The notes under the pieces are model-generated. The model was not told the DNA's origin. It made no database searches and saw only the letters and a list, made by a program, of their open reading frames with translations. This document shows positions 1-59,173 of a stretch of DNA of 59,173 nt, one piece after another. How positions within the stretch are numbered: the stretch's first letter is position 1; every line of letters starts with the position of its first letter. The position numbers were made by a program, and so were the translations under genes. This stretch comes from an uncultured Bdellovibrionales bacterium. GTDB lineage: Bacteria > Patescibacteriota > Minisyncoccia > Moranbacterales > DUUL01. The stretch lies in NCBI GenBank assembly GCA_964505305.1, contig CAZDHE010000002.1, positions 1-59,173 of the forward strand, in the 5' to 3' direction.

Positions 1-34
1 ATAATATTTCCGGGTATGTTTCTATAATAGGAGG
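1..34. repeat. 34-bp sequence, perfect inverted copy at 59119-59152
   Basis: ataatatttccgggtatgtttctataataggagg (1-34) is the exact reverse complement of 59119-59152. Confidence 0.95.
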
Positions 35-82
35 GTTAGGGAGGATTTACCGATCGACGGAATACTCCCCCAAACCCCTATT
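27..82. repeat. Intergenic hairpin repeat (gttaggga...tccc..aacccct family)
   Basis: Imperfect inverted repeat ataggagggttagggagg / ctcccccaaacccctat; similar hairpin at 3841-3922. Confidence 0.5.
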
Positions 83-205
83 CACCAAGCAAACAAACTT
101 CCTCGAAAAAGGGTAAATTTGCAAGCAGTTGCTTTTTTCAAATGGAGGTCTTTCAAGATGGATTTATTTTTCAAAAAGAGGGAGTACAAGGAAAATTTAA
201 TTTAG

Positions 206-357
206 TAACTGATGCTACGCATTTCTCAAAGCAGTCTTTTTAAAAAATCCCTGGAGTTCGACTTCTGCATCAGCGGAATTCGAACTTCAAGCTGTTGCGT
301 AATTGGAAAATACGTTCATATTAAACTATAATAAATATATGCGCGTAACATCAGTTA
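206..357. mobile_element. ~150-bp MITE/REP-like element, copy 1 (inverted relative to copies 2 and 3)
   Basis: Ends taactgatgctacgc ... gcgtaacatcagtta (15-bp terminal IR, 1 mismatch); internal palindromes gagttcgacttc and gaattcgaacttc; homologous to 30744-30896 and 58946-59087. Confidence 0.8.
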
Positions 358-544
358 GTAATTTAAGGTGCTTATATAATTCAGGAACTGCTTAAAAAAT
401 CATTCTTTTGCCAAACCTGACCGGAAAATTTATGGAATTTCCAATTTTCAACAATTAATTTGGAAATGGTTTGGCTTTGTTTGTTTCTTTCATCAGACAC
501 AATAATGCTAATCAGGCTCTTACGGGCTTTTTTCGAATTTGATT

Positions 545-3145
545 TTACGGCGGGCTCTTCTTTTTCGATTTCTTTTGATCCAAATCTCTTCTTTTTACTA
601 TCCGGTTTTTTATCGGCAAAACCCATATCCACTCCCCGCTTTCGGATTCCATTTCATAAAACTCATCCTCCTCAACAGCGTCTTTTTCATATTTAACTTG
701 ATGAGCTTTATCTCCATCGGGATATCTCAGAGTCACCGTTGCTTTTTTGTTTAAAAGAGAAAAGGCGCAATTCTTTCTTTGTAAAGCCTTAACCTCTCCG
801 GCCTTGATTTCAAAATTTTCTCTTATGGGATGATTAAATAAATTATCCTCATTTTTTCCGGTAGCCACAGACCATCCCCGCAAATTAACATCTTCTTCAC
901 TTTTATTTTTAATCCAAATCTTCTCTCCCTCGCTGTCTCTTCCAACCGGATTGGGAAGCAGTTTTACTATTTCAATTTCGTAATCGGGATATTCTTTAAC
1001 GTCCACTTCAAACTCTTTAAAAACATCCACGCTTGGATCGCCAACTCTGACTCTGACTAAATACTCATCCTCTTCTTTATAAATATGAGAAGTCTCCTTT
1101 TGATAGCTTTTGCGGCCGTCTCCAAACTCCCATCTAAATTTCAATTCATCACCATCGGCGTCTTCTAAGTTTTTTAATTTGAAATAAGTTCTAATGTTTT
1201 CATAAATTTTTTCGGGTTTATCAATTTCAAATTCAGGCGGATGATTTGGCTTATTCTCTTTGCCCGGAGTTGTAAAATGACTCCAACTCCAATCATCTTT
1301 TTTGTTTTTATTCCAAGAAGAACCGGGGGGAGAGGGATCCGGATATTCAACTTTGTCAACCTGTTTTTCATTGGGATTATCCAAGCTGAGCCAGCCTCCG
1401 CTATTGCGAATGGAAAAGGAGGTTTCTTTGAGTTTTAAAACTTTAATTTCTTCCGGATCAAGGGATAATTTTTCTATTTTAAAACTCTGTCCCGATTGAT
1501 TTTTAATCTCCCAATCGGCTAAATCAACTTTTTTATTATCCAAATTTACAAATTCAATCCATTCTTTTTCCTTGTCTATTCCTTCGGGATTGGGTAAAAA
1601 TTCATTTATTCTTATTTTTTCAGAATATTTTTTTGGCCGGGGAAATCGGTTGTCTTCTTTGGGAGTTAAAATTTTCGTCCATTTCCAATTATTTTCCTTA
1701 TCTAAAGCATAAGAAGACCCCTCCTTGGATCCATCGTATTCCACTCCGCTGATTTCTTCATTTTGAGAATTTCGCAAAGAAACCTTTTCATCTCCGTTGT
1801 TCATCCCAAAACCGAATCTGTCCCTTTTTACAACTAAATAGTCTTCCGCTTTCACTTCATCTTTTTCAGAAAAAGAAAAATACTCTTTCACCTCTTTTTT
1901 TCTCAATAAATTTTCATCCGCCAAATAACACCCTTCCAGAGAAACCTTTTTCTCTCCCGGATTATGAATTTCCACCCATTCGTTCTCGGTCTCATTTTCC
2001 TCCGGGTTGGGGAAAATTTCCGAAATTACCAAATTATCCGGGCATTCAGCCGGCTCCGGAAATTTATTTTTACTCTTCGGCGTCTGCTTCGGCGTCCATT
2101 TCCACTCGCCCTTCTCATTTAAAGCATATGAATGACCTTCTATAGGATTGGCATACTTTTTTTTATCCAAAACAACTTCTTCTTCGGCCAAAAAATAAAC
2201 CGTTTCTTCTCCGTCATTTAAGACAAAATTAACCTCTTCTTGATTAACCTTCAAATAATCTTCGCTCTTGATTTTTGCATCCGAATCGAAGCAAAAATAG
2301 TCATTCAAGTCCTTATTTTCGTTACTAAAAGCATTTTCGTCGGTTAAGCAGCAACCCTGCAAAGAAACCTCTTCTTGGCCGGAATTAAAAAGCTCAATCC
2401 ATTCGATCTGATTTTCCTTTTTCTTGGATTCCGGATCCGGATTGGGATAAATTTCGTTGATAAAAACTCCTTCAATTTGAGGGTTGTCTTCAAGATTACA
2501 AGAAATATCTTTCCCGACTTGCTCTTCTTCATCTTCAAATCCTCCACTGTTTTTTTCTTTTGGAGTTCCGCCCGGATTAGCGCTTGTTTGCCAATCACCC
2601 TCGGAATTCCTCTCCATAGTTCTTTTGGAATCATTATCTCCAGCCGACCAACCATCTTTCGCAAAAACTGCTTTATCCAAAATTTCTTCGGAATTAACAT
2701 CTCTCAAAAAAAGATTTTCCCCCTCGTTACCAAGCGCTCCCGTATATGTCTGGTCGCAGGTCACTCCGGGGACACTCTCATTATCGGTTCTCTCTAAGAG
2801 AAAAAATTCTTTGGGTTCAATTTCGCCTTCCAACTCAATTTCCAAATCACTGTCTTCATTTTCTATGACTAAACTCTCCAAGCTAAGATCTTCTTCTGAA
2901 TTATTAAAAAGCTCTATCCATTCATTATTATAATTTTCTTTTGTCCCCATCCAGGCTATTTCATTTATTATAACTTTATCAACCGGCTTTTCCTCTTCAG
3001 AAGCCCGAGAAAAATCAAATAAAAAAGAAACAGTGGCACAAACCACCAAAAAAACAAGCGGACACACAAAGCTCCCGATTAAAAAAAGAATCTTTTTAAA
3101 CTGTTTTAATCTCTCCCTCCTGAACAACAATTGAATAATCTTCAT
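545..3145 (-). CDS. Membrane-anchored lamin-tail-domain repeat protein with PKD domain
   Basis: N-terminal hydrophobic segment; five I(N/S)E..P(N)P...EW(I/V)E..N-type repeats; FRWEFGDG PKD motif. Confidence 0.8.
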   Translation of the reverse strand: MKIIQLLFRRERLKQFKKILFLIGSFVCPLVFLVVCATVSFLFDFSRASEEEKPVDKVIINEIAWMGTKENYNNEWIELFNNSEEDLSLESLVIENEDSDLEIELEGEIEPKEFFLLERTDNESVPGVTCDQTYTGALGNEGENLFLRDVNSEEILDKAVFAKDGWSAGDNDSKRTMERNSEGDWQTSANPGGTPKEKNSGGFEDEEEQVGKDISCNLEDNPQIEGVFINEIYPNPDPESKKKENQIEWIELFNSGQEEVSLQGCCLTDENAFSNENKDLNDYFCFDSDAKIKSEDYLKVNQEEVNFVLNDGEETVYFLAEEEVVLDKKKYANPIEGHSYALNEKGEWKWTPKQTPKSKNKFPEPAECPDNLVISEIFPNPEENETENEWVEIHNPGEKKVSLEGCYLADENLLRKKEVKEYFSFSEKDEVKAEDYLVVKRDRFGFGMNNGDEKVSLRNSQNEEISGVEYDGSKEGSSYALDKENNWKWTKILTPKEDNRFPRPKKYSEKIRINEFLPNPEGIDKEKEWIEFVNLDNKKVDLADWEIKNQSGQSFKIEKLSLDPEEIKVLKLKETSFSIRNSGGWLSLDNPNEKQVDKVEYPDPSPPGSSWNKNKKDDWSWSHFTTPGKENKPNHPPEFEIDKPEKIYENIRTYFKLKNLEDADGDELKFRWEFGDGRKSYQKETSHIYKEEDEYLVRVRVGDPSVDVFKEFEVDVKEYPDYEIEIVKLLPNPVGRDSEGEKIWIKNKSEEDVNLRGWSVATGKNEDNLFNHPIRENFEIKAGEVKALQRKNCAFSLLNKKATVTLRYPDGDKAHQVKYEKDAVEEDEFYEMESESGEWIWVLPIKNRIVKRRDLDQKKSKKKSPP

Positions 3146-3291
3146 CGTTGCAGGAAAGCGTTTTTACTAATGCAAAAGACAAAATCGACCGCTTAATATC
3201 CCGATTGTTCAGAATTTGAATTTCAAAAAAATTTTTGCCGGGAAATAAAAATTGAAGTAGCGCATAAAATTTGCCATTCACTTTTTTAGCA

Positions 3292-3645
3292 TTAGCCGAA
3301 AAGATAAGACCAAAAAATAACTATTCCTATTAAAGCCGCCCCGACTGAGCCTATTAAAACAATTGAAGCGGTTACGTCTTTAAGCATTTTAGCGTATGGG
3401 TGAATTCGAGGCTTGAAAATATTCACCAATCTCTCTACTAAAGTATTTATAGCCTCTAAAATTAAAACTCCAAAAATAGCAAAGATGATAGCCACAATTT
3501 CCCATTTTTCCATTTTCAACAAAAAGGCTATCAACAAAACAAAAATGCCGACCAAAACTTCGATTCTAAAATTTCTTTCTTTGGCCAGCATATACCAAAA
3601 ACCTCTCGAAGCATGCCTAAAACTGTAAAAAAACTTTCTTGACAT
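3292..3645 (-). CDS. dgkA: Diacylglycerol/undecaprenol kinase (DgkA family)
   Basis: 117 aa, three hydrophobic helices, ERNFRIE, ILEAINTLVERLVN and KDVTAS motifs. Confidence 0.9.
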   Translation of the reverse strand: MSRKFFYSFRHASRGFWYMLAKERNFRIEVLVGIFVLLIAFLLKMEKWEIVAIIFAIFGVLILEAINTLVERLVNIFKPRIHPYAKMLKDVTASIVLIGSVGAALIGIVIFWSYLFG

Positions 3646-3654
3646 AAAATTTGA

Positions 3655-3688
3655 TTAGCTTTTTAGCTTGTAGCTTTTAGCTTGTTAA
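3655..3688. repeat. AGCT-core ~7-bp tandem repeat
   Basis: ttagcttttagcttgtagcttttagcttg; related arrays at 6075-6165 and 37109-37175. Confidence 0.75.
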
Positions 3689-3840
3689 GTTATTAAAACA
3701 AAACTCTTGGCTATTCAGAAAATATCATTGTTTCATTACTTGACTGCTTTTACCGAATAACTCCATCGGCATTCGCTAAAAATCTTCTGTTAATGAAATG
3801 CTTATCTAATATCTTTAAATTACGAAAAACTTTTTTATTC

Positions 3841-3922
3841 CCTCTTTTCCCAAAGAAGAGTTAGGGAAGGTCTGCTGACCGGCAAGATAACTCCCTCCTA
3901 ACCCCTCTTCTGCAAAAGGAGA
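3841..3922. repeat. Intergenic hairpin between dgkA and murA
   Basis: gaagagttagggaagg ... ctccctcctaacccctcttc inverted repeat, with outer cctctttt/aaaaggag arms. Confidence 0.55.
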
Positions 3923-3970
3923 AAATATAAGGAAAATTTAATCTCGTAATTCAAGATAATATTCAAAAAA

Positions 3971-5251
3971 TTAATCAATTCGCTCAATATCCACTCCCAA
4001 ACTTTTCAACCTATTATCGATATCCTCGTATCCCCTGTCAATCTGATAAATGTTATCTATGACCGTCTCCCCCTCGGCAATAATACCGGCAATTACCATA
4101 GTAATTCCGGCTCTCAGGTCCGGACTGGACAATCTTTTTCCATAAAGCTTGGAGGGTCCGGTAATAACCACTCTATGCGGATCGCACATTATGCTTTGAG
4201 CCCCCATAGTAGCCAATTGATCAGTAAAAAAGAGTCTTCCCTCAAAAATGGCTTCATGAATAAGCGAGGTCCCCTCGGCCTGCGTCATCAACAAAGTGTA
4301 AGGAGGTTGTAAATCAGTGGCAAAACCGGGATATTCATGAGTGGTGATAGAAACCGCTTTCAGGCCGGAGTGCTTGCGTGTTTTAATATAATTCTCGCCC
4401 ACCTCCAAGTCGGCTCCGGCTTTTTTAAGAATCGGCAAGACCGCCCCCAAATGTTCCGGATTGCAATCGGTTATTTTTATTTCACTATTAGATGCCAAAC
4501 CCAGCATCACAAAAGTCCCCGTTTCTATTCTATCCGGAATTACTTCAAATTCACCGGCGGATATTTTTTCCACGCCTCTTATTCTCATTACCGGAGTCCC
4601 GGCCCCTTCAATTTGAGCTCCTTGACTATTTAAATAATCCGCTAATACTGAAATCTCCGGCTCCATAGCGCAATTTCTCAACACGGTTTCTCCTTTTGCC
4701 AAAACCGCGGTCATCATCATAGCCTCTGTTCCGGTTACTGAAATTTTGGGGAAAAAGTATTCAGCTCCTGCCAAGAAGCCTTCTTTGCTTTTTAGGTAAA
4801 ACTGGTCTCCACGGGACTCCATTTCCGCTCCCAAGGCCTGAAACCCTTCCAAAAACATATCGATCGGCCTTTTACCGATAACACATCCTCCCGGATGAGT
4901 CATCTTAACCTTGCCAAATCTGGCAAGCAGAGGACCGACCAAAAGAATAGAGGCTCGTAAGCTTCGAGCTAATTTCCCATCCAAGTCAGCTTCTTGTATT
5001 CCCGCCGGATCAACTTCCACTTCCTTTTCATCTTGATTTCTTGTTACTTTTGCTCCCATACTCTCCAAGAGTTCCAACATTCTTTGCGTGTCCTCGATGA
5101 AGGGAAAATTCTTAATTAAACATCTGTCTTTGGATAAAACCAACCCGGCCAGAATCTTTAAAGCCGCATTTTTAGCGCCATTAACCTTTATTTCTCCTCC
5201 GATTTCCTTTTTTCCGATAATTTTAAATTTTTTGTCTAAATTCATTGCCAT
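3971..5251 (-). CDS. murA: UDP-N-acetylglucosamine 1-carboxyvinyltransferase
   Basis: GAKNAAL, LRASILLVGPLLAR, PGGCVIGKRPID (active-site Cys loop), PDRIETGT, PGFATDLQ, DLRAG. Confidence 0.97.
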   Translation of the reverse strand: MAMNLDKKFKIIGKKEIGGEIKVNGAKNAALKILAGLVLSKDRCLIKNFPFIEDTQRMLELLESMGAKVTRNQDEKEVEVDPAGIQEADLDGKLARSLRASILLVGPLLARFGKVKMTHPGGCVIGKRPIDMFLEGFQALGAEMESRGDQFYLKSKEGFLAGAEYFFPKISVTGTEAMMMTAVLAKGETVLRNCAMEPEISVLADYLNSQGAQIEGAGTPVMRIRGVEKISAGEFEVIPDRIETGTFVMLGLASNSEIKITDCNPEHLGAVLPILKKAGADLEVGENYIKTRKHSGLKAVSITTHEYPGFATDLQPPYTLLMTQAEGTSLIHEAIFEGRLFFTDQLATMGAQSIMCDPHRVVITGPSKLYGKRLSSPDLRAGITMVIAGIIAEGETVIDNIYQIDRGYEDIDNRLKSLGVDIERID

Positions 5252-5437
5252 TTATTATATCTTAAGATGTTAGAATTCAAAGCGTTATTTACACCTCACA
5301 AGAGCGAGGGAGGTAAAATTGTAAATAACGCCGGCAAATATTGCACTTAATAAAACCAATCTACTTTTTAAAAGAAATTATTGTTTGTCAATTTGCCACA
5401 GCAAAACCGTTAACCTGACCATTGACTCAAAAGCGAC

Positions 5438-5926
5438 TCAACGCCTTGATTTCTTGAATAAAATCATAAAAACAAAGGGGAGCGCCACCCAAATAAACCG
5501 AGCTTTCTCAGAAATTAAGAATTTATGCGAAAAAGAAGTAAAAAAATCTTCCAGCTCCTTAGGACTAAACCACTCTAAAATTAAACTCCCCGTCATTCCT
5601 ACTGCCAACAAAGACAGCAACAGCATCTGCAAAAAAACAATCAATTTTTTGCCTCTCAGAGAAAAAGAAAAAGTTTTGCGAAGATTTATATAACAAAACC
5701 ACCCCAATAAGATAAATAGGGCGGCCTTCCATCCCCCCGAATTGGGAATAAAATAAGCAAAAGACAAAATGGTGTAAGCTACATATATAGACAGCACTAA
5801 TGCGCCCAAGTTTTTCTTATTAACGGTAAAAACCAAGGCCAGCCCTAACAGCAAAAACAAAATTACCAACCAAACATCTCCGGCATATGCCTCGGGAATT
5901 CCCATTTTGATTAAAAATTCAATCAT
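5438..5926 (-). CDS. Hypothetical membrane protein (~4-5 TM)
   Basis: 162-aa ORF with several hydrophobic segments, collinear with neighbours. Confidence 0.7.
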   Translation of the reverse strand: MIEFLIKMGIPEAYAGDVWLVILFLLLGLALVFTVNKKNLGALVLSIYVAYTILSFAYFIPNSGGWKAALFILLGWFCYINLRKTFSFSLRGKKLIVFLQMLLLSLLAVGMTGSLILEWFSPKELEDFFTSFSHKFLISEKARFIWVALPFVFMILFKKSRR

Positions 5927-6074
5927 TTTGTTTTATTGTTTTTTAAAAATTTGACAATTCCGCTTCCGATTTTATTTTATCCGGGATATTTTTTTTGTCA
6001 ATAAATTAATTTTAGGTTGATTTATTTATCAAAAAATATTGCTAAAACAAACCCTTTTCCGCCTGATTACTTAA

Positions 6075-6165
6075 CAAGCTAATCAGCTAAAAAGCTACCA
6101 GCTACAAGCTAAAAAAATTTTCCATAAAGCTAAAAAGCTACAAGCTACAAGCTAAAAGCTAAAAA
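6075..6165. repeat. AGCT-core ~7-bp tandem repeat downstream of tRNA-Leu
   Basis: aagctaatcagctaaaaagctaccagctacaagct...aagctaaaaagctacaagctacaagctaaaagct. Confidence 0.75.
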
Positions 6166-6166
6166 G

Positions 6167-6250
6167 TGCCCCGAGAGGGACTTGAACCCTCATGCGCCAA
6201 AAGCGCCACGGCCCTCAACCGTGTGTGTATACCAATTCCACCATCGAGGC
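6167..6250 (-). tRNA. tRNA-Leu(GAG)
   Basis: GCCTCGATGGTGGAATTGGTATACAC...CACGG-TTGAGGG-CCGTG, long variable arm, GGTTCAAGTCC T-loop, paired acceptor stem. Confidence 0.95.
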
Positions 6251-6259
6251 TTTGCGTGT

Positions 6260-6700
6260 TTATTTCGATTCTTTTTTGTCCTCTTCTTTCTTGGCGCTCT
6301 CTTTTTTCTTCTCTTGGTTTAATTTTTCCATTTGCTTTTTTTCTTCTTCGGTAAGACCTTTGACTTTCATTTTAGCTGATTTTCCAAATCTTTCTCTCAT
6401 ATAATAAAGCTTGGAACGCCTTACTTTGCTGTGGCGAAGAACTTCTATTTTTTCAATAGCGGGAAGATTTACCGGCAATGTCATTTCAGTGCCTATTCCC
6501 TGGGATTCTCTTCTAACTTTAATAGTAGGAGAAGCGCTTTGTTTTCCTTTAATAGAAATCACCAAACCCTTAAAAACCTGGACTCTCTCCTTTTGTCCTT
6601 CTTTAATTTTTTTGTGAACACGAACAATATCACCGCTTTGAATATGCGGAATATCTTGACGCCGCTGTTTTTTGTTGAATTCAATTACCTTTTGATCCAT
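6260..6700 (-). CDS. rplS: 50S ribosomal protein L19
   Basis: GDIVRVH...EGQKERVQVFKGLVI and KVRRSKLYYMRERFGKSA motifs. Confidence 0.97.
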   Translation of the reverse strand: MDQKVIEFNKKQRRQDIPHIQSGDIVRVHKKIKEGQKERVQVFKGLVISIKGKQSASPTIKVRRESQGIGTEMTLPVNLPAIEKIEVLRHSKVRRSKLYYMRERFGKSAKMKVKGLTEEEKKQMEKLNQEKKKESAKKEEDKKESK

Positions 6701-6850
6701 AACCTTAAATTAAAATAGTTAGATTATTCTTAGAATAAACACATCATAACTCAAAAATCAAGCACGGTCAAGCGTAAGTTTGACTTTTACTTGCTGGTCA
6801 ATACCTAACCCTTGTCTCTTTTTTAGCTTTTAGTTTTAAGTTATGGTTTT

Positions 6851-6970
6851 AACCCGATCGGAACATCTTTGCTCCACAAGAGTTCCACCGGGTTAACTTT
6901 TGAGTTTTGTCCCGAGTGCTCGGGATTGAGTTTTGATTTCTTAATCTCTTACTTCTTGCTCCTTGCTTCT
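6851..6970. repeat. Hairpin + ttttga-rich module, direct copy of 7780-7935
   Basis: acccgatcggaac...caagagttccaccgggtt followed by ttttgag repeats and cttgctccttgctt. Confidence 0.7.
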
Positions 6971-7137
6971 TTTTTCTTACACTTATTGACAAATATCTTC
7001 CAGCCTACCCCTAAACCCGACAATCAGTGTTTGTCGTATTTAGCTATAAAAAGGGCAAATTTGGGAAATCCAAAGGTCAATCCCTTTTTTCTTGCTTCTT
7101 GCTGATTGCTCCTTTTATTCCTCTATCCATATTTTAA

Positions 7138-7602
7138 CTATTCCACCTTAGCCTTTAAGTTAGCCAACTCTTGTTCCAGAAATTTAATTTTGTTCATTAC
7201 TTCTTCTTTGTCAGCCTTTTTATCTAAGTTAGTATTGATGTTCTTAATTTCTACTTCAATTTTACTTAAGCGGCTTTCAATATTATCAAATCTTTGATTG
7301 ATGCGATCAAATTCTTCCATGGTAGTGTCGCGAAATTGGTACATTTCTTTCTGGAAGTTGTCAAATCTATTTTCTGAATTATCAAATCTACTTTCTAAGT
7401 TGTCAAATCTGTTTTCTAAGTTATCGAATCTGTTTTCTAAGTTATCGAATCTGTTTTCTAAGTTATCGACTTTTTTGCTTAAAGCCGTCTGCCCTTCAGC
7501 AATAATTTGTATCCCATCATTCATATTTTCCAAAAGAGTCATCACTTGACTTTCGGAAAATTTATTTTCTTTTTCTTGATTGTCTTTTTTGGATTTCGAC
7601 AT
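7138..7602 (-). CDS. Coiled-coil heptad-repeat protein
   Basis: (N/S)RFDN(L/S/F)E repeated about 5-6 times, encoded by a 21-bp tandem repeat at about 7356-7469. Confidence 0.8.
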   Translation of the reverse strand: MSKSKKDNQEKENKFSESQVMTLLENMNDGIQIIAEGQTALSKKVDNLENRFDNLENRFDNLENRFDNLESRFDNSENRFDNFQKEMYQFRDTTMEEFDRINQRFDNIESRLSKIEVEIKNINTNLDKKADKEEVMNKIKFLEQELANLKAKVE

Positions 7603-7741
7603 AGATTTAACTTAAAAGCTTCTTATCTTAACTGTCATTATAAATTGTTTGAAAATTAAGTCAAGAAAAAAATTTAAAGATTGCTCCACATTCTCAATAC
7701 AGTTTTAATTCCCTTGGTTAACAGAATGGTCTTGGACTTCC

Positions 7742-7935
7742 GACCCGGCTGGAACTTCAAAGGACTATTCCATCGGGCTGACCCGAGTGGAACAATCTTG
7801 CTTTGCAAGAGTTCCACCGGGTTGACCTTTGACTTTTGAGCTATTATTTTGACCTTTGAATTTTGAATTTTGAGTTGTGGATTTGACCTTTGACTTTTGA
7901 GTTTTGAGCTTCTCCTCCCTTGCTCCTTGCTTTTT
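7742..7935. repeat. Two hairpin copies + tttgac/tttgaa tandem repeat
   Basis: gacccggctggaac...ttccatcggg and acccgagtggaac...caagagttccaccgggtt, then tttgacctttgacttttgag arrays and cttgctccttgctt. Confidence 0.7.
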
Positions 7936-8010
7936 TTATTTGGATTTTGATTTTTGTTGGGGCTTTGAGCTTTCTATTTTGTACCTTCTTCCCCGCTTGG
8001 GCTTTGAGTT

Positions 8011-8946
8011 TTATTCCTCTTCCAACTCAAAAGTCTTTTTTGATTTAAACTCATACTTTTCCCCATCCATATACTCAAATCTTATTTTGTAAGAATGCAA
8101 TAGATGCCGCGGGTATTTTAAATTATTCTCTTGAACAAGCTTATTAAAATACTTCTTGTCTCCCACTATCGGATGGCCGATAGAGTGCAAATGAATTCTA
8201 ATCTGATGCTTTCTTCCGGTTTTAAGCACAACTTCCAAAAGAGAAGAATCGCCGTATTCTTCCAAAACTTTATATTCAGTAATTGCTTCCTTGGGATTAA
8301 TAAGTTTTTCAGGTAAACAACTGGTGGCTTGCTTGGTTGGATCTTTGCGCGATCTGCCTATAAAACTTTCTATTTTTCCGCTTGTTTTTTTGAGTTTACC
8401 CCAAACCACGGCCCGATAAACTTTTTCCACTTTTCTGTCTTGAAAGAGGCTCTTAAAATATTGAAAGGCTTTTTGGTTTCTTGAGACAATCAAAAGCCCC
8501 GAGGTTTCTTTGTCTATCCGATGAACAATGCCCGGCCGCCAGGAATTCTCTCCAACACCCTTTATCTCCGGATAATAATACAACAAGCTTTCCGCCAAGG
8601 TGCCGAACCTCTCCTGCGGGCAGGGATGAGTGCTAATGCCAGCCGGCTTCTCTACAACCAAAAAATCAGGATGTTCATATATTAAATTAAATAATTTTTC
8701 TTTTTGCGGCTTAACCTCCACTTCTTCAACTTCCACTTCTCTTAACTCATCGCCAAAGGTCACCTCATCCCCTGTCTTCAGCTGATAGTCGGGCTTCACC
8801 TGCTTGCCATTAACCAAAATGTCGCCAGTCTTAATTTTATCTTGAAAAAACCGGCGTGATCGGCCGGCATCTCGAGCTTGGAAATATTCGGTAACAAACT
8901 TATCCAAGCGACTTTTTAATTCTTGACTATAGATAATTCTTTGCAT
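8011..8946 (-). CDS. RluA/RluD-family pseudouridine synthase with S4 domain
   Basis: RLDKF S4-like N-terminus; RPGIVHRIDKETSG (catalytic Asp); TGRKHQIRIH; GDKKY. Confidence 0.95.
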   Translation of the reverse strand: MQRIIYSQELKSRLDKFVTEYFQARDAGRSRRFFQDKIKTGDILVNGKQVKPDYQLKTGDEVTFGDELREVEVEEVEVKPQKEKLFNLIYEHPDFLVVEKPAGISTHPCPQERFGTLAESLLYYYPEIKGVGENSWRPGIVHRIDKETSGLLIVSRNQKAFQYFKSLFQDRKVEKVYRAVVWGKLKKTSGKIESFIGRSRKDPTKQATSCLPEKLINPKEAITEYKVLEEYGDSSLLEVVLKTGRKHQIRIHLHSIGHPIVGDKKYFNKLVQENNLKYPRHLLHSYKIRFEYMDGEKYEFKSKKTFELEEE

Positions 8947-9053
8947 AAATAAATCTAACTAAACAATCATAAGACATGAAGTCCGATTTATTGAGGGAGG
9001 TGGTGGCGACGATAAATTTAATTTTGGTCTTTAAAACCAAATTAATTTTGTTG

Positions 9054-9136
9054 TGCCGGGGAGAGGACTCGAACCTCCACGGGACTATCCCACATGCTCC
9101 TAAGGCATGCGTGTCTACCAATTTCACCACCCCGGC
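9054..9136 (-). tRNA. tRNA-Leu(TAG)
   Basis: GCCGGGGTGGTGAAATTGGTAGACAC-GCATGC-CTTAGGA-GCATG, long variable arm, GGTTCGAGTCC T-loop. Confidence 0.95.
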
Positions 9137-9195
9137 TTTTGTTGAAAATTCAAAAATTAAACACTCTTGCTCTACAGTCTGAGAAACCTACTCCC

Positions 9196-11739
9196 TCAAT
9201 TCTCAGCCTGTTGATTAGAATCTTCCTTGAAATCAGTTTTCACTTTAATAGAATCTTCATCTGTTCCTCCATAATCATCATAGACTTTGGCTCTTAATTC
9301 AACTTCTTTACCATTTTTATCCGAAGGAATTTCAATTTCAAGATCAAAAGGCTTACTCTTGCTTTCTTTGACTTTCTGGCCATCTAAATAAAGCTCAACT
9401 TTTTCCGGGGAAGCTTCTCCTCCGGAAAGAAGAGTTTTAACATTTACTGAAGACTGTGTCAAGGTATCGCCATTATTGGGATTTTTAATGGCAATTCGGA
9501 CAAGCATATTTTTAAAATAATCCTCTTTACAGTCTTTATTCGGAATTTCCCACTGTTCTTCATCGTCATCTTCTTCCTCCAGCCAATCTCTAACGGCGTC
9601 TTCCCAATTTTCAAACTGCGAGTCTTTTTTTGGCTTTTTAGGCTTGTCACCGAGAGGGTCATCTTTATCCACATAATAAAGTATGGAATGAGCATTGTAA
9701 AAAGTTTTTTCTTCTTTTAACTTGCTCGGGCAATTGCTATTGGCTAAACAAAATTTATCTTTTTCATATTCACACACTTCCAGCTCTTGCTCGACTTCTA
9801 AATCGCCGTCTATCACATCCTTACCCGTCTTTTCCAGCTCTTCAGGTTCCTCAAATTCTTCCTTTTTGGTATTTTCAAGAATTTCCTTGAAAAAAGAGTT
9901 CCAAATCGGACCTGCCGTTTGGGAACCGCTGGAACCCGGTTTCATTTTGGTATTGTCATTATTACCGGCCCATACCCCCACCGCCAAAGAAGGAGTAGCC
10001 CCCAAAAGCCAGCCATCTCTATATTCATTAGTGGTTCCCGTTTTGGCCATAATTTGTCTGCCGGGAATATTTAAATTATTACTCTCCCCGAATAAAGGTT
10101 CTCTTAATTTATTATCTGATAAAATATCGGCCATTTGTAGAGCGGTTTGCTTAGATAAAACTTCCTCGCCTTCTTTTTCTTCATACTCCTTAATCAACTC
10201 CCCGGAAGCGTCTTCTATTCTCAGAATAGAGCTTTTCTCTTGTTTTTTGCCTTCATTAGCAAAAACGGAAAAAGCGGCTACGTGATTTAGAAGCTTGACT
10301 TCTCCCCCTCCCAAAACTAAAGATAAACCGTATCTATCCGGATAATTCAAACCCTCAATCCCCATCGACTTGGCAAGTTCAATAGATTTGTCCACTCCGG
10401 CTAAATAAAGGGTTTTTACCGCCGGAATATTTAAAGAAGTAGCTAATGCATCCTCCATCTGCACCGGTCCCTGAAACCCTCCATTGTAATTTTGAGGAAT
10501 ATACTCATCCTCTCCATCAGTTGAGAAATCGGTTTCCACATCGAATAACTTAGTTTTTCTGGTGTAACCCAATTCAAAGGCCTCAGCATAAACATAAGGT
10601 TTAAAAGAAGAACCGGGCTGGCGAGGCCTGAGAGCGACATTAACATTGCCGTCTATTTCATCATCAAAATAATCCATAGATCCCACCATAGCTAAAATTT
10701 GACCGTTTTGAGGATTTATAGCTACCAAAGAAGCATTTGAAAAGCCATAATCTTCCCCTAATTCTTCAACTTTCTCTCTAACTACTTCTTCTGCTTTTTG
10801 TTGGTAATTCCAGTCCAGAGTAGTTCTAACCCTTAAACCCTCTTTCTGCATTTCTTCTTCACCAAATTCCTCAACTAATTGCTCTTTAACATGCATTACA
10901 AAATGAGGAGCTTGAATATTGTCCTTAACCGGATCAATCTTTGCCAATATGTCAACCTTTTGAGCCTCTTCTTTTTGCTCTTTGGTGATATAACCAAGCT
11001 CATGCATTTTATTCAAAGCGTGCTCCCATCGAATCAGTAAAGAGTCCGTATTGGAACCCAAAGGAGAATAGTAAGTGGGAGCCTTTGGTAAAGAAGCCAA
11101 CAAAGCGGATTCAGCTAAAGTAAGTTCCCTGGCCGGCTTACTAAAAAAGGTTTGGGAAGCCGCCTCGATTCCATAAGCATTAGACCCGTATGGAATTTCA
11201 TTTAAATACATTTGCAAAATTTCGTCTTTGGAAAACTTTTGCTCAATTTCCAATGCCAATATAACTTCCTTGATTTTTCTGGAAATCCTTTTTTCTGAAG
11301 TTAAAATAGAATTCTTCACAAATTGCTGGGTAATGGTAGAGCCTCCTTCCGCCGCCCTTCTTTGCATAACATCCTTCACGGCAGCCCTGGCTATTCCCCT
11401 AAAATCAATGCCGTGATGATCATAAAATTCTTGATCTTCGATTGCAATAGTGGCATATTTAACCGAATCGGGGATTTGATCCATTGGAATGAGAGTTCTA
11501 TTTTCTTCCCCATGAATCTCATAAAGCAAGTGCTGACCTGTTCTATCATATATCTTAGTGGATTCGCTCACTATTCTTTTGTTAATTTTACCCGGATCAG
11601 GCAGATCTTTCATATAATAAATAAACAAACCGGCCACGGAAACCGCGCCCAACAAAAACAAAACCAGTAAAACTTTTAAAGTTTTTTTGGTAAAAAATTT
11701 TTGGTAAATTTTTCTAAAAAATTCTTTCATTGTAAGCAA
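9196..11739 (-). CDS. Class A penicillin-binding protein (PBP1A family) with C-terminal Ig-like domain
   Basis: Transglycosylase motifs EDQEFYDHHGID, GGSTITQQFVKN, RKIKE; transpeptidase motifs GSSFKP (SxxK), SLN, KTGT. Confidence 0.95.
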   Translation of the reverse strand: MLTMKEFFRKIYQKFFTKKTLKVLLVLFLLGAVSVAGLFIYYMKDLPDPGKINKRIVSESTKIYDRTGQHLLYEIHGEENRTLIPMDQIPDSVKYATIAIEDQEFYDHHGIDFRGIARAAVKDVMQRRAAEGGSTITQQFVKNSILTSEKRISRKIKEVILALEIEQKFSKDEILQMYLNEIPYGSNAYGIEAASQTFFSKPARELTLAESALLASLPKAPTYYSPLGSNTDSLLIRWEHALNKMHELGYITKEQKEEAQKVDILAKIDPVKDNIQAPHFVMHVKEQLVEEFGEEEMQKEGLRVRTTLDWNYQQKAEEVVREKVEELGEDYGFSNASLVAINPQNGQILAMVGSMDYFDDEIDGNVNVALRPRQPGSSFKPYVYAEAFELGYTRKTKLFDVETDFSTDGEDEYIPQNYNGGFQGPVQMEDALATSLNIPAVKTLYLAGVDKSIELAKSMGIEGLNYPDRYGLSLVLGGGEVKLLNHVAAFSVFANEGKKQEKSSILRIEDASGELIKEYEEKEGEEVLSKQTALQMADILSDNKLREPLFGESNNLNIPGRQIMAKTGTTNEYRDGWLLGATPSLAVGVWAGNNDNTKMKPGSSGSQTAGPIWNSFFKEILENTKKEEFEEPEELEKTGKDVIDGDLEVEQELEVCEYEKDKFCLANSNCPSKLKEEKTFYNAHSILYYVDKDDPLGDKPKKPKKDSQFENWEDAVRDWLEEEDDDEEQWEIPNKDCKEDYFKNMLVRIAIKNPNNGDTLTQSSVNVKTLLSGGEASPEKVELYLDGQKVKESKSKPFDLEIEIPSDKNGKEVELRAKVYDDYGGTDEDSIKVKTDFKEDSNQQAEN

Positions 11740-11941
11740 TTATCTATTAATTAAGATCTAATAATTCCGAGGAATAGGGATGAAAAAGAGGAAATTTATA
11801 TTTTTAAAACGATCTGAAATCCGAAACCCTCTAAACAAAGATTATCTTACTTTATTCGCGATATTCCAGATGAAATAATCTCAGAAGCAGCAAATCCCGA
11901 GAAAGCCCGATCGATAGTCCCTCCTGCTTATCCCAAGAGAG

Positions 11942-12838
11942 CTAAAAGTGAGACTTTATTAAATTAAAAAATGAAAGAGAGACATCTTTTCGGGCTTCAT
12001 TAAAAGCATTTTCATACATACCGGGAAAATTGTTTTCATCAACTAAAATATAACCTTCATCAGTCTTAATAAAATCAAAACCGGCAATCTCAGCTTTCAG
12101 ATAGGAAGCGGCTTTTTCGGCTATTGACTTAATCGGAGAAGGATCTACATAATAAGCTCCGCCTCCCTTAGCATCTGGATCATAAACTTTCCAATCAGCA
12201 AATTTATCTTCTTTTTTTCTATAACCATAAGCCACTTCTTTGTTTATAACAGTAGTGCTAATCCATTCTCTCGCATCATTAGGATAAAATTTCTCGATAA
12301 AAATCTTCTCTTGTTTATTCTTTGCTTTCATAATACCTGCCAAGTCCCTAAGCGTCTCAAAATCATTTATTTTTACAATTCCTCTGCCAAAACTGCCTTT
12401 CTGAGGCTTCACCAAAACCGTCTTCCAATCTTTTAAAACTTTTTTCATTGCGTTAAAGTCCATAGAATCTATCAAGGCAAATTTGGGTAGGGGTAAGTTA
12501 TGTTTTTGCAAATAACTATGGGCCAAGAATTTATCCTGAATCACCTGAAACGATTCGGGGTTCTTAATCACCTTAAATTCTTGAGAAAAAGCTTTTAACA
12601 AATTCAAGTTTTTCATTATTCCCCTGTTGTACCAAAAAAATATATCGGGCTTTTCAATCGGATTTCCATTCTTGAATAAATTGCCCTCAATCAGAGAAAT
12701 GTTCTCCAAATCGATATTTCCCAGAAATTCTACTTGTTCATCTTCCTTTAAGAGTCTTTCCAATTTTTTAATTTCCAAAGAACTTAAAAAACCTTTATTT
12801 TCATCTTTGGAAGAAACGCTCAATAAAACCTTTTTCAT
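11942..12838 (-). CDS. RimK/LysX-like ATP-grasp ligase
   Basis: DKFLAH..L, LVKPQKGSFGRGIVKI, FIEKFY, AGFDFI, VDENNFPG. Confidence 0.85.
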   Translation of the reverse strand: MKKVLLSVSSKDENKGFLSSLEIKKLERLLKEDEQVEFLGNIDLENISLIEGNLFKNGNPIEKPDIFFWYNRGIMKNLNLLKAFSQEFKVIKNPESFQVIQDKFLAHSYLQKHNLPLPKFALIDSMDFNAMKKVLKDWKTVLVKPQKGSFGRGIVKINDFETLRDLAGIMKAKNKQEKIFIEKFYPNDAREWISTTVINKEVAYGYRKKEDKFADWKVYDPDAKGGGAYYVDPSPIKSIAEKAASYLKAEIAGFDFIKTDEGYILVDENNFPGMYENAFNEARKDVSLSFFNLIKSHF

Positions 12839-12866
12839 CTTAAAAGTTAATGCTTTACAAAATGAA

Positions 12867-14306
12867 TCAAATAGGGGTTGCCGCTTCCTTTATGTGCTCC
12901 TGAACAGCAAGAACTACTCTTTCACCCCAATGATTCAATTTTTTTCCCTTTTCTGTGGAAATGCTTCGCTTAGCCATTATTTTCAACAATTTCTTATTTT
13001 TTTTAACAAACCAACCCTCAACCGGAACTCCGTCGGTTAAAATAAACTCTTCTTTTGAGTTAACAATATCTGATAATTCAAATCCGGAGCGCAAAAAACA
13101 CAACTTTCCTTCTTTTTCAATCTTGTATACCCCCGCTCTCAAGCTTTTATTAAAAATAATATCCTTACCCAAAAAGTTGAACAACAGTAAGTGAGAACCT
13201 TTATAACCTTCCCTGCCTTCACAAGCCTTTCTATCCTTTATAGAATACTCTATATCCAAACATTCCAAAAGATGAAATGCCGCCAAGGGAACTTCCTTGT
13301 TCTGAACTTGAAGCTGAACTTGAGTCGGAAACGTACCCAAAATTCTCGGATTCATTTCAACCGGTATTATTTTATCACTTTTTTGATCCCAAATAAAGTC
13401 AATGCCAAATATCCCCTTATAACCTTCTTTTCTTAATAAATTTCCAATCTTCTCAGCCATTTCTCTTGAATCTTCAATCAAGTAACCCGGGAGACTCTTG
13501 GCCAACCCCCAGTCATGACCGCAAAAAACCCCTTGGGCATTGTTTTTTTCTTTTATAACTTCTTTTATGTCAATTAACTGAAATTGCGGATTTAAAACCA
13601 ACACCCCTTCTTTGCCGGTAACACAAGCGGTAATACTTAAAACAGGTCCTTCGCAAAAATCAGAAACCACTAATTCGCTATCTTTGTCGATTTCCGGCAA
13701 CCTCTCCTTAATACGAGTTTCCATCTGATTTATTTGGCTATAATCAAAAAAGAAAGTTCCTTTTCCGCCGCCCTCTTCTTCCAAAACTTGAATTACGATT
13801 TTCTTTTCTCTAAAAAGGTCTTTCTTCTTTTTATTTAAATCGCCGTATTTAATGCAAACAATATTCCTATCTAAACCGCACCGCTCAAGAAGTTTATAAA
13901 AATTTATTTTATTGCTATATTTCTCAAACAAGGAAAGAGGTGTTGATGCTAATGTCCAATTATTTTCTTTACAAATATCTTTTTTCCGCTTGCTCGGACG
14001 CATAGTATAAATGGCAACCTTTTTTTTACTGGAGCTTTTTCTAATATGATCGGCCACTTTATTTTGAGAAAGAATGTTTTCCGGTTTTTTGGATTGGACA
14101 TCCGTTGGCATTGAAAAAAAACTTAGTTTAATTTTCTCTTTCACGGCTTCAAATTCACCGGTTTTATTGGAACAAATCAACTCGAGGTCTTCCACAAAAT
14201 AATAAGCCTCGCTTCTGGTAAACGGCAATCCACCAACCCCGAAAATTTTATAATTATTATTTTTAATAAGGTTTTTAACATCCTCAATGTTTTCAATTAT
14301 GTTCAT
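12867..14306 (-). CDS. ATP-grasp domain protein
   Basis: EGGGKGTFF loop, DFCEGPVLSITACV, GYKGIFGIDFIWD, VEMNPRILG. Confidence 0.8.
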   Translation of the reverse strand: MNIIENIEDVKNLIKNNNYKIFGVGGLPFTRSEAYYFVEDLELICSNKTGEFEAVKEKIKLSFFSMPTDVQSKKPENILSQNKVADHIRKSSSKKKVAIYTMRPSKRKKDICKENNWTLASTPLSLFEKYSNKINFYKLLERCGLDRNIVCIKYGDLNKKKKDLFREKKIVIQVLEEEGGGKGTFFFDYSQINQMETRIKERLPEIDKDSELVVSDFCEGPVLSITACVTGKEGVLVLNPQFQLIDIKEVIKEKNNAQGVFCGHDWGLAKSLPGYLIEDSREMAEKIGNLLRKEGYKGIFGIDFIWDQKSDKIIPVEMNPRILGTFPTQVQLQVQNKEVPLAAFHLLECLDIEYSIKDRKACEGREGYKGSHLLLFNFLGKDIIFNKSLRAGVYKIEKEGKLCFLRSGFELSDIVNSKEEFILTDGVPVEGWFVKKNKKLLKIMAKRSISTEKGKKLNHWGERVVLAVQEHIKEAATPI

Positions 14307-14529
14307 ATCTCTTATTTATTTAAGAGCTAATAGGCTCTGCTGGTAACAAAAAATCAAGGCAAAAAGAGTAAAATTATTCACATTTTTAAGCAATACAAGC
14401 TCAAGAAAAATCCGAGTGAAAAACTCAAAACTCTCCGGGTGAAAATTACTTGCTTCATTTATGGGCTTTAATTGAAATAATTTCTCAGAGGAAGTAGTGG
14501 TTCCCGATTTATCAAGATTAATCAACTCC

Positions 14530-15933
14530 TTATTTAATTTCAACTAAAAACTTTTTGAGATCTTTTCTGCCAATTAAAACAGGGTATTTTAACTCGCTTC
14601 TCTCTACTAAATTAGCTACAGAAGTTATCTTCTCTTCATCCATCATAAATTTTATTTTAACCTTTGGACGAATCGTTACTCCACTTGAAGAATAAACCGC
14701 TGAGATATCCGCCAGCCCTTCAATTTTGTTTAAATATTTTCTTTTCAACTCTTCCTCTATTTGTTTCACATCTTTCCTGGAAAAATTTTCCGGTTTTTCT
14801 ATTTTTTTGAATTCTTCTAACAACTTTCCAAATCCCATCTTTTTAGCTATTTTCGTATCAATAGAAGTAGAATAAGCTCCCGTATCTATCCTGGCTTCCG
14901 TTTCAATTTCCTCCTCATCCCGACCAAACAATTTAATCTTCTCCGTCGTGCCAATTATCTTCTTTCCGGAAAGTTCTTCCATTTCTTCTTCAATTTCACC
15001 ACCAAATAAGTTTTTGGCCAATTTAATTCCGTGCTTGGCGGACTTAACCTTAAGCCCCTCCACACGATTTAAACGACTCAACAATCCCTCTAAGTTAGCA
15101 ATTTGAATAGACAATCCCGGACGCGCATTCAATTCTAAAAAAACCGGGCCCTGCTCCCTGTCAATAGCAACATCCGCTCCCAGAAATCCGAGACCGGAAG
15201 CCTTTTGAGCTTTAATAGCCAACTCCAAAATTTGATCCCAAAAAGGAATTTTGATTCCGCTCAGGGCCAACCTGGAGTCGGGAAGATACTCCAAATACTT
15301 AGATTTACCCTGAATAGCCGAAGTGGTGGTACCGGTTGCCATATCAATTCCACAGCCGATCCCCCCTAATTGCAAATTAGCTTTCCCTCCGGATTCTTTA
15401 GTGGCCAGCCTAAGCATTGCCATAACCGGGACATTGTTGTAAACGATCACTCGAATATCCGGCACTCCTTTGTAGGAATAAGGCTTAAAAACCTTAGGCA
15501 GCTTAACCCTTTCTTCGAAAAAAGCAAAATCCGGAATATTGGTTCTGGAAAAAGATCCATCCAAGATGTTGCGAATTTGAATCTTTAAATCGTCTTCGGT
15601 AACCGGAGTCCTATCTGCTTTAACCCAAATATTTTCTTTTCCCTTTTTTTTGCCGTAAACCACTAAAATCCCCTCTCCCCCCAATCCTAAATTGGGTTTC
15701 AAGACAAAACTTTTGGGAAGGGTGGAGAAATCAAAATTATCCAGGTCCTGCCTAGTTTTTATTTTAGCTATTAATTTAGGGACGGGAATATCATTTTTTT
15801 TCAAAATCAATTTGCTTCTGAGTTTATCATCTGCCAACTTCTTAGCTTTTCTAAGGTTGTTAGACCTGATAAAACGCAAATTTCGAGAATTCATCCCGAG
15901 TATTTCCCTGCTTTTCTTGTAAGTATTAAGCAT
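14530..15933 (-). CDS. Alpha-L-glutamate-ligase-like ATP-grasp fused to C-terminal RimK-associated aspartyl/zinc-protease-like domain
   Basis: LADDKLRSK, FVLKPNLGLGGEGI, DIRVIV, KANLQLGGIG, LELNARPGLSIQIAN; C-terminal ARIDTGAYSTSID and YPVLIGR. Confidence 0.85.
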   Translation of the reverse strand: MLNTYKKSREILGMNSRNLRFIRSNNLRKAKKLADDKLRSKLILKKNDIPVPKLIAKIKTRQDLDNFDFSTLPKSFVLKPNLGLGGEGILVVYGKKKGKENIWVKADRTPVTEDDLKIQIRNILDGSFSRTNIPDFAFFEERVKLPKVFKPYSYKGVPDIRVIVYNNVPVMAMLRLATKESGGKANLQLGGIGCGIDMATGTTTSAIQGKSKYLEYLPDSRLALSGIKIPFWDQILELAIKAQKASGLGFLGADVAIDREQGPVFLELNARPGLSIQIANLEGLLSRLNRVEGLKVKSAKHGIKLAKNLFGGEIEEEMEELSGKKIIGTTEKIKLFGRDEEEIETEARIDTGAYSTSIDTKIAKKMGFGKLLEEFKKIEKPENFSRKDVKQIEEELKRKYLNKIEGLADISAVYSSSGVTIRPKVKIKFMMDEEKITSVANLVERSELKYPVLIGRKDLKKFLVEIK

Positions 15934-16597
15934 TTTTTATTATTTTTTTAAAACGGATGTATTCAGAAAGCCTTAAACCGGTCCACTTTCCGAGTAAAAT
16001 ATTAATTCCTATGGCCGCAAAAACCATCCAGGGATATTGCTGCAGTAAAAATATCAATGCCGACCAACTGGCCACAAAATAACCAAAAATGGAGATAACT
16101 AAAGTTTCCAAAGACAAGAATATGGCTGTTTTATTTCCCTTTTCAATCTGAACCGCCACAAACTTTTCCACCAAAGTTATCATTATTAAAATTGGAAAAA
16201 TGGAAACACTGGCTAATCCGGTCCTTTGAAAAACCCCTCCGATAGTGAGCATTAAAAGAGTTGATAAAGCTACAATGGATATAACTATTGCTACCCGGGG
16301 CAAATACAAAAGCCTGAATTGTTTCAAAACTATTCGGGCCAAAGTCCCCACTATGATAACTGTGGCAAAAATGGAAATTCCATACCTAATCCCTCCCCAG
16401 AAATCCCCGGAATCGGATTTTATAGCCAAAAAAGCAAAAATTATCAAAGCCGGAGTATAGATGCCAAAAGCCTTAATTCCGATAACCTGCCGAAAAAAAG
16501 CAATAATCATCACTACTACGGGTAACATTAAAATCAAAGTAACAGTACTCAAGGGAACTCCCTGGGAAATGGCGAATTCTACAAAATCACTATACAT
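15926..16597 (-). CDS. 7TM domain protein (type associated with inactive transglutaminase/ATP-grasp operons)
   Basis: LPVVVMIIAFFRQVIGIKAFGIYTP, RLLYLPR, FPILIM..LVE, GKWTGLRLSEYIRF; overlaps the ATP-grasp start. Confidence 0.85.
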   Translation of the reverse strand: MYSDFVEFAISQGVPLSTVTLILMLPVVVMIIAFFRQVIGIKAFGIYTPALIIFAFLAIKSDSGDFWGGIRYGISIFATVIIVGTLARIVLKQFRLLYLPRVAIVISIVALSTLLMLTIGGVFQRTGLASVSIFPILIMITLVEKFVAVQIEKGNKTAIFLSLETLVISIFGYFVASWSALIFLLQQYPWMVFAAIGINILLGKWTGLRLSEYIRFKKIIKNA

Positions 16598-16693
16598 ATT
16601 GGCAATTTATTTTTTATAAAAAACTTAAACAGGCCCGCTTTTAGAATACAATCGTTTAGAATCACTGTCAATTTTAAAAACAATTTTGGTATT

Positions 16694-18400
16694 TTATTTC
16701 TTTTTAAATTTTTCCGTTATCCAAAATTCTCCAAAGTACTTGCCCAACATAATCCTGGTTTGAGCATCCACCGCCGGCATAGCCCCAAGAAAAGGAGCGA
16801 TAAAGGGAGCCATAAACCATTGAAAAAACATATTTAAATACCTTCTCTTGGAATATCTATCCGGTCGAGGAGGCATAAGCAGAAAACTTAAGAACATCGA
16901 AATGACCAACCCAACCAAGGCTATCGTCATTAAAGTGCGGGTAATATAGGGAAGATTATGCGCCAAAACCGATTCACTAAAAGCCTCCCCTCCCAAGATA
17001 AGCGGGAGCCACCCCAATAAAGCCAAGATAAAGGGGGCGGTGGCCCAACTGTGATGACCTTCCAGCATCGTAAACAAATGTTTTATTTTTTTTCCAAACT
17101 TTAATTTTTTATTTTTCCTGAAAGCTCTTGCCAAAAGAGGGAAATTCTCAATTCCATAAGCCCACCTTCTTTTTTGGCGATATTGATTAACCACGGTGTG
17201 CTGATAATTATGTCCCAATACCGCATCCAAAGAAACCGGCAAATAGATAGGCTTAACCTGATAATCTCCGGCAAAGTAATCGTAAGCCTTCCAATAAATC
17301 ACCGAATCTTCCGAAATTACATTAACCGGCCAATAGCCAACATCTACAATGGTTTTAAACGGCTCGCTATGAGAAGAAAAAGTAACCATATGCTCCGGCC
17401 TCATAGACTCCACCATATGCCAAAAAGAAGAACCTGTCACAATCACTCTTACGGGAGCAATGGTGTCCCACAAATTATTATGATACATAGGCAAAGGCTG
17501 ATAAGCTTGCCTCAATCGGTTAGGACTAACCACGTACTCATAAGTAAGATAACTCAGATACTCCGGATGAACTTGGGTGTCACAATCAAAATTGGATAAA
17601 ATAACGTTTTCCAAAGGTATATTATTTTTTTCTAAATATTTTTTTAGCTGCTTGCCGGCATAAGTAGTATTAGAGGCCTTGCATTTCATTTCCCCTGCGG
17701 CCACTTTGTGCTCTGTCACGATAAAATCATAGAATTTATCTCCAAATTTGCTTTTTAGGATATTTATTTTTTCTTTCCTTTTTTCTTCCGGCTCTCTTTC
17801 TTCCGTGGCCAATAAGATAATAATTTTATTGTTAGGGTAAGAAGACTTTTCTACAGATTCAATGGCGGGCTCTATGATTTCAGCTCCTTCTGTAGCGGTT
17901 GGAAGCATAATAACATGATAAACATCCTTCCAATTCAAGAAACAGCCTTGATGCTTTAAATCCTCTTTATACCTTTTTAAAAAATCTTCCCTCTCTCTGA
18001 TGTCGGCATTAATAATTTTCTTTTCTTTTCTGCTAATTCTTCCGGCTCGTTTCTTTTCTAAATTTTTAATTTCTTCTTCTATGGCGCTAATTAAATTGTC
18101 TTTGTTGTGCAGATTGGCAACTCTAAACATCCAATCCGCCCTTTTGGAGCGTTTCATTTTCCTGTATGCCAAAATAGAATAAGTGGCAATATATATAGTT
18201 CTATGAAACCAATAAACATCATACACTATAATAAAAACAGCTATCCAAGTCGGTAAAATAAAAGATAATAAAATCATACCCAATAAAGTTGTCCAAGTTA
18301 AGGCGCCCGGAATTATTTCAAAAAACCTCTGCCAATTGTGCTCTACAGGGTCTTCTGTGCGAGGGTTGGGGTAAGACCATTCAGTTTTGTTCATATCCAT
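16694..18400 (-). CDS. Membrane glycosyltransferase family 2 (processive type)
   Basis: N- and C-terminal TM helices; HVIMLPT, NFDCDT (DxD), EDS, QKRRWAYG (QxxRW). Confidence 0.85.
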   Translation of the reverse strand: MDMNKTEWSYPNPRTEDPVEHNWQRFFEIIPGALTWTTLLGMILLSFILPTWIAVFIIVYDVYWFHRTIYIATYSILAYRKMKRSKRADWMFRVANLHNKDNLISAIEEEIKNLEKKRAGRISRKEKKIINADIREREDFLKRYKEDLKHQGCFLNWKDVYHVIMLPTATEGAEIIEPAIESVEKSSYPNNKIIILLATEEREPEEKRKEKINILKSKFGDKFYDFIVTEHKVAAGEMKCKASNTTYAGKQLKKYLEKNNIPLENVILSNFDCDTQVHPEYLSYLTYEYVVSPNRLRQAYQPLPMYHNNLWDTIAPVRVIVTGSSFWHMVESMRPEHMVTFSSHSEPFKTIVDVGYWPVNVISEDSVIYWKAYDYFAGDYQVKPIYLPVSLDAVLGHNYQHTVVNQYRQKRRWAYGIENFPLLARAFRKNKKLKFGKKIKHLFTMLEGHHSWATAPFILALLGWLPLILGGEAFSESVLAHNLPYITRTLMTIALVGLVISMFLSFLLMPPRPDRYSKRRYLNMFFQWFMAPFIAPFLGAMPAVDAQTRIMLGKYFGEFWITEKFKKK

Positions 18401-18494
18401 AATTAAATTAATTTGAATTATAATAGCATAATAACGATGATTGCTTTAACAAATACAAAATAGGCTACCTTCAAACTCCGAATTTTCTAATCTT

Positions 18495-18932
18495 TCAGTT
18501 ATTTACTTTCACAATTGAAAGAGTATACACTAATACAATAATTTGTAAAGCGCAAGCAGAAGCAATAAGCATCTTAGAAGCTAATGTCCGGGGGTCTTTT
18601 TCAAGGTGATTTTCTAAAACTTCTCCCTTGTCTTTTAAATTTTCCTCCTCCCTGAAACTAAAATAAGAAAAAAAGAAGGCTAAAACAGAATTCAAAACCA
18701 ATAACACCGCCGCCAAAAAAGAAACTAAATAAATTTCCATCCAAGCGCTTTTAGAATTATAGATCATTCTATCAATGCCTAAGTAAGAATTGTAATGCAA
18801 AATGATTAGAGACTTATGAAAATCAAGTTTGAAGTGCAAAATCAACCAACCGGCAATATTTAAAAGAAGGCCGGCGCTTATTAAGATTAAATTAAACTTA
18901 CTTTGAAAAAATTTTTTTAAAGCCTTCTTCAT
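18495..18932 (-). CDS. Hypothetical membrane protein
   Basis: 145 aa, three hydrophobic helices, ILHYNSYLGID motif. Confidence 0.65.
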   Translation of the reverse strand: MKKALKKFFQSKFNLILISAGLLLNIAGWLILHFKLDFHKSLIILHYNSYLGIDRMIYNSKSAWMEIYLVSFLAAVLLVLNSVLAFFFSYFSFREEENLKDKGEVLENHLEKDPRTLASKMLIASACALQIIVLVYTLSIVKVNN

Positions 18933-19040
18933 AAAAAATCTTATTAAAGACCTCCAAGCAATAATGAGTGGTATACTTTTATTTTTTTAAGAAACCAACT
19001 TTACTTCTATAATAAAATAAACAACTCCCTTCGTTTAAAA

Positions 19041-19655
19041 TTATCCTCTCATTTTCTGAGCTTCTTTTATCATATTCTCCACCTTGTTGATAATAATCTC
19101 GTGAGGCTGCTCCAATAACTCCAATATAAATTTATCAAACATTTTTAATCTGTAGCGAAATTCTTGTAAATCCATTAGAGAATAATTTATTTCTTTGCCC
19201 ATTTCCGCTTCCAAATCTTCAATTAGATGTTTAAGTTTAGCCCTGGAAACATTATCAGCTACTATTAATAGATCCGTTTTGGATTTGGCGCTGTTAATGA
19301 AAAGACCGGCCACTAAAGCCAGTTTAACCTCTCCCAAATTTTTAATTCGAGTCAACTGCTTGCATTGCGGATAAATATTGGATTTAACCACTAAGCCTTT
19401 TAATTCACTATAGAAGGGAGAACGAGTGTTGAGGTAATAAAGCTTTTTGCCTTTCTGATTTCTGGAATAAAGAAAACGCCCCCTTTCCAAATGCATCAAA
19501 ACTTTTTTAGCCTCCTTCTTGGTTTCTTTTCCTTCAAATTTATTTTTTTCAAAAATCTCCTGGGCCGGAAAAGCTTCCTTGGCATTTAATATAAAGAATT
19601 TTACCAATCTCCACCTAACTCGAGAGCCGAATAGAAAATCCAGGTCGTTTTTCAT
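19041..19655 (-). CDS. Winged-HTH + nucleotidyltransferase-like protein (putative regulator)
   Basis: LFGSRVRW N-terminus, YYLNTRSPFYSELKGLV, C-terminal TDLLIV...EINYSL pattern. Confidence 0.6.
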   Translation of the reverse strand: MKNDLDFLFGSRVRWRLVKFFILNAKEAFPAQEIFEKNKFEGKETKKEAKKVLMHLERGRFLYSRNQKGKKLYYLNTRSPFYSELKGLVVKSNIYPQCKQLTRIKNLGEVKLALVAGLFINSAKSKTDLLIVADNVSRAKLKHLIEDLEAEMGKEINYSLMDLQEFRYRLKMFDKFILELLEQPHEIIINKVENMIKEAQKMRG

Positions 19656-19721
19656 AATTATCTCTTAAGTTATTATTCTAAAATAATTTTGGAATTCAAA
19701 AAAATTCGATAAAAATCAAAT

Positions 19722-20093
19722 TTAACAATATAAAGCCTTAATATGCCTCAACTGAGCTTTGCGAATGTGAAAATCAAAAGCTACGCCTATAAAATCCACT
19801 CTCCACTCTTGCTCCATACATTCCTGATCTCTTAGGTAAAGATGGGCTATTTTAAAAATATTTTGCAATTTTTTATTATCAATAGAGGTTTCCGGAGAGA
19901 CTTTGTTTAAATTGCCTTTTCTGGTTTTAACCTCTATAAAAACTATAATGCCATTTTTATCTCGGCTTATCAAGTCTATTTCACCAAATCTATAACCCCT
20001 CTTATTGTAATAATTCATTTCCAAAACCTCATAACCCATAGCTTTCAGATAATTGGCCGCTAACAGCTCTCCTTTTTTACCTAAATTAAACAA
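19722..20093 (-). CDS. YraN/UPF0102 family nuclease-like protein
   Basis: GELLAANYL, GEIDLI, FIEVKTR, WRVDFI. Confidence 0.9.
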   Translation of the reverse strand: MFNLGKKGELLAANYLKAMGYEVLEMNYYNKRGYRFGEIDLISRDKNGIIVFIEVKTRKGNLNKVSPETSIDNKKLQNIFKIAHLYLRDQECMEQEWRVDFIGVAFDFHIRKAQLRHIKALYC

Positions 20094-20124
20094 ATGAGAA
20101 ACTTACTTTTTAAATGCACTCTCT

Positions 20125-21555
20125 CTAAGCATTTTCAAAAGCTGCGGCGGCGTTTAACAATTCTTGTTCTTGCCACCACTTGCCGATCAATTGCATTCCC
20201 ACAGGAAGTTTGGCTTCTTTTTTTTCTACAAATCCTCCATTTATAGAGATAGCCGGAAGCATAGCCGCATTAACCGGAACTGTGAAAATATCAGCTAAAT
20301 ACATATCCAGCGGATTCTTGGTTTTCTCTCCAAGTTTGAAAGGTTCTACCGGACTGGTGGGGGAAATTATCAAATCCACTTCCCTAAAAGCTTCTTTAAA
20401 ATCATTTTTAATCAATTCCCTGACTTTCTGAGCTTTTTTGTAGTAAGCGTCCTTGTAACCGGCTGATAAAGAATAAGTTCCCAAGATAATTCTTCTTTTA
20501 ACTTCAGCTCCGAGTCCTTCTTTCCTGGAATTAAAATAAACATCCATAATATTTCTATTGACTGAGCTCCCGGTAACTGGGTCGCTGTAGCCGTACTTAA
20601 TACCGTCAAATCGAGCTAAATTTGAACTAACTTCCGAGGGCATCATCAAATAATAAACTGCCAAAGAGTACTTTATATTGGGCAAAGAGATTTTTTTAAT
20701 CTCCGCTCCCTGTTTCTTGGCCCAATCAATCTTTTCTTGAATAATCATTCTAATTTCTTTGTTTAACTCTTCGCCAAAAAATTCTTCGGGCACACCAATT
20801 TTTTTATCTTTTATTTGCGGCTGCAAATTTTCCGCAAAACCGGTTCCGCTTTCGATAGTAGTGTTATCCTTGGAATCCTTGCCGCAAATACTGTCCAAGA
20901 CAATAGCGGCATCTTCCACGCTTTGGGTTATCGGACCTATTTGATCATAACTGGAGGCCATCGCTATCAAACCGCTTCTAGAAACTCTCCCGTAAGTAGG
21001 TTTAAGGCCAACTACTCCGCAAAAACTGGCTGGCTGGCGAATCGAGCCGCCTGTATCCGAACCCAACGCCCAAACAGCCTGGCCGTCACCAACCGCCGCC
21101 GCTGATCCACCAGATGATCCGCCGGGAACCCGGCTTTCATCCCAAGGGTTTTTCGTTTCCCCAAAAGCTGAATTTTCAGTAGAAGAGCCCATAGCAAATT
21201 CGTCCATATTAGTTTTTCCCAAAAAAACGCAGCCTTCTTTTTTAAGTTTTTTAACCACAAAAGCATCATAAGTAGCTTGATATTTTTCCAAAATTCTTGA
21301 ACCGGCGGTAGTTGTTTTTCCTTGAACACAAAGATTATCTTTCAAGGCAAAAGGGATTCCTTCCAACAAATCAATTTCTTCTCCCTTGGAAATTTTATCG
21401 TCCGTTTTTCGAGCCGACTGCAAAGCTTCTTCTTCATAAACATCCAAGAAAGCATTGATATTTTTCCTCTCTCTAATTTTCTGAAGGTATTTTTTTGTTA
21501 GATCTTCCGCAGAAATCTCCCCCCGACTAATTTTTTTATGCAGCTCTTTTATCAT
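20125..21555 (-). CDS. gatA: Asp/Glu-tRNA amidotransferase subunit A
   Basis: LKDN, GKTNMDEFAMGSSTE, PGGSSGGSAAAV, GSDTGGSIRQPAS amidase signature. Confidence 0.96.
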   Translation of the reverse strand: MIKELHKKISRGEISAEDLTKKYLQKIRERKNINAFLDVYEEEALQSARKTDDKISKGEEIDLLEGIPFALKDNLCVQGKTTTAGSRILEKYQATYDAFVVKKLKKEGCVFLGKTNMDEFAMGSSTENSAFGETKNPWDESRVPGGSSGGSAAAVGDGQAVWALGSDTGGSIRQPASFCGVVGLKPTYGRVSRSGLIAMASSYDQIGPITQSVEDAAIVLDSICGKDSKDNTTIESGTGFAENLQPQIKDKKIGVPEEFFGEELNKEIRMIIQEKIDWAKKQGAEIKKISLPNIKYSLAVYYLMMPSEVSSNLARFDGIKYGYSDPVTGSSVNRNIMDVYFNSRKEGLGAEVKRRIILGTYSLSAGYKDAYYKKAQKVRELIKNDFKEAFREVDLIISPTSPVEPFKLGEKTKNPLDMYLADIFTVPVNAAMLPAISINGGFVEKKEAKLPVGMQLIGKWWQEQELLNAAAAFENA

Positions 21556-21937
21556 AACTCTTTATCTACATAAGCTCTACCGATTTAGCAGCGCTTAATG
21601 TGGAATTTTTATATTTTTAAAAATAATAAGCAATTAACAGCAGCCGGCCATAGCCCGAGCTCTTCCCCTATCTTTCCCTGTTTTAGTAATTTTTATTAAA
21701 ATAATTATTCCTCATTCTAACTAACAAACTTGAGCAAGACTCATTCGCTCCAAAAACTCAAGATCAATAACTCCTAAATAGGTTCACAACAGCAGAGGAC
21801 ATAACTTTCTACTTTTAATTTCCAACTCTTAGATTCCACGCCTTCTTTGTTCTTTATATGCTTTCGCCTTTTTTGCTTTCTTAACTTAATCCGACTTTTG
21901 TCTTTTTGCCGTTTATCCCTCTTCCAAAACAGCGCCT

Positions 21938-23245
21938 TTAATAATCCCTTAACTTATTAGTGTTCTTCATCGATCTTATTTTCTCTAAAGCCTTGGCTTC
22001 AATTTGACGAATTCTTTCTCTGGTAACCCCAAATTCGTTTCCCACCTCTTCTAAGGTGTGAACCACGCCATCATCCAAACCAAATCTAATCCGAAGAATT
22101 TTTTGCTCTCGAGAGGTAAGTTGATCCAGAATCTCATTAAGATGCTGTTTCAAAAGCGTTCGAGAGGCAATTTGATGAGGCATTATAGAGTCAGTATCTT
22201 CTATAAAATCGCTCAAAACACTCTCGCTATCATCATCTCCTATGGAGGTCTCCAGAGAAATCGTCTCCTGGGAAACTTTAATAACTTGACGAACTTTTTT
22301 GACATCCAAATTCATTTCAGCCGCTATTTCTTCCGGCAAAGGTTCTCTCCCAAGCTCCTGAACCAAGCTTCTTACCACTTGAATATATTTATTAATAGTT
22401 TCCACCATATGAACCGGAATTCGAATAGTTCTGGACTGATCGGCAATCGCTCTGGTAATAGCCTGTCTGATCCACCAAGTTGCATAAGTAGAAAACTTAT
22501 AACCCTTGCGATAATCAAATTTATCCACCGCCCTGAATAAGCCGATATTTCCCTCTTGAATAAGATCCAAGAAAGACAAACTGTGGCTTCTTCCCACGTA
22601 TTTTTTGGCAATAGAAACCACTAAACGCAAATTAGCCTCCGTCAAACGCTGCTTAGCCCGATAATCACCCTTTTCAGATGCCTTAGCCAACGACACCTCT
22701 TCTTCAGAGCTCAGCAAATCAACTTTTCCTATCTCCCTAAGGTAAATCTGAATGGAATCGGAATCCTGAAAATCATTAACCTCCTCCTTTTTTTTCTTTT
22801 TTTTCTCTGTTTGATTTTTTTGACTCTTCTTTTCTTTCTCTTTTTCAGTTTCTCTTTCTATCTCATCCTTTAAAACTTCATCGGAAGAAATAACTCGCAC
22901 ACCTTCTTTATCCGCTTTATCATAAAGCTCTTCCAGCTTATCCAAATTTTCTTCAATATTACCCAACTCATGCAAAATCTCTTCCTCAGTAACAAAACCT
23001 CTTTGACGGCCCTTTCTAAGCAAATTTTTTATTTTGGGATCTTTAGATTCTACAAACGGAGTTCTGGGCTTCGTTTCTTTCTTAACTGTCTTTCCGTCTT
23101 CTTTTTTTGAATTTTTTTTACTTGAATCGGAAAATGATTCTTGAGAAGATTTCGAAAAATCCCGTTCTTTTTTTGAAAGGGCTTTTCTTTTGTCCTTGTT
23201 TTTTGAAGATTCTTTTTTGGAAGAATCCGATTCAACTTTCATCAT
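21938..23245 (-). CDS. rpoD: Primary RNA polymerase sigma-70 factor
   Basis: [67 protein letters not shown]. Confidence 0.97.
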
Positions 23246-23587
23246 AATTTAAAAATATTAAGTTTAATGAGCTTATTTTGTTCCAATTCCTTGAAATTAA
23301 TAAGCCCTAAGTAAAAATGTCGCCTCAATTAGTTAAAATTAAAAAGTGAATTTATATTTATTTTTAAATCGAAGCGGCTCAAAGTTATCTTTATCTCATT
23401 TATTCATTATTCATAAAATTTTAGTGAAAATAACTCCTTGAAAACAATGCTTTTCTTAAAATCCGAAACATTTGAATAAGCGCCAATAAATATAATCTTC
23501 TCAAATCAAAAAACCATAAAATCCTCTTTAATAAAAATAAGAAGCAATTCCCCGGCAACTCCCGAATCTTAACAACATTTAAAGATC

Positions 23588-25381
23588 TTATTCTTGAATT
23601 TCCTTGGAAAGCTTGTTAAAGTTTTCCAACAAAAAATTGAGCCCTTCTTCATCTCCCTCTTCTTCGGCCCTTTTGATATCCCAAACAATTTCCTTCAATT
23701 GTTTTTTCTTCTTTTCCCTGGCCAACTCTTTAATAATATTATCCCACTCCACTAAAGGATCTATCTCCATTTCCAAAAAACCCTTTCCCGAGTCGTATTC
23801 ATATTTTACGCGAGTTTCATATTGATCAATAACTCCGGAGGCGTCTTTTTCTTTCCCCGATTTTAATTTTTCCCATAAAGCCAAATATCTTTCCTCTAAA
23901 AGACTTTCATCAAATTCTTGGCTTTTTTTAATCAACTGGTCTCGATATAGGCTAAAAACCCCCAGCAGCCTCTCTTGCAGCCGCTGTAGCTTGCTTTTGG
24001 ATCGTTCTTGAGATTTTAAGCCTTCCCCGGAAGATCCATTCTCATTCCTGTCCGTATTTTGTGTGGCTATATTTTTTACTTTAACCTTTTCTAAAACTTG
24101 CGTCAATGTATCTTCTTCCACCCGAATACTATCGGACAGCTTTCTAAGCCAATAACTCTGCTCAATAGGGTCGGCAATATACTTAATAATGTTCAAAAGC
24201 TCGTGAGCTATCAATCTTTTCCCTTGCGGAGAATTACAATCATGCTTGTTCATTATGGCGGAAAAGAAATATTCCATCACGGGATAAGAATTCTCTACCG
24301 CTTCCGCCCAAAGATTTTTATCTTTAATAGTCAGCTCATTTACATCTTTAAACCCTTTCGGCAAGATAATCACCTCGGTCTCCATTTCATTTTCCAGGCA
24401 AGTTTGGGCGCTTTTGGCTACCGCGTTTTGACCGGCTTCGTCCATATCAAAACATAATTTAATGTTTTGAGTGTATCTTTTTAAAATATTTACTTGCTGA
24501 GAAGTTAAGGCTGTTCCGGACACCGCCACAATGTTCTCCAGGCCGGCTCCAAAAGAAGCAATCACGTCCATATTGCCCTCTACTACAACAACAAAACCTT
24601 GTCTCTTGATTTCAGTCTTGGCCAAGTTGAGTCCGTACAAAACATTACTTTTGTCGTAAATATGAGTTTGGGGTGTATTGATATATTTAGCTGTTTTTTC
24701 ATCACCGCCGGGCATAACTCGAGCCGAATGACCAACAACCTTTCCCATTGGATCAAGAATGGGAAAGGTTATCCTTCCCCTAAAACGATCATAATAGTCG
24801 CCCTTGCTACCTCCCGAAGTATTTTCTTTTTGCACCAACAAACCGGTTTTGGCAATATCGACAATATCATAACCCTGATTTAACAAAAAATCCAACAAAT
24901 AACTCCACCCCTCCGGAGCCAAACCGATACGAAAGTTTTCTATTTGCTTTTGCGGTATAGATCTTTCCAAAAGATATTTTCGAGCTTTTTCACCGGAGGA
25001 AGACTTTCCAAATTGAGCCTCAAAAAATCTATTAGCTACCTCCATAATTTCATAAAGAACTTCTTTTTTATTCTTCTCCTGAATATTGGCTTTTTGAAAC
25101 CTGGGAACCTCTACTCCGGCTCTTTCGGCTAATCTTTTTAAAGCTTCCGGGAATTCCAATCCTTCCATTTCCATTACAAAGGTAAAAATGTCGCCTCCTT
25201 TTTGACACCCGAAGCAATACCAGAAATTCCTTTCCGGATTAACCATAAAAGAAGGAGTTTTTTCATTGTGAAAAGGACATAAGGCCTTATAATTGGTTCC
25301 CGCTTTTTCCAACTTCAAATACTCGCCGACAAAATCGGCCACGTTTAAACGTTCCTTAATTTGATCCGTTACATCCGACAT
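23588..25381 (-). CDS. dnaG: DNA primase
   Basis: CPFHNEKTPSF...CFGC zinc finger, RFRGRITFP, KYINTP, TOPRIM VEGNMDV / DMDEAG. Confidence 0.97.
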   Translation of the reverse strand: MSDVTDQIKERLNVADFVGEYLKLEKAGTNYKALCPFHNEKTPSFMVNPERNFWYCFGCQKGGDIFTFVMEMEGLEFPEALKRLAERAGVEVPRFQKANIQEKNKKEVLYEIMEVANRFFEAQFGKSSSGEKARKYLLERSIPQKQIENFRIGLAPEGWSYLLDFLLNQGYDIVDIAKTGLLVQKENTSGGSKGDYYDRFRGRITFPILDPMGKVVGHSARVMPGGDEKTAKYINTPQTHIYDKSNVLYGLNLAKTEIKRQGFVVVVEGNMDVIASFGAGLENIVAVSGTALTSQQVNILKRYTQNIKLCFDMDEAGQNAVAKSAQTCLENEMETEVIILPKGFKDVNELTIKDKNLWAEAVENSYPVMEYFFSAIMNKHDCNSPQGKRLIAHELLNIIKYIADPIEQSYWLRKLSDSIRVEEDTLTQVLEKVKVKNIATQNTDRNENGSSGEGLKSQERSKSKLQRLQERLLGVFSLYRDQLIKKSQEFDESLLEERYLALWEKLKSGKEKDASGVIDQYETRVKYEYDSGKGFLEMEIDPLVEWDNIIKELAREKKKKQLKEIVWDIKRAEEEGDEEGLNFLLENFNKLSKEIQE

Positions 25382-25576
25382 TAAGTGAAACTTATTTTAT
25401 TTATAACAAAAGAAAAAATGCCTCAGTTATTCCCAGACTTAAAACGCTTCTGCATTTACTCTATGCTTAAATAATACCACGATAATAGCAATACCGCAAA
25501 CAATAAAATAAAAATTCAATCAAGTTCGGCGTACGGACTTTTAAGCAAACTATTTTGGAGTTACAAAAGAATAAAA

Positions 25577-25744
25577 CTATTCTTTTGCCTCTTTAATTAC
25601 TATCTTATTGCCCTGCAATTCCACTTCCAACTTTTGTTTATCTTTCCAATTGAACTTCCTAACTATCTCCCTGGGAATAGTTACGCCGAAACTATCACCA
25701 GTCTTAAACATTTTTCTTGTCTTTTTTTGAATCAATTTATTCAT
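25577..25744 (-). CDS. AbrB/MazE/SpoVT-family small DNA-binding protein (55 aa, not in ORF track)
   Basis: Manual translation MNKLIQKKTRKMFKTGDSFGVTIPREIVRKFNWKDKQKLEVELQGNKIVIKEAKE; G.S.GVTIP swapped-hairpin motif. Confidence 0.8.
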   Translation of the reverse strand: MNKLIQKKTRKMFKTGDSFGVTIPREIVRKFNWKDKQKLEVELQGNKIVIKEAKE

Positions 25745-25979
25745 AATGACTAATATATTTAAATTTAATTAAACCCTGTTATTAAAACAACAAAATTGTA
25801 CATATAAAGTAAGAAACCCGAAACCCTTTATTTCTTATTGCATTTTTTTGTGTGGCAAAAAAACTCGCTTGATTTATCACTTGTAGTGAAATAATTTTGG
25901 GTATATACTCATAATAAATAGTAGGTCTCTTTTATTTAATTATTAAACAATCTTATGCTTACTTTACTACGGAAAGGGG

Positions 25980-26225
25980 GTGATTATTATGCCACGATTT
26001 GACGGAACCGGTCCAAGCGGTATGGGGCCCGGCTCGGGAAGAGGAATGGGTCCTTGCGGCGGCGGATTCGGATGGGGACGCGGAAGAGGATTTGGAAATG
26101 GAAGAAGATTTTTCTCACGCAACAACGAACTAAAAGCGCTGGAAGAAGAAAAAGAAATGCTCAAAGAAGAACTGGAAACTATTAAAGAAGAAATTGAAGC
26201 GCTTAGAAAGCAAAAGGAAGAGTGA
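25980..26225 (+). CDS. DUF5320-like glycine-rich small protein (start probably 25989)
   Basis: MPRFDGTGPSGMGPGSGRGMGPC, G-R-rich middle, C-terminal coiled coil. Confidence 0.85.
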   Translation: MIIMPRFDGTGPSGMGPGSGRGMGPCGGGFGWGRGRGFGNGRRFFSRNNELKALEEEKEMLKEELETIKEEIEALRKQKEE

Positions 26226-26233
26226 CAAAACCT

Positions 26234-26267
26234 ATTCCCCGCTTGAAAAAACGGGGAATGGTTTTTT
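26234..26267 (+). terminator. Intrinsic terminator
   Basis: attccccg/cggggaat stem followed by a T run. Confidence 0.65.
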
Positions 26268-26397
26268 CATAATTTTTTACCATACAACGAATCAGATCTC
26301 CAAGTTCTCTGAGATTATGCAAATAGCGTTTAAAACAATACTTTTAAAAACTTTTAAGATAAATTAAGCCTGAAAGTTAACCAATGAAAATTTTTTT

Positions 26398-26673
26398 ATG
26401 CCAAGACCAAGAAGATGCCGGAGGATTAAATTCCGCCCTAGAGTAAGTTACTTTAAGCCCCGAGGTGTTCCCATAAGAGAGTTAGAGGTTGTTATTCTAT
26501 CCCGAGAAGAAGTCGAGGCCTTAAGGCTCAAAGATCTACTTAATATGAATCAAGTGGAATGCGCTAAAAGCATGAATACTTCCCGGAGCACTTTTCAGAG
26601 AATTGTCTTTGGCGCCAGAAAAAAAATCTCCCAAGCAATCATTCAAGGAAAAGCTCTTGAAATAGAAGAATAG
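26398..26673 (+). CDS. DUF134-family HTH DNA-binding protein
   Basis: MPRPRRCRRI, YFKPRG, EVEALRLKDL..MNQVECAKSMNTSRSTFQRI...ARKKI. Confidence 0.9.
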   Translation: MPRPRRCRRIKFRPRVSYFKPRGVPIRELEVVILSREEVEALRLKDLLNMNQVECAKSMNTSRSTFQRIVFGARKKISQAIIQGKALEIEE

Positions 26674-26817
26674 AGAGAGCAAGCCGGGAAGAAAAATAGG
26701 ATGAGAGCGGAATAGATAAAACCTCAACAACTCTACTCGCCGTCTATTTTCGTAATTATTGCGATAGTTATTTTCGTAATCATCACAGCAGTCGCTATGA
26801 CGCTTGAAGCATTAAAA

Positions 26818-27375
26818 TCAAGCGAAAAATAAACTCACCCAAAAAACAAAAAAGATATTGCCGGCCCAGGCAAACAAGAAAAATTTCTTAAAATCATAAC
26901 CCGCCATTCCAAGTGGAATTACTATAATATCATTAGGCAAGGGAGCAAAAGAAAAATACAAAAATACAAAACTCCGCACCATCCAAAGAGATTTACTCTC
27001 AATAAAGTCGGAGAATTTTTTGATCCACTTTTTTAAAAAGGGACGAGCGACTTCTCCGCCTTTCCTGCCGAGATAATAAAAAAATGAATCCCCCAAAAAT
27101 AAAGCGGATCCTCCTATTAGTCCCAACAAAAAAGGATTTAAACCGCCCATGGCAAAAGAAATCAAAACAGCCAAAAAACCCGAAGCCGTAAGTCCGGAAA
27201 GCCCGCCCGAAGCTCCCGCCAGAGCGACAAGCAAATATCCATTAGTTACTCCGACTTTCTCAACTAAATTATCTATCCCCGTCTTATGCACAAAAAGGGT
27301 CCAGCCTATCAAAAAAACCAGCAAAAGCAAAAAGATGAGAAAATTCTTTAAAAAATCGGCATTGAATCTTTTCAT
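26818..27375 (-). CDS. DedA/VTT-domain membrane protein
   Basis: Multiple TM helices; GDSFFYYLGRKG, FAPLPNDII, GMAGYDFKKF. Confidence 0.8.
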   Translation of the reverse strand: MKRFNADFLKNFLIFLLLLVFLIGWTLFVHKTGIDNLVEKVGVTNGYLLVALAGASGGLSGLTASGFLAVLISFAMGGLNPFLLGLIGGSALFLGDSFFYYLGRKGGEVARPFLKKWIKKFSDFIESKSLWMVRSFVFLYFSFAPLPNDIIVIPLGMAGYDFKKFFLFAWAGNIFFVFWVSLFFA

Positions 27376-27483
27376 AGTTGAAAATATTTTAGCGATTTAA
27401 AGCACAATGAAAGCTTCCTGTTTAAAAATTGTAATAGATAAAACAAGAAATTAATTAATATTAATATATCTAAAAAATAAATT

Positions 27484-27768
27484 ATGGAAGCAGTAAAAAT
27501 ATCCAATTCAGGAAAAAAGGGATGCGAAAAAGTTATAGTAGACAAGCTCCGCGAAATTGAAGCCAAAAACATAGAAGTAGATTTGGATAACGGTGTTGTT
27601 TTATTTGAAGGAGACAGAAAAAGGGTTGCAATCGCCCTTGAGAAAAGCGGTCACCCTGAAGAAGGAATCTTAAGGATGCACAATAAATTTATTCAAGCCA
27701 AAATAAATTTTAGATGCTTCTTGCAAAGAACCTTTTTAAATAAAATAAAAGCAAAATCTTCCAAATAA
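27484..27768 (+). CDS. Degenerate heavy-metal-associated (HMA)-like domain protein
   Basis: KGCEKVIVDKL..IEAKNIEVDLDNGVV...ALEKSGHPEEG resembles an HMA fold, but only one Cys of CxxC remains. Confidence 0.5.
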   Translation: MEAVKISNSGKKGCEKVIVDKLREIEAKNIEVDLDNGVVLFEGDRKRVAIALEKSGHPEEGILRMHNKFIQAKINFRCFLQRTFLNKIKAKSSK

Positions 27769-27908
27769 AAGCAAAAAATGGAGTAAGTTTTTTTAAAAAA
27801 ACATCTACTTAAAAAAATACTATCATATAACGTAATAACGTAATATGGTAGTAAAAATTTTAGACTATGTAAAGATGCGCTCTATTGCAATTCCGGTCTT
27901 TATTTTTT

Positions 27909-28223
27909 CTATCTTAATCCCAATTGACTCTTAAGCTGCTCGGCTTCTTGCTTGCTCATTTGGCCGTCTTTAACTGCGTCATCCAGTTGTTTTAAAATTT
28001 TATCTTTTTCTTTATACAACGTCTGTGGATCCATCATTTGTCTAAGAGCCTCTTCTTTTTTAGATTTAGGCATTTTCTTAAACAGTTTCAACGCCCATTT
28101 TTCTTTTTTGGAAAGCTTGGATTGATCTACTTGGTCCAACATATCATCCACTTGATCCATCGGATCATTTTTTGCCGGAGTTTCACTCTCCTCTTTTTTC
28201 TTTTTAAAGTTAAAAAAACCCAT
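27909..28223 (-). CDS. Hypothetical protein
   Basis: 104-aa helical, Q/K/M-rich ORF downstream of ftsX. Confidence 0.7.
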   Translation of the reverse strand: MGFFNFKKKKEESETPAKNDPMDQVDDMLDQVDQSKLSKKEKWALKLFKKMPKSKKEEALRQMMDPQTLYKEKDKILKQLDDAVKDGQMSKQEAEQLKSQLGLR

Positions 28224-28233
28224 AATATTAAAA

Positions 28234-29178
28234 TTATTTATTAGATTCTTGAAGGTATTTTCTAATAGCTATCACGGAACTAACAACTCCCAGCAATACT
28301 CCCAAAGAAATTTCAATTAAAATAATCCAAAACAAATTTTCCGCAAAAAAGCCATTTAAAAACTCGTTCAAATAAATTCCGCTGGAAAAAGGCATAATGG
28401 AGCCGGAAGATTCATTAAGAGCCACAAATTTCAAATACCCGAAAGTCAAAGGCAGCGCTATTATAGAAGAAATTATTCCATAAAACAAGCCCTCCCAAAT
28501 AAAAGGCATTCGAATATAGTTATTAGACGCTCCCACCAATTTCATAATTTCCACTTCTTTGCCGTAAGCGAACATAGTTATTCTTATACTGTTGAAAGTA
28601 ATTAAAACAGCGATTAAAGACAAAGTTCCTCCCAGAATAAAGCCTATTTTTTGATTAGAGTCAATCTGCCCGCTTAAACTGTCAATTATCGAATCATACT
28701 TATCATAATTAACGCTGGAAATATACTGCTGATGCTCACTACTTTTTATGGACTGGGCAATTAACTGATAATCAGAAGGATCATAAGCCTTGACACTTAA
28801 AGAAGCCTCAAAGGGATTTTCATCCAACTCCTCCATAGATTGCCGCAAAATTTCGTTATCTTGATTTTCTTTATTAAATTCTTCCAGCGCTTCTTCTCTG
28901 GAAATATAATCTATGGATTTAACCTCTCTGTATTTTTTAAACTCATCTCGAATATTCATTATTTTGGATTCGGAAGTGTCTGTCTTGAAATAAACCGAGA
29001 TACTAACCCTATCCTCAATATCCTTCAATAATAAGCTTTCCGAATAAGTAACCGCCGCCTGAATATTTATAATAAACATAGCAATCACAATAACGCTGAT
29101 AGTCAAAACAGACAACAAGCCATTGCGATAGAAATTCTGAAATCCCGTTTTGAAAGTTCTGGCCAATTTTAAAAACAT
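28234..29178 (-). CDS. ftsX: Cell division permease FtsX
   Basis: RNGLLS, ISREEAL, LDENPF, ITFNSIRITM..YGKEVEIMKLVGASNNYIRMPFIWEG; adjacent to ftsE. Confidence 0.93.
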   Translation of the reverse strand: MFLKLARTFKTGFQNFYRNGLLSVLTISVIVIAMFIINIQAAVTYSESLLLKDIEDRVSISVYFKTDTSESKIMNIRDEFKKYREVKSIDYISREEALEEFNKENQDNEILRQSMEELDENPFEASLSVKAYDPSDYQLIAQSIKSSEHQQYISSVNYDKYDSIIDSLSGQIDSNQKIGFILGGTLSLIAVLITFNSIRITMFAYGKEVEIMKLVGASNNYIRMPFIWEGLFYGIISSIIALPLTFGYLKFVALNESSGSIMPFSSGIYLNEFLNGFFAENLFWIILIEISLGVLLGVVSSVIAIRKYLQESNK

Positions 29179-29234
29179 TTTATTTGGTTTAATTATAATT
29201 TCCTAAGCTGCTTTCTTTAGAAAAATGACTCTTG

Positions 29235-29921
29235 TTAATTGGTTAAACAATACTTCCCCTTCTCGCTGTCTTTAATGATTTTTCCATCTTTCAGAACAAT
29301 CACTCTTTTACAAATTTGATCCACGATGTTTTTATCATGAGTAGCCAACAAAACAGTGGTTCCGTATTTGTTTATTTTAAGCAATGCCTGAACTATTTCC
29401 CAGCTGGCCTCCGGATCCAAATTCCCGGTCGGCTCATCCGCTACTAAAACTTTGGGCCTGTTAACCAAAGCCCTGGCAATTGCAGCTCTTTGCTGTTCTC
29501 CTCCGGAAACTTCATGGGGATATTTGTGCATTTGCTTTTCTAATCCCACAATCTCCAAAACCTGGGGAACGTCTTCTTGAATTTCATCATCCGGTTTACC
29601 GGCCACTTCCATAGCAAAAGCCACATTTTCAAATAGATTTTTTTTGGATAAAAGCTTAAAATCCTGAAAGACAACTCCTATATCCCGGCGATGATTGGGA
29701 AGATGCCTTTTTTTCAAATTAACTATGCTTTCCTTGTTAAAAACAATATCGCCGGTTGTAGGCTTTTCTTCGGCGTGCAAAAGCCTAATGAGGGTTGATT
29801 TACCCGCCCCCGACTGACCTACTATGGAAACGAATTCTTTATCGTTTATATGAAAATTAAGATCCTCCAAGGCTGTATTTTCTCCTGAATAAACTTTGGA
29901 AACATTTTTATATTCTATCAT
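29235..29921 (-). CDS. ftsE: Cell division ABC ATPase FtsE
   Basis: GQSGAGKST, GVVFQDFKLL, SGGEQQR, ADEPTGNLD. Confidence 0.95.
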   Translation of the reverse strand: MIEYKNVSKVYSGENTALEDLNFHINDKEFVSIVGQSGAGKSTLIRLLHAEEKPTTGDIVFNKESIVNLKKRHLPNHRRDIGVVFQDFKLLSKKNLFENVAFAMEVAGKPDDEIQEDVPQVLEIVGLEKQMHKYPHEVSGGEQQRAAIARALVNRPKVLVADEPTGNLDPEASWEIVQALLKINKYGTTVLLATHDKNIVDQICKRVIVLKDGKIIKDSEKGKYCLTN

Positions 29922-30166
29922 TTTGTTGTTTATATTTTAAAAAATACGACCATAACAATATTCCACCCACGTTTATTTTAAAACATTTTTTGTTTTTTTA
30001 AAAGAGCGCATTAGGTTCCACTCTTTACTAAACTAAAACAAAAATGTTTTCGCTTCATTATTTCGAAAAATCCGCTCGCGAAAATTGAGTTGACGACTGA
30101 AAAATAGCTAATCTATTCAAAAACACGCCCGGGAATACTCTAAAATAATTTAGCGCTAAAAATTAC

Positions 30167-30670
30167 CTACAATTCCCTGGAATCATAAGCCCAGTGCAAT
30201 AGCGCTTGCCTTTGTTTTTTCCGACAATCAAAATCCCCGGCTCGGCAATTTTTTTCTACTGCGGACCAATGGCGAGCAAAAGATTTCCATCTCTTGATTT
30301 GCCTTTCATCATCTTTATGTCGCCGACCCAAATAGTAACGGCAGTACCACTGAAACCAGCCCCTGGGATCATCCGGGTGAATCCAGCCTTTCCTACGCCA
30401 AACCGACAAAGGCTGGCTGGCATTAACTCCAAAATAATTTAGCTCGGGATCATGTTTTTCTGAGCACAATTTCGCTTTTTTAAACCAATTAGCCGGAAAT
30501 TCCTTCTTGGTGTCCGTCATGTATTTTCCTCCAAAAATACCCATTTCAAGCATTTCTTTGGGCGTCAAATGAGGCTTAAAGTCCGGGTGAAAATTTTTCC
30601 CCGCCGGTTCGGTCAAATAATAAACATACCCTTGCTGCATTTTGTCATTAACAAAAATTTTCTTTCTCAT
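30167..30670 (-). CDS. Conserved hypothetical Trp/Tyr-rich protein
   Basis: FKPHLTPKEMLEMGIFGGKYM, NYFGVNASQPL, DPRGWFQWYCRYYLGRRHKDDERQIKRW, RQALLHWAYD. Confidence 0.8.
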   Translation of the reverse strand: MRKKIFVNDKMQQGYVYYLTEPAGKNFHPDFKPHLTPKEMLEMGIFGGKYMTDTKKEFPANWFKKAKLCSEKHDPELNYFGVNASQPLSVWRRKGWIHPDDPRGWFQWYCRYYLGRRHKDDERQIKRWKSFARHWSAVEKNCRAGDFDCRKKQRQALLHWAYDSREL

Positions 30671-30743
30671 TTTTCTTTAAGCCCGCTGAATTACGTTTAT
30701 TCAAAACTATTATTATAAATATTCGCCTGTTTAGATAATTATA

Positions 30744-30896
30744 TAACTGATGTTACACGCATAGACTTATTATAGTTTAATATGAACGCATTTTCCAATT
30801 ACACAACAGTTTGAAGTTCGAATTCTGCAAATACTGAAGTCGAACTTCAGGGATTTTTTAAGAAAGATTGCTTCAAGAAGTGCGTAACATCAGTTA
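30744..30896. mobile_element. ~150-bp MITE/REP-like element, copy 2
   Basis: taactgatgttacac ... gcgtaacatcagtta ends; internal gaagttcgaattc and gaagtcgaacttc. Confidence 0.8.
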
Positions 30897-30986
30897 TATA
30901 AATTCAAAAATGAAACAAAAACAGGAACCAATAACGAAAGAAGGGCTTCAAAAAAGCCAAAAAGAGGGCTTCAAAAAAAATTTAAA

Positions 30987-31700
30987 CTATCTCATTCTTA
31001 AATAATTATTCCAGTAATCATAAAGCTCGCCAGTGGAATAAACGTCTTGCAAATTATATTCGGCAATTTTCTTATATTCTTTCTTTTCAAATAAACTAGC
31101 CACCTCATTGCCGTCCACTCCATCCTCCTTAGGACTCTTGATTCCAAAAGCCCTACAGCATAAGTGCAAATTGGGCCGCTTGAAAACCGCTCCGTAAAAG
31201 ATTAACTGATCCATTAAGTCAACATGTTTTGCTCCGGCTGTTTGCAAATTTAAATATCTGTTGGACATTAAATCCTTGCTAGGTTTAATCTTGTAGATAG
31301 CCGAGCGAATCATCATAAAAGGAACATCAAACCCTTTGCCGTTAAAAGTAATAAATTCCTCCGCGTGCTGCGCCACATTCCAAAAGTTTTCCAAAATTTC
31401 TTTTTCCGTGCAAGGTTTGTATTTTATCCCGTCTTTTTCAGTCTCTTTTAATTTTTTACCGGGAGACTGAAAATAAACCGCTCCCTTTTGGGAATTATGC
31501 TCTATCATAGCAATAGAAACTATTTCCCCGGTAAAAGGGGAAAAGCCCAGCCCCTCCTTAATATCCTGAATAGCTTTTTCTTTCTCCTCCTTGCTTTTAG
31601 CGGTTTGCTCAACCCAGTTGGTTAAAACTTTTTGAGTAGTTTTATCCATTTTATCAAAATTTTCCCCTACCGTTTCAATATCAAAAACAATTTTCTTCAT
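30987..31700 (-). CDS. PolB-like 3'-5' exonuclease (RNase H-like, DEDD)
   Basis: VFDIET (ExoI), TFNGKGFDVPF (ExoII), HVDLMD, YNLQDV (ExoIII). Confidence 0.88.
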   Translation of the reverse strand: MKKIVFDIETVGENFDKMDKTTQKVLTNWVEQTAKSKEEKEKAIQDIKEGLGFSPFTGEIVSIAMIEHNSQKGAVYFQSPGKKLKETEKDGIKYKPCTEKEILENFWNVAQHAEEFITFNGKGFDVPFMMIRSAIYKIKPSKDLMSNRYLNLQTAGAKHVDLMDQLIFYGAVFKRPNLHLCCRAFGIKSPKEDGVDGNEVASLFEKKEYKKIAEYNLQDVYSTGELYDYWNNYLRMR

Positions 31701-31802
31701 AAATCTTTATTAAAAATTATCCTTGAAAAATCAATAAAACAGTGAAAATATTCTTGAGTCTTAAAACCATTACCATTAAGACCTCTCAGCAAATAAACTC
31801 AA

Positions 31803-33068
31803 CTATGCGTTAATGATAACATCTTTTTCCGGATATCTCATAATTTCTTTAACCGCTTTCTCCATTTTCATTCCTCTGGAGCCTTTTACAAGAACAAGAT
31901 CTCCCGCCTGAATAAAATCCTGAAGAAATCTTCCCGCTTTAAGAGAATTTTTAAAAAAAACGGTTCTCTCTTTCTGTTTTTTAGTTAAGGCCTCGGAAAA
32001 ATTCTTAAATCTCTCTCCTACCAACAAAACAGCATCCGGATCAACCTTAAAAGCTTCCTTTAAAACCTCCTGATGAGCATTTTCCTCTTCTTCTCCCAAT
32101 TCCAACATATCTCCCATAACCACAATTTTTCTCTGAGCTTCTAATTTGGCTAAAGTATTGAGCGCCGCTAATGTGCTTGCGGGGGCGCTATTGTAAGTAT
32201 CGTCTATAATCATTGTTGACTTTATCCCCTCTAAAAAACTCATCCTTCCCGGGCAAGGTCGAGTCTTTCTTAGCTCCTTAGTCATTTCTATTAAATTCAA
32301 ATCAAAATATAATCCCGCCGCCAGAGCTGCCAGCGCCGCATAAACACTTCCTTCTCCCACACAATAATCAAGCTTAACCGGAATAAGCCGCCCTTGATAA
32401 GTCAGTTTAAAACCTAATCCGTTTAACATTAATTCGTGTGTTTTTTTGTTTTCCTTGTAATCATAATGGACGTCCGAAGCTCTTAATTTGCATTCTTTGT
32501 CAAAACCATAACTTAATTGGTTAGCGCTCACCTTCTCGCTTACTTCTTTAACTTTTGGATTATCAGCGTTATAAACCGCCAAAGACTCCGGAGGCAAACT
32601 TCTAAGCAAAACGCCTTTTTCTTTGGCAATATTTTCCCTGCTCCCGAAATTTTCCAAATGAGAAATACCAACATCAGTTAGTATGCCCACGGAAATAGGC
32701 ACAAAATCGCATAAATAACTTATATCCCCGGGATGATCCGCTCCAAACTCCAACACCAATACTTCCGGATAGTTCTTACTGGTTAATAAACTAAAAAGCC
32801 AAGCCGAGCCAATTTTTCCCGCTTGTAAAATCTTTGACCTTTTCGGCTCTATCGATCCGCCGATAATTGTTAAAGGAACGCCTATTTCATTATTGTAATT
32901 TTTCTCGCTAAAGCGAACTTTCTTAAACTTTCCCAGCATCTTACCAACCATTTCTTTGGTAGTAGTTTTCCCCACACTTCCGGTAATAGCCACCACTTCC
33001 GGATTTCTTCTCTTAATGGTAGCTTTGGCCATCATTTTTAGAATTTTCTGAGCTAAGACTTTTTTCAT
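31803..33068 (-). CDS. murF: UDP-MurNAc-tripeptide:D-Ala-D-Ala ligase
   Basis: AITGSVGKTTTKE, NYNNEIGVP, DDTYNSAP, GDMLELG, LVKGSRG. Confidence 0.93.
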   Translation of the reverse strand: MKKVLAQKILKMMAKATIKRRNPEVVAITGSVGKTTTKEMVGKMLGKFKKVRFSEKNYNNEIGVPLTIIGGSIEPKRSKILQAGKIGSAWLFSLLTSKNYPEVLVLEFGADHPGDISYLCDFVPISVGILTDVGISHLENFGSRENIAKEKGVLLRSLPPESLAVYNADNPKVKEVSEKVSANQLSYGFDKECKLRASDVHYDYKENKKTHELMLNGLGFKLTYQGRLIPVKLDYCVGEGSVYAALAALAAGLYFDLNLIEMTKELRKTRPCPGRMSFLEGIKSTMIIDDTYNSAPASTLAALNTLAKLEAQRKIVVMGDMLELGEEEENAHQEVLKEAFKVDPDAVLLVGERFKNFSEALTKKQKERTVFFKNSLKAGRFLQDFIQAGDLVLVKGSRGMKMEKAVKEIMRYPEKDVIINA

Positions 33069-33085
33069 TCTAATTTACTAAAACA

Positions 33086-34981
33086 TTAATTAACCTCGTC
33101 CTCCTTGTCATCTTCGATTTCATCCTTTTCCTCTTCTTTTTTCTTTTCTTTAGAGAAAGATCTTAAATATTCATGCTTTTCATCAAACGTTTTTAAATCT
33201 TCCGAAGTAAAATCTTCAGTAGGTTCTATCCCGTAATAATCGAACATAAACTTGGCTAACTCGCCAAAAACAGGTCCGGCAGTGCTTTCAGCCCATTCCA
33301 CGTCTTTAGGATTATCAATTACCACCAGCATAGCAAAACGAGGATTATCAACGGGAGCAAATCCGGCAAAAGAGCCAACGGTAGCATCTTCTTCATATCC
33401 CCCCTTCTCCTTATCGGAAATCTGAGCAGTTCCCGTCTTACCGGCCACTCTGTACCCAGGCACTCCAGCAGTTGTTCCGTGGCCTTCTCTCACATTACTC
33501 TCCAGCATTAATCCAGTCTTATTAGCCGCGTCCCTGGAAATAACTTTTCTCTTAATATCTTTTTTCAATTCTTTTTTACTTCCATCGGGTTTAATTATAT
33601 AATCCACCGGCGAAGGTTTTATTAATTCTCCGCCGTTGGCAACCGCGGAATAGGCGCTCACTAACTGAAGAGGCGTGACTGTAATCCCCTGGCCAAAAGA
33701 AGCGGTGTAATAATCAATATCCCTATTATAATCCAGATTGGATAAATTGCCACCTATCTCTCCCGGCAGGTCAATTCCCGTAGGCTCTCCAAACCCAAAT
33801 CTTTTAACGTAATCATAGAATCTTTTATTTCCCAATTTTTTTTCTACATAAATTACCCCCGTATTGATGGAATTTTCTATAACTTGAGTCATCGTCTGTT
33901 CCCCATAAACCTTCTCCTCAGAATTTTTGATTGTATAACCGGCCTCTTTTACCCTTCCCGTATCAACATATGTTTCATCATATCCCACCTCTCCACTGTC
34001 AAGCCCGGCAGCCATAGTAAAAGTTTTAAAAACAGAACCGCACTCGTAAGTATCGGAAACCAAAGAATTTCTAAACACGGAAACTTTCTCTTCTTCAGAA
34101 TATTTATTTAGGTCAAAATCGGGAAATTGGGCCATGGAAAGAATTTTTCCCGAATGAGGCTCCATGATAATCACCCTCCCTCCGTCAGCGTCATGCTTTT
34201 CCACCGCCTTTTCAAGAACAGTTTCCACTTTATGCTGAATAGCATAATCAACAGATAAAACCAAATCACTTCCATCTTGAGAAGGTCTTAAAACCCTCTC
34301 TCCAATAGATATCCAATTATCGCTAATATCTTTTTCTTGGCGTAGGTAACCCGAAGAACCCTCCAATTCTTCCTGGAAAGCTTTTTCAATACCATAAATG
34401 CCAACTCTTGAATGATCTTTGTAACCCACAAAACCCACTAACTGGGAAGCCAAATCCCCTCCCGGATAATAACGCCAATCCTCCTCTTGAAGTTTAACCG
34501 CTTCGTGTTTTATCTCCTTGACTCCGGCAACTTCTTCTTCTGTTAATTTCCTCTTTAAGGGTTCGTACAAATCACCTTTTTTAAGAAGTTTTTTTATAAT
34601 ATCCTCCTTTTCCAAGTCAAGAGCCTCGGCTATTTTTTCAGCTAATTCCTCCTCTTCCCCTTCCTTGATCATATCCGGAATCGCATAAGCAGTCGGCATA
34701 TTCTTATTAACTGCTACGGGATATAAGCCTTCTTGATCCTTAATAAAAATTTCTCCCCGATCTGGCTCCAAATTCCTTTTGACCAAATATTGATTTTGAG
34801 CTTTTTCCTTGTAATGATCATAAGCTCTTATCTGGAGAGAGTAAAGCTGAAAAAAAACCACTCCCCCGCATAAAATAATCAACAAAGAGAGTAGTCTGAC
34901 ACGCTGAACAGAAAAATTATCTTCGGATTTTTTTCTATTATTATTTTTAATCATAATAATCTTTTGATTATTATTTCTCAA
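33086..34981 (-). CDS. ftsI: Class B penicillin-binding protein (FtsI/PBP2-type)
   Basis: N-terminal TM, RGEIF, REYYPG-like RYYPGG, ECGSVFK (SxxK), SIN, KTGTAQ; located in the mraZ-rsmH cluster. Confidence 0.85.
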   Translation of the reverse strand: MRNNNQKIIMIKNNNRKKSEDNFSVQRVRLLSLLIILCGGVVFFQLYSLQIRAYDHYKEKAQNQYLVKRNLEPDRGEIFIKDQEGLYPVAVNKNMPTAYAIPDMIKEGEEEELAEKIAEALDLEKEDIIKKLLKKGDLYEPLKRKLTEEEVAGVKEIKHEAVKLQEEDWRYYPGGDLASQLVGFVGYKDHSRVGIYGIEKAFQEELEGSSGYLRQEKDISDNWISIGERVLRPSQDGSDLVLSVDYAIQHKVETVLEKAVEKHDADGGRVIIMEPHSGKILSMAQFPDFDLNKYSEEEKVSVFRNSLVSDTYECGSVFKTFTMAAGLDSGEVGYDETYVDTGRVKEAGYTIKNSEEKVYGEQTMTQVIENSINTGVIYVEKKLGNKRFYDYVKRFGFGEPTGIDLPGEIGGNLSNLDYNRDIDYYTASFGQGITVTPLQLVSAYSAVANGGELIKPSPVDYIIKPDGSKKELKKDIKRKVISRDAANKTGLMLESNVREGHGTTAGVPGYRVAGKTGTAQISDKEKGGYEEDATVGSFAGFAPVDNPRFAMLVVIDNPKDVEWAESTAGPVFGELAKFMFDYYGIEPTEDFTSEDLKTFDEKHEYLRSFSKEKKKEEEKDEIEDDKEDEVN

Positions 34982-35197
34982 ACACCCCCTGTTGCAATTT
35001 GCCCTAAAGGTTTAATTCTAATCCTACCCTCCGGAACTGTTTCCAAACACTATTTAGTTACGAAGTTTCTAATTTTTTAGATAAATTTTTCAAACAATTT
35101 TTGGAAAATTTAGCAAAAAAGTGGGAATTAAAGTGGGAACAGTGTTTGGAAACAGTCCCCTCTAAGTTTTAATTACTGATTTAGATTTCTCATTCCT

Positions 35198-35638
35198 TTA
35201 TTTCATTGCCACCGCGTTTTGATCATCAATTTCTACATAACCCACTTTTTCCGGAGTAACCATATGAGCAAATTCCTCTTCCTTATTAAATCGATAAACA
35301 GACCCCGTACCGGCCAACTTTATTTCAAGTTCTCGTTTTTGCTCCTTTAACTTATCCAATTTTTCCTGCTTCTCGCTTACATCATAACCCATAGTAGCCA
35401 GTTTATTAACCTGAAAAAGATAAACTGCTCCCGCCAAAAACAGCAAAAAAAGCAAGGAAAATCCGACAAAAGAGGCAGTCAAAGCAAACCCGCTTTGAGA
35501 TTTCTTTTTAACTTTATTTGACTTGCGACTGCAAAAACTATTGCAATCTTTGATGCTTAATGATTTGGCCATTTTTTTAAACCCCCTCCTTATTATTTTA
35601 AAAATTACTACAAAAAAACTTTTTTCAATAAAAAACAA
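35198..35638 (-). CDS. FtsL-like bitopic coiled-coil protein (start probably 35572)
   Basis: Single TM followed by a coiled coil, placed between rsmH and the class B PBP. Confidence 0.65.
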   Translation of the reverse strand: MFFIEKSFFVVIFKIIRRGFKKMAKSLSIKDCNSFCSRKSNKVKKKSQSGFALTASFVGFSLLFLLFLAGAVYLFQVNKLATMGYDVSEKQEKLDKLKEQKRELEIKLAGTGSVYRFNKEEEFAHMVTPEKVGYVEIDDQNAVAMK

Positions 35639-35644
35639 ATTCGC

Positions 35645-36577
35645 TTAAATTTTCTCCGCTATTCTCAACTTGGCGCTTCTTGCTCTGGCATTTTGTTGCA
35701 ATTCCCCCTCACCCGGCACAATCGGCTTCCGAGTAATAACTTTCAATTTCGGCCTTTTTCCGCAAACACAAATCGGGAATTCTTTGGGGCAAATACATCC
35801 CCCCGCATTTACCCTGAAAAAATTCTTTACTTTTCTGTCTTCCAAAGAATGAAAACTGATTATCGCTAATCTTCCCCCGGGATCAAGCAGATCAATGCTT
35901 TTCTGTAAAAAAACCTCTAAATCGGCAAGTTCGTTATTAACAACGATTCTAAGAGCTTGAAAAATCTTGGTAGCCGGATGAATTCTGGATTTTCGGTAAA
36001 ACTTACCAAGACTTTTTTTGACAATTTCCGCCAACTGCACCGTGGTTTGAATCTGAGCTTCTTCTCTTGCTTTCTCTATGGATTCAGCCGCCATCTTGGC
36101 ATATTTCTCTTCCCCGTATTGCTTAAAAATATCCGCCAGTCTTTCCTTGCTCCAATGGTTAACTATTTCCTCGGCAGTAAGCTTTCCTTCTCTTCCCAAT
36201 CTCATGTCCAGCTTGGAATCCCTCTGAAAACTCATTCCATAAACAGGATTTTCGACTTGTTCCGATCTCCAACCCAGATCCGCCAAAATAGCATCTGCCG
36301 CTTTTATTTCGTTTTCCTGTAAAATCTTATCTATTTCCGAAAAATTTCTATTTTTCAAAAAAACTTGCGGTTTATTTTCCAACACCTCCACACGCTCCTG
36401 AAATTTTTTTATCACTTCAGCGTCAACGTCAATTCCGACAAAAACCCCTTTCTCACCTATTTTATTTATTATTTCCAAGCCATGGCCGCCTTCTCCCAAA
36501 GTCGCGTCCACCGCCGTCATTCCTTTTTGAAGCTCCAGCCCCTCCACCGCCTCTTTCAATAAAACCGCTTTGTGCAT
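35645..36577 (-). CDS. rsmH: 16S rRNA m4C1402 methyltransferase
   Basis: DATLGEGGHG, LDMRL, IHPATKIFQALRIVVN, ISFHSLEDRKVK, ARSAKLR. Confidence 0.97.
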   Translation of the reverse strand: MHKAVLLKEAVEGLELQKGMTAVDATLGEGGHGLEIINKIGEKGVFVGIDVDAEVIKKFQERVEVLENKPQVFLKNRNFSEIDKILQENEIKAADAILADLGWRSEQVENPVYGMSFQRDSKLDMRLGREGKLTAEEIVNHWSKERLADIFKQYGEEKYAKMAAESIEKAREEAQIQTTVQLAEIVKKSLGKFYRKSRIHPATKIFQALRIVVNNELADLEVFLQKSIDLLDPGGRLAIISFHSLEDRKVKNFFRVNAGGCICPKEFPICVCGKRPKLKVITRKPIVPGEGELQQNARARSAKLRIAEKI

Positions 36578-36665
36578 ATTATAAAAAACTTTATTTTTTC
36601 AATTAAATCCTTACCTGAAAATTTACCTATGAATCAACAATAACAATCAATTCCTCAAAAAAGAT

Positions 36666-37100
36666 TTAATAAATTCCAAGTTTACCCAATTCTTCGGCAA
36701 TTTTATCCTGATTCTTCTCTGCATTTTCTTTGTATTTTTCCCAAGCCGTTTTATCCCAAATTTCCAATCTATTAAAAAGCCCTGCCACAATAACCTCCTT
36801 GCCTAAACCGGCATAATCTTTTAAATAATCGGGAACTAAAATTCTTCCCTGAGAGTCAAGCTCCACATCCACCGCTCCGGCCAGCATCAATCGCACAAAA
36901 CTTCGAGTGGAACTCTCACCTACCGGCATATTTCCCAATTTCTCAGCAATTTTTTTCCACTCCTGCATCGAATAAACAAACAAGCAATTATCCAGACCCC
37001 GAGTGATGACAGCCTTATTTTTAAAACTACTTCTAAATTTAGAAGGCAAAGCCAATCTTTTTTTGGTATCTATAGTATGCTTATATTCACCGATAAACAT
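36666..37100 (-). CDS. mraZ: Division/cell wall cluster regulator MraZ
   Basis: GEYKHTIDTKKRLALPSKFR, TRGLDNCL, ELDSQGRILVP, GLFNRLEIW. Confidence 0.97.
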   Translation of the reverse strand: MFIGEYKHTIDTKKRLALPSKFRSSFKNKAVITRGLDNCLFVYSMQEWKKIAEKLGNMPVGESSTRSFVRLMLAGAVDVELDSQGRILVPDYLKDYAGLGKEVIVAGLFNRLEIWDKTAWEKYKENAEKNQDKIAEELGKLGIY

Positions 37101-37108
37101 GGTTTTGG

Positions 37109-37175
37109 CTTATTAGCTGATTAGCTGATTAGCTGATTAGCTTGTATCTTGTAGCTTATTGGCTGATTAGCTGGT
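37109..37175. repeat. AGCT-core 8-bp tandem repeat in mraZ leader
   Basis: ttagctgattagctgattagctgattagcttgtatcttgtagcttattggctgattagctgg. Confidence 0.8.
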
Positions 37176-37233
37176 AGAGACAACCTCTTGCAGAATGGAA
37201 ATTTATCGCCAACCAAAGACTAATCAGCTAAAT

Positions 37234-37260
37234 TTTCCCCACTTTTCACCACTTACCAAC
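37234..37260 (-). promoter_or_regulatory. Candidate MraZ operator (GTGG repeats at 10-bp period)
   Basis: Minus strand gttggtaagtggtgaaaagtgggg directly downstream of the -10 box; MraZ is known to bind periodic GTGGG-like boxes upstream of its own gene. Confidence 0.6.
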
Positions 37261-37289
37261 ATTATATTCCACCAAGCTCCCCTTGTCAA
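37261..37289 (-). promoter_or_regulatory. Consensus sigma-70 promoter of the mraZ operon
   Basis: Minus strand TTGACA-17 nt-TATAAT (ttgaca aggggagcttggtggaa tataat). Confidence 0.85.
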
Positions 37290-37346
37290 ACATTTCCAAC
37301 CCTTTTTAGAATATCAAAAAAACGGCTTAAATAAGCCGTTTTAAAA
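37268..37346. repeat. 79-bp direct repeat copy A (terminator + -35 region), partner at 38420-38498
   Basis: 73/79 identical by manual alignment. Confidence 0.9.
37319..37342 (-). terminator. Intrinsic terminator hairpin
   Basis: aaaacggctta-aa-taagccgtttt perfect stem with T/A tails. Confidence 0.65.
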
Positions 37347-37576
37347 ATATTTACTTGATTTATCCACAACCTTTCCACAGGTTTAAATTTCGAGTTTTAA
37401 CTAAAGCTATCCCCACCAAAAACAAATGAAGAGATTTTTACTGAAAATTATCTCAAATTAGACGGGTTGATTTCTTTAAGGAAAAAAATTCTTATCGTAC
37501 TCCTTTGTGTATGAAAGGAATTTGTTAGATGTTTCTTTATTTAAATATAGACAAAATTAAAATATTTTTTAATATG

Positions 37577-38251
37577 TTAAAGTTTTTCAACTTTTACTCC
37601 TGTAAACCTGCTTGGATCTTGGATAGATTTAATGAAGCCTGCATCGTATTTATTACTACTTAAATCAATATTACTAGCTTTTAATAATTCTTCTTTCTCC
37701 TCATCCGTCACCCATGTTTCTTCAAGAGGAATATTTTTTCTGGCCTTTGAAAAGAATATTTCCACCACTTCTCCATTATTTGTATTATATTCCACAGATA
37801 TTCCGTACCCATCTTTTTCAAAACGTTTTGTCCAAGTATCCGCCGAGTTCCCCTCAATTGCAGTCTCTGTTGGTTCGGGGTTATCATTAGTTGGCTCTCC
37901 ATACTGTTTAGTAAAATAAGAAATTTTTTTGTTTAATAGACTAGGCACATCAAAAACGATACTCTCTTCATTTTCTTCCCTGACAACCTTTTTATTGTCC
38001 TCCTGAACTTTTTCTACATTAATCTCCTCCTCAAATGAAGAATTAATAGCAAAAAGTAAAACCAATATGATTAAAGTTGATATAATTTTTATTGAATTAT
38101 TCCACTCTGTTTTCGCCCATATATACCAAATTAGAAAAAGGGGTAACAACAATATTACTAAAACCAAACCCCAACCAGAAGCATACCACTCTTTTTGTTT
38201 TTCACTCTTTTGATTTAACTCATTGTTTTTTTTATTGTTTGGTTTTTCCAT
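37577..38251 (-). CDS. Membrane-anchored protein, N-terminal paralog of 41461-42297
   Basis: KEWYASGWGLVLVILLLPLFLIWYIWAKTEWN versus KEWYQTGWGIVIAILFLPYFLVWYMWVKTNWN; C-terminal domains differ. Confidence 0.8.
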   Translation of the reverse strand: MEKPNNKKNNELNQKSEKQKEWYASGWGLVLVILLLPLFLIWYIWAKTEWNNSIKIISTLIILVLLFAINSSFEEEINVEKVQEDNKKVVREENEESIVFDVPSLLNKKISYFTKQYGEPTNDNPEPTETAIEGNSADTWTKRFEKDGYGISVEYNTNNGEVVEIFFSKARKNIPLEETWVTDEEKEELLKASNIDLSSNKYDAGFIKSIQDPSRFTGVKVEKL

Positions 38252-38419
38252 AATGCAAATTAATGATAATTTATTATAATTTTAAAAAAATACTAGACTA
38301 TTCGAAAATAAACATTATTTAACGAAACACCTTTCTGTCACCATTTGCAAAAACATTTAGAAAAAATGTCTATCATAAAAGTTGAATTCGCCATTTTTTT
38401 CTTCCTAATTTTAGGATAC

Positions 38420-38498
38420 TCCACCAAGCTCTCCTTGTCAAACATTTCCAACCCTTTTTAGAATATCTAAAAAACAGCTTAAAAAAGAAGTTTTAAAA
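38420..38498. repeat. 79-bp direct repeat copy B, abutting the tRNA-His 3' fragment
   Basis: tccaccaagctctccttgtcaaacatttccaaccctttttagaatatc...; terminator stem mutated; TTGACA-17-TATCCT retained on the minus strand. Confidence 0.9.
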
Positions 38499-40096
38499 TG
38501 GGCGACTAGAGGGGCTTGAACGATGACTTTCCTGTGAGCAGAGAATAAATCCTTAAAATCATCTCTTGGTTCAACGGCTACAACTTTCTTATTTTTTACC
38601 CAAATTCTTTTTATTGTCATTCTTATCCAGTCCCTTTTCTCTTCCTTAGAAAGTTCTTCTCTCCAGAATTTACCAAATTCTTTTAAAAATTTTTCGGTCT
38701 TTTTAATTCTTTGTTCTTGTTCTCTGGCAGTCATACTGCCTGTAACGCCTTTTCTTTCAAAGGATTCTATCTCTTCTTTTGCTTTTTGCATTTTATAAAG
38801 ATATTCGTTTTCTGGTATATGGCCATTTTCAAACATTACTTTCAATCTTTTTTTTCGAGATAAAATATTATGAATCTCTTCATCTGTTTTTTGATTTTTT
38901 GCGTTTTTCTTAAAAAGCTCTCTAAGACTTTCCAGTGTTAATTTTATAACATCCTCTGGCAATTTCATGCCACTCATAAACTGAAAAATTTGTTTATCAA
39001 TAATTTCGCATTCCACCTTAGGTTGCTTACAACTTTTATTCTCTTTCGCAAATTTGCAGGTATAAAAATAATTTTCTTTTCCCGTTTTATTGTTTCTGTG
39101 ATATTCACAATACATTGAGGGATGCATTCTTCTTAAACTACTCTTCTCGTTTCCTTTTAAATGTTTTATGCAATTATAACAATAAACTAAGCCTTGAAGA
39201 AGATAAAAACGATGTTTGGCAACTGGTCTCCCAAACTTTCCCTTTCTCTCCGCTAAAACATCTTGACATTTATCAAAAAGCTTTTTTGAAATGATTGGCT
39301 TATGAACAGTGCTCTTGATATCTGGCAATGGTTTCCTGGGAGACCAAACTAACCCTAGATAAGATTTATTTGGAATAATACATTTGACTGATGAGAAGGT
39401 GAAAGGATTTCCCATTCTTGTTTTATACCCTTCTTTCGTTAATATTTCAGCTATTTTTTGGATAGAGTAATTGCCGGAAGCATACATCTTAAAAATTCTT
39501 CTCACTATCTCTGCTTCCTTTTTATCTATGTGCCATTCTTTTGAATACAAGGGGCGATTTCTTTCATTATCCCACCCAAGCTTTTTTCTTTTATAACCAA
39601 GTGGCAAATTTCCCCCTATTGGTTTCCCTGAGCTTCTTTTTTGCATTAAAGCGCTTTTCACCCAAAAACCAAGCTGTCTTGAATAATATTCATCAAATAA
39701 TTCATTTATTCCCTCATTAAGGAAAGCGGACGGATCATTGAAATCTCCAAAATTCTGAGTTGTTGAAATCACATCAATTCCCTGTTTTTTTCTCAGTAAA
39801 TTTTTGTATTGCCTGGCCTCCTCGACATTTCTTGCAAATCTGGAAGTGTGAAAAACAATAATAACCTCAAACTTTTTTTGCATCGCATCTTCAATCATTA
39901 CCTGAAAATTGTCTCTTTTTGAGGCTATTTTTCCAGAAATTAGGTCTTTGTATATATGCTGGATTTCTATATTGTTTTTCTTGGCATATTCCCTTATTGC
40001 CCTTTCTTGGGCTTGAGGAGAAAACCCCTTGTCTTGCTATTCCGTGCTTTCTCTTATATAGCCAACGCCAATATTTTTTATCTTTTCATCTTTCAT
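38438..40096 (-). pseudogene. Large serine recombinase interrupted by in-frame TAG at codon 20 (40037-40039)
   Basis: MKDEKIKNIGVGYIRESTE*QDKGFSPQAQERAI... continues in frame into ORF 38438-39898 (VFHTSRFARN, GGNLPLGY recombinase domain, LLQGLVYCYNC zinc ribbon, coiled coil). Confidence 0.88.
38501..38513 (-). pseudogene. 3' fragment of host tRNA-His (T-stem 3' strand + acceptor + C73), left junction
   Basis: Minus strand CCCTC-TAGTCGC-C pairs exactly with GAGGG and GGCGACTA of the 5' fragment at 47197-47258. Confidence 0.88.
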
Positions 40097-40221
40097 TTTG
40101 AGGATTTATTAAATAGACTATCTTAATGAAAAAATTTTTAATTAAGATGTGAAGTGTGAAATTCATCAAAAAATCAATAAACATCGCCCTTTGGGGTGAT
40201 TAATCTTGTTTTATTGCTTTA

Positions 40222-40647
40222 TTATAAACCAAGAATCGATTTTTTCTTGGCCTGGAATTCTTCTTCGCTGATAATTTCTTGATCTCTTAGGTCAGCTAGT
40301 TTTTTAATCTCATCAGCGTAATTATTTGTAGATTGTGGTTTTGTTTCATTCGCAACATCTGCTATTTTTTGATCAATTAATTCCTTGGCTTTATCTGCCT
40401 CTTTTTTATTAACAGCTTTAATAATTAAATTTCCGCTTCCTCCCTTATTAACTATTTCAATATCAGCAGTTAAGAAACCTCTTGTAATATTTATTTGAGC
40501 GATATTTTGGTAAAGTAGGTGCATTTTTACCCTTTTCCCTACAACCAATCCTTCTCCATAAACCCCATCCTCCAAAACTTGTAATTCTTGCTTCCAAGTG
40601 TTTGATAATAGTTTACTTCCTTTTACTGTCATTAAAATCTTTGCCAT
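40222..40647 (-). CDS. PH-like domain + C-terminal SHOCT domain protein
   Basis: C-terminal ADEIKKLADLRDQEIISEEEFQAKKKSIL is a SHOCT-type motif. Confidence 0.8.
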   Translation of the reverse strand: MAKILMTVKGSKLLSNTWKQELQVLEDGVYGEGLVVGKRVKMHLLYQNIAQINITRGFLTADIEIVNKGGSGNLIIKAVNKKEADKAKELIDQKIADVANETKPQSTNNYADEIKKLADLRDQEIISEEEFQAKKKSILGL

Positions 40648-40673
40648 ATTTTTTATTAATTGTTAATTTAAAA

Positions 40674-41441
40674 CTAGTTATTTATAATAAGGTTTCTTTT
40701 TATCTCATTAAAGCATTCACTTGGGCTTCTTGGGGGATTTATCGCCTTTTTTTCTTTTTCTGCAAATTTATTATATATTTCTTCAATTTTTTTCTTCTTC
40801 AAATCCAATTTTTTAATAATTTTTTCTATTCTTTCAATTACTCCTGGAGCTAGAAAAGAAAATTCTTGATCAAAGGGCTTCATAATATCATCTTCTAATT
40901 TTACTACGTTCTCAGAATCGTCCAAGGGCATGTTTTGGGGTCCATTCAAATCTAGGTAACATACAGCCAAATAAAAGCCTAAAGCATACTCCAATTTGTT
41001 CTGCCTTCTAAGCATTTCCCCCATCTGAAATCTTGTGTTTCTATATAGTCCCCATTGATGTTTTTTTGCATAATTCAAAATGTCCTCATTCAACAAGCTC
41101 CATTGAACATCAAAATCTGAAATTTTATTTTTGCTTTCTGATTTATTTAATAATTTCTCTTTTCTTTTTCGATACCTTTCCTTTTCTACTAAGTAAGCCT
41201 CTTGTGTACCATTTTTAATTCGCCATTCTTCATCAATTTTATCTGCTTCGCTTTTTGTCACAGTTAACCTGACACCTCTTGTGTTGGTGCGAACATAAAT
41301 ATAGTTATCACAACTTGAGCATTTTGTTTTAGCGCCAGGTTTCTTCTCTAAACATTTCCCACAGTAAGGACACTCAGCTTTTCGCTGATCTTTGCCCCTT
41401 TTTTTAATATTTATGAAATTAAATATTTTCACAATAATCAA
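40674..41441 (-). CDS. Zinc-ribbon (CPYC...CSSC) helical protein of unknown function
   Basis: ECPYCGKCL...TKCSSCDNYIYVR, WGLYRNTRFQM, VCYLDLNGP. Confidence 0.7.
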   Translation of the reverse strand: MIIVKIFNFINIKKRGKDQRKAECPYCGKCLEKKPGAKTKCSSCDNYIYVRTNTRGVRLTVTKSEADKIDEEWRIKNGTQEAYLVEKERYRKRKEKLLNKSESKNKISDFDVQWSLLNEDILNYAKKHQWGLYRNTRFQMGEMLRRQNKLEYALGFYLAVCYLDLNGPQNMPLDDSENVVKLEDDIMKPFDQEFSFLAPGVIERIEKIIKKLDLKKKKIEEIYNKFAEKEKKAINPPRSPSECFNEIKRNLIINN

Positions 41442-41460
41442 TCTGTTTTAATGATTGAGC

Positions 41461-42297
41461 TTATTTAATCGCAGGATGTTCTTGATAGAAGGCTGCCACT
41501 TTTTCCAGATTTTCTCTCAAGAAATTATCCCAATTTATCTCTTTTATATCTTCACTTTTTAAAGAAACTGTTAAAACATTCTCACTAGACTCATTCCCTT
41601 TCACATCAACCAATGGCAGTTCAGCTACTATAGTTACCCGACGGAAATTGTCCAATATTTGATTATTTAAATTGGAAAACACATTTACCATGTCAGTTTT
41701 AATACCACCTGCTGTCATGCCGGAAGTAAAATTTTCGCTAGCACGAAATTTAATCCACAATTCATTCCTCTCTGTTTTTATTGAAATAACAGTTTTTTTA
41801 TCCATATTGTTCTTTTCTCCGATTTGGTTAACGACAACTGTCTCTGCATCTCGTAAAAGAGTGTCCTTTTTTGTTTCCCACTGATAGTTACTCTTTTTTT
41901 CATCTTCTTTCTTATCTGAGGAATCTTCTTCCGTTTTAGTATCCCCAACTTGTTCCTTTTCTTGATTAGTTGCCACATCATTTTGAGGTGGTTCACTATC
42001 ACTATCTAAAACAGCTATGTTTACGATTACAAATATAATTGTAATCGCAATTTTTAATTTCTTATTCCAATTTGTTTTTACCCACATATACCATACTAAA
42101 AAATATGGCAAAAATAAGATGGCAATAACTATGCCCCACCCTGTTTGATACCATTCTTTTTTTTGGCTTTTTTGTGCCTCGCCACTAGGCATTTGTTGAT
42201 CATTCATTTTTTTAAATAAATTGTTAACTAGAATTTTATCGTCCATAGGTACACAAAAGGCCCCACGAATCGACGACAGTCCTTTCGGAATGCCCAA
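41461..42297 (-). CDS. Membrane-anchored secreted-domain protein (start probably 42247 or 42207)
   Basis: Two TM helices shared with 37577-38251, acidic linker, C-terminal globular domain. Confidence 0.75.
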   Translation of the reverse strand: MGIPKGLSSIRGAFCVPMDDKILVNNLFKKMNDQQMPSGEAQKSQKKEWYQTGWGIVIAILFLPYFLVWYMWVKTNWNKKLKIAITIIFVIVNIAVLDSDSEPPQNDVATNQEKEQVGDTKTEEDSSDKKEDEKKSNYQWETKKDTLLRDAETVVVNQIGEKNNMDKKTVISIKTERNELWIKFRASENFTSGMTAGGIKTDMVNVFSNLNNQILDNFRRVTIVAELPLVDVKGNESSENVLTVSLKSEDIKEINWDNFLRENLEKVAAFYQEHPAIK

Positions 42298-42299
42298 TG

Positions 42300-42400
42300 T
42301 CCTTTCAGATCATTGACCTAGCTAACAAGTGTCGACCGCGAGGCCGTCTCTGTTAGCTAGGATTTGATGCCATGCCCACGCAAAAAGCATGAGTTTAGGC
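42300..42400 (-). ncRNA. Candidate structured 5' leader/ncRNA
   Basis: Perfect cctagctaaca/tgttagctagg stem (about 42317-42361) in a GC-rich intergenic patch with GAAA-loop hairpins nearby. Confidence 0.35.
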
Positions 42401-42653
42401 TTTTTTCTATCTTTATTTTAAACCCTTATGGCTAAAAGATCAAGGTTTTAAAAAATTAACAACCTAAACATTGGAAATATTTTTACCCCCCCCTGAAAAT
42501 TATTAACCATTAGATTATTTAGCCGCTCAATGTGTGTAAAAATTTACACACATAATGGCGTAATACTATATTGATATTTCACAAGAACATTCATAATTTT
42601 TCCATATTTTATTAATATAATTCAATCTTGATAAATTTTTATGCAACAAAGAT

Positions 42654-42685
42654 AAGCAAAAGGCGACTGCGGTTGCCTTTTGCTT
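42654..42685 (-). terminator. Intrinsic terminator after the DUF4352-like gene
   Basis: aagcaaaaggcg ... tgccttttgctt stem. Confidence 0.7.
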
Positions 42686-42701
42686 TAAGATTCAAGATGT
42701 T

Positions 42702-43250
42702 TTAGTACAGCTGAATTTCAACATTGTCGCTACTCCAAAAGTCAGGAGTAAATTGTAATTTAAATTTCTCTGAATCTTCAGGCGTTTCAAATGTAACCCA
42801 CCCTCTAACTTTTCCACCAGGATTAAGTGTTCCAGAACTCAGTTCAGGTTCTTTATCTTCCGTCATGCCTTGGTCGAAACTATAACCTTCGCTGTCATAA
42901 AGTTTCCAATCGAAAGGATTGTAGCTTAGTGATTTATCAGAGGTATTGTTCTCGTATTTAACTTCTATAGCCACAAGCTTATTCCCCGCTTCCGGTTGCA
43001 TAAACTCGTTTTTCGCTTTGAACGGGTCTTCCATGTCCGTTACTGTCACTGCATAGTCGCCAAGTTTTATATCCTCGCCCAATTTGAACGTTTTTTGGGC
43101 TTCTTTTTTTTCTTCTTGGGAGGATTTTTTGGATGAAGAGTCATCAACCTTTTCTGGTTGTGTTCCTTGAGGCACACCCGAAGAACCTGTGCATCCTGCC
43201 AGGAAAACAAGTGCAATAAAAAATGCAGACAAAGTTAATGCCTTTTTCAT
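42702..43250 (-). CDS. DUF4352-like lipoprotein
   Basis: Lipobox FLAGC; FKLGE, VAIEVKYENN, FDWKLYDSEGYSF, GTLNPGGKVRGWVTFETP. Confidence 0.85.
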   Translation of the reverse strand: MKKALTLSAFFIALVFLAGCTGSSGVPQGTQPEKVDDSSSKKSSQEEKKEAQKTFKLGEDIKLGDYAVTVTDMEDPFKAKNEFMQPEAGNKLVAIEVKYENNTSDKSLSYNPFDWKLYDSEGYSFDQGMTEDKEPELSSGTLNPGGKVRGWVTFETPEDSEKFKLQFTPDFWSSDNVEIQLY

Positions 43251-43296
43251 ATTATCACCCCCTTTCCACGAAAATTTATTTGCATTAGATGATTAA

Positions 43297-43464
43297 TTAA
43301 TTTAATCTTTCACGTAAATTTTGAGACTCTTGTTGCAACCTCTCACCTCTTTTCTCCATTTTATCTAATTTTTTATCATTTTGCCATATTCTAAACACTC
43401 CAAACAAAAATATCGCAAGCACAACAGAAACAATAACAAGAGCTAACCTGCTAGGTTTTTTCAT
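43297..43464 (-). CDS. 55-aa single-TM + coiled-coil peptide (not in ORF track)
   Basis: Manual translation MKKPSRLALVIVSVVLAIFLFGVFRIWQNDKKLDKMEKRGERLQQESQNLRERLN. Confidence 0.7.
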   Translation of the reverse strand: MKKPSRLALVIVSVVLAIFLFGVFRIWQNDKKLDKMEKRGERLQQESQNLRERLN

Positions 43465-43539
43465 TATTTTTTATTAAAGTTTAAGGTAACCAACTAATTT
43501 CTTTTTTTGACTGAGGAAACAAAAAAGGACAGCCGAGCC

Positions 43540-43652
43540 GTTCACCCACAACAAACTTCGCGAGGAAGTCCAATTATGGAACTCGACTGCCCATTACTAT
43601 CCACAATCGGATAAATAGGCAGTGCCTCGCGAAATCTGAGTTGTAGGTGAAC
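43540..43652 (-). ncRNA. Long multi-stem hairpin starting at a predicted transcription start
   Basis: GTTCACCTACAAC/GTTGTGGGTGAAC, TTCGCGAGG/CCTCGCGAA, ACTGCC/GGCAGT and TATCC/GGATA stems; TATAAT 6 nt upstream (43659-43664). Confidence 0.5.
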
Positions 43653-43843
43653 ATTTAAATTATAACAAAATATATAAAAAAAGCAAAAACAAGAAATTTA
43701 TAAAATGAAAAGGCTTCGTTCTTAATAAACACAAAGTTAGATAAAAAACTGTGATCTTCTTTTTGTCCAACTTATTAGACACATTTTCACGTAATACTTA
43801 AAAAACAAGAGGCATATCAAAATATGTCTTTTTAATAGTGTAA

Positions 43844-44998
43844 TTATAATAACTTTGTTTGCCCAAAAGGCTTCAAAGCAAATTCGGATAAAAAATAATT
43901 ATGTATTTTACTAGCCGTTAAGTTGTTTAATGATGCAAAGTTTATCTGTTTTGCTATTTTATTAATTTCATTTATATGGTTGTAATATGTTTGTCGGCTC
44001 TTGTAGTTATTAAATGAATATTCCTTAAATCCTTTCACCCCGCCTTTTGACTGAATTTTTTCAATAGCATATTTCGCAAGCATCCTTTTATCAATGCGTT
44101 TTATATTTTTATCTAATATTGCTTCTACTAATGGAGAGTTTGAGCTACTTAAAAAAATGAAGTCTTGTAGAGGGTGAACGAAAATTCTTTTAACTTCTTT
44201 TTTTAATAATTCTTTCCAGATTTCATTCTTGAAGATATTTTCAATAGTTACTTCATTGCAATTATAGAGCTTAAGTCTACTCTTAATCGTGCTTTTTCTC
44301 TTCAATGTCAACTCTACTCTTATTAATTCGCATAATAACACCTTATTTTTCTTGTATCTCTCGTTGCTCAAAGATTTAATGACATTCTTTTCCTTTGGAG
44401 TAATTGCATTTGATTTTAACTCCTGTAACTTTGAATAAACCTTAAAAGTCGAAGATTTTGTACTGTAGTATAGCTCAGCTCCTCCGTCTCGGGGCTTTAT
44501 AATATAGCAACTGGATCTAAAACGATCATCAAATTTTGACAATGTATCTATAACTTGTTCACAGCTACAAATTTCTGTGAAGTCTATATTTTTACTAAAA
44601 GCCACCAAGGAAGGTTCGGCATCAAGAATTTCTTTCGAAAAAATCTTTCTTGTACCAATGTCATTTTCTAAGAAAGATTGCATCTTTTCAACAAACGGCA
44701 ACAAGTCACTATCTCGTGGAATTGCAATATTATGACCATATAGAAATTTTGGAACTGAAACTTCTATAAACAATTTTTTGTTTTGAGGATTTAAAAAGTC
44801 TTCTTGAAACCATATTTTTGGTGTATATATTCCTCTCTTTTTCCTCTCTTTTCTCCAGTTATTTGCTGTATAGACATATCTAGAGCTTCCTTTGTCAACA
44901 GGGCTATTTATTAATTCTTTATACTTAATTTTTTCTGAAAAAAATTCCTGGGCTTTTCTATCAAACTTTATATTTAATGCAAATTTCACAGTATCCAT
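43844..44998 (-). CDS. Putative rolling-circle replication initiator (Rep_trans / phage gpII-X-like)
   Basis: MDTVK start, IEVSVPKFLYGHN, ELYYSTKSSTFKVYSKLQE and IRVELTLK resemble motifs of this superfamily; recognition only. Confidence 0.55.
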   Translation of the reverse strand: MDTVKFALNIKFDRKAQEFFSEKIKYKELINSPVDKGSSRYVYTANNWRKERKKRGIYTPKIWFQEDFLNPQNKKLFIEVSVPKFLYGHNIAIPRDSDLLPFVEKMQSFLENDIGTRKIFSKEILDAEPSLVAFSKNIDFTEICSCEQVIDTLSKFDDRFRSSCYIIKPRDGGAELYYSTKSSTFKVYSKLQELKSNAITPKEKNVIKSLSNERYKKNKVLLCELIRVELTLKRKSTIKSRLKLYNCNEVTIENIFKNEIWKELLKKEVKRIFVHPLQDFIFLSSSNSPLVEAILDKNIKRIDKRMLAKYAIEKIQSKGGVKGFKEYSFNNYKSRQTYYNHINEINKIAKQINFASLNNLTASKIHNYFLSEFALKPFGQTKLL

Positions 44999-45019
44999 AG
45001 AGGAGTTTTGAAGAAGAAG

Positions 45020-45220
45020 CTAAGTCATTGCCCTAGGTTCTCGGGAAAACTCCTCAGAAAACCCTTTCCTAGGGCAATGGCTTTGCTCTTCCTTGGTTAA
45101 TGGATTATTTTCAAAGTGTCTGTTATTCCAAAATTCAAAGAAAAATCCGGCTAATTGTTCTGCAACCGCTTTATTTTGTTTATCAGTGATTTTTGGATTC
45201 TTATTATTAGTCATTTTCAA
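45020..45220 (-). CDS. Small hypothetical protein upstream of Rep
   Basis: 66-aa ORF in operon-like position; function unknown. Confidence 0.55.
   Translation of the reverse strand: MKMTNNKNPKITDKQNKAVAEQLAGFFFEFWNNRHFENNPLTKEEQSHCPRKGFSEEFSREPRAMT
45026..45079. repeat. Perfect 12-bp inverted repeat upstream of rep
   Basis: cattgccctagg (45026-45037) / cctagggcaatg (45068-45079). Confidence 0.8.
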
Positions 45221-45228
45221 TTAAAAAA

Positions 45229-45249
45229 ACTGCAAATTATATTTGCAGT
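45229..45249. promoter_or_regulatory. Palindromic operator candidate
   Basis: actgcaaat-tat-atttgcagt directly upstream of the small ORF/rep unit. Confidence 0.5.
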
Positions 45250-45292
45250 CTAAGATAATTAAAAATAACGTGATATTACCAATAAAGAATCC

Positions 45293-46054
45293 TTATATGT
45301 CAGTGATTCGTTTTTTAATTCTGTTCAGGATTATACCGATATCATCGTATAATAATGCTTTCCCTTTAAATTCTTCATTTATCTTTTTTGCTATCTCAGA
45401 ATAAGACAGTCCCTTTTCTCGTAAATCATAAATTCTTAAATCCCTATTGAAGTTTGTTTTAGGTTTATTTCTTCCTTCTTTGTAATTCATCGTCCTTTTC
45501 TTATATCGTTTTATTAAAGGCCATACATTCTCTATATCCTTTATCGTTGTGTTACTAAAAACCTCTAAAAAGAGTCTGTAAGTTTTTTTATCTTCTTTAT
45601 CTCTTTCAAACCAAAATCCAACATTATCTCTTGGAATGTAAACTAATGTGTTGTTTGTAAGATATAGCATTACTGTTTTGTGGTAGTGCTGAGAAATGCT
45701 ATATTTTTTCATTATTTCATCAATTTCACTATAAAACTTATTTAAGGGTGTTTTCTGATCTAATTTTGTAAGTTTGCTTTTACAGCTATCATAGGTCTTG
45801 TAATCCTTGCTCTTTTTTGCTTGTTCAATCTTTTTAAGCAGAGTTCTTCTATTGTCATTATAATCTTTACTTGCTATAAACTTATCAGTTTCCCTTCCGA
45901 GCCAATGCCACCATCCCTCTACTTCTTCATCCTTCAAGCCCTCATCTCCAATAAGCCATTTTTTACGAAAAGAGAGCGCTTCGTCTTGGAAGGATTTTTT
46001 TCTTATCAACAATTCAAATTTTTGCCTATTAAAACTCGAGGAATTATTTTTCAT
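45293..46054 (-). CDS. Protein with C-terminal helix-turn-helix (element regulator candidate)
   Basis: RDLRIYDLREKGLSYSEIAKKINEEF...IGIILNRIKKRI. Confidence 0.65.
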   Translation of the reverse strand: MKNNSSSFNRQKFELLIRKKSFQDEALSFRKKWLIGDEGLKDEEVEGWWHWLGRETDKFIASKDYNDNRRTLLKKIEQAKKSKDYKTYDSCKSKLTKLDQKTPLNKFYSEIDEIMKKYSISQHYHKTVMLYLTNNTLVYIPRDNVGFWFERDKEDKKTYRLFLEVFSNTTIKDIENVWPLIKRYKKRTMNYKEGRNKPKTNFNRDLRIYDLREKGLSYSEIAKKINEEFKGKALLYDDIGIILNRIKKRITDI

Positions 46055-46117
46055 TTTTTTAAATATTTACTAAAAAAGAACTGCAAAAACAGTTCTTTAA
46101 GCTGAAATCTGCAGAGG

Positions 46118-46189
46118 GGCGAGTAAAGGGAATTGAACCCTTATGTCCGGTGCCACAAACCGGTGTTCTACCATTGAACTATACTCGCC
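46118..46189 (-). tRNA. tRNA-His(GTG), intact, element-borne
   Basis: G-1:C73, GCGAGTA/TACTCGC acceptor, CCGGT-TTGTGGC-ACCGG anticodon arm, AAGGG-TTCAATT-CCCTT T-arm. Confidence 0.95.
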
Positions 46190-46256
46190 CCACTATAGAC
46201 TTCCACGAGATAATTAACGAAAATTAAAGATAAATTATATCATATAAACAATTATA

Positions 46257-47066
46257 TTACAATAGTTTGTTGTAATCATACTGAACATCTTTTGGTGCAA
46301 ATATAATGCCAAAGCCATTTACCCTCCCTCCCTTATTGTCTCTAATGTTATCTTTAATAACGTCATAATATTTCTTATTATCTTTTTTAAAATATTCTCT
46401 TACTGCTCCAGTTGTGAAATCCGCTACTTGCAAGAGTTCGCAATATTTAGCATGAGTGTAAAATAAAGTCTCACGCAAACAATGTCTTAACTCAATTTTT
46501 TTCCAATCCTTTCCTTCAATGTATATATCTTCAAAATCATCACTATACATATGACCTTTTTTCCATAAATCGTTATAAGTTTTTGCAAGATTCACCTTTT
46601 TTTTAGGTCCAAGATAATCTATTATCATTTGTCCATGAGGATAATATCCTTGTTTTGTTGCATTAAAACCAACTTTCCCTGACAAGAAAAAAACAAATCT
46701 TTCAGCTAACCTAGAAAGTGCGAAACACTGAGAATTCCAATAATTATCATCGTTTCTTATTACTGAACAAATTATTGTTGTTTCATATTCCTTCAATAGA
46801 TTAAGAACTTCTTCTCGCAATTTGTTTCTTTTAGCAGGAGGGAGGGCATATTGTTCAGGACATTCTCTTTTTGTTGGAGACCATTTTATATAAGCATCTT
46901 CATTTCCTAATATATCCTGTTTTATTTTTTTTAATTCAAGTTGAAAATTTGCCTCCCTCATTCCATTTTTTATAATAAATCCGCCTAGATAACAAGGATT
47001 CTCATTGGTTCCAGAATCATCTAGATAAAAAACAAATCTTTCAGGCACTTTATTTTCAGTCAACAT
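46257..47066 (-). CDS. DUF3800-like (RNase H-like fold) protein
   Basis: FYLDDSG N-terminal motif and LLQVADF C-terminal motif. Confidence 0.75.
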   Translation of the reverse strand: MLTENKVPERFVFYLDDSGTNENPCYLGGFIIKNGMREANFQLELKKIKQDILGNEDAYIKWSPTKRECPEQYALPPAKRNKLREEVLNLLKEYETTIICSVIRNDDNYWNSQCFALSRLAERFVFFLSGKVGFNATKQGYYPHGQMIIDYLGPKKKVNLAKTYNDLWKKGHMYSDDFEDIYIEGKDWKKIELRHCLRETLFYTHAKYCELLQVADFTTGAVREYFKKDNKKYYDVIKDNIRDNKGGRVNGFGIIFAPKDVQYDYNKLL

Positions 47067-47196
47067 TATAAAATTACAATTTAGTATGTAAAATCATTTC
47101 AACGCAGAATTATGAGATTGATGCACCTTATAATGATCACATCCCAATAATTTTATTCTTTTCCATATCTTGTAGCTAGGAAAGTCATTGTCTTGG

Positions 47197-47258
47197 GGGA
47201 ATTGAACCCTCATATCCGGTGCCACAAACCGGTGTTCTACCATTGAACTATAGTCGCC
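47197..47258 (-). pseudogene. 5' fragment of host tRNA-His(GTG), right junction
   Basis: GGCGACTATAGTTCAATGGTAGAACACCGGTTTGTGGCACCGGATATGAGGGTTCAATTCCC then diverges (CCAAGAC); no acceptor 3' strand locally. Confidence 0.9.
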
Positions 47259-47364
47259 ATATGTTTTTAATGTATCTCAAATCAATGCTTTTTCCTATAG
47301 TCAGCCCGGCATTCGCCGGGTTCTCAATTTTATTGCTAAATCAAAGATTTAGATAAAATTGGAA

Positions 47365-47380
47365 AACTATAGTCGCCATA
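47365..47380. repeat. 16-bp direct repeat of the tRNA-His 5' end
   Basis: aactatagtcgccata, identical to 47246-47261. Confidence 0.8.
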
Positions 47381-47538
47381 AAATTAAAAATACTAATTTA
47401 CTCACTGTCTTTTTCCTATAATTGCGAGGACATAGGATTTTTTTAGATTCCTATGGGATAAGTTAAAACAAGACTTACTCACTCGGCGTACAAGGTTAAG
47501 AATAGCATAATTATTGATTTTAATCAATAGGCCGTAAA

Positions 47539-48732
47539 TTGATGGTAAAAATTCAAGAAAAAACTCTTAATAACGGACTAAACATTCTTGCAATCAAAAA
47601 CCCTTCCATGCAAGGATTGAATGTCAGTCTTTACATTAAGTCGGGTTCTTGTCAAGAAACAAATTTAAATAATGGCATTTCTCACCTGTTAGAACACTTA
47701 ATCTTTTATGCAGCTCTCCAAGACTCAAGATCGCATCACTCCCCCTTAAAATTGGAGCTTAAAGCCTTGACCGGAAAAGAGTTTACTTTCTTTGAAATAA
47801 CTCATCACAAGGATTACCTAAAAAACATTCTGGATATCTTATTTTCAACTATAACCGAAGCCGAATTTAATCAAAAGTTGATTAAAGATCAAAAAAGTAC
47901 CATTGAGCAGGAAATCGCCGAAGACGAAGAAAATCCCTTTTCCGCGCTGGAGAAAAAACTGGATGAAAAAATATACGCAAAAACTTCCCTGCAACTGCCG
48001 ATTCTGGGTAATAGAAAAAGTTTAGCCAATATAAGCCTCAAAGAAGTGGAGCAGTGGTATCAATTTTTCTACACTCCCGAAAATATGCTCCTGGCCGCAA
48101 GCGGAAACTTTGGCAACAAAAAACTATTTTCCATTATTGATAAAACTTTCGCTAAGTTAACTTCTTCAAAAAATGAGAAGGCCGGCTTGGAAAAGAATGG
48201 AATGAAAAGGATTCCGTTAAGTCTAAAAAAACGCGTGTTTGATTCAATTTATTTGGCAATAGCCTTTCCAATGCGCTTTAAAATGGGAAGCAGAAAGTAT
48301 TTTGAATGCGTTCTTTTGGCGAATATTTTCGATTACAAATTTAAACTAATAAAAAACAACTTTAAGGAAATTTATGATGTGGATATCTACTTCCATCAAT
48401 TACTCAAAAGAGGCGAAATCAGGGTGTTGACTTCCGCGCCCAAGGCAGAATCAAAAGATTTGATTAACAAATTGGCCAATGAAATTATTACCATTGATTT
48501 TTCGGAAAGTTTTTTCGCAAAAGCAAAGGAGTTAACTGAGAAAGAGTTCCTACTCAGAGAAGACAACCTGGAAGCACTGTCTTCCCTTGCTTTATACAAA
48601 TTATCCGAAATAAATACTCTCCAACCGAAAGAAGAGGCGAAAATAATAAATTCTATTAATTATTCGGATTTAAAAAAACTGCAAAAACAATTAATAAACA
48701 AACAAAATTGCATTAAGGCCGAAATATTTTAA
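47539..48732 (+). CDS. M16 (pitrilysin/insulinase) family zinc peptidase
   Basis: LNNGLNI, GS..E...NNGISHLLEHL (HxxEH), PILGN, FYTPENMLLAASGN. Confidence 0.9.
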   Translation: MMVKIQEKTLNNGLNILAIKNPSMQGLNVSLYIKSGSCQETNLNNGISHLLEHLIFYAALQDSRSHHSPLKLELKALTGKEFTFFEITHHKDYLKNILDILFSTITEAEFNQKLIKDQKSTIEQEIAEDEENPFSALEKKLDEKIYAKTSLQLPILGNRKSLANISLKEVEQWYQFFYTPENMLLAASGNFGNKKLFSIIDKTFAKLTSSKNEKAGLEKNGMKRIPLSLKKRVFDSIYLAIAFPMRFKMGSRKYFECVLLANIFDYKFKLIKNNFKEIYDVDIYFHQLLKRGEIRVLTSAPKAESKDLINKLANEIITIDFSESFFAKAKELTEKEFLLREDNLEALSSLALYKLSEINTLQPKEEAKIINSINYSDLKKLQKQLINKQNCIKAEIF

Positions 48733-48778
48733 AGAAGAGCATTTATGATAAATACTCTTCTTTGTTTTATCCGGATGG

Positions 48779-48955
48779 TTACGGTTTGCTTCTCTTGGAA
48801 CCGCCTCCCTTGGTGTTCCCTGTCTTGCCGGATTTAGCCGGACTTTTGCCGGAAGATCCGCTTCCCGAATCATGAAATGATTTTCCTCCTCCGGGTCGGC
48901 ATCTGTTTGAGCCATGCCCCGTCCCTGTCCTGCTGGGCTGATTCTTCTGAGCCAT
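48779..48955 (-). CDS. 58-aa Gly/Ser/Lys-rich disordered peptide (not in ORF track)
   Basis: MAQKNQPSRTGTGHGSNRCRPGGGKSFHDSGSGSSGKSPAKSGKTGNTKGGGSKRSKP; AAAGGGG 7 nt before the ATG; fills a GC-rich patch. Confidence 0.5.
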   Translation of the reverse strand: MAQKNQPSRTGTGHGSNRCRPGGGKSFHDSGSGSSGKSPAKSGKTGNTKGGGSKRSKP

Positions 48956-49302
48956 CTTGCAACCCCTTTTTGCTTTTCGGGTTCGACAAATTCCAAACAG
49001 CTTTGTTCTTTATTACCCCATCTAGTTAAAAAAATTTCTCGAGAGGAACTGGCCGCTAAATTGAAAGGTAATATAGGACAGTTAGAGACAAACATTCAGA
49101 ATTTCGATTTCTGCAAATGCAAAAGTCAAACTTCTAACTCCCCTTCAAAGAAAGTAATTTACCAAGCTTGCATAGCATCAACAGATAAAATTGCAACAAT
49201 TTTCTCTATACTACCATATTACGTTATTACGTTATATGGTAGTATAAGTTCGTCAAGGTAGTGAAAATTAAAGGTCTAGAAAAGATTAGCTTGTTTTTTA
49301 AT

Positions 49303-49337
49303 AAAAAAGCGGGTGGTTTAAATAAACACACCCGCTT
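49303..49337 (-). terminator. Intrinsic terminator after the MMPL operon
   Basis: aagcgggtg/cacccgctt stem with an A run on + (U tail on -). Confidence 0.7.
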
Positions 49338-49360
49338 GATTGAAATATTTTTTCAGTATC

Positions 49361-50608
49361 TTAGAAAAAATATTTGAAGGTTAAAAATACTGCATCGTTT
49401 TCGTACTGCCCCCAGAAAGAATCTTCGGGGCCGTTGGTTAACTGAATTCCTCCTTCCAGTTGCCAATCATCTTTCTGATAGACAACTTTCGGACGCCAGA
49501 AGGAGTCCGAATCGGAGAGATTATAGCTTCCCTCTAATTCCAATTTCCAGGGACAGCCTCCTCCAAATTCATAATCCGCTTTCCAAAGAAAGGAATTTTG
49601 AAAAGACCGGCGGAAATCGGTAACCTCCACTACCGATTCCGAAGCTTCGGAAGTAACCTCTTCATTAGTGTATTGAAACAACAACACCAACGAATCCGTT
49701 GCCCGAAAAAGTCCATAGAATTCCTTCTGAGCTCCCAGGACGTATTGGAAGAAATCGTCTCCCTTGTCCTGGTCATAATATCCGGCTTCGGATTTGAGGA
49801 TGATTCCCCAGGGTATCTCTCTGACCAAAGCGCCGGAGATAACTTTCTGGTCGGAATATCTCAGCTCCAGTTCCGGCCCGGTTAAACCCGGGTTGATTTT
49901 GCCGTAGGGATTATAGCTGACACCATCGTAGTAGGCCAGCGTCATATCAAACTCTTGCCAAATTTTGTTAACCTTAACCGCGTATTGAAAGCGGTTTTCA
50001 TTAACCATCTCCTCTTTGCCAGCTAATCCTGCCGGCAAATTTTCTTCCCACCTGCCTTGAGGCAGTTTTGAGGGAGTAAATTCCGGGACCGCCACTGCCT
50101 GAACCGACCAGGTCCAGCCGTCATAGCGGGTATTAAAAGCCGGAATACCGACTCGCTCCCAATCGGGAATCAAAGTCCAGTCCCGTGCCGATAAATTATC
50201 CATCGGCGAGACCGTATCCGTTGTGCTCCAGTCAAAAATTTGATTACCCACTTTGAAGGTAAGATTCTGGTAGAAATATTCCAAGTAAGCTTCCCGGATA
50301 TTAGCTGCCCAACGCTGCTCCTCCTCAGTGAGAGAGTCAATAGCGCCGGTGGCAAAATCTTCATTGTCTATCCGAAAATCACCGGCCAGGAACAAAGATA
50401 GATTGGGCGTTTTTTCGGAACTCACGGTCACTTCAGGCAAAACCCGAACTTCCCCAAAATACTCCTTGCCTTTAGGAGAATTTTCCAGATAAGCCTTTCC
50501 GGTTGTCCTGACTTCCACTTTGGGATCGATTTCGACTTGAGAACTTGATCCCACAGAAACAAAACCAAACAGCAAAATCAATGTAGCAATAAGCATCTCT
50601 CTAATCAT
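49361..50608 (-). CDS. Signal-peptide protein with outer-membrane beta-barrel character (DUF1302-like)
   Basis: GGAGGAG SD before ATG 50608; IREAYLEY, KVGNQIFDW...SPMD motifs; alternating aromatic beta-strand pattern; C-terminal FKYFF. Confidence 0.65.
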   Translation of the reverse strand: MIREMLIATLILLFGFVSVGSSSQVEIDPKVEVRTTGKAYLENSPKGKEYFGEVRVLPEVTVSSEKTPNLSLFLAGDFRIDNEDFATGAIDSLTEEEQRWAANIREAYLEYFYQNLTFKVGNQIFDWSTTDTVSPMDNLSARDWTLIPDWERVGIPAFNTRYDGWTWSVQAVAVPEFTPSKLPQGRWEENLPAGLAGKEEMVNENRFQYAVKVNKIWQEFDMTLAYYDGVSYNPYGKINPGLTGPELELRYSDQKVISGALVREIPWGIILKSEAGYYDQDKGDDFFQYVLGAQKEFYGLFRATDSLVLLFQYTNEEVTSEASESVVEVTDFRRSFQNSFLWKADYEFGGGCPWKLELEGSYNLSDSDSFWRPKVVYQKDDWQLEGGIQLTNGPEDSFWGQYENDAVFLTFKYFF

Positions 50609-50666
50609 AGCTCTCCTCCCTTTGCTGAAAAGGGGCTCTGCCGGCTGGCAAAACCCCTTTTGGTTT

Positions 50667-51452
50667 TTATCTGAGAAAATTTCGCTGCCAAAAACGCGAC
50701 GGCATGTTCGAATTAATCTGACGATCAATTACCTCAAATTCCGTGCTGCGATCTTGAAATTCGTTTTCTATAACAATCTTATTCGATCTCCAAGCTTGGT
50801 CATAAAACTCAATTTTTTCATTGTGTTGAGTTTTATTCAATCGCTCACCTTGGAAATATTCAATTTCCTTTATGACAAGAGATTTTTTTTCAATATAGAA
50901 AATTCTCTTACTATAAATGGCTTTAATATTTTCCTTGGGCAGAGCTTCAATTTTCCAATGATCTTCATCGGAAGAGTCAAGAAACTCATAGGTATAACCG
51001 GAAAGATTTTCCCCGGTCAACTGGCTGGCATCCCGAAAGGTGAAATCCGTATCGGCAAAAAATCGTCCTTCATCTCGGCCGGAAACTCTTCTGGCTCGAT
51101 TCCAGGAGGGCATTTTCAGCCAGATGTTGTCCGGTTTTTCCTGAATCTGCCAGACCAAGAGCTTCAAACCTTCCACTCGCATAGGACCGGTAAATTCAAT
51201 GGAAACCTTATTTCCATCAGACTGATAAAGAGTCCGGCGGATCATAGATTTCTCCTCCACGTGTCCACTCTCATAAACGACTCTAATGTCCGCTTTCTCC
51301 AATTCAGTTTCCACTCCCGACTGGAAGTTTTCCCAGCTTTGAGAAACTGCTTCCCTAGCTGTAAAATCCACTTCAGCGCTTCTGGCCAAGGAAAAGTACA
51401 GCAAGGAAAAAACCGCCGCTATGCCAATTAAAAGGATGGACAATCTGCTCAT
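50667..51452 (-). CDS. Outer-membrane lipoprotein-sorting (LolA-like) protein
   Basis: Signal peptide; FTGPMRVEGLKLL, WLKMPSWNRARRVS, FADTDFTFRD, YSKRIFYIEK. Confidence 0.8.
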   Translation of the reverse strand: MSRLSILLIGIAAVFSLLYFSLARSAEVDFTAREAVSQSWENFQSGVETELEKADIRVVYESGHVEEKSMIRRTLYQSDGNKVSIEFTGPMRVEGLKLLVWQIQEKPDNIWLKMPSWNRARRVSGRDEGRFFADTDFTFRDASQLTGENLSGYTYEFLDSSDEDHWKIEALPKENIKAIYSKRIFYIEKKSLVIKEIEYFQGERLNKTQHNEKIEFYDQAWRSNKIVIENEFQDRSTEFEVIDRQINSNMPSRFWQRNFLR

Positions 51453-51536
51453 TTCTTCTCTCCTTTATTGTTTTTGAGAGCGGAATTGTTATAATTCCGC
51501 TCTCATCCTTGTTCTACACCAAAGGACGACTCCTTT

Positions 51537-54131
51537 CTAAAAATTCTTACCTAAAGACAAGAACCAGAAATGGAGTCTTTTCCAGCTTATTTGAATCGCA
51601 AATCTAACCAGATCAAGACCAAACCGCGAAATAGCTTTAATGTCAGCAGAGAAAGATTTCACCAAATAGTAAAATCGATCCGCCCACACAAAGCTCTTGG
51701 CGGTTGAATTAAAAGGCTTTATGCAATAATAGAGAATAGACGGCATAATCACCAACGCTCCAAACCCGCAGGCGAACATCATAATCGCCAAAAGCATTCC
51801 CAAACGAGAAATCGGGGTGAAACTAGAGAACATCAACATGGAAAAACACAGCGCATTCACTACGATGTCTATTATATTAATGCCACCCTTCACACAAAGG
51901 GCATGTTCCAAAGCGTCCGAGTAATCATGGCCATCCGAGAGCGCCTCATTGAAGTCATCCACAAAATGCAGATTGAAATCAATGGCGGCGTTCACCGCCA
52001 GTGCCATAATGCAAGCCGTTGCCTGGTCCAATGGAATCTTAAAGATTGCCATCAAATAGACCATGCAAGAGCAAGCAAAAGCAAACGGAACCGCCATAGC
52101 GATGCCGGTCTTCCAATTACTCATCACCGACCGCCGCTTTCGAAAACTCATTCCGTGAGTCCGGATAGAGATCCAGATCGCGGCACAAACAGCCACTATC
52201 CAAAAAGACGTCACAACATTGGCCGGACTTTTTTCTCGAATGTATTTGTCTGTTCGATGATAAGTATGCAACCGACCAAATGGAATTACTTCCAAATTGG
52301 GATAGTTGTTTCTCGCAAGAGAAAACAATTCTTCGGATTGCCCGGCTAACTGATTAGAATCATTAGCCGGAACAGACAAAGCAAGCGTTACTCCATTTTC
52401 ATACCACAATTGAGAAGAGATTTTTTCTCCCAAGTCCCAATCAATGGTAGTGAAAATGTCCATAGTTTGCCTCGAATTTTCCGGAAAATCCAAATTGTAT
52501 TGACGTCCGGAAATAACTCCCACTGTGTCAATAATAGATTGAGAGGTTCTAACCCCCTCAATTGCCAAAGCCTCTTCCTGAAGACTGTGAACCTTTTTAA
52601 CAAACTCCGGGTCGTGCACATCATCCTTCGGTTGAACGAGGAATTTAAGAACGCCAAAACCCGCTCTATCCTCTTGATTCAAGAATTGCCTGGCTCTATC
52701 CACGATAGTGCCCGGCAAATAATCAATCGGATTGGTGCCGATTTTGATGATCGGTGTTTCTCCGGATTTATGAGCTTGGTAGTCATGCCAGACAATTCCC
52801 AAAACTCCGCCAACTGTTACCAAGGCAAAAACGGAAAATCCCGCAAAAGTTTTTCCCGGAGAAAATCTAGTTAGAATTATAAAACATCCCCGAGTTATCT
52901 TTTGCAAAAAAAGCTCGCCCGCTCTTAATGCGGCATTGCTTTTTCTTTCTTTAACCTCCCCGCCAAACAAGGTTTGCAAGGCCGGCAACATCCACTTAGT
53001 CATGAAAACCAAATAGACTATGCCGACGGAAGCCAAAAAGCCCATCTCCAGAATTCCTCTGATTTGAATCTGGTAAAGACCGGCAAAGTTTAAAATAGCT
53101 ATAATAGCTACAATATAAATTTTGCCGTCAAACCAGCTTGTTTTCTTCCAGCGATTTCTGGCGCTATCTGATTTGAAATAATTGAAAGCGTCAAATTTCC
53201 TGGAACCAAAGGAGATTCCTTGAATGATAACCGCGGTAAAGGTTAAAAGTATATACACCCTCTCTTTTACCGCTTCACCATACAGTTCAAATCCGGCCAT
53301 TTCCAGCCAGCCAACCGTCCCTCTGGTCCAAAAAAGACCAAGGATGATCATCAGCCAGCAATAAAAGGCTTGCCGCCAAGATCCCAACAAAGGATAGAGA
53401 ATCAATACCACTAAAATTAATCCGATAGTTGAATACTTCAAGATATCGGAAATCAAAGCGGCGTCCATTAATCCTCTACCAACCGGCCAACCGGCTACAA
53501 GAACATCTTCGTATTCTTCGACCGGATGAATATCGCTTTTGATGAACCACTCCCATTTGGAAATTTTTCTTTTTTCCAAAAAGGAAGCCACTCGGTTTCT
53601 AAGCTCAATCTCGTTATAATCGGAAGGCAAAAAAACGATCACCTGAGCATAATCAAAGTCCTTGCCAACAAGAACATCATATACCCCGGGATCTTCTTTT
53701 ACTCTCTTCTTCCAATCTTCAAGATTAAAGTCTTGGGATCCGAGCAATTCCTCGTAAATATAAGGATCGCCCAAGTCTCCGGTTTCCGGGTAGTGGACAG
53801 CTTTAGCTAAACTAAGCAAACCGTACTCCGGAAAAGACTCCCTGGTCTTTTCGTGAAATTTAAGCAATTCCTTTAAATCTTTTTTGGTGAAATTTTCACC
53901 AAAGGGCAGCACAAAACTGAACTGATCTCCGCCTTCAAAACCCTTGGGACGAAGATTTTGGACTTTATGCTCGGACTGAAAATAATAGTCTTTTTTATTC
54001 AAAAGACCATTACTTAACAATCCTCCTTTGGGGCAAACCCAGAAGCCATAAGCCATTACCAGGCTGATCAAAGCCGTCAAAGCTAAAATTAGCCACTCTT
54101 TTCGATTTTCTCTCCAGCTGGGAATTCTCAT
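51537..54131 (-). CDS. MMPL/RND-family transporter
   Basis: Two repeats of TM1 + large loop + 5 TM; AVNAAIDFNLHF; C-terminal CFSMLMFSSFTPISRLGMLL...LVIMPSIL; AGGAGG SD. Confidence 0.85.
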   Translation of the reverse strand: MRIPSWRENRKEWLILALTALISLVMAYGFWVCPKGGLLSNGLLNKKDYYFQSEHKVQNLRPKGFEGGDQFSFVLPFGENFTKKDLKELLKFHEKTRESFPEYGLLSLAKAVHYPETGDLGDPYIYEELLGSQDFNLEDWKKRVKEDPGVYDVLVGKDFDYAQVIVFLPSDYNEIELRNRVASFLEKRKISKWEWFIKSDIHPVEEYEDVLVAGWPVGRGLMDAALISDILKYSTIGLILVVLILYPLLGSWRQAFYCWLMIILGLFWTRGTVGWLEMAGFELYGEAVKERVYILLTFTAVIIQGISFGSRKFDAFNYFKSDSARNRWKKTSWFDGKIYIVAIIAILNFAGLYQIQIRGILEMGFLASVGIVYLVFMTKWMLPALQTLFGGEVKERKSNAALRAGELFLQKITRGCFIILTRFSPGKTFAGFSVFALVTVGGVLGIVWHDYQAHKSGETPIIKIGTNPIDYLPGTIVDRARQFLNQEDRAGFGVLKFLVQPKDDVHDPEFVKKVHSLQEEALAIEGVRTSQSIIDTVGVISGRQYNLDFPENSRQTMDIFTTIDWDLGEKISSQLWYENGVTLALSVPANDSNQLAGQSEELFSLARNNYPNLEVIPFGRLHTYHRTDKYIREKSPANVVTSFWIVAVCAAIWISIRTHGMSFRKRRSVMSNWKTGIAMAVPFAFACSCMVYLMAIFKIPLDQATACIMALAVNAAIDFNLHFVDDFNEALSDGHDYSDALEHALCVKGGINIIDIVVNALCFSMLMFSSFTPISRLGMLLAIMMFACGFGALVIMPSILYYCIKPFNSTAKSFVWADRFYYLVKSFSADIKAISRFGLDLVRFAIQISWKRLHFWFLSLGKNF

Positions 54132-54464
54132 AACCTTCCTCCTTAATCTATCTGAAATATTTTATTGTCAAGGTGCCTTCGGGCCGGCTTCCCCGGCTCT
54201 TATATAAAAACAAAGCCAACCTCCTAAAAAGTTGACTTTTGTTTTTGCCCATTTTAAATTAATCCCAGCTGACGTTTTTAGTTAATCTTACCCAGACATA
54301 AAGGCAAAAATCAATATTTCCAATTTCGTTTTCTTATAACATATTTTTTCAAATTTGTAAAGGTTTTATATAATTTTTTTATCTCTTTAAAGTGTTTTTA
54401 ATTTAGAAATGAAGTCACCTAAAAAATACCTTAAAATAATTTCTAAATTCACTTTCAATAAGAC

Positions 54465-54494
54465 AAAACCCGGATTCAGATGAATCCGGGTTTT
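54465..54494 (-). terminator. Intrinsic terminator
   Basis: aaaacccggattca/tgaatccgggtttt perfect stem. Confidence 0.75.
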
Positions 54495-54500
54495 AAAATT

Positions 54501-54677
54501 TTATTGATTAAGTGGGATTTTTTCCGGGCTCTTGCCAGGCATACACCTAATCAATTTGGATGCCCTCATCCTATGAGCTTCTTTAATCGCCTTTGCCGTC
54601 GTGCAGGGAGGGAGATTCACCCTCACCCCATTCTCAAAAAAAGCAACATGTTGGCCTTCTTCTAAATGTGCGCACAT
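54501..54677 (-). CDS. 58-aa hypothetical protein (not in ORF track)
   Basis: AAGGAGGAG SD; MCAHLEEGQHVAFFENGVRVNLPPCTTAKAIKEAHRMRASKLIRCMPGKSPEKIPLNQ; terminator follows the stop. Confidence 0.6.
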   Translation of the reverse strand: MCAHLEEGQHVAFFENGVRVNLPPCTTAKAIKEAHRMRASKLIRCMPGKSPEKIPLNQ

Positions 54678-54779
54678 AAACTCCTCCTTTTGATTTGATC
54701 TTAATGCAAAAAGAATAAAATAAATTTTTCAGATGGTCAATGCTTTAATCTTTAACATTTTTTCTCTTTTGCCGATTAC

Positions 54780-54998
54780 TCAATGAACGGTAAAAGAGAA
54801 TGAAGATTTCAAGTTGAAATGCGCGCCTACTAATTCTCCGCGACTATTAAACACAACCATTCCAGCTGCCTCCCGTTGGAAAACCACGCCCAGAGCAAGA
54901 TTAATGGCCTCCAAGTGGGAAAGAGGCTGATCAAAACAAACCAACTCGCCACTGGAAATCCGACAAGAGTAGAGATCTTTATTTTTAAGATCTACCAT
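54780..54998 (-). CDS. Small hypothetical protein
   Basis: 72 aa with GGAGG SD. Confidence 0.55.
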   Translation of the reverse strand: MVDLKNKDLYSCRISSGELVCFDQPLSHLEAINLALGVVFQREAAGMVVFNSRGELVGAHFNLKSSFSFTVH

Positions 54999-55179
54999 AA
55001 AACCTCCCTCGATAAATTAAATAAAACCTGTCGGCCTTTAAAGCAAAAGAGTGGCTTTCTGTGTATTTTGAACAAATTACTTTTAGCGCAAAATATTTCT
55101 CTATTTTCTAATGGATTTTAGAGGAAGCAGTTTTTGGAAATAGCAGTCTTTTAGCTTTCTTAACACTTCTCCAGAAAGC

Positions 55180-55479
55180 CTAAGCCAACCTCAATTTAGA
55201 GCATTCCATTTGATTTAGAACCTCCTTCCCCCGCCAAAGCTCTTCTCTTGTGATCCTGGAAGAGAGTAAAAACAAAAAAATGTCATTTACTTGGACCCTA
55301 ACAAATATTTCCTTGTTCCAAAAAATTCGACTTTTTGTCTTAGCAATGTCCAGTAGATCTCCTCTGGTTTTGTGATCATTCTTTGGAAAAGCTATCCTTT
55401 CCAAAACCAAGCCTTCACTTCTCAATTTAAGATAAAAAACGGCCACATAAAAACGCTTGATTTCGAATCCCCCACTCAT
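55180..55479 (-). CDS. Small hypothetical protein
   Basis: 99 aa with GAGGAGG SD. Confidence 0.55.
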   Translation of the reverse strand: MSGGFEIKRFYVAVFYLKLRSEGLVLERIAFPKNDHKTRGDLLDIAKTKSRIFWNKEIFVRVQVNDIFLFLLSSRITREELWRGKEVLNQMECSKLRLA

Positions 55480-55736
55480 AAAGCCTCCTCTTCTTAAAGA
55501 TTTTAAATTCTATCCTATATTTAAAACATCAACAAATTCTCAATCACAACGAGAACATAAATGACACTTCCTTAATTTTCAAGGTTCCTATTATATTAAT
55601 CTTTTTAAGACCAATAAAATATATGCAATATTTAATGACTTTTTTATACCATCTTTTATAACATCTCCCGACTTGCTTTTCAAGTTTTCAATAAGAAGTA
55701 GCATTTAGCGGGTTTACAAATAAAGATCTCCTTACG

Positions 55737-55768
55737 CAAAAAAGCGCACATTAAAGTGCGCTTTTTTG
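55737..55768 (-). terminator. Intrinsic terminator
   Basis: caaaaaagcgcac/gtgcgcttttttg perfect stem. Confidence 0.8.
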
Positions 55769-55829
55769 TTTTTTATAGCAACAGTTCGAAAACTCAAGTT
55801 AAACATCTACCATTCCTTGAAATCAAATC

Positions 55830-56231
55830 TTAGAAACTGTTGACATTGCCTTCAGTTTCAGTTTCAGTCTCAGTTTCAGTTTCTTCTTCCATCAAAGAAT
55901 CATTTCCCGTTTCTTCTTCATCTTCTTCCATCGAAGAATCATTTCCCATTTCTTCATCTTCTTCTTCCATCGAAGAATCATTTCCCGTTTCTTCTTCAGT
56001 TTCACCCGACTCATTGCCGGAATCCATTTCCATCTCGGGTTCCGGTTGAGGAGCAGGTTCCGGTTGAGGAGCGGGCGATGGTTGAGGAGCGGGTTCCGGT
56101 TGGTTCATTTGATTTTCTTCCATCCCTTCAGGCAACTGTTCTGTTTGCTCAGCATCTTCCTGCTGGCCGCATCCAGCTAAGAAAATGGCTGCCGCAAAAA
56201 CCGCTGTTAAGCCTAAAATTTTCTTCTTCAT
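55830..56231 (-). CDS. Acidic low-complexity repeat lipoprotein
   Basis: Lipobox FLAGC; QPEPAP-like x4, GNDS(S/L)MEE x3 (13-aa period), (ET)n tail. Confidence 0.8.
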   Translation of the reverse strand: MKKKILGLTAVFAAAIFLAGCGQQEDAEQTEQLPEGMEENQMNQPEPAPQPSPAPQPEPAPQPEPEMEMDSGNESGETEEETGNDSSMEEEDEEMGNDSSMEEDEEETGNDSLMEEETETETETETEGNVNSF

Positions 56232-56381
56232 ACTTTATTTATTACTTTTTATTAATTTATAATTATTTTAAACTGCTACAAAATTACTTAATCTTGCAGC
56301 AGACAATCTCTTCGCCTAATAATTATTCATAAAAACTAAAACACTCACAGCCCAGAGAAAGATAATTCATGGAAATAAATA

Positions 56382-57116
56382 CTAATTACAATTATCTAAA
56401 CACTCCTGTTTTGCCCCCTCCGGCAGATTCTCGCACATTCCACAATCAATTTGTTGTGTTTGTTGAGGTGACGCGCCCTCTTCATCCGAGTCCGAAGAAT
56501 TGTTTTCTTGCGCCTGGTTCTGAATTTGATCTTCAACTTGTCCCTGCATTTGATTCATTTGTTCATCCAAATCAATAAAATCAATATCTTCGGGAAGATT
56601 AAACTTGGATTCATCAACACTCCAGCCGGAACAGTTAAAATCAATGTTTTCATTGATGTCAACAGTGTTAGGTTCTTGATCTGCTTCTTGTTGTTGCGCT
56701 TGCTGGCTTTCAGCTTTCGATTTTTTCATCTTCATACCTTGCTTGGCTTGATCTGTCCAATTATAAATAAATTCGCCATCGCTAACAGAATAAGCTTTCA
56801 TAGTTTGAGGCTCAGTCAAATTAACCTCTTGGCGGTAATCCTCCCCGGAAACATAAACCACTCCCTCGCCCTTTTGACCAGAATCGTCCATCGACCACTC
56901 GCATTTTAGGGCATTGCCTCTTTTCATTAAATCGGCAATAGACCCCGTAAAAGATTCTTCGGCTCCTTCTTGTTCCCGAGATTGTTTTTTATCAGACTGC
57001 TGATCGGATTGTTGATTTTGATTTTGTTGCTCGTCTTGATTTTGTTCCTGTCCGCAACCGGAGAGGAACATGACTGCAACAAAAACTGTCAACAACCCCG
57101 CAATTTTTTTCTTCAT
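56382..57116 (-). CDS. Lipoprotein with beta-rich domain and C-terminal Cys motif
   Basis: Lipobox FLSGC; LKCEW, GVVYVSG, DGEFIYNW, FDCS-like FNCSGW, FNLPEDIDF; CGMC...C...C tail. Confidence 0.8.
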   Translation of the reverse strand: MKKKIAGLLTVFVAVMFLSGCGQEQNQDEQQNQNQQSDQQSDKKQSREQEGAEESFTGSIADLMKRGNALKCEWSMDDSGQKGEGVVYVSGEDYRQEVNLTEPQTMKAYSVSDGEFIYNWTDQAKQGMKMKKSKAESQQAQQQEADQEPNTVDINENIDFNCSGWSVDESKFNLPEDIDFIDLDEQMNQMQGQVEDQIQNQAQENNSSDSDEEGASPQQTQQIDCGMCENLPEGAKQECLDNCN

Positions 57117-57144
57117 ATTCTTTTATTAATTTTTATGTAAAGTG

Positions 57145-57215
57145 TCGGACTGCTGGGAATTGAACCCAGGCTACACGCACCCCATGCGCGCGTACTACCA
57201 TTATACTACAGTCCG
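57145..57215 (-). tRNA. tRNA-Pro(GGG)
   Basis: CGGACTG/CAGTCCG acceptor, CGCGC-ATGGGGT-GCGTG anticodon arm, CTGGG-TTCAATT-CCCAG T-arm. Confidence 0.9.
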
Positions 57216-57564
57216 AATTTAGGAAATAGCCCGCCATAGAGTGAGGCGGGATTTATTTTATTATTGAATCAAAGAATCAAAGATTTAGAAAAAATGGCAA
57301 AACCGAAACCGCACTATCTCTACGCTCGCCTACTATCACCGTACTACGTCCCGCTAAGCTTATTATAACAAAATCAAATAATTCGAACAATCGCCGCGGG
57401 CAATTTCAAACACAACATACATTTAAACAAGCGCCTTTTTTGGCAAAACCACATTACCAAAATCGCAAAACAACTACAGGAAGCATAAATAAAAAAAATT
57501 ATTTTGTCAAAAATAAAATTATGCAAACTTTCTTAAAAACTTATTTATCGAAAAAACTTTTTAC

Positions 57565-57690
57565 TAACTGATACTACGCGCGCTCTATACTCTATAATAC
57601 AACTTGACGCATTTTCCGTCCACAGCGAAGGGCAGAAGTTTGGCTTCTACGGATACAGAAGTCGAACTTCCGGCTTTCCCGCAAAGGGAC
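57565..57690. mobile_element. Degenerate/partial copy 4 of the MITE/REP-like element
   Basis: taactgatactacgcgc start, acgcattttcc, and gaagtcgaacttc; closing inverted repeat absent. Confidence 0.55.
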
Positions 57691-57694
57691 TAAT

Positions 57695-58885
57695 TTATTG
57701 AGTGCGCTTAACATTAGCTACTGATAGAAAAAAAAAATTATCTATAAACTTATCCCAACTAAATTTTTGAGCGGTTTGGAAAGCTTTGGCGACTTTCTTC
57801 TCTCTTTCTTTTCTTTTTTTAAGGCATCTTTGCATAGTTTCCGCCAAATCCTTATCATCTCCATTTTTTGCCACAAAAGAATTTTTTTTGCTAACAATTT
57901 CTCCCAGAGAGGAGTTTCGAGAAGCAATTACCGGACAACCACTATTAAAGGCTTCCAAAATCGGCAAACCAAAACCCTCATAAAGAGATGGAAAGCAAAA
58001 AGCCTCCGCCCCCCGGTATAAAGCCGGTAAATCATGTTGCTCAACAAAACCCAAAAGTTTAATTTTTTCTCCTGGAACTCCGTATTTATTCTTAGCTTTA
58101 GCTATTTCAACTGGCAGATCGGTTACCAGCGGCACCAAATCGGGATTAAAACCTCCGGCTATAGCTAAATCCGGAAAATCTTTTTTTTGAGAACACTTTT
58201 GCCAAAGTATTCCATAAGCATTTATCAAGCCTTCCACATTCTTTCTTGCATCAAAACCGCCAACATAGAACACATAATTTCCTCTTTTTAGGTTGTGTTT
58301 TTCTAAGGTCTTCTCAATATTTCCCCGAGATATTTTTTGCTTAAAAATAGGATCGCAATCAATCGGATTTACTGTAATTTTTTTATTTTCAATTTTACAA
58401 AATTTTTGAATATCTCTTTTGGAGCTCTCCGAAATTGTCATAATCTTATCGGCTTCTTTAATTCCTTTTTCGACTAAATCATAATACTTTTTTTTACGAA
58501 AATTATTAATGTAATTGGGGAAAATTTTCCAGATGCAATCATGAGTCAGCATAATATGAGGTACCCCCTTTATTACGGTAGGAGATTGATAAAGAGAAAA
58601 AAGAACATCACATTTGTCTTTTTTAACCTTTTTAGGCAAAAGATGTTTTTCCCACCAAATTTTGCGAATCAAATCGTCTCTCTTGTATGGGGGCAAAAAA
58701 ATTCTTTTATGAAAATTTTCCGGCAGCTCTAAATCAATATCTTCTTCTAAGTAAAGAAAAAAAACGAATTTTGAGGCTTGAGACTTGAAATCGGTTTTCC
58801 CCAGTTTTTCTAAAAAATTGATTGAAACTTGCCCCATTCCCGAATCCGGCTTTCTGGTAAAAGAAGTATTGATGCCTATTTTCAT
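57695..58885 (-). CDS. Glycosyltransferase family 4 (GT-B)
   Basis: THDCIW, FYVGGFDARKN, FPSLYEGFGLPILEAFNSGCPVI. Confidence 0.92.
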   Translation of the reverse strand: MKIGINTSFTRKPDSGMGQVSINFLEKLGKTDFKSQASKFVFFLYLEEDIDLELPENFHKRIFLPPYKRDDLIRKIWWEKHLLPKKVKKDKCDVLFSLYQSPTVIKGVPHIMLTHDCIWKIFPNYINNFRKKKYYDLVEKGIKEADKIMTISESSKRDIQKFCKIENKKITVNPIDCDPIFKQKISRGNIEKTLEKHNLKRGNYVFYVGGFDARKNVEGLINAYGILWQKCSQKKDFPDLAIAGGFNPDLVPLVTDLPVEIAKAKNKYGVPGEKIKLLGFVEQHDLPALYRGAEAFCFPSLYEGFGLPILEAFNSGCPVIASRNSSLGEIVSKKNSFVAKNGDDKDLAETMQRCLKKRKEREKKVAKAFQTAQKFSWDKFIDNFFFLSVANVKRTQ

Positions 58886-58945
58886 TTGAATAATTTATTA
58901 AAATTTGTACCTTTTGAGCAAATTTATGAATTTACTTTGAATTGC

Positions 58946-59087
58946 TAACTGATGTTACGCGCATATACTTATTATAGTTTAATATGAACGTATTTTTCAA
59001 TTACGGCAACAGCTTGAAGTTCGAATTCTGCGGATTCAGAATTCGAACTTCGGGGGAATTAGTTCAAGAAATGCGTAACATCAATTA
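58946..59087. mobile_element. ~145-bp MITE/REP-like element, copy 3
   Basis: taactgatgttacgc ... gcgtaacatcaatta; internal gaagttcgaattc / gaattcgaacttc. Confidence 0.8.
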
Positions 59088-59118
59088 CTAAATAAATTTT
59101 TCTTACTCCTTATATTCT

Positions 59119-59152
59119 CCTCCTATTATAGAAACATACCCGGAAATATTAT
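59119..59152. repeat. Inverted copy of bases 1-34
   Basis: Exact reverse complement of 1-34. Confidence 0.95.
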
Positions 59153-59173
59153 ATAATAAGAATTAAAGAAAAG

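Follow-up and report, generated by a model that had tools for sequence, protein, structure and literature searches.

A serine recombinase element inserted in the tRNA-His gene of a Patescibacteria genome carries an intact tRNA-His of its own

tRNA-dependent lysogeny has been demonstrated experimentally in actinobacteriophages (Fionnbharth/K4, Cluster L), in which attB overlaps an essential host tRNA and the common core is too short for the gene to be rebuilt (Guerrero-Bustamante & Hatfull 2024, PMC10865867). These are full temperate phages of Actinobacteria that use tyrosine integrases, with a core of about 10 bp and arm-type sites, at tRNA-Lys and other tRNA genes. A similar arrangement was described in 2018 for the HTVC019P-type pelagiphages of SAR11 (bioRxiv 10.1101/410191), among which HTVC019P, HTVC025P, HTVC119P and HTVC200P interrupt tRNA-Cys or tRNA-Leu and encode a whole tRNA described as “likely used instead”. 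These pelagiphages are podoviruses with tyrosine (R-H-R-Y) integrases and cores of 11–46 bp, and the genome of their host is streamlined, as is the one considered here. Gene-disrupting prophages of the large serine integrase type include A118 in comK. Further elements of this type are SPbeta, integrated by SprA in spsM, and Bxb1, in groEL1, which use a 2-bp crossover at an attB within a gene, interrupting it on integration and making it whole again on excision, but they target protein genes that are dispensable or under developmental control, and they bring no replacement copy (PMC5499854). Finally, the tycheposons of Prochlorococcus, as presented in the parts of the preprint drawn on here (bioRxiv 10.1101/2020.12.28.424599), are small, cargo-carrying, replication-capable elements at tRNA genes, a minority of which use large serine recombinases (LSRs); they are flanked, however, by partial tRNA repeats beside a full-length host tRNA, and those parts describe no compensating whole tRNA.

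Here we analyze an element in a 59,173-nt stretch of DNA (the window) from an uncultured member of the Patescibacteria. Like the Cluster L phages, it occupies a host tRNA gene that its short core cannot rebuild, but it differs from them in using an LSR with a 2–3 bp core in the T-arm, in targeting tRNA-His in a genome of about 1 Mb, and in the location of attP within the 3’ end of the LSR gene, with the tRNA beside attP. Its family, moreover, consists of Rep-bearing elements of 5–18 kb in which virion genes were not detected. The first-pass annotation could not match this strategy to a described element of the candidate phyla radiation (CPR). The principle is already published for tyrosine-integrase phages (2024, 2018), whereas our literature search turned up no serine integrase that disrupts a tRNA gene and brings a compensating copy; the novelty here lies in the type of recombinase, the phylum of the host, the identity of the tRNA and the small, plasmid-like nature of the element. 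We consider it very probable that the locus is a plasmid-like integrated element that was inserted by its LSR into the single tRNA-His gene of the host and compensates with its own tRNA; this copy is probably now stuck (Table 1).

Table 1. Features of the element and its junctions (window coordinates)
Feature	Position	Strand	Basis or remark
Large serine recombinase (LSR) gene, 552 codons	38438-40096	minus	Pfam, phrog_95
Native tRNA-His 3’ end, 13 nt, CCCTCTAGTCGCC	38501-38513	minus	Host side of attR
P arm of attP, AGGAAAGTCATCGTTCAAGC	38514-38533	minus	Within last LSR codons; inverted repeat of P’ arm
Integrated element, ~8.7 kb	38514-47197		Between arms
Cargo, SHOCT-domain protein, 141 aa	40222-40647	minus	Pfam SHOCT, E 4e-8
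Cargo, two proteins of unknown function, 255 aa and 278 aa	40674-42297	minus	
Cargo, DUF4352 protein, 182 aa	42702-43250	minus	Pfam DUF4352, E 2e-27; phrog_806
Rep-like protein, 384 aa	43844-44998	minus	phrog_702 “replication protein”, E 2e-7
Two conserved backbone genes, 66 aa and 253 aa	45020-46054	minus	Directly downstream of element tRNA
Intact tRNA-His(GTG), G-1 and C73	46116-46189 (46116-46188 as called by ARAGORN)	minus	ARAGORN
Cargo, DUF3800 protein, 269 aa	46257-47066	minus	Pfam DUF3800, E 8e-10
P’ arm of attP, CCCAAGACAATGACTTTCCT	47178-47197	minus	Comparison with family
Native tRNA-His(GTG) 5’ fragment, 61–62 nt	47197-47258	minus	Host side of attL

The two fragments of the native tRNA-His are separated by 8.7 kb. 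The 5’ fragment, which runs from G-1 to the first Cs of the T-stem 3’ strand, scores 69 bits with nhmmer and is a 100% match to positions 1–62 of the joined tRNA; the 3’ end, composed of the T-stem 3’ strand CCCTC, the acceptor 3’ strand TAGTCGC and the discriminator C73, is matched once in the window, with a chance expectation of 0.01. ARAGORN detects no tRNA at attL or attR themselves, and the joined fragments fold into a cloverleaf with G-1:C73 that it calls as tRNA-His(gtg), bearing out the first-pass claim of a split but joinable gene. Two same-genus genomes each have a single tRNA-His, to which the joined tRNA is 97% and 96% identical, compared with 93% identity between the joined and internal copies, and by this measure the split copy is the genus-native tRNA-His. 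The internal copy is itself 96% identical to the tRNA-His of one same-genus genome, G001, and departs from the split copy at two stem pairs, both compensated, and at one base of the variable loop. Across the assembly (994 kb in 57 contigs, 88% complete, 40 tRNAs, tRNA-Tyr missing), the internal copy is the only intact tRNA-His among the 40 tRNAs called by ARAGORN, and an nhmmer search of the whole 88%-complete assembly with a tRNA-His profile found no further copy beyond the 5’ fragment. Separately, a 108-nt insert upstream of the 5’ stump has no repeated (MITE-like) copies in this genome.

The putative attP is an inverted repeat of two arms of about 20 bp around a CC core at tRNA positions 61–62 (38512-38513 at attR and 47198-47199 at attL). 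Identity between attL and attR is limited to (T)CC, and the P and P’ arms carry AAAGTCATyGsTCAA in inverted orientation in the window as well as in G279, G153, G161, L083 and G319. The conserved arm AAAGTCATyGsTCAAnn directly precedes the tRNA-His 3’ fragment at 16 homologous loci. The short CC core and inverted-repeat arms support the placement of the split at a site suited to a serine recombinase. In the window, the outer half of the P’ arm matches the family, but the inner 6–8 nt depart from the family consensus (nCTTGAC/CTTGAAC).

Close homologues of the LSR (47–75% identity) are present in metagenomes and in genomes from other families of the order, and all 17 that we checked adjoin a tRNA-His fragment. 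In 16 of these, the last 11 nt of tRNA-His lie at the LSR 3’ end, behind the conserved arm; the remaining one (L076) adjoins a tRNA-His 5’ fragment in inverted orientation. The order attL, intact tRNA-His, Rep/cargo, LSR, attR recurs in three further complete elements, G279:C12 (5.3 kb), the metagenomic L083 (8.4 kb) and G319:C2 (18.4 kb), and G153 shows the same architecture split over two contig ends. An intact internal tRNA-His is found in all four as well as in L142, and none of the complete elements found lacks it. Judged by these homologues, elements with their own tRNA-His form a whole family and are not a one-off. As in the assembly analyzed here (G000), no intact tRNA-His other than the element copy was found in G279 or G153, the three assemblies being 88–94% complete. 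The co-occurrence of LSR homologues with a split and an internal tRNA-His that the first-pass annotation had proposed as a check is borne out.

The first-pass reading of the interior was correct: Pfam, PHROGs and ARAGORN confirm the LSR, the Rep-like gene, the cargo and the intact tRNA-His. The Rep-like protein belongs to a backbone in common with the G279 element and has a 40% identical homologue in L065; the 66-aa and 253-aa backbone genes have homologues in the L065, L079 and L142 elements, and in L142 the homologue of the 253-aa gene likewise directly follows the internal tRNA-His. Of the cargo, the 278-aa protein is homologous to one encoded by the L074 element, and a paralogue of its transmembrane region lies just outside the present element (37577-38251); the DUF3800 gene, lying between attL and the element tRNA, is missing from the other elements, in which the tRNA is about 60 nt from attL. 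Replication protein and integrase are the only phage-type functions recognized in the 10 ORFs; Pfam and PHROGs searches of these ORFs detected no capsid, tail or terminase, although distant virion proteins may be present. In a PADLOC search for defence-type cargo, the only match was a weak LmuB-like one (E 4.5e-4).

The LSR gene starts at 40096, and the ORF from 39898 listed in the first-pass annotation, which recognized the recombinase but not its nonsense codon, is an N-terminal truncation. An in-frame TAG occupies codon 20 (40037-40039; YIRESTE*QDKG), three residues past the catalytic serine (S17 in YIRES17TE, an instance of the Y-x-R-x-S nucleophile motif). With the TAG read through, the product matches Resolvase PF00239 (86 bits, profile positions 2–144 of 145), Recombinase PF07508 (69 bits) and the phrog_95 integrase (E 3e-88), whereas Zn_ribbon_recom PF13408, at 20.3 bits, falls under the Pfam cut-off of 25.3, with its Cys residues conserved in the homologue alignment. 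At its 3’ end the gene continues through the att site and the adjoining tRNA fragment and on into the host flank, such that the host supplies the last ~24 codons. At the position of the TAG, E or D is present in each of the 17 homologues checked. Recoding of TAG was ruled out: no other ORF of the element or host is interrupted under table 11, and the homologues carry E or D there. We infer a genuine mutation, but the TAG could instead come from a minority allele or from an error in the consensus or the sequencing. The LSR, the presumed catalyst of the integration event, is therefore present as a domain, but the protein is probably not made; given the TAG and the divergent inner P’ arm, this copy has probably lost the ability to excise, leaving the element stuck.

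The element tRNAs are closer to the tRNA of their own host (79–100%) than to one another, so import from outside is not proven in each case; a tRNA could equally well have been captured locally or have undergone gene conversion with the neighbouring stump. The notion that the element tRNA is recoded against self-targeting fails family-wide, the L083 element tRNA being identical to that of its host. A promoter-like TTGTAA-17-TATAAT, a consensus match only, lies 45 nt upstream of the internal tRNA-His.

In the mechanism that we propose, the LSR would recombine attP with an attB in the T-arm of the single tRNA-His of the host. With nothing beyond the (T)CC core common to attP and attB, this would leave a 62-nt 5’ stump and an 11-nt 3’ stump, and no tRNA would be rebuilt. 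The element tRNA-His(GTG), beside the P’ arm and in the same orientation as the host gene, would then serve the cell for as long as the element stays integrated. In the smaller family members, the position of this gene ~60 nt downstream of attL would place it under the captured promoter of the host tRNA. The host of the present copy, with its broken recombinase, would be permanently dependent on the element tRNA, which is presumably expressed and essential. Compensation by a whole element tRNA, as the first-pass annotation had suggested, is well supported, because the same architecture appears wherever both ends are visible and because all 17 LSR homologues are at tRNA-His.

The simpler role for this tRNA is that it makes integration survivable. 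The split-plus-spare arrangement might instead exist mainly to make loss of the element lethal, in the manner of a toxin-antitoxin system without a toxin, and this seems to us rather unlikely. A deletion that removed the tRNA without restoring the host gene should indeed be lethal where, as in G000, G279 and G153, there is no other intact copy, and at G019:C37, where two tandem attL scars and the tRNA are kept and the rest of the element is gone, selection for the tRNA alone would fit. The same scar, however, means that the rest of the element can be lost; precise attL × attR excision rebuilds the host tRNA, so that ordinary loss is unpenalized and only imprecise deletions carry a cost; and in the studied analogue the tRNA is needed for survival of the integrant, not for retention (PMC10865867). 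The earlier description of a “toxin-free retention strategy” thus holds for imprecise deletions and is otherwise overstated.

It is improbable that the internal tRNA-His serves some other purpose (a fresh attB, supply during replication, protection against tRNA cleavage) while the host keeps a second tRNA-His that was not assembled. At 88% completeness the assembly leaves room for such a copy, the L083 element tRNA, identical to that of its host, probably carries a usable attB, and serial integration would fit both the tandem attL scars of G019:C37 and the tandem arrays of a sister LSR clade at tRNA-Asp(GTC). Against this, most relatives have a single tRNA-His match, three element-bearing genomes have no other intact copy, and the isotype of the element tRNA is always that of the disrupted gene. 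Even less credible is a host with two tRNA-His genes, of which the element struck the redundant one, the internal tRNA then being host DNA: the internal tRNA is 93–100% identical to the local host tRNA in three cases, but an intact tRNA lies between the P’ arm and the LSR in every complete element, conserved element genes follow it, and most element-free relatives have one tRNA-His match. A chimeric contig joined at tRNA-His repeats can practically be dismissed: this is a metagenome-assembled genome whose two tRNA-His copies have a 62-nt repeat at 95% in common, and two other assemblies broke exactly at tRNA-His, but both junctions bear unique, mutually inverted arms conserved over independent assemblies, and the flanks match the genus of the host (70–78% amino-acid identity to G001 for the genes on the M16-peptidase side and an 86% match for MraZ on the opposite side).

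Compensated insertion in the native gene therefore remains our preferred reading, and comparison with relatives bears on its empty site. The contiguous tRNA-His beside mraZ that the first-pass annotation expected is absent: none was found in 40 relatives, and as mraZ is never near tRNA-His in them, the exact empty site is missing. Even among members of the genus, gene order is scrambled both upstream of mraZ and downstream of tRNA-His, flank conservation being limited to the M16-peptidase side and a 23-nt tRNA trailer in G001. The alignment with G001 nevertheless runs unbroken over the joint and these 23 nt (93% over 99 nt).

The sister clade at tRNA-Asp(GTC), from high-GC soil metagenomes, shares 32–39% identity, the motif YIRESTExQDKGFSPQ and a target at the start of the T-stem 3’ strand, but has the opposite orientation and an LSR-proximal arm with a 13-nt copy of the tRNA 3’ end, CGGGAGCGACGGG. 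This copy rebuilds an intact tRNA-Asp, so no spare tRNA is needed, and the earlier rule that serine integrases do not restore the tRNA fails here. The same problem has thus been solved in this clade by mimicking the tRNA 3’ end.

These findings extend the strategy of breaking an essential tRNA and bringing a spare beyond tyrosine-integrase phages, to an LSR lineage that reached it independently, in small replicon-like elements of Patescibacteria, in which each tRNA gene is typically single-copy. They also define a serine integrase family with a highly conserved natural attB, the tRNA-His T-arm, and with attP, attL and attR defined by sequence in several hosts. For annotation they carry a caution, in that the only tRNA-His of such genomes can lie within a mobile element. 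Tentatively, and with somewhat less than even confidence, we suggest that such elements may drive the permanent turnover of an essential tRNA that minimal CPR genomes have in a single copy: the native tRNA-His would be split and the element copy set ~60 nt behind the captured native promoter, the recombinase would then decay (as in the window and in G169) and the cargo be lost, and a foreign or converted tRNA would be left as the sole tRNA-His with attL scars remaining, as at G019:C37. If true, this would explain the scrambled tRNA-His context among relatives and the resemblance of the G001 tRNA-His to a chimera of the native and element copies of the window, and would provide a concrete route by which a mobile-element gene may replace an essential host gene.

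ARAGORN places four tRNA genes in the window, one of which is an intact tRNA-His(gtg) lying within the ~8.7-kb element. The opening 62 nt of a second tRNA-His form one border of the element (the 5' stump, on the attL side), and its 3' piece, CCCTCTAGTCGCC, forms the other (the 3' stump, on the attR side), a 13-mer found once in the window against 0.01 occurrences expected by chance. Joined, the stumps fold into a cloverleaf of 72-73 nt whose acceptor helix has 8 bp, G-1:C73 among them; ARAGORN calls it tRNA-His(gtg), bearing out the first-pass annotation, which had proposed a split tRNA-His accompanied by a separate intact copy. That annotation also called for a genome-wide count, and in the 88%-complete assembly (994,510 bases, 57 contigs) the internal copy is the only tRNA-His among 40 tRNA genes. 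An nhmmer search of the assembly with a tRNA-His profile returned the internal gene, the 5' stump and weak matches to other tRNAs, and nothing else.

All ORFs between the stumps lie on the minus strand, and no virion gene families were recognised among them. The listed ORF of the large serine recombinase lacks the catalytic serine; from its true start, the gene reads MKDEKIKNIGVGYIRESTE-TAG-QDKGF, and reading through the TAG gives a complete Resolvase domain (86 bits). Since all 17 homologues examined encode E or D at that codon, the TAG is consistent with a nonsense mutation, and would fit a single-base change from GAG. The final ~24 codons span the att site, then the tRNA stump, and finish in host DNA, which places attP inside the 3' end of the recombinase gene.

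Features of the element and its flanks in the window
Feature	Position	Strand	Remark
5' stump of tRNA-His	47258-47197	minus	attL side
3' stump of tRNA-His	38513-38501	minus	attR side
Large serine recombinase	start 40096	minus	N-terminal part missing from ORF listed at 39898
In-frame TAG	40037-40039	minus	within recombinase
SHOCT protein	element	minus	
Two proteins	element	minus	function unassigned
DUF4352 protein	element	minus	
Membrane peptide, 55 aa	element	minus	
384-aa protein	element	minus	phrog_702 'replication protein', E 2e-7
Conserved proteins, 66 aa and 253 aa	element	minus	
tRNA-His, intact	element, 46116-46188	minus	ARAGORN
DUF3800 protein	element, between attL and tRNA-His	minus	
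Stretch with 15-nt copy of tRNA 5' end and leader	47259-47378		upstream of 5' stump
83-nt direct repeat	37264-37346 and 38416-38498		flanks gene 37577-38251

On the tRNA strand, attR reads AGGAAAGTCATCGTTCAAGC-CC-CTCTAGTCGCC and attL reads ...GGGTTCAATT-CC-CCCAAGACAATGACTTTCCT, with the element-side arms inverted relative to each other (AGGAAAGTCAT.GT). The attP layout is 20+2+20 about the CC, which occupies tRNA positions 61-62, and (T)CC is the sole identity between attL and attR across the family members G279, G153, G161, L083 and G319. Most probably, a circular element was integrated by the serine recombinase at the T-arm CC of tRNA-His. Because the arms must be recombinase-binding sequence and the shared core spans no more than 2-3 bp, there would be no means of rebuilding the 11-nt 3' end, so the element would bring a whole tRNA-His along instead. 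After integration, this tRNA, co-oriented and directly behind the P' arm of attP, would presumably come under the captured host tRNA promoter; a promoter-like site also lies upstream of the element tRNA in the window. The window element itself is probably fixed in place, as the TAG cuts most of the catalytic domain from its recombinase, and its P' arm is off the family consensus in the inner part.

Searching 319 same-order genomes with the recombinase yielded four close homologues (58-63% identity), all from other families (G153, G161, G279 and a pseudogene in G169). Another was found in the Patescibacteria MAG STD1_124 (G319), and metagenome contigs supplied 13 further close homologues (42-75% identity). 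In 16 of the 17 examined, the recombinase gene closes on the conserved arm AAAGTCATyGsTCAAnn, after which come CC and the last 11 nt of a tRNA-His whose sequence depends on the host. At the exception, locus L076 (1999-2059), the arm is joined via GG to the reverse-complemented 5' part of tRNA-His, as would be expected of an inverted integration from a flipped attP core dinucleotide. The attL-type junction (5' 61-62 nt of tRNA-His, CC, nnTTGACCAAyGACTTT) is present in G279, locus L083 and G319, and also at contig edges in G153 (end) and G161 (start). Every element with both ends in view has an intact, co-oriented tRNA-His on the inner side of attL, about 60 nt from it in the G279 (5.3 kb) and L083 (8.4 kb) elements, 1.5 kb away in that of G319 (18.4 kb), and 1 kb away in the window, with the DUF3800 gene between; in these elements, recombinase homologues co-occur with a split plus an internal tRNA-His, the association that the first-pass annotation had proposed to look for. 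G153 has an intact tRNA-His at a broken contig end, and at locus L142 a homologue of the window's 253-aa gene comes after an internal tRNA-His. No intact tRNA-His besides the element copy was found in G279 or G153.

Some loci appear older. The G169 recombinase (L066, G169:C38 8910-10500) has two TAA codons and a frame break, and in G153:C9 (L067, last 75 nt) the host 5' stump has gained an A that does not pair with the 3' stump; we read both as signs of decay after long residence. In G019, from the same family as the window, contig C37 (L154; features at 44-180, 1120-1260 and 1302-1374) holds a tandem pair of attL-like scars, then an intact tRNA-His whose trailer is of host type, and the recombinase is absent. 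Each scar consists of the tRNA-His 5' stump, with its anticodon-arm region swapped for the hairpin TCCCGCCTCGGCGGGA, and the P' arm CCTTGAACAATGACTTTCC. We take this locus for the probable relic of a deleted element; on C9, G019 also has the Lys-Arg-His-Arg array in its normal form.

Divergence between the split host tRNA and the element tRNA ranges from 0 to about 20%, and in the window and G279 the stem differences are compensated pairs throughout. Each element tRNA resembles the tRNA of its own host more than those of other elements, a pattern that suggests local capture, long co-residence or gene conversion with the neighbouring stump.

Most of the 40 closest genomes (the genomes compared are MAGs, 88-96% complete) have one tRNA-His match. 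The joined tRNA has 97% and 96% identity to the single tRNA-His of the two same-genus genomes, and the internal copy shares 93% identity with the joined tRNA and 96% with the tRNA of the same-genus genome G001. An M16-peptidase gene adjoins the G001 tRNA-His, as it does the 5' stump (78% amino-acid identity). A single BLAST alignment to G001 (93%, 99 nt) spans the 5' part, the joint, the 3' part and 23 nt of trailer beyond 38501, and comes closest to showing an empty site. A tRNA-His next to mraZ, which is the exact empty site that the first-pass annotation proposed to look for, is absent from all 40 relatives, in which the two loci are never neighbours; gene order near both is scrambled, even inside the genus.

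In other lineages, tRNA-His sits within a Lys(ctt)-Arg(tct)-His-Arg(tcg) array. The G279 host array, as reconstructed, is Lys-Arg(tct)-His-Arg(tcg), and is uninterrupted in G019:C9 and genome G033. In the window's genome (contig C1:51402-51785), the 235 nt that separate Lys(ctt) from Arg(tcg) hold no His, and the tRNA-His neighbour in this genus is the M16 peptidase rather than the array; the tRNA-His of the genus may have relocated earlier.

The locus bears further traces. In G001:C2 (L021, 8600-8720, minus strand), a tRNA-His 3'-half remnant, GCACCGGATATAAGGGTT ... CAATTCCCTCTAGTCTCCC, lies 23 nt past the intact tRNA-His and is broken in the T-loop by a 56-nt hairpin-containing insert; the G001 tRNA combines the acceptor stem of the window's native copy with the T-stem of its element copy. 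In the window, at a distance of 116 nt upstream of the 5' stump, there is a 15-nt copy of the leader and 5' end of the tRNA (ATGGCGACTATAGTT), and this distal copy bears a G001-like upstream flank. The ~100 nt between the 15-nt copies contain a hairpin (CCCGGCGAATGCCGGG), resemble the G001 insert and have no further copies elsewhere in the genome. One copy of an 83-nt direct repeat (92% identical) abuts the 3' stump; the TM region of the gene that the repeats flank shares 52% identity with element gene 41461-42297 over 62 aa. This arrangement suggests that an insertion or duplication had taken place earlier between the tRNA and mraZ.

A sister recombinase clade (32-39% identity) from high-GC soil metagenomes (L084-L138, e.g. 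L087:1176 and 11432; L093:831, 2197, 11439 and 13648) ends by tRNA-Asp(gtc), in the opposite orientation to the tRNA-His family. Its recombinase-proximal arm holds a 13-nt copy of the tRNA-Asp 3' end (CGGGAGCGACGGG), so an intact tRNA-Asp is rebuilt. Several loci have 2-4 tandem copies of this repeat, which suggests serial integrations.

The logic of a split tRNA with its own spare is shared with tRNA-dependent lysogeny, in which tyrosine-integrase mycobacteriophages enter tRNA-Lys via a ~10-bp core and fail to rebuild it, so that lysogen survival needs the phage tRNA-Lys; its authors predicted wider occurrence (PMC10865867). Several pelagiphages do likewise with tRNA-Cys or tRNA-Leu (bioRxiv 10.1101/410191). 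The window element, in contrast, uses a serine recombinase, tRNA-His and a core of 2-3 bp. The first-pass annotation had proposed a toxin-free retention strategy, in which partial deletions that remove the element's tRNA would be lethal. This addiction reading is not needed, as precise excision would give back the host gene and, by analogy with the experimental system, the tRNA would be what renders integration non-lethal. The annotation could match the element to no described CPR element, and our literature search likewise found no description of such elements that involves serine recombinases, CPR hosts or tRNA-His, although the logic itself is published for tyrosine-integrase phages. Thus, the element is a variant of a known principle, and what is new is the serine recombinase, the CPR host and tRNA-His.

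Follow-up and report, generated by a model that had tools for sequence, protein, structure and literature searches.

Natural variation among homologous elements points to tRNA-His C61C62 as the crossover of a mirror-symmetric serine-integrase site in Patescibacteria

Introduction

In the 59,173-nucleotide stretch of DNA analysed here (the window), an integrative element of 8,686 bp (38514-47199) resides in a member of the Patescibacteria with a tiny genome and disrupts the sole tRNA-His gene of its host. The locus raises the question of which recombinase brought the element there and between which nucleotides of the tRNA gene the strands were exchanged.

Results

The element splits the tRNA-His gene of its host

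Both remnants of the host gene lie on the minus strand. The 3′ fragment (38499..38513), comprising T-stem C61-C65, the acceptor 3′ strand and C73, represents the B′ arm of attB; within it, 38512-38513 are the attL copy of the predicted crossover dinucleotide. The 5′ part (47200..47258) extends from G-1 to T-loop position 60 and represents the B arm; nhmmer aligned it with model positions 1-63. Rejoining the flanks with three G residues restores a canonical tRNA-His(GTG) whose 5-bp T-stem is perfect, and two or four G leave a defective T-arm. The relatives G001, G002, G011 and G012 possess an uninterrupted tRNA-His that is 93-96% identical to the rejoined flanks. A complete tRNA-His(GTG) located on the element (46116..46188, minus strand) is the sole intact tRNA-His of the assembly.

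The element further encodes a candidate replication protein (43844..44998, minus strand) that matched phrog_702 ('replication protein', E = 2e-7) and gave no hit in a Pfam search. Neither a tyrosine recombinase or phage-integrase domain nor a transposase was present among the element ORFs searched for domains. An 83-nt repeat with an att-like appearance, D1 (37264-37346 and 38416-38498), was set aside, being probably a TTGACA promoter box.

The integrase gene carries a premature stop codon

The large serine recombinase gene (552 codons, 38438..40096, minus strand) continues past attL and into the tRNA fragment. The domain content identifies the predicted enzyme as a large serine recombinase. 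The Resolvase domain (PF00239) matches the read-through protein at residues 11-158 with 85.7 bits, and the Recombinase domain follows the catalytic domain (PF07508, 68.9 bits, cut-off 21.1). The zinc ribbon (PF13408) scores 20.3 bits in the window, under the Pfam cut-off of 25.3, and 25.8 bits in the homologue P0023. Y13, I14, R15, E16 and S17 are invariant in 26 sequences; cysteines C306, C347 and C356 are invariant and C309 and C330 nearly so. The match to the closest solved structures (3g13, 3guv and TP901-1 3bvp) is confined to the catalytic domain.

Three codons past the catalytic serine (YIRESTE*Q), codon 20 is an in-frame TAG (40037-40039). This genome uses TAG as an ordinary stop codon, and a search for a tRNA with a CUA anticodon found none. 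Because of the premature TAG, the integrase copy of the window cannot be active as written, and the element is presumably immobile at present owing to this nonsense codon.

Joining the element ends yields a symmetric site

The right end of the element (47178-47199) reads aggaaagtcattgtcttggggg and the left end (38514-38533) reads gcttgaacgatgactttcct. Joined, they give the 42-bp sequence aggaaagtcat-tgtcttggggggcttgaacg-atgactttcct. The half-site proximal to the integrase gene (int) is the P arm (38514..38533) and the distal one is the P′ arm (47178..47197). Re-reading of the sequence agrees with the preliminary description in that the joined ends contain perfect 11-bp inverted arms (47178-47188 and 38523-38533) around a 20-bp spacer. 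Fourteen of 20 positions are symmetric, the 11 outer bp among them. As a chance control, window positions were joined at random 200,000 times; 14 joins (7e-5) gave an inverted repeat as good, with a perfect run of 11 bp or more whose centre lay no further than 1 nt from the join.

The left junction has four G, the right junction five, and the intact tRNA needs three; attP must therefore hold six G, as had been proposed. The G residues matching the tRNA are 47197-47199. The dyad centre, between positions 21 and 22 of the 42-mer, falls on 47198..47199 and thus on two of these three, just where the preliminary description had placed it, on a GG inside the ggg shared with the tRNA. This plus-strand GG equals tRNA C62C61 and is the attR copy of the predicted crossover dinucleotide. 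As the shared identity is 3 nt, only two 2-bp crossover positions are possible in the window, one of them being the dyad centre.

The motif ttgaac is found at 38516-38521 and at 47203-47208. Each copy begins at +3 from the central GG, so the copies of the two sites are in register. The initial view that the attP copy mimics the T-loop of attB was right about the presence of the motif in both sites, but the motif is more aptly described as an inner element that the half-sites share. TCAA occupies -6..-3 in most P, P′ and B half-sites, though not in every element; B of L013, for example, has CCGA. The half-site consensus is GGAAAGTCwTnGGTCAAGC with GGAAAGTC as the outer block of the arms. On the minus strand, the P arm codes for the integrase residues R-K-V-I-V-Q-A. 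The predicted attP of the window is an ordinary large-serine-recombinase site.

Homologous elements share the position of the predicted crossover

We rebuilt attP for 12 homologous elements, each with both junctions on one contig: eight from Patescibacteria at tRNA-His, one of them inverted, and four from Solirubrobacterales at tRNA-Asp. Junctions were curated by tRNA homology and T-stem pairing; an automated deduction of attB, in which all splice combinations were passed to ARAGORN, was too permissive and was dropped. The elements of the family are 5-11 kb long and contain, besides a Rep-like gene, a replacement tRNA. Every tRNA-His element having both junctions possesses its own tRNA-His, and in L019, L041 and L124 this copy does not differ from attB across the tRNA portion. 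Virion genes were not recognisable in the family elements. The nearest relatives, from the same family and order, have only distant integrases (26-27% identity) and do not inform the att sites.

Dyad symmetry involves 13-18 of 20 positions in all 12 homologues and appears only when the site is centred on tRNA C61C62. The preliminary description had asked whether homologous elements cross over elsewhere; 12 of 12 centre on this dinucleotide. In six elements (the window, L013, L019, L026, L027 and L041) the junctions were placed by tRNA homology, symmetry not being used, and 13-17 of 20 positions are symmetric at C61C62 only, other offsets giving at most 8. L112, L124 and L031 agree on C61C62 as well, as do the tRNA-Asp elements L038, L046, L049 and L086. 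For 7 of the 13 elements, the distal junction was found via a search for the symmetric partner, and their symmetry is therefore partly by construction; these seven junctions adjoin a tRNA fragment, which is independent evidence. The identity shared by the two junctions is exactly 2 nt in three elements (CC in L027 and L124, GG in L031) and 3 nt in the window. Longer overlaps, 8 nt in L026 and 14 nt in the tRNA-Asp group, arose by chance or mimicry. The arms differ among elements (CAT/ATG, CTT/AAG and TAC/GTA types) and the two arms co-vary within each. With 12 homologues and the domains of a large serine recombinase behind it, the earlier proposal of a site symmetric around a serine-integrase crossover is well backed.

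The central dinucleotide tracks the orientation of the element

Forty homologous loci carry an arm of the form ..AAAGTCwTnGnTCAAGC at the int 3′ end, and all 40 int-proximal junctions examined, taken from genome as well as metagenome contigs, lie at one tRNA position. In 36 of them the P arm is followed by CC and the tRNA 3′ end, in the remaining 4 by GG and the antisense T-loop. With the same P arm, a central CC thus goes along with the sense orientation (36 loci) and GG with the antisense orientation (4 loci). Both junctions of the GG subfamily, which combines the same int-side arm with the opposite orientation, were seen in L031. At the level of sequence, this switch of orientation with CC or GG is how the central dinucleotide of a serine integrase would be expected to behave.

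The int reading frame continues across attP

In the excised form, int would continue in frame across attP into 47094..47197 (minus strand) and end in ..QAP-QDNDFPSYKIWKRIKLLGCDHYKVHQSHNSALK*. The frame stays open across attP in nine of nine tRNA-His elements with both junctions (the window and eight others). Seven of these share the tail [IL]W[KNRA][KRSA][IV][KRQ][LI][LMIV]; L026 and L112 deviate. None of 116 protein homologues has the tail of the excised form. The integrated state was found at 40 of the 40 int-proximal junctions examined and in nearly all of the 116 protein homologues. Searching viral contigs for a native attP with a degenerate 36-nt palindrome pattern gave one match, the unrelated L102, which was rejected as it sits between phage genes and a recombinase is not nearby. 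A protein-guided scan of viral contigs found no relatives.

Discussion

Very probably, the element entered tRNA-His(GTG) through the action of its own large serine recombinase, with the crossover at C61C62 and an attP that is mirror-symmetric around it. The sequence anatomy, the domain content and the agreement among the 12 homologous elements were read directly from the sequences. The catalytic mechanism that we infer from them runs as follows. Strand exchange would occur at the first two nucleotides of the T-stem 3′ strand, C61C62 (plus-strand GG). The attP of the circle would span approx. 42-50 bp and consist of two near-identical half-sites, inverted around a non-palindromic central CC, each bound by one integrase subunit. 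The two conserved blocks of a half-site may correspond to the recombinase and zinc-ribbon domains. Cuts staggered by 2 nt would open attP and attB at the central dinucleotide, rotation and religation would follow, and the dinucleotide would set the orientation of the insertion. As the cuts would be staggered by 2 nt, the products would share only the central dinucleotide and one C that matches by chance. With so little shared identity, the insertion splits the tRNA instead of restoring it, and a tRNA-His of its own is present on the element.

Some features of the window could be read differently. Its crossover might lie one base off-centre, at G3G4 of the six-G run and not at G4G5, so that attP would be cut asymmetrically. 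The window alone permits this, as its 3-nt overlap holds two 2-bp positions, but this one-base ambiguity is settled by L027, L124 and L031, whose overlaps are exactly the central two nucleotides equivalent to G4G5. Moreover, the dyad centre corresponds to G4G5 in 13 of 13 elements, and we regard an off-centre cut as very unlikely. The symmetry might also stem from coding or other constraints and not from integrase binding, given that the P arm encodes the conserved KVIxQAP tail of the integrase. Conservation of the P arm alone is indeed not creditable to DNA recognition, as the arm lies in conserved codons. However, the P′ arm is its mirror image at a distant locus and matches the P arm across differing elements, and a coding constraint on one arm leaves the co-variation of both arms within each element unexplained, which makes this origin of the symmetry very improbable.

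Two further readings assign the insertion to another enzyme. Inverted repeats near both ends and a 2-3-nt repeat flanking the element are also what a transposon with subterminal inverted repeats and a short target duplication would display, the integrase being incidental. Yet the element lacks a transposase, its repeats begin 9 nt inside the ends like serine-integrase half-sites, and 40 homologous loci lie at the identical tRNA position with the recombinase gene always running through one arm. As orientation moreover tracks the central dinucleotide, we rejected a DDE transposon or IS and give this origin very little chance. Finally, a tyrosine-type or other recombinase might have acted in trans on a core formed by the interrupted similarity of attB and attP (GGGaaTTGAAC and GGGgcTTGAAC), two sequences that agree in register at 9 of 11 positions. 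Tyrosine integrases classically target tRNA genes (PMC6109161), but the similarity is broken right beside the junction and is not kept in homologues, as illustrated by L013 (TCCGATT in the B arm, CTCAACT in P). The 2-nt overlaps in three elements exclude an overlap region of 6-8 bp. A tyrosine-integrase tRNA island was rejected as well, since the element ORFs contain no phage-integrase domain and the tRNA is split with 3 nt shared and not restored. A recombinase acting in trans is hardly credible.

Large serine recombinases such as phiC31, Bxb1, A118, TP901-1 and SPbeta SprA have three domains (resolvase, recombinase and zinc ribbon), of which the integrase of the window shows the first two and may have the third. 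Systems of the phiC31 type likewise use an attP of approx. 40-50 bp with imperfect inverted half-sites and a non-palindromic central dinucleotide. This dinucleotide is essentially all that attB and attP share and sets polarity, and integration leaves the target gene split instead of restoring it. The present elements differ from them in their target, a tRNA gene cut at T-stem C61C62, in an attP within the 3′ end of the int frame, and in being small, with a Rep-like gene, a replacement tRNA and no recognisable virion genes. For serine integrases, sites in coding regions are the more common choice (PMC6109161). The family departs from this habit and copes with gene disruption in two ways.

With tRNA islands and prophages of tyrosine integrases, the elements have in common the target class and the logic of a conserved single-copy landing site. 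In tyrosine systems, attP contains a copy of the tRNA 3′ end and the gene is restored across an overlap of 7 bp or more. Here, in contrast, the overlap is 2 nt, the gene is broken and rescue comes from a whole tRNA-His carried on the element. In the Solirubrobacterales relatives, the P arm copies the last 14 nt of tRNA-Asp, thereby rescuing its function. An attP within a gene of the element is also known from SSV1-type integrases and from mycobacteriophages with integration-dependent immunity, all of them tyrosine recombinase systems; the SSV1 int gene is split in the middle. With attP inside an element gene, integration changes the gene product in all these cases. Truncation affects the repressor in the mycobacteriophages (Broussard 2013, as cited in PMC6109161), whereas the exchange is limited here to the final 20-40 codons of a serine integrase.

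The comparison yields an attB/attP pair that is predicted but well supported, together with a half-site consensus for a serine-integrase family of Patescibacteria, with the crossover position fixed to the nucleotide by natural variation and not by experiment. To our knowledge, almost no genetic tools exist for this phylum. Since the target is a conserved tRNA, the enzymes could find use as integration tools in many members of the Patescibacteria.

The clade is unusual in its tRNA T-stem target, in the position of attP in the int frame and in the replacement tRNA-His that it carries. It is conceivable, though rather doubtful, that the elements constitute an undescribed clade of Patescibacteria and Solirubrobacterales specialised on T-stem C61C62, with a tail swap as integration sensor and two tRNA compensations. 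If so, the excised form would produce an integrase with a conserved tail of 20-40 residues ([IL]W[KR][KR][IV]KLL.C[DE]) and the integrated form one with a junk tail derived from the tRNA. The swap might thereby serve as an intrinsic sensor of whether the element is integrated and bias directionality or stability. Compensation for the broken tRNA would come from a whole carried tRNA-His or from a P arm rebuilding tRNA-Asp. The CC/GG switch together with an attP in the int frame raises the question of whether directionality is partly encoded in the exchangeable integrase tail. A recombination directionality factor, which large serine recombinases require for excision, was not identified, and an HTH_17 gene next to int was not seen in the window. 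In L091 and L092, such a gene adjoins int and is a candidate directionality factor only.

The element and its recombinase

The 8,686-bp insert (window 38514-47199) splits the host tRNA-His(GTG) gene on contig 2 of an assembly of about 1 Mb in 57 contigs. Relatives of the same genus and family carry an uninterrupted tRNA-His gene, which is 93-96% identical to the joined flanks. The features of the insert all lie on the minus strand. They comprise the recombinase gene int at its left end (38438-40096, 552 codons), genes for a SHOCT-domain protein, a DUF4352 lipoprotein, a DUF3800 protein and a candidate replication protein (phrog_702, E = 2e-7), and a complete tRNA-His(GTG) (46116-46188), the only intact tRNA-His in the 88%-complete assembly. 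Neither a tyrosine recombinase nor a transposase was found in the element. The predicted int product has a complete resolvase catalytic domain and a recombinase domain, besides a weak match to a zinc ribbon, and is therefore a large serine recombinase. Solved structures matched its catalytic domain only, and its closest named relatives are from Patescibacteria.

A TAG at codon 20 (40037-40039, YIRESTE*Q) follows the catalytic serine by three codons, at a position occupied by E, D or S in 25 homologues. As TAG serves as a regular stop here, ending 89 of 464 long open frames of the genome (19%), and no tRNA with a CUA anticodon was found in the assembly, the recombinase is truncated as assembled. 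The nonsense codon probably locks the element in place.

The rebuilt attP and its crossover

Joining the two ends of the insert yields aggaaagtcat-tgtcttggggggcttgaacg-atgactttcct, a 42-mer with a 20-bp spacer between perfect 11-bp inverted arms. The end sequences are exactly those claimed in the preliminary description, and its observation of symmetric joined ends is confirmed by them together with the G count. Four G residues are present at the left junction, five at the right and three in the intact tRNA; because the tRNA needs three, attP holds six. With three G, ARAGORN folded the flanks into a tRNA-His(GTG) of canonical form, whose T-stem pairs perfectly and whose T-loop has 7 nt; with two or four, the T-arm was damaged. 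The midpoint of the 42-mer falls, as had been proposed, on GG 47198-47199 within the three G shared with the tRNA, i.e. on C61C62 at the start of the T-stem 3' strand. The window junctions permit only two 2-bp crossover positions, one of which is this dyad centre. Among 200,000 random joins of window positions, 14 (7e-5) had a perfect inverted run of at least 11 bp centred at most one base from the junction.

Integrase homologues formed 116 clusters with 27-77% identity, the named ones mostly from Patescibacteria. Almost all end in KV[IL]xQxPxx[AT]P, and their final residues are the translated acceptor stem of the tRNA, showing that these genes were called on integrated elements. At 40 int-proximal junctions from genome and metagenome contigs, the conserved int-side arm ..AAAGTCwTnGnTCAAGC is followed by CC and the tRNA 3' end in 36 loci and by GG and the antisense T-loop in four. 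Database scans returned integrated copies only; neither an excised attP nor an empty site from this population turned up.

For five relatives (L013, L019, L026, L027 and L041), both junctions were placed purely by tRNA-His homology. A mirror-arm search added L112, L124 and the inverted L031, whose mirror arms each directly abut the expected tRNA fragment. In every element, attP symmetry centred on C61C62 extends over 13-18 of 20 positions and at any other offset over at most 11. The identity common to both junctions and the tRNA is CCC in the window, L019, L041 and L112 and TCC in L013, and it spans eight nt in L026. It shrinks to CC alone in L027 and L124, and to GG alone in L031. With only two nt shared, these last three elements pin down the crossover and resolve the one-base ambiguity of the window to the symmetric position. 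A different crossover position in homologues, which would have spoken against the proposed site, did not occur, since all are symmetric at C61C62. This comparison supports the interpretation of the window attP as a symmetric serine-integrase site at the crossover.

Half-sites and orientation

The polarity of serine integrase sites is set by the non-palindromic central dinucleotide alone. The four loci with the usual int-side arm and a central GG instead of CC (L015, L018, L031, L110) are inserted in the tRNA in reverse orientation, as seen at both junctions in L031, and this CC/GG switch would be expected from such polarity. The suggested T-loop mimicry held in part: in the window, ttgaac sits at +3 relative to the centre of attB and of attP alike, whereas the common element across the family is TCAA at -6..-3, missing from some, e.g. 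L013. TCAA is found in most int-proximal (P), most distal (P') and most tRNA-side (B) arms, in the latter because the T-loop reads TTCAAnn. Conservation within each half-site falls into an inner block, GGTCAAG, and an outer one, GGAAAGTC, and the pair may correspond to the two DNA-binding domains of serine integrases.

The att site of the window is an ordinary large-serine-recombinase site. Its clade forms an unusual variant, with a tRNA T-stem as target, attP inside int and compensation of the broken tRNA. Full-text literature searches returned no account of serine integrases in Patescibacteria or at tRNA-His. Usually, serine integrases use sites in coding regions and tyrosine integrases use tRNA genes (PMC6109161).

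Compensation of the broken tRNA

The tRNA-His carried by the window element (46116-46188) has five compensatory differences. L019, L041 and L124 carry a tRNA-His that matches attB without a difference throughout the tRNA-derived part, so recoding against self-targeting is not a general feature of these elements, and the five differences do not amount to a general self-immunity device. Relatives from Solirubrobacterales (L032-L088, about 33% identity) are inserted antisense at tRNA-Asp(GTC). In four (L038, L046, L049, L086), the last 14 nt of the tRNA recur at the distal junction, followed by a mirror arm (in L046, 2330-2375 and 11430-11480). Their attPs are symmetric at 14-15 of 20 positions about a GG matching C62C61. 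As the tRNA 3' end is duplicated in the P arm, tRNA-Asp is rebuilt, not replaced. A single recombinase clade has in this way a second answer to the same problem.

A predicted exchangeable integrase tail

attP lies within the int reading frame. Once integrated, int ends past ..QAP in a tail that is first tRNA-derived, then arbitrary. In the rebuilt excised form, another 19-40 codons of open frame follow in all nine tRNA-His elements compared (the window, where 47094-47197 is joined to 38514-38533 on the minus strand, L013, L019, L026, L027, L031, L041, L112 and L124). Integration would thus swap the excised-form tail for tRNA-derived residues. The motif [IL]W[KNRA][KRSA][IV][KRQ][LI][LMIV], to which xC[DE] is often appended, recurs in seven of the nine tails, the exceptions being L026 and L112; it is well removed from the att arms and can be summarised as [IL]W[KR][KR][IV]KLL.C[DE]. 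Leucine is encoded by TTA, TTG and CTA, and variability is lowest at codon position 2 (0.28; position 1, 0.49; position 3, 0.56). Coding-like variation and a motif outside the arms point to a real, state-dependent C-terminus. The swapped tail may have a functional role.

Neighbouring observations

Two close homologues carry a 60-aa HTH_17/MerR-type gene divergently upstream of int (L091, 1547-1732; L092, 9727-9909). Its product is a candidate factor for excision or directionality, and the window showed no counterpart. Cargo varies widely: L092 has a transposase together with a type I restriction-modification system upstream of int, and L091 a lactamase_B gene beyond the HTH_17 gene. An 83-nt direct repeat (37264-37346 and 38416-38498, 92% identical) brackets a gene for a 224-aa membrane protein (37577-38251) whose N-terminus resembles the element ORF 41461-42297; both may be remnants of an earlier insertion beside the same tRNA. 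Directly upstream of the tRNA-His 5' end, window 47245-47379 contains an insertion of about 117 bp relative to G001, a genome of the same genus. It is flanked by the 15-nt direct repeat aactatagtcgccat and holds the GC hairpin cccggcattcgccggg. In G001 itself, a similar hairpin-bearing insert lies in the T-loop of another tRNA-His copy, which is fragmentary (L095, approx. 1412-1500).

Follow-up and report, generated by a model that had tools for sequence, protein, structure and literature searches.

Phage-type serine integrases, among them those of phiC31, Bxb1 and TP901-1 and the Int protein of Listeria A118, catalyse recombination between attP and attB and need a directionality factor for excision. 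The well-studied members mostly target protein-coding or intergenic sites. Serine recombinases cannot cleave DNA strands without the serine nucleophile and its arginine and tyrosine neighbours, and nonsense mutation of the integrase, with the rest of the element intact, is a frequent form of decay.

Integration into tRNA genes has been described in another setting. Actinobacteriophages (Fionnbharth and Cluster L; Guerrero-Bustamante and Hatfull 2024) show tRNA-dependent lysogeny, in which a host tRNA is lost on integration and made good by a phage-encoded tRNA of the same isotype, an arrangement defined with tyrosine integrases and temperate phages (PMC10865867).

The window analysed here, a 59,173-bp contig, carries an integrated element whose recombinase gene resembles those of the serine integrases both in its product, whose N-terminal resolvase catalytic domain, bearing the Y-x-R-x-S nucleophile motif, is followed by a recombinase domain and a zinc ribbon rich in Cys, and in its place at the edge of the element beside an att junction. 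It differs from them in that the window copy is a nonsense pseudogene. It also belongs to a Patescibacteria clade, with at most 76% identity to anything found and no solved or studied member identified, in which attP overlaps the 3' end of the coding sequence and integration targets the T-arm of a tRNA; for the window element we inferred the att sites from the split tRNA. As in tRNA-dependent lysogeny (PMC10865867), integration in the window leaves no functional host tRNA, whereas the corresponding gene of the same-genus genome G001 is uninterrupted, and a tRNA-His(GTG) is carried inside the element, as it is in the related locus L002. Unlike that system, the enzyme is a serine recombinase, the element is small and has a replication gene but no recognisable virion genes, and the recombinase is probably dead and the arrangement frozen. 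By this comparison, the arrangement appears to work like tRNA-dependent lysogeny while not being a member of that system. Cryptic or defective prophages and integrative elements with nonsense-mutated integrases share with the locus an early nonsense codon as the one lesion of the recombinase gene and, presumably, an immobile element. They differ from the window element in that the latter holds what is apparently the only functional tRNA-His of its host, so that it would not be simply deletable afterwards.

Table 1. Positions in the window of the recombinase gene, its interrupting codon and the parts of the integrated element.
Feature	Position	Strand	Remark
Large serine recombinase (LSR) gene	38438..40096	-	552 codons; one internal TAG
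In-frame TAG (codon 20)	40037..40039	-	three codons past catalytic Ser17
Catalytic Ser17 codon (AGC)	40046..40048	-	Y13-x-R15-E16-S17 motif, invariant in 114 and in 26 sequences
Met67, first in-frame ATG/GTG/TTG after the TAG	39896..39898	-	re-initiated product would lack the active site
Integrated element, ~8.7 kb	38511..47196	-	crossover ambiguous within the C-run at each junction
Host tRNA-His 3' part (TC TAGTCGC C C) at attR	38500..38510	-	read as recombinase tail ..QAPLVAH..
Host tRNA-His 5' 62 nt at attL	47197..47258	-	98% identical to the intact tRNA-His of same-genus G001
Element-borne intact tRNA-His(GTG)	46116..46188	-	own compensated stems
Replication protein gene of the element, intact, 384 aa	43844..44998	-	phrog_702, 2.1e-7; 382 aa in L002

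An original prediction for this DNA had placed the true start of the gene at 40096, with a TAG three codons beyond the catalytic serine, and had pointed out that the protein in the open reading frame track, which begins at 39898, lacks that serine. The minus-strand translation bears out all three points. From the ATG at 40096 the frame reads MKDEKIKNIGVGYIRESTE*QDKGFSPQAQ..., with the catalytic stretch YIRESTE*Q, and the N-termini of homologs (MKNETKQKIGVAYIRESTEEQDKGF...) confirm this start. Under the standard code the product from this ATG has 19 residues; after the TAG a further 532 codons are open, up to the TGA at 38440-38438. The stretch between the TAG and Met67 holds no in-frame ATG, GTG or TTG, and the longest standard ORF, which begins at Met67 past Ser17, encodes 486 aa without Tyr13, Arg15, Ser17 or Gln21. 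The observation of a TAG-interrupted recombinase gene is thus confirmed. This TAG is the sole one to interrupt a long gene in the window, the others in long TAA/TGA-free stretches lying at gene ends or in leaders, and its site falls outside any homopolymer or repeat.

When the stop is read through, the product matches the Pfam families Resolvase (PF00239, 2.5e-24, residues 11-158) and Recombinase (PF07508, 4.8e-19); the zinc ribbon (PF13408) is weak, at 20.3 bits against a cut-off of 25.3, and in the family alignment the zinc-ribbon residues Cys306, Cys347 and Cys356 are invariant and Cys309 nearly so. Taken together, these matches identify the product as a large serine recombinase. The gene encodes the resolvase-type catalytic domain with its serine nucleophile motif (Y13, R15, E16, S17 and Q21) and the C-terminal recombinase and zinc-ribbon/coiled-coil domain, but lacks an uninterrupted full-length frame, having TAG at codon 20 under the standard code with RF1 present. 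It is a member of the LSR family by descent, but a pseudogene. Its final ~12 codons cross attR into the 3' half of the host tRNA-His and the host flank.

The genome uses the standard code. In the assembly (0.99 Mb, 57 contigs, 37% GC, 88% complete) TAG terminates 102 of 551 long ORFs, the release factors RF1 (PDT tripeptide) and RF2 (SPF) have genes on contigs C51 and C25, respectively, and no tRNA with a CUA anticodon occurs among the tRNAs. Within the element itself, TAG is the genuine stop of the gene at 40674-41441, and it closes the conserved 64-aa ORF that precedes the replication gene in the window and in L002 alike. An alternative code or a suppressor tRNA was ruled out on these grounds. 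Programmed recoding is likewise not supported. There is no suppressor tRNA, no loss of RF1, no other internal TAG in the window and no stimulatory RNA structure 3' of the stop: a 106-nt segment from just before the TAG has no notable fold (MFE -17.9 kcal/mol, z = -1.45), and 16 of 200 shuffled sequences fold at least as well. A programmed or recurrent stop was also rejected, with none found at codon 20 in 29 related loci or in 114 database homologs.

A search of sequence databases returned 650 homologs, nearly all of them 530-550 aa in length and from metagenome bins of Patescibacteria (CPR). Their N-termini match the window residue for residue (...YIRESTEEQDKGFSP...), and the STEEQ reading that had been anticipated as one of two at the interrupted site is the one seen in them. 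Y13, R15, E16, S17 and Q21 are invariant across the 114 full-length homologs, in which column 20 is Glu in 89 and Asp in 15, with a few S, G or A. At the DNA level, the homologous codon in the 29 related loci is GAA in 10, GAG in 9, GAC in 5 and another in 4. It is GAG in L002, the closest homolog compared by DNA (75% amino acid identity), so that one G>T transversion suffices to produce the TAG, in keeping with the single substitution (from GAG or CAG) proposed at the outset. No stop at codon 20 was present in any of the 25 family members from GTDB representative genomes, two of which are broken at other sites: in the pseudogene L049 (JBDRLV010000060.1) the frame is stopped internally twice, near query positions 438 and 442, and in the pseudogene L056 (JBATNS010000038.1) it is shifted near query position 320. 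From these two cases, sporadic decay of recombinase genes appears to be normal in the family.

A second assembly carries the same lesion. The 55,555-bp contig of GCA_048619615.1 (locus L001) has the identical TAG and differs from the window by three SNPs in 21,209 aligned bp, none of them inside the element; a common study or site may lie behind both assemblies. Since the TAG is common to both, a one-off consensus error is unlikely, and of the three options first offered for the stop (a recent event, a polymorphism or a consensus error) the last has lost ground. The stop is probably not an assembly slip. The truncated recombinase is annotated as 486 aa on the window contig and as 402 aa on the 55,555-bp contig, and for annotation purposes both public gene calls are pseudogene fragments.

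The element is arranged as a DUF3800 gene, the tRNA-His, a 253-aa ORF, the 64-aa ORF, the replication protein gene, a DUF4352 lipoprotein-like gene, two unknown genes, a SHOCT-domain gene and the recombinase gene; a comparison with PHROGs found the replication protein and no recognisable virion genes, and no gene for a directionality factor was recognised. At its ends lie the two parts of a split host gene. Joining 47257-47197 to 38510-38500 in silico yields a perfect 72-nt tRNA-His(GTG), and the pairing partners of the acceptor and T-stem strands in 38510-38500 lie in the 47258-47197 half, not in the tRNA that the element carries. ARAGORN called no tRNA at attL. The crossover site is the C-run in the T-arm of the host tRNA-His; the predicted attP is GTTCAAG-CCCCCC-AAGACAATGAC, with the junction sequence GTTCAAGCCCCCCAAGACAATGAC, and the predicted restored attB is GAGGGTTCAATTCCCTCTAGTCGCCCA followed by TTTTAAAAC. 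L002 begins, at a contig break, inside tRNA-His in the same place, beside its 251-aa gene, and the tRNA-His of G001 is intact and lies upstream of the same M16-peptidase gene. No intact tRNA-His other than the element copy was found in the 0.99-Mb, 88%-complete assembly, which fits the earlier suggestion that the host depends on it. Precise excision would restore the host tRNA, so that the host would be 'locked' onto the element copy because the recombinase is dead, and not by integration as such.

Searches for unoccupied or excised forms covered public sequence collections and relatives. The predicted attP junction had no match in viral_contigs as a sign of an excised or circular form, and an exact search of public metagenomes for the empty site, using the restored tRNA-His 3' half, returned 12 contigs that share only the tRNA with the window, so that none is of the same species. 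The two genomes of the same genus, G001 and G002, lack the element, their best recombinase matches being less than 30% identical. In G001, tRNA-His and mraZ lie 679 kb apart, and local synteny therefore gave no clean empty site beyond the tRNA itself.

We consider it likely that a recent G-to-T nonsense mutation (GAG, Glu20, to TAG) inactivated the LSR of this 8.7-kb element and stranded it in the tRNA-His gene. The proposed course would begin when the element integrated into the T-arm of tRNA-His, for which the small CPR (Patescibacteria) genome had a single gene; one G-to-T change would have turned the GAG codon of Glu20 into TAG. The gene would thereafter yield no catalytically competent recombinase, since its product either ends after 19 residues or restarts past the active-site block, and strand cleavage would not occur. 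Help in trans is unlikely, as the only other serine recombinase in the 88%-complete assembly is 23% identical. The element could then presumably no longer excise or re-integrate on its own, excision could not rebuild the split host tRNA-His, and the element tRNA-His would become a fixed gene, presumably indispensable to the host. Such a loss would be the first step of ordinary mobile-element decay or domestication, and what we have here is an ordinary pseudogene in an interesting setting.

The state of the gene bears on the age of the lesion. At 87 columns conserved in at least 90% of the 114 homologs the window copy shows no deviation, where the median for intact homologs is two, and the other element genes are open, those that can be set against L002 having practically the same lengths (253 versus 251 aa and 384 versus 382 aa). 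This lack of decay in the gene and in the rest of the element makes the lesion look young, and the zero deviations support the 'recent event' of the original prediction. A recent stop and continuing selection on the recombinase gene would equally fit these counts. The stop is at the same time old enough to be common to two assemblies that have since diverged at three sites.

Other accounts of the TAG begin from the same near-perfect gene. Basal UAG readthrough in bacteria is generally very low. If the stop were nevertheless leaky, near-cognate decoding of UAG, for example by tRNA-Gln(CUG), which the genome encodes, could yield a trace of active recombinase with excision throttled but not abolished. 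Judging by the residues that homologs accept at position 20 (E, D, G, S, A and L), most readthrough products should work, and both the absence of decay elsewhere in the gene and the retention of the TAG in two slightly diverged assemblies would suit such a hypomorph. Against it, the genome encodes RF1 and uses TAG as an ordinary stop in element and host, the assembly holds no suppressor tRNA, the z of -1.45 marks no notable 3' structure, and the stop does not recur in any of the 29 loci or 114 homologs, all of which makes a leaky stop decidedly unlikely. A broader form of the idea, that the TAG is either hypomorphic, with rare and possibly active readthrough, or fixed by host-level selection because it makes a self-replicating parasite a lasting, heritable tRNA locus, we regard as unlikely; if true, it would mean a CPR genome caught swapping a core tRNA gene for a mobile-element copy.

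A single-base lesion in a gene that is perfect otherwise is also what a consensus or assembly error, or a minority allele in a population whose cells mostly carry a sense codon and an active recombinase, would look like. This is a quite improbable account, however, given the identical base in the second assembly (55,555- versus 59,173-bp contigs, with the three SNPs falling elsewhere), a site that is neither homopolymer nor repeat, and the lack of any intact allele among 5.8 billion protein clusters, in which the top intact homolog is 76% identical. One could instead credit the 486-aa Met67 product with a role of its own, as a DNA-binding protein without an active site that regulates or blocks related incoming elements through attL/attR or attB-like sites. 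It would keep the recombinase and zinc-ribbon domains, and every family-invariant downstream residue is intact. Yet no family member naturally starts near Met67 (of the shorter database matches examined, P0095 runs off a contig end and P0084 lacks part of its C-terminus), a search of 39800-40300 turned up no promoter-like site on the gene's strand, and nothing sets this reading apart from a young pseudogene; we hold it to be very improbable. The nonsense mutation that inactivated the recombinase and stranded the element remains our preferred explanation, in support of the original reading of the stop.

Taken by itself, the locus adds one more integrase pseudogene, the usual first step in the decay of a mobile element. 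Its value comes from its setting, a little-studied clade of Patescibacteria serine recombinases whose insertion sites are tRNA genes. With its recombinase inactive, the element would leave the host tRNA-His beyond restoration, and the mobile-element tRNA has apparently become a fixed core gene. The locus thereby offers a concrete case, and one that can be dated, of the way in which mobile elements may let streamlined CPR genomes exchange essential tRNA genes.

Relatives of the recombinase are found near tRNA-His genes elsewhere. In at least ten GTDB loci (L036, L037, L042, L046, L051, L053, L054, L057, L059 and L078), recombinases of the Patescibacteria family lie 3-9 kb downstream of a co-oriented tRNA-His. 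In L002, L033, L034 and L035 the recombinase genes end in 3' halves that resemble those of tRNA-His, with acceptor stems that vary from host to host; a host tRNA-Arg is next in three of these four, and tRNA-Arg(tcg) often follows. These loci suggest a widespread clade of tRNA-targeting serine recombinases that carry attP within the 3' end of their gene.

Several repeats and small genes were observed in and around the element. Upstream of its replication gene, the conserved 64-aa ORF (45022-45214, minus strand) has a homolog of 62 aa in L002. The 3' end of this ORF and the leader of the replication gene are overlapped by a 27-nt inverted repeat (45011-45037 and 45068-45094, 81% complementary), which may serve as an origin or a control hairpin. 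A read-through fusion of the small ORF with the replication gene was ruled out, as the frames differ in L002. On the attR side, an 83-nt direct repeat, 92% identical between 37264-37346 and 38416-38498, lies upstream of mraZ and includes sequence resembling a terminator and a TTGACA promoter. Between its two copies is a DUF443-like membrane gene (37577-38251) whose N-terminus is 52% identical over 62 aa to the element gene at 41461-42297, and the second copy of the repeat directly abuts the 3' half of the host tRNA-His.

On the attL side, a 16-nt direct repeat (TATGGCGACTATAGTT, minus strand) at 47246-47261 and 47365-47396 brackets an insert of ~103 nt with a GC-rich hairpin (CCCGGCGAATGCCGGG). 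It is made up of 3 nt from the upstream flank and 13 nt from the start of the tRNA-His gene (G-1 plus 12 tRNA nt), and the native upstream flank, as in G001, adjoins its outer copy. It seems that this tRNA-His was struck near its 5' end by an older event. In G001 itself (L030; G001:C2, ~1114640-1114700), a 17-nt repeat, CACCGGATATAAGGGTT, lies ~24 nt downstream of the intact tRNA-His and copies its anticodon-stem/T-stem segment, and may be a scar left when an earlier element integrated and excised at this site.

Follow-up and report, generated by a model that had tools for sequence, protein, structure and literature searches.

An integrated element within a host tRNA-His gene

The DNA analysed here (hereafter, the window) is a 59,173-nt stretch from an uncultured Bdellovibrionales bacterium (GCA_964505305.1, contig CAZDHE010000002.1, positions 1–59,173, forward strand), whose GTDB lineage belongs to the CPR (Bacteria; Patescibacteriota; Minisyncoccia; Moranbacterales; DUUL01). 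It contains an 8.7-kb mobile element, at about 38512–47196, that splits a host tRNA-His gene and carries a spare copy. One boundary is marked by the 5′ 62 nt of the host gene (47197–47258(−)), the other by its 3′ 11 nt (TCTAGTCGCCC; 38501–38511(−)), which lie within the 3′ end of the recombinase ORF. Once joined, the two halves give a valid tRNA-His. These halves bound a real element inserted in the T-arm, and the 8.7-kb unit of the original prediction is thereby borne out. The intact, element-borne tRNA-His(GUG) (46116–46188(−)) is the sole complete tRNA-His in the assembly. After the split-tRNA test we dropped two earlier ideas, that the tRNA-His near rep was the host gene and that the recombinase C-terminus was decayed; this C-terminus is altered because attP sits inside the recombinase gene. 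In same-genus genomes host homology ends at ~37380, and a search of them for an empty attachment site gave none that was usable. As tRNA-His and mraZ are not neighbours in those genomes, no clean attB comparison was available. A Magasanikbacteria locus (L002) has the same architecture as the window element.

Inside the element, a DUF3800 gene (46257–47066(−)) is followed by the intact tRNA-His and by a 253-aa gene (45293–46054(−)) that always lies between the element tRNA-His and rep. The 253-aa product shows weak C-terminal HTH hints; searches with it turned up neither a family match nor any homologue, and none of its fold matches was convincing. A terminator-like hairpin (45227–45251(−)) ends this gene upstream of rep (43844–44998(−)). 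The cargo (40222–43464(−)) encodes a 55-aa TM ORF, a DUF4352 lipoprotein, a 278-aa membrane protein, a 255-aa zinc-ribbon protein and a bPH/SHOCT protein. A LOOT RNA (Rfam RF03000; 42275–42401(−); 67.7 bits, gathering score 46.4) heads the cargo gene at 41461–42297.

The large serine recombinase gene (38438–40096(−)) encodes Resolvase, Recombinase and Zn-ribbon domains and has an in-frame TAG (40037–40039) at codon 20. The stop closely follows the catalytic Ser (YIRESTE*Q), at a position that is Glu in an intact relative. Because of this nonsense codon, the window copy is probably stranded and dead as a mobile unit. The assembly held no episomal copy, the fetched contigs of homologous loci had no terminal overlaps, and neither a free plasmid nor a phage relative was found in IMG/VR, PLSDB or INPHARED. 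That an 8.7-kb circle is excised today, as was originally proposed, is doubtful given the integrase nonsense codon and the lack of an episomal copy in the assembly.

Sequence and predicted fold of the Rep protein

The rep gene (ATG start, TAA stop) encodes a 384-aa protein (P0001). The motifs first noticed in the sequence (S.PK..YGHN, YY...FKVYSK..E and R.E) were all confirmed in the ORF, as S81-V-P-K-F-L-Y-G-H-N90, Y177-Y178-STKSST-F-K-V-Y188-S-K190-LQ-E193 and R227-V-E229; Y58, S81, Y188 and E229 are invariant across 100 relatives. Rep matched phrog_702 'replication protein' (E 2e-7). It had no Pfam match at E ≤ 0.1 and no NCBIfam match, and fell below the gathering thresholds of PF02486 and PF05144. 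Among the relatives, PF05144 (G2P N-terminal) is the only Pfam family matched repeatedly (10 of the 15 close and 32 of the 100 wider relatives, with Rep_trans matched by 2), and these matches are weak (best 7.7e-9). Using hhalign, Y188 falls on Tyr197 of M13 gpII and R227-x-E229 on its R-F-E, at a low probability (4%) with a single-sequence template. The same method gave no signal against pT181 RepC, and PDB sequence searches with the protein and with profiles returned nothing.

The AF2 model of Rep (pLDDT 94.1, pTM 0.91) was compared with solved structures. The top PDB matches in Foldseek were exclusively the Rep_trans initiators 4cij, 4cwe and 4cwc (probability ~1, E ~1e-3), in line with the fold relationship to initiators on which the original prediction depended. 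In VIA-align, 4cij_A (Z 8.8 over 209 aligned residues) and 4cwc_A (Z 8.6 over 222) stood ahead of the next match at 6.2. The two best solved folds are RepSTK1 and RepDE. The modelled catalytic domain has the two five-strand, TBP-like modules of this fold, and TBP itself ranks lower in the VIA-align list; TM-scores against the solved Reps are modest (0.3–0.4). In BFVD, Inoviridae G2P was among the top matches.

RepDE carries the motif R189-x-Y191-x-K193-x-x-E196 (PMC4797284), which K186-x-Y188-x-K190-x-x-E193 of the window Rep fits, making Y188 the candidate catalytic Tyr. D2, E79 and E229, the candidate acidic ligands of the metal ion, are conserved residues of strands 3–8, 74–81 and 225–232. 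RepC/RepD of the pT181 family and RepSTK1 (4cwc, 4cij; PMC4797284) are the best structural matches over the catalytic domain, and these initiators share with the CPR Rep an [R/K]-x-Y-x-K-x-x-E strand motif, conserved acidic residues on separate strands (candidate metal ligands in the CPR Rep) and a gene that adjoins a hairpin-containing non-coding site. In contrast, the CPR Rep has ~10–14% identity to them, no PF02486 match and an extra helical C-terminal domain of ~110 aa, and it is encoded by an integrated element with a serine recombinase and not by a free plasmid. Taken together, Foldseek, VIA-align, the PF05144-matching relatives and the alignment at Y188 bear out the proposed Rep-type identity: judged by sequence and model, the ORF is very probably a rolling-circle-type initiator or relaxase of the Rep_trans/filamentous-phage gpII superfamily. 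By sequence it is placed in a CPR-specific clade outside Pfam coverage, and replication and nicking are its predicted functions.

The likeness to M13/f1 gpII (PF05144) extends to size (384 against 410 aa), and a gpII-like Rep whose best viral structural matches are Inoviridae could belong to a defective filamentous prophage or to a satellite borrowing helper-phage virions. Inoviruses with serine recombinases are known (PMC6813254), and the element has several small TM ORFs. However, the Zot/pI morphogenesis ATPase (PF05707) is absent from the 88%-complete genome searched with profiles and from the eight largest ORFs of the element, and annotation of those eight ORFs with Pfam and PHROGs brought up no coat or secretin gene. 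Unlike M13/f1, the element also shows no evident nested gene X start, and IMG/VR and INPHARED held no match. A phage origin of this kind is therefore highly improbable.

Rep is commonly paired with a large serine recombinase

Rep was present in 40 of the 401 sampled Patescibacteria genomes (~10%), and in 17 of 20 extended loci a large serine recombinase lies ≤10 kb from it. The pairing, at first regarded as unusual, is the rule in this CPR family. It also has precedents outside the CPR, in streptococcal IMEs (PMC5357655), in AICEs such as pSAM2 (PMC2440964) and in integrative inoviruses. Our literature search found no account of this CPR element family. Like the CPR elements, IMEs with RCR-type relaxases and AICEs are small, are integrated in tRNA genes and combine an RCR-initiator-like protein, a site-specific recombinase and cargo. 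They mostly use tyrosine integrases and TcpA/FtsK-type coupling proteins, whereas in the CPR elements the integrase is a large serine recombinase with attP in the 3′ end of its own gene, and these elements have a replacement tRNA, a LOOT RNA and no transfer genes.

These precedents raise the alternative that Rep is chiefly a MobT-like relaxase for transfer of the excised element, as in Tn916/ICESt3 and streptococcal IMEs, and not a vegetative initiator. Integrated elements are known with a Rep_trans protein as their relaxase, grouped with excisionase and integrase in a compact module (PMC5357655), and distant CPR loci have the gene order Rep, HTH (excisionase-like), recombinase. We consider a chiefly transfer-related role unlikely, as no coupling protein was found, either as PF02534 in the genome or as FtsK/TcpA-like genes among the Pfam/PHROGs annotations of the element. 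The one AAA_10 (VirB4-like) match, located elsewhere in the genome, is weak, at 35.9 bits. The two roles could coexist, given that ICE relaxases also drive rolling-circle replication.

The inverted repeat upstream of rep is a probable mRNA leader

A perfect 12-bp inverted repeat, CATTGCCCTAGG (45026–45037) and CCTAGGGCAATG (45069–45080), lies 28–82 bp upstream of the rep start. The repeat had been noted from the sequence, and proves to be the core of longer arms of 27 nt. The resulting stem, S1 (45011–45094(−); arms 45011–45037 and 45068–45094), is 81% complementary and encloses a 30-nt loop. Within the loop, the SD-like GAGGAGUUUU (S2a; 45046–45055(−)) is perfectly complementary to AAAACUCCUC (S2b; 45000–45009(−)), which ends 1 nt before the rep AUG. 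A promoter-like site, TTGGAA-16-AATAAT (45104–45131(−)), would place the 5′ end of the rep mRNA at the foot of S1; it is a consensus match only, and promoter calls in the window are at chance level.

The S1 hairpin exceeds what chance would produce, with a fold z-score of −3.25 as RNA and −4.43 as DNA. An S1-type hairpin occurs at the same position before the homologous rep in nine other loci, with compensatory changes in 23 of the 29 S1 pairs and many G-U pairs on the sense strand. Across loci the sense fold beats the antisense fold by 4.7 kcal/mol on average; for the window's own leader this order is reversed by a small margin (antisense −42.5, sense −39.7). S2 comprises 9–13 contiguous pairs ending 1–4 nt before the AUG in all ten loci, in eight sequence variants (shuffle frequencies per locus, 0 to 0.07). 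A covariance model of the leader found nothing beyond its ten training loci, the more distant Rep loci included.

The repeat had been proposed as either a nick site or a translational control hairpin. The second role fits better and the first does not hold up well, because S2 locks the repeat to the AUG and because G-U pairs are tolerated on the sense strand. On this comparative evidence the repeat probably acts as a leader of the rep mRNA, and we infer translational control through S1 and S2. As a double-strand origin, the repeat would be extruded by Rep as a cruciform and nicked in its loop, as by RepC at pT181 IR-II, a rep-sense hairpin situated near the 5′ end of repC, inside the gene. A strong, conserved hairpin adjoining rep is what such an origin would look like, but many pairs are G-U on one strand only and would be A-C mismatches in the other arm of the cruciform, the link to the AUG holds at 10 of 10 loci, the loop lacks a T-AATA-like nick motif and the repeat was not found in distant family members; this reading is decidedly unlikely.

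Single-strand (lagging-strand) origins, such as the ssoA elements of RCR plasmids and the f1 minus-strand origin, are long and imperfect, as is the repeat, which by this analogy might fold only in displaced rep-sense ssDNA and recruit RNA polymerase or primase. Sense-strand-specific pairing would agree with this, in that an ssDNA hairpin of the sense strand would give equal G-T tolerance. Yet pairing with the 10 nt ahead of the rep start codon at every locus would serve no purpose in an sso, and the rep-sense strand would have to be the displaced one, so we regard a single-strand origin as very unlikely.

In IncI-alpha and IncB plasmids, the loop of an upstream hairpin in the repZ/repA leader pairs beside the rep start codon, forming a pseudoknot that is blocked by antisense RNA. 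The CPR leader has no sequence relation to these leaders; by analogy, Rep translation would depend on leader folding in both. It also differs from the antisense-driven attenuator of pT181.

A repeated module 3′ of rep is a candidate Rep target

The sequence AGTATTACG occurs exactly twice in the 59 kb of the window, both times on the rep strand (chance expectation 0.12), and each copy is followed by a short hairpin. Module 1 (43765–43798(−)), located 46–80 nt 3′ of rep, consists of AGTATTACG (43790–43798), 8 nt and the hairpin GTGTCTAAT..TTGGACA, and is a candidate Rep target or double-strand origin. Module 2 (42531–42567(−)), a divergent second copy in the same orientation, consists of AGTATTACG (42559–42567), 7 nt and the hairpin GTGTGTAAA..TTTACACAC. 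The two bracket a cargo cassette made up of the 55-aa ORF and the DUF4352 gene. Each of 11 close loci has one module per element, with a tandem duplication in L004, and the module alignment is gapless across ten loci. The module was not found beside rep in L002 or in distant loci. Relative to rep, the module points one way in some subgroups and the other way in others, an argument for a DNA site and against an RNA element. An initial nick-site candidate, GTCTTTTTAATAGTG (43826–43840), just past the rep stop, was rejected, being not conserved in other loci. The nick motif of M13/f1, CTTT/AATAG, is likewise not conserved, though the loop of the window's hairpin reads GTCTAATAAG.

Sequence conservation makes the module a better origin candidate than the upstream inverted repeat, and it may be the Rep nick site, an assignment to which we give slightly less than even chances. 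A possible but rather doubtful alternative is that the modules are operators through which an element-encoded regulator controls cargo promoters. The hairpin is a near-palindrome with two 7-bp half-sites, and the neighbouring 253-aa gene with its weak HTH hints could supply the regulator. In the window and in L001, whose flanks were read, the module precedes the cargo promoter, lying 40–130 nt upstream of a promoter-like site that is followed by cargo behind a structured leader, either LOOT or some other hairpin; LOOT is also found 3′ of the module in L003 and L004. Against an operator, the module of the L005–L011 subgroup is inverted, lies between rep and a small ORF and has no promoter after it, the best-conserved part is the non-palindromic AGTATTACG, and the duplication in L004 is a possible product of faulty rolling-circle termination.

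More speculatively, the modules could be nick and termination sites of Rep, a proposal we consider a long shot. With the two in direct orientation, initiation at one and termination at the other would allow cargo cassettes led by a promoter to be excised, captured or exchanged by Rep. If true, CPR bacteria would possess a cassette system resembling integrons or IS91 and driven by a Rep_trans enzyme, with the LOOT RNA and the rep leader as its structured control elements.

Proposed mechanism and implications

The best overall explanation, which we favour with some reservation, is that Rep is a tyrosine nicking enzyme serving as the replication or DNA-processing gene of an integrated element, with S1/S2 as its leader and the module as its target. 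The large serine recombinase would have put the element into the T-arm of tRNA-His, with the element bringing an intact tRNA-His. After excision, a conserved site on one strand of the circle would be nicked by Rep, which would remain attached via Y188, and host polymerase and helicase would copy the circle by the rolling-circle route. The inverted repeat would serve as stem S1 of the rep mRNA leader and not as the nick site, with GAGGAGUUUU in its loop pairing with AAAACUCCUC directly 5′ of the AUG; AGTATTACG and the short hairpin 3′ of rep would be the more likely target. SD-like sequences precede 3 of the 37 long ORFs of the window. Translation in the host begins mostly on open A/U-rich leaders that lack Shine-Dalgarno sequences, and S1/S2 therefore most likely holds Rep synthesis low or switchable, resembling the leader pseudoknots and antisense targets that set plasmid copy number.

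For this one locus the analysis yields less: it upholds the identification as Rep, gives the hairpin a different role and points to an element that has probably lost its mobility. More broadly, the conserved rep leader offers a compact case of putative translational gating where Shine-Dalgarno initiation is largely missing, and the repeated module and the LOOT RNA are testable cis-elements for an orphan Rfam family. To our knowledge, almost no plasmids or genetic tools have been described for CPR/Patescibacteria; with a defined origin and a defined integrase/att pair, these uncultured bacteria would gain a natural system for shuttling and integrating DNA.

Rep is a predicted rolling-circle initiator

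The rep gene (43844..44998, minus strand) encodes a 384-aa protein with the three motif groups named in the original prediction, here S81-VPKFLYGHN, Y177-Y178-STKSSTFKV-Y188-SKLQ-E193 and R227-V-E229. The protein itself had no Pfam or NCBIfam match, and it matched phrog_702 ('replication protein') in PHROGs (E 2e-7, residues 51-355). PF05144 (filamentous-phage G2P, N-terminal domain) was matched by 10 of its 15 close homologues (38-61% identity, one in a Moraniibacteriota MAG). A profile search against 1.84 billion representatives returned 770 clusters of relatives. Among 100 diverse members PF05144 was detected in 32 and Rep_trans in 2; only Y58, S81, Y188 and E229 were invariant in the alignment, with D2, P60, P83, K84, K190, R227 and G320 near-invariant. 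Rep represents a clade outside present Pfam coverage.

The AlphaFold2 model obtained from the Rep-family alignment (pLDDT 94.1, pTM 0.91) had credible matches among solved structures only to the Rep_trans initiators RepSTK1 and RepDE. Both were returned at a probability of ~1 by Foldseek, one of the checks proposed with the original prediction, and their VIA-align Z scores were 8.8 and 8.6, with the next fold at 6.2. In a viral structure library, predicted inovirus G2P proteins ranked at the top. A low-probability hhalign alignment (single-sequence template) to residues 135-410 of M13 gpII placed Y188 on residue 197, which we take to be the tyrosine that links to DNA, and R227-x-E229 on R-F-E. 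The Rep_trans active site comprises R189-x-Y191-x-K193-x-x-E196 and three carboxylates on separate strands (Carr et al., PMC4797284); the CPR protein reads K186-x-Y188-x-K190-x-x-E193, and its conserved residues D2, E79 and E229 each fall on a different strand. Given the PHROGs match, the PF05144-matching relatives, the Rep_trans fold matches and the active-site pattern, the earlier Rep assignment is upheld, and the protein is very probably a nicking initiator or relaxase of the rolling-circle type, with nicking itself predicted.

A conserved hairpin and a second pairing precede rep

The perfect 12-bp inverted repeat reported upstream of rep was confirmed at 45026-45037 / 45069-45080, 28-82 bp before the start, and folds far better than shuffles (z -3.25 as RNA, -4.43 as DNA). 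It is the core of 27-nt arms around a 30-nt loop (stem S1). Nine further loci, with Reps 28-44% identical to that of the window, have an equivalent hairpin immediately 5' of rep, and RNAalifold recovered 29 S1 pairs, 23 of them with double compensatory changes. Many pairs on the sense strand are G-U, and the sense strand folds better than the antisense by 4.7 kcal/mol on average, the window itself excepted. Within the S1 loop of the window, GAGGAGUUUU is perfectly complementary to AAAACUCCUC, whose end is one base before the AUG. This second pairing (S2) is found in 10 of 10 loci (9-13 bp, ending 1-4 nt before the AUG) in eight sequence versions, with shuffle frequencies of 0 to 0.07 per locus. 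With a spacer of just 1-10 nt following S1, S2 is incompatible with the full S1 stem; from this geometry we infer either a switch between S1 and S2 or a pseudoknot formed with a shortened S1.

Start sites in the host genome are A/U-rich and open, so sequestering the start of rep within S2 should have an effect. Shine-Dalgarno (SD) sites are rarely used in this host, and SD-like sequences precede 3 of 37 long ORFs in the window. All three of these ORFs fall in a higher-GC block (49.3-54.1 kb), which suggests acquisition of this block from an SD-using donor. By consensus match only, a promoter-like site (45131-45104, minus strand) would place the transcription start at the base of S1, and the upstream gene would end at a terminator (45251-45227, minus strand). 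The leader is confined to the window subfamily and one further locus, L029.

The original prediction had left the repeat as either a nick site or a translational control hairpin. The S1 covariation and the presence of S2 in all ten loci argue for translational control and against the nick site, and on these sequence patterns the repeat is reasonably likely to act in the mRNA, as a leader gating Rep translation. Compared with such a leader, a DNA nick site is improbable, and a single-strand origin more improbable still.

A module downstream of rep is a candidate Rep target

A conserved sequence with a hairpin (the module; 43765..43798, minus strand) was found 46-80 nt past the rep stop. Its ungapped consensus over ten loci is G(T/C)CTAA-N4-(A/T)TAGACAC-N8-GTAATACT, and the window copy reads AGTATTACG-N8-GTGTCTAAT..TTGGACA on the rep-sense strand. 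nhmmer detected a single module per element in 11 close loci, two tandem copies in L004, and none in the distant loci or L002. It is inverted relative to rep in the L005-L011 subgroup. The window holds a divergent second copy (42531-42567; hairpin GTGTGTAAA..TTTACACAC), and the two copies flank a 55-aa ORF and a DUF4352 gene. AGTATTACG occurs exactly twice in the 59 kb, both times on the rep strand (expected 0.12). Public database entries for pT181 and M13 both show an origin hairpin of 7-8 bp, on the rep-sense strand, whose loop contains CT(C/T)TAATAG; the loop of the window hairpin is GTCTAATAAG. We tentatively propose this module as the Rep target, and it is more likely than the leader hairpin to be the nick site. 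The main rival reading, in which the module serves the cargo promoters as an operator, is somewhat less likely.

The tandem copies in L004 (2059-2128, unit ~34 nt) could be a scar of faulty rolling-circle termination, or of slippage. The orphan Rfam family LOOT (RF03000) was detected in the window (42275-42401, minus strand) and in 5 of 12 related loci scanned (L001 6757-6881; L003 1240-1360; L004 2192-2316; L010 1290-1414, minus; L050 6490-6614, minus). Its usual place is at the head of cargo genes, immediately following the AGTATTACG module and a promoter-like site, and in L010 it is inverted together with the module.

The element splits a tRNA-His gene

The element spans ~38512-47196 and divides the host tRNA-His into a 5' part of 62 nt (47197-47258) and TCTAGTCGCCC (38501-38511); when rejoined, the T and acceptor stems are intact. 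The element-borne tRNA-His (46116-46188) is the only complete one in the 88%-complete assembly. The Magasanikbacteria locus L002 has the same design, in the order 60-nt tRNA-His 5' fragment, intact tRNA-His, unknown ORF, Rep, cargo and large serine recombinase, the last codons of which overlap the tRNA 3' fragment. Additional short tRNA-His fragments lie upstream of the split 5' half in the window (47365-47380) and in L002 (7422-7440 and 7474-7506), which suggests that integration had occurred there repeatedly before.

Homology of the host sequence with two same-genus genomes ends at ~37380, upstream of mraZ. An 83-nt direct repeat (92% identical; 37264-37346 and 38416-38498) covers the terminator and mraZ-promoter region; the copy that precedes mraZ is kept in the same-genus genomes, and the other one adjoins the tRNA 3' fragment. 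Between the copies is a gene for a 224-aa membrane protein with an N-terminus like that of the element cargo gene at 41461-42297. Directly upstream of the mraZ start, 8-nt tandem repeats (GATTAGCT, 37103-37173) may be MraZ operator repeats.

The window recombinase has one nonsense codon (40037-40039) and no frameshift, reading YIRESTE-TAG-QDKGFSP versus YIRESTEEQDKGFSP in L002. Because of this codon, the window element has probably lost self-excision and would be stranded. Rep is present in a single copy in the assembly, in which no episomal contig was found.

Rep and a serine recombinase mark a widespread CPR element family

Rep relatives (E <= 1e-10) were detected in 40 of 401 sampled Patescibacteria genomes, corresponding to 37 of 320 genera; the copy number was single in all but one, and several of the positive genomes are closed chromosomes. 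When 20 loci were extended to +/-10 kb, 17 had a large serine recombinase near rep, typically on the same strand and immediately downstream. Distant loci that were examined typically have a small excisionase-like HTH gene, the recombinase, or both after rep. L047, from another CPR genome, also has a group I intron (4182-4462; RF00028, 81 bits) near a Rep/recombinase locus.

The pairing had been considered an unusual combination, a view contradicted by these counts and by literature precedents: streptococcal IMEs, in which RCR-initiator-like 'relaxases' accompany integrases (PMC5357655), AICEs, with an RCR-initiator-like protein and an integrase (PMC2440964), and inoviruses with serine recombinases (PMC6813254). 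Inoviruses differ in having a Zot/pI gene and IMEs in having a coupling protein; neither was found in the window element or in the 88%-complete assembly. None of the literature we searched describes this CPR family. Rep together with a large serine recombinase is the signature of a widespread family of CPR elements.

Follow-up and report, generated by a model that had tools for sequence, protein, structure and literature searches.

The window, by which is meant the whole stretch of 59,173 nucleotides that was analysed, carries four tRNA genes detected by ARAGORN. One of them is a tRNA-His(gtg), assigned to positions 46116-46188 on the minus strand, and the Rfam tRNA model matches the same gene with 70.2 bits (46118-46188). 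Read on the minus strand, this intact gene runs from G-1 at 46189 to C73 at 46118 and lies inside an 8.7-kb element. Its anticodon is GUG, its minimum-free-energy fold is a cloverleaf and all the histidine identity features are kept, including a genome-encoded G-1 facing C73. The G-1:C73 pair is an identity element of bacterial tRNA-His. On the minus strand, the gene is preceded by a leader, GAAGTCTATAGTG (46190-46202), and followed by a trailer, CCTCTGCAGATTTCAGC (46100-46117), both delimited by alignment and the latter also by means of the sequences of two related loci, L048 and L210. Leader and trailer are complementary, and their pairing would lengthen the acceptor stem of the tRNA-His by about 10 bp. 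Such a pair (AAGTCTAYAGTG and CTCTGYAGATTT) flanks native as well as element-borne tRNA-His genes in these lineages (positions 1287-1300 and 1375-1390 of L044; positions 9916-10021 of L043) and is absent around the native tRNA-His of the genus to which the host belongs.

A repeat search revealed a 62-nt copy of this tRNA at 47197-47258, 95% identical to the intact gene. It lies on the minus strand and corresponds to the 5' fragment of a host tRNA-His, from G-1 to position 63, which forms the B arm of attL. The Rfam tRNA model recognizes it with 43.6 bits, over model positions 8-63 only. Read on the minus strand, the fragment starts at G-1, includes the T loop and ends with CCC, where it gives way to an unrelated sequence, CCAAGACAATGACTTTCC. 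The 3' fragment of the host gene, CCCTC-TAGTCGC-C, was located by its exact match to GGCGACTAGAGGG at 38501-38513 on the minus strand and forms the B' arm of attR. The two fragments are 8.7 kb apart and neither is called as a tRNA by ARAGORN. Once joined, they give a perfectly paired 72-nt cloverleaf, and the 5' fragment matches this reconstructed host tRNA at 100% over positions 1-62.

The element bracketed by the two tRNA ends spans about 38514-47196, with a G+C content (0.29-0.35) below that of the flanks. At attL, the tRNA 5' fragment is followed by the P' arm, AGGAAAGTCATTGTCTTGG (47178-47196, plus strand), which was read from the junction sequence. At attR, the 3' fragment comes right after the recombinase codons and is preceded on the minus strand by the P arm, AGGAAAGTCATCGTTCAAGC (38514-38533), defined from the junction sequence and from its translation. 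The P' arm repeats the P arm in inverted orientation. The two ends of the element, AGGAAAGTCATTGT (plus strand, 47178) and AGGAAAGTCATCGT (minus strand, 38533), thus form an imperfect inverted repeat that matches as AGGAAAGTCAT(C/T)GT, and attL and attR have only CCC in common. With their imperfect inverted-repeat arms and this short common sequence in place of a long core, the junctions have the layout typical of serine integrases. Because the P arm encodes the last conserved residues of the recombinase (RKVIVQA), attP lies inside the recombinase gene.

The recombinase gene (38438-40096, minus strand) belongs to the large serine type, with Pfam matches to Resolvase, Recombinase and, weakly, Zn_ribbon_recom. 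Its 3' end runs across attR into host DNA. The N-terminal resolvase domain (PF00239) carries the catalytic-serine motif YIRESTE (Y-x-R-x-S-T) and is the only part of the protein matched by sequence to a solved structure. The recombinase domain (PF07508) scores 69 bits. The zinc ribbon (PF13408) scores 20.5 bits, below the cut-off of 25.3, and Cys residues are conserved in the alignment of homologues. Directly after the catalytic-serine motif, an in-frame TAG is found at 40037-40039 (YIRESTE*Q; recombinase start at 40096), at a position occupied by a near-invariant Glu in 31 intact homologues. An alternative genetic code was considered for this codon and ruled out, as TAG ends 7 of 31 long open reading frames and no tRNA with a CUA anticodon is among those that ARAGORN finds in the genome. 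Unless the TAG is an assembly error, this copy of the recombinase would be disabled and a full-length enzyme would need readthrough. The nonsense codon would then make the element copy immobile, and the element has probably been immobilised while carrying the only tRNA-His.

Between its ends, the element encodes a 384-aa protein (43844-44998, minus strand) that weakly resembles a replication protein (phrog_702, E = 2e-7) and a protein of about 253 aa (45293-46054). The order of these two genes is conserved in the sibling loci L048 and L210. A DUF3800 gene (PF12686; 46257-47066, minus strand) fills a cargo slot flanked by the P' arm and the element tRNA, and DUF4352 and SHOCT proteins are also encoded, according to Pfam. 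Among the PHROG matches within the element, none is annotated as a structural gene and most of the matched families are of unknown function. A structured RNA, the LOOT RNA (RF03000, 67.7 bits), is present at 42275-42401 on the minus strand. It also occurs within five related elements that split tRNA-His (L048, 3437-3559; L210, 4523-4645; L155, 6422-6552; L074, 6933-7047; L056, 7057-7178), and this orphan RNA motif seems to belong to the element family. A literature search for the LOOT RNA returned articles whose main text carries no description of it.

Probable replacement of the single tRNA-His gene

The host genome is about 1 Mb, assembled at 88% completeness in 57 contigs with 39 tRNA genes, and the element-borne copy is the sole intact tRNA-His that ARAGORN finds in the assembly. 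In genome G001, from the same genus, an uninterrupted tRNA-His stands at the syntenic site, which is empty there; its flanks match positions 47365-47396, 47439-49369 and 38477-38521 of the window. Together, the intact syntenic gene of G001 and the single intact copy found here imply that integration would have destroyed the one resident tRNA-His, which the element copy now replaces. The target was left unreconstructed and a tRNA of the same isotype was supplied by the element. Mechanistically, strand exchange by a large serine recombinase would have taken place in the host's single tRNA-His gene at tRNA positions 61-63, the CCC with which the 3' strand of the T stem begins, leaving the two halves of the gene 8.7 kb apart. 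The attP of the element does not rebuild the target gene; immediately inside its P' end, the element brings a whole tRNA-His gene equipped with a leader and a trailer of its own. The sequence-only reading had argued from the compensatory nature of the stem changes that this tRNA is under selection for function. That argument is well founded, and the retention of the histidine identity features and the status of the gene as sole intact tRNA-His of the assembly strengthen it. As judged from these features, the element tRNA-His is very probably functional, and it would be expressed and essential, although a second tRNA-His gene could lie beyond the 88%-complete assembly.

The element is one of a family. 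A search with the recombinase collected 116 homologues of about 535 aa (E <= 1e-20), and those with a named source are all labelled Patescibacteria. Within 27 genomes of the same family as the host, no homologue exceeds 36% identity, and for lack of a close relative there the comparison relied on metagenome contigs. In most of the Patescibacteria loci that were fetched, the last codons of the recombinase contain the same P arm, fused to the 3' end of a tRNA-His. Two exceptions are L070 (position 137), inserted in a tRNA-Pro(GGG), and L156 (4009-4087), which lies beside a tRNA-Asp. The opposite orientation is seen in L053 (7409-7479), L055 and L138, where the P arm is fused to the reverse complement of the 5' part of tRNA-His. 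A large recombinase clade of Actinomycetota (Solirubrobacterales), 32-35% identical to the query, was also retrieved (L072-L126 and L157-L206).

The far end of the element shows the same regularity. Nine other loci, on contigs that reach far enough (L051, L056, L065, L069, L074/L133, L139, L143, L154 and L155), display, one after the other, a 5' fragment of tRNA-His, a P' arm, a short slot for cargo and an intact tRNA-His. L210 follows the order of 5' fragment, P' arm and intact tRNA-His over the part covered by its contig. The P' arms that follow the 5' fragments are homologous in L051, L056, L065, L069, L074, L155 and L210. A particular situation is encountered in G019:C37 (L044). There, the tRNA-His locus is native and syntenic with that of G013, and two successive units, each made of a 5' fragment and a P' arm (55-140 and 1130-1215), stand upstream of the intact tRNA-His, the second behind a cargo open reading frame. 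This arrangement suggests that an element-borne copy may have been split by a later element and that what remained of each element would afterwards have been lost by deletion. The cargo frame has no similarity to the DUF3800 gene of the window, so the slot carries variable cargo. Both 5' fragments of G019:C37 have a hairpin, TCCCGCCTCGGCGGGA, in place of AACACTGGTT, which corresponds to the 3' strand of the D stem and the 5' strand of the anticodon stem.

Comparison with known integration systems

The phiC31, Bxb1, TP901-1, A118 and SPbeta integrases combine a resolvase catalytic domain with a recombinase domain, as does the present enzyme. Short att sites, imperfect inverted-repeat arms and a split target that excision would restore are further traits common to large serine integrases and to the element described here. 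Those five integrases split protein-coding genes. In the window, by contrast, the target is the T arm of a tRNA gene and a substitute for the gene is brought along.

Use of a tRNA gene as landing site is otherwise familiar from classical genomic islands and prophages that use tyrosine integrases (such as P4-like elements and NBU1), whose crossover sublocations include the T loop. In these systems, however, the 3' part of the tRNA is present in attP, so that integration restores the gene at attL and displaces nothing but a 3' fragment. In the present element, the 5' and 3' fragments are both non-functional and a whole extra gene is supplied.

The closest published analogue is the tRNA-dependent lysogeny of actinobacteriophages (Fionnbharth, Cluster L; Guerrero-Bustamante and Hatfull 2024, PMC10865867), and the Lactobacillus johnsonii prophage Lj965 is mentioned in the same study. 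These phages, which use tyrosine integrases, leave the host tRNA-Lys unrebuilt and depend on their own tRNA, which differs from that of the host at several bases (PMC10865867). The authors also speculate on tandem integration, with a plasmid-borne tRNA gene serving as a second attB (PMC10865867). The present element resembles this system in that the target tRNA is not rebuilt, a carried cognate tRNA compensates for the loss and some bases differ between the two. Still, the published cases are complete phages whose tyrosine integrases use arm-type sites, whereas here a large serine recombinase contains attP in its own last codons, the element carries a Rep-like gene, no virion genes were detected in its 8.7 kb, and it resides in a Patescibacteria genome that has one tRNA-His gene. 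The element thus works like tRNA-dependent lysogeny but is not a member of it. A search of the literature on serine recombinases with tRNA-His or Patescibacteria found no description of a replacement-tRNA strategy for serine integrases. The tRNA is ordinary, unlike its context: widespread Patescibacteria elements would destroy the single tRNA-His gene by means of a serine integrase and put their own copy in its place. This would extend the principle of tRNA-dependent lysogeny to a second class of integrases and to non-phage elements in ultra-small genomes, and would imply horizontal turnover of an essential tRNA gene.

Origin of the differences between the two tRNA-His sequences

The element tRNA and the reconstructed host tRNA had been reported, from the sequence alone, to differ at 5 of 72 nt, and the joined fragments bear this out. 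The acceptor pair C5:G68 is changed to G5:C68 (5 C>G, 68 G>C), the T-stem pair G49:C65 to A49:T65 (49 G>A, 65 C>T) and one T of the variable loop to C. As had also been claimed, both stem changes are compensatory, and the D arm, the anticodon arm, G-1 and C73 are unchanged. Less secure is the proposal attached to these differences, namely that the element tRNA was recoded and can no longer be used as attB. In our opinion, the five differences probably reflect the divergence of a tRNA-His lineage that travels with the element, as the replacement gene of an 8.7-kb element, from the allele resident in the host. The two base-pair swaps would be compensated because the element copy is the only tRNA-His of the cell, in which every stem change has to be matched by a change in its partner. 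We infer a neutral or purifying origin for the five differences, and ordinary compensated divergence is most likely what the five-base "recoding" represents.

Each variant occurs naturally. A49:T65 is found in the native syntenic tRNA-His of G001, and G5:C68 in native genes of genera g2-g4 of the same family. The notion that the variant simply matches the native tRNA of a related donor is thus borne out for its parts but not for the whole, since none of the 319 genomes of the order has a native tRNA-His identical to the element tRNA. The closest is that of G001 (96%, 3 differences), and the next best is 89% identical. The tRNA of the element lineage would accordingly be closest to the tRNA-His of the host's own genus. 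On sequence comparison, the body of the element tRNA is genus-like whereas its leader and trailer are element-like, a combination that simple vertical descent of the cassette does not explain and that, like the lack of an identical native gene, speaks against the reading preferred here.

According to the recoding proposal, the swaps at 5:68 and 49:65 would have been selected to spoil the element's own tRNA as attB, so that recombination of attP with the internal tRNA would neither break the circle in two nor lead to self-reintegration. The risk of self-targeting is real, if one considers the second attB evoked for the published analogue (PMC10865867), and the stretch that a serine integrase would read as attB includes four of the five changed bases. 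The earlier count of four changes out of five at no more than about 17 bp from the crossover is correct, but such clustering in a single case does not go beyond chance (binomial P = 0.09). The sites used by siblings speak against the proposal. The recombinase of L207 is 72% identical to that of the window and its P arm, AGGAAAGTCATTGCTCAAGCC, is near-identical. L207 is integrated in a tRNA-His whose 3' arm, CCCTT-TACTCGC-C (CCCTTTACTCGCC), is exactly the "recoded" 13-nt arm; there, CCCTTTACTCGCC serves as the B' arm of attB and is followed by a native tRNA-Arg. Other B' arms in use contain TACTCGC (L050, L151) or CCCTT-CACTCGC (L049). Among close relatives, the B' acceptor strands read TAGTCGC, TACTCGC, CACTCGC, TGATCGC, TGGTCGC and TGGCCGC. 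They vary freely at positions 66-69 and, in view of this diversity of sibling loci, positions 65-69 as a whole are taken to be freely variable in the functional B' arms of this clade.

Comparison of the carried tRNAs with their split targets leads in the same direction. Ten complete element/host pairs differ at 0, 0, 1, 3, 4, 5, 6, 13, 17 and 20 nt, the window accounting for the pair with 5 differences. In L056 and L155, the body of the carried tRNA is identical to the split target, and in L074 the single difference is far from the crossover. Identical pairs suggest that a difference in the tRNA body between the spare and its target is not required. This has a bearing on how such elements avoid self-destruction and on the design of landing pads for serine integrases. 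In the two identical pairs, the sequences diverge only from about 15 nt beyond the crossover, and an outer contact of attB beyond that distance could still contribute. The two scars of G019:C37 point the same way, if a second element did split an element-borne copy. Taken together, the sibling sites, the pairs and the natural variants do not support the idea that the element tRNA has become unusable as attB; they weaken this idea without refuting it, and selection to spoil the internal site appears quite unlikely.

The distribution of the differences deserves consideration in its own right. Of the five close pairs, which have 1-6 differences, four (window, L051, L065 and L069) show a change at acceptor pair 5:68 or 6:67, located at about +6 to +8 in the B' arm, and position 68 also differs between the element and host tRNAs of L064 and L210. 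As a control, 17 of 86 pairs (20%) of native tRNA-His at similar distance, from the same family and order, differ there. The nominal P is 0.006 and rises to 0.03 when the identical pairs are included, for a test that is post hoc, in which the native pairs are non-independent, L065 and L069 probably stand for one event and the control comes from one family. This numerical excess is a hint of more than neutral drift and nothing firmer. Gene conversion or mispairing of hybrid tRNAs would fit the enrichment at 5:68 and 6:67 as well as selection against attB use does. In the case of conversion, the host 5' fragment (positions 1-63), which lies 0.1-1 kb upstream, would act as donor and make the body of the element tRNA host-like. 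Positions 64-73, with no donor nearby, would stay of the element type and, through selection for pairing, would hold their partners 5 and 49, so that differences would gather in pairs involving the 3' end without any selection on attB. Such a process would account for a leader and trailer of the element type (common to L048, L210 and the g12 genes) around a body closest to genus g1. Six of the seven swapped base pairs in close pairs do involve the 3'-terminal strand, but with 12 of 21 expected the excess does not reach significance (P = 0.12). Moreover, the element tRNA of L210 differs from that of its host inside the supposedly converted stretch, and one genome cannot reveal a conversion tract. 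Concerted evolution of this sort is regarded as unlikely.

A further mechanism may be imagined on the basis of the position of the crossover, which separates the partners of the swapped pairs. Fusions between host and element halves would be mispaired and would probably leave the cell with a dead sole tRNA-His, so that trimming of the element would be prevented; the deletions blocked would be those that remove the P' end, or the cargo together with the integrase. In silico folding shows that acceptor pairing is lost in both kinds of host/element chimera, and trimming seems to occur where the halves are compatible, the intact tRNA of G019:C37 standing on its native flank behind two scars. This scheme is nevertheless purely inferential, two elements with identical tRNAs have no such lock, and loss of pairing in hybrids would be a by-product of any compensatory divergence. 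We hold it to be highly improbable.

A broader formulation, in which 5:68 and 6:67 would be a battleground between element and target, may be entertained as a rather unlikely possibility. The copy would be kept different at just those pairs that have their 3' partner in the B' arm, either to escape use as attB by its own or by incoming integrases, or else through the lethality of hybrids, which would lock the element in. If this were true, serial replacement by such elements would lie behind the unusual diversity that tRNA-His acceptor stems show across Patescibacteria.

Finally, the surroundings of the host gene may bear traces of other events. The first 10 nt of the host tRNA-His with 3 upstream bases (CTATAGTCGCCAT) recur 119 nt upstream (window 47260-47379), and the upstream copy has a flank that matches G001. 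In the 105 nt between the two copies there is a terminator-like hairpin, as well as a segment of 51 nt that is 96% identical to the region upstream of the tRNA-His of G026. The repetition and the intervening segment suggest that the "host" tRNA-His may itself have undergone an earlier rearrangement. On the other side, the sequence just downstream of the host tRNA-His forms an 83-nt direct repeat, 92% identical, at 37264-37346 and 38416-38498. The repeats enclose 1.07 kb with one open reading frame for a DUF443-like membrane protein (37577-38251), a segment that may be a second small insertion beside the host tRNA-His.
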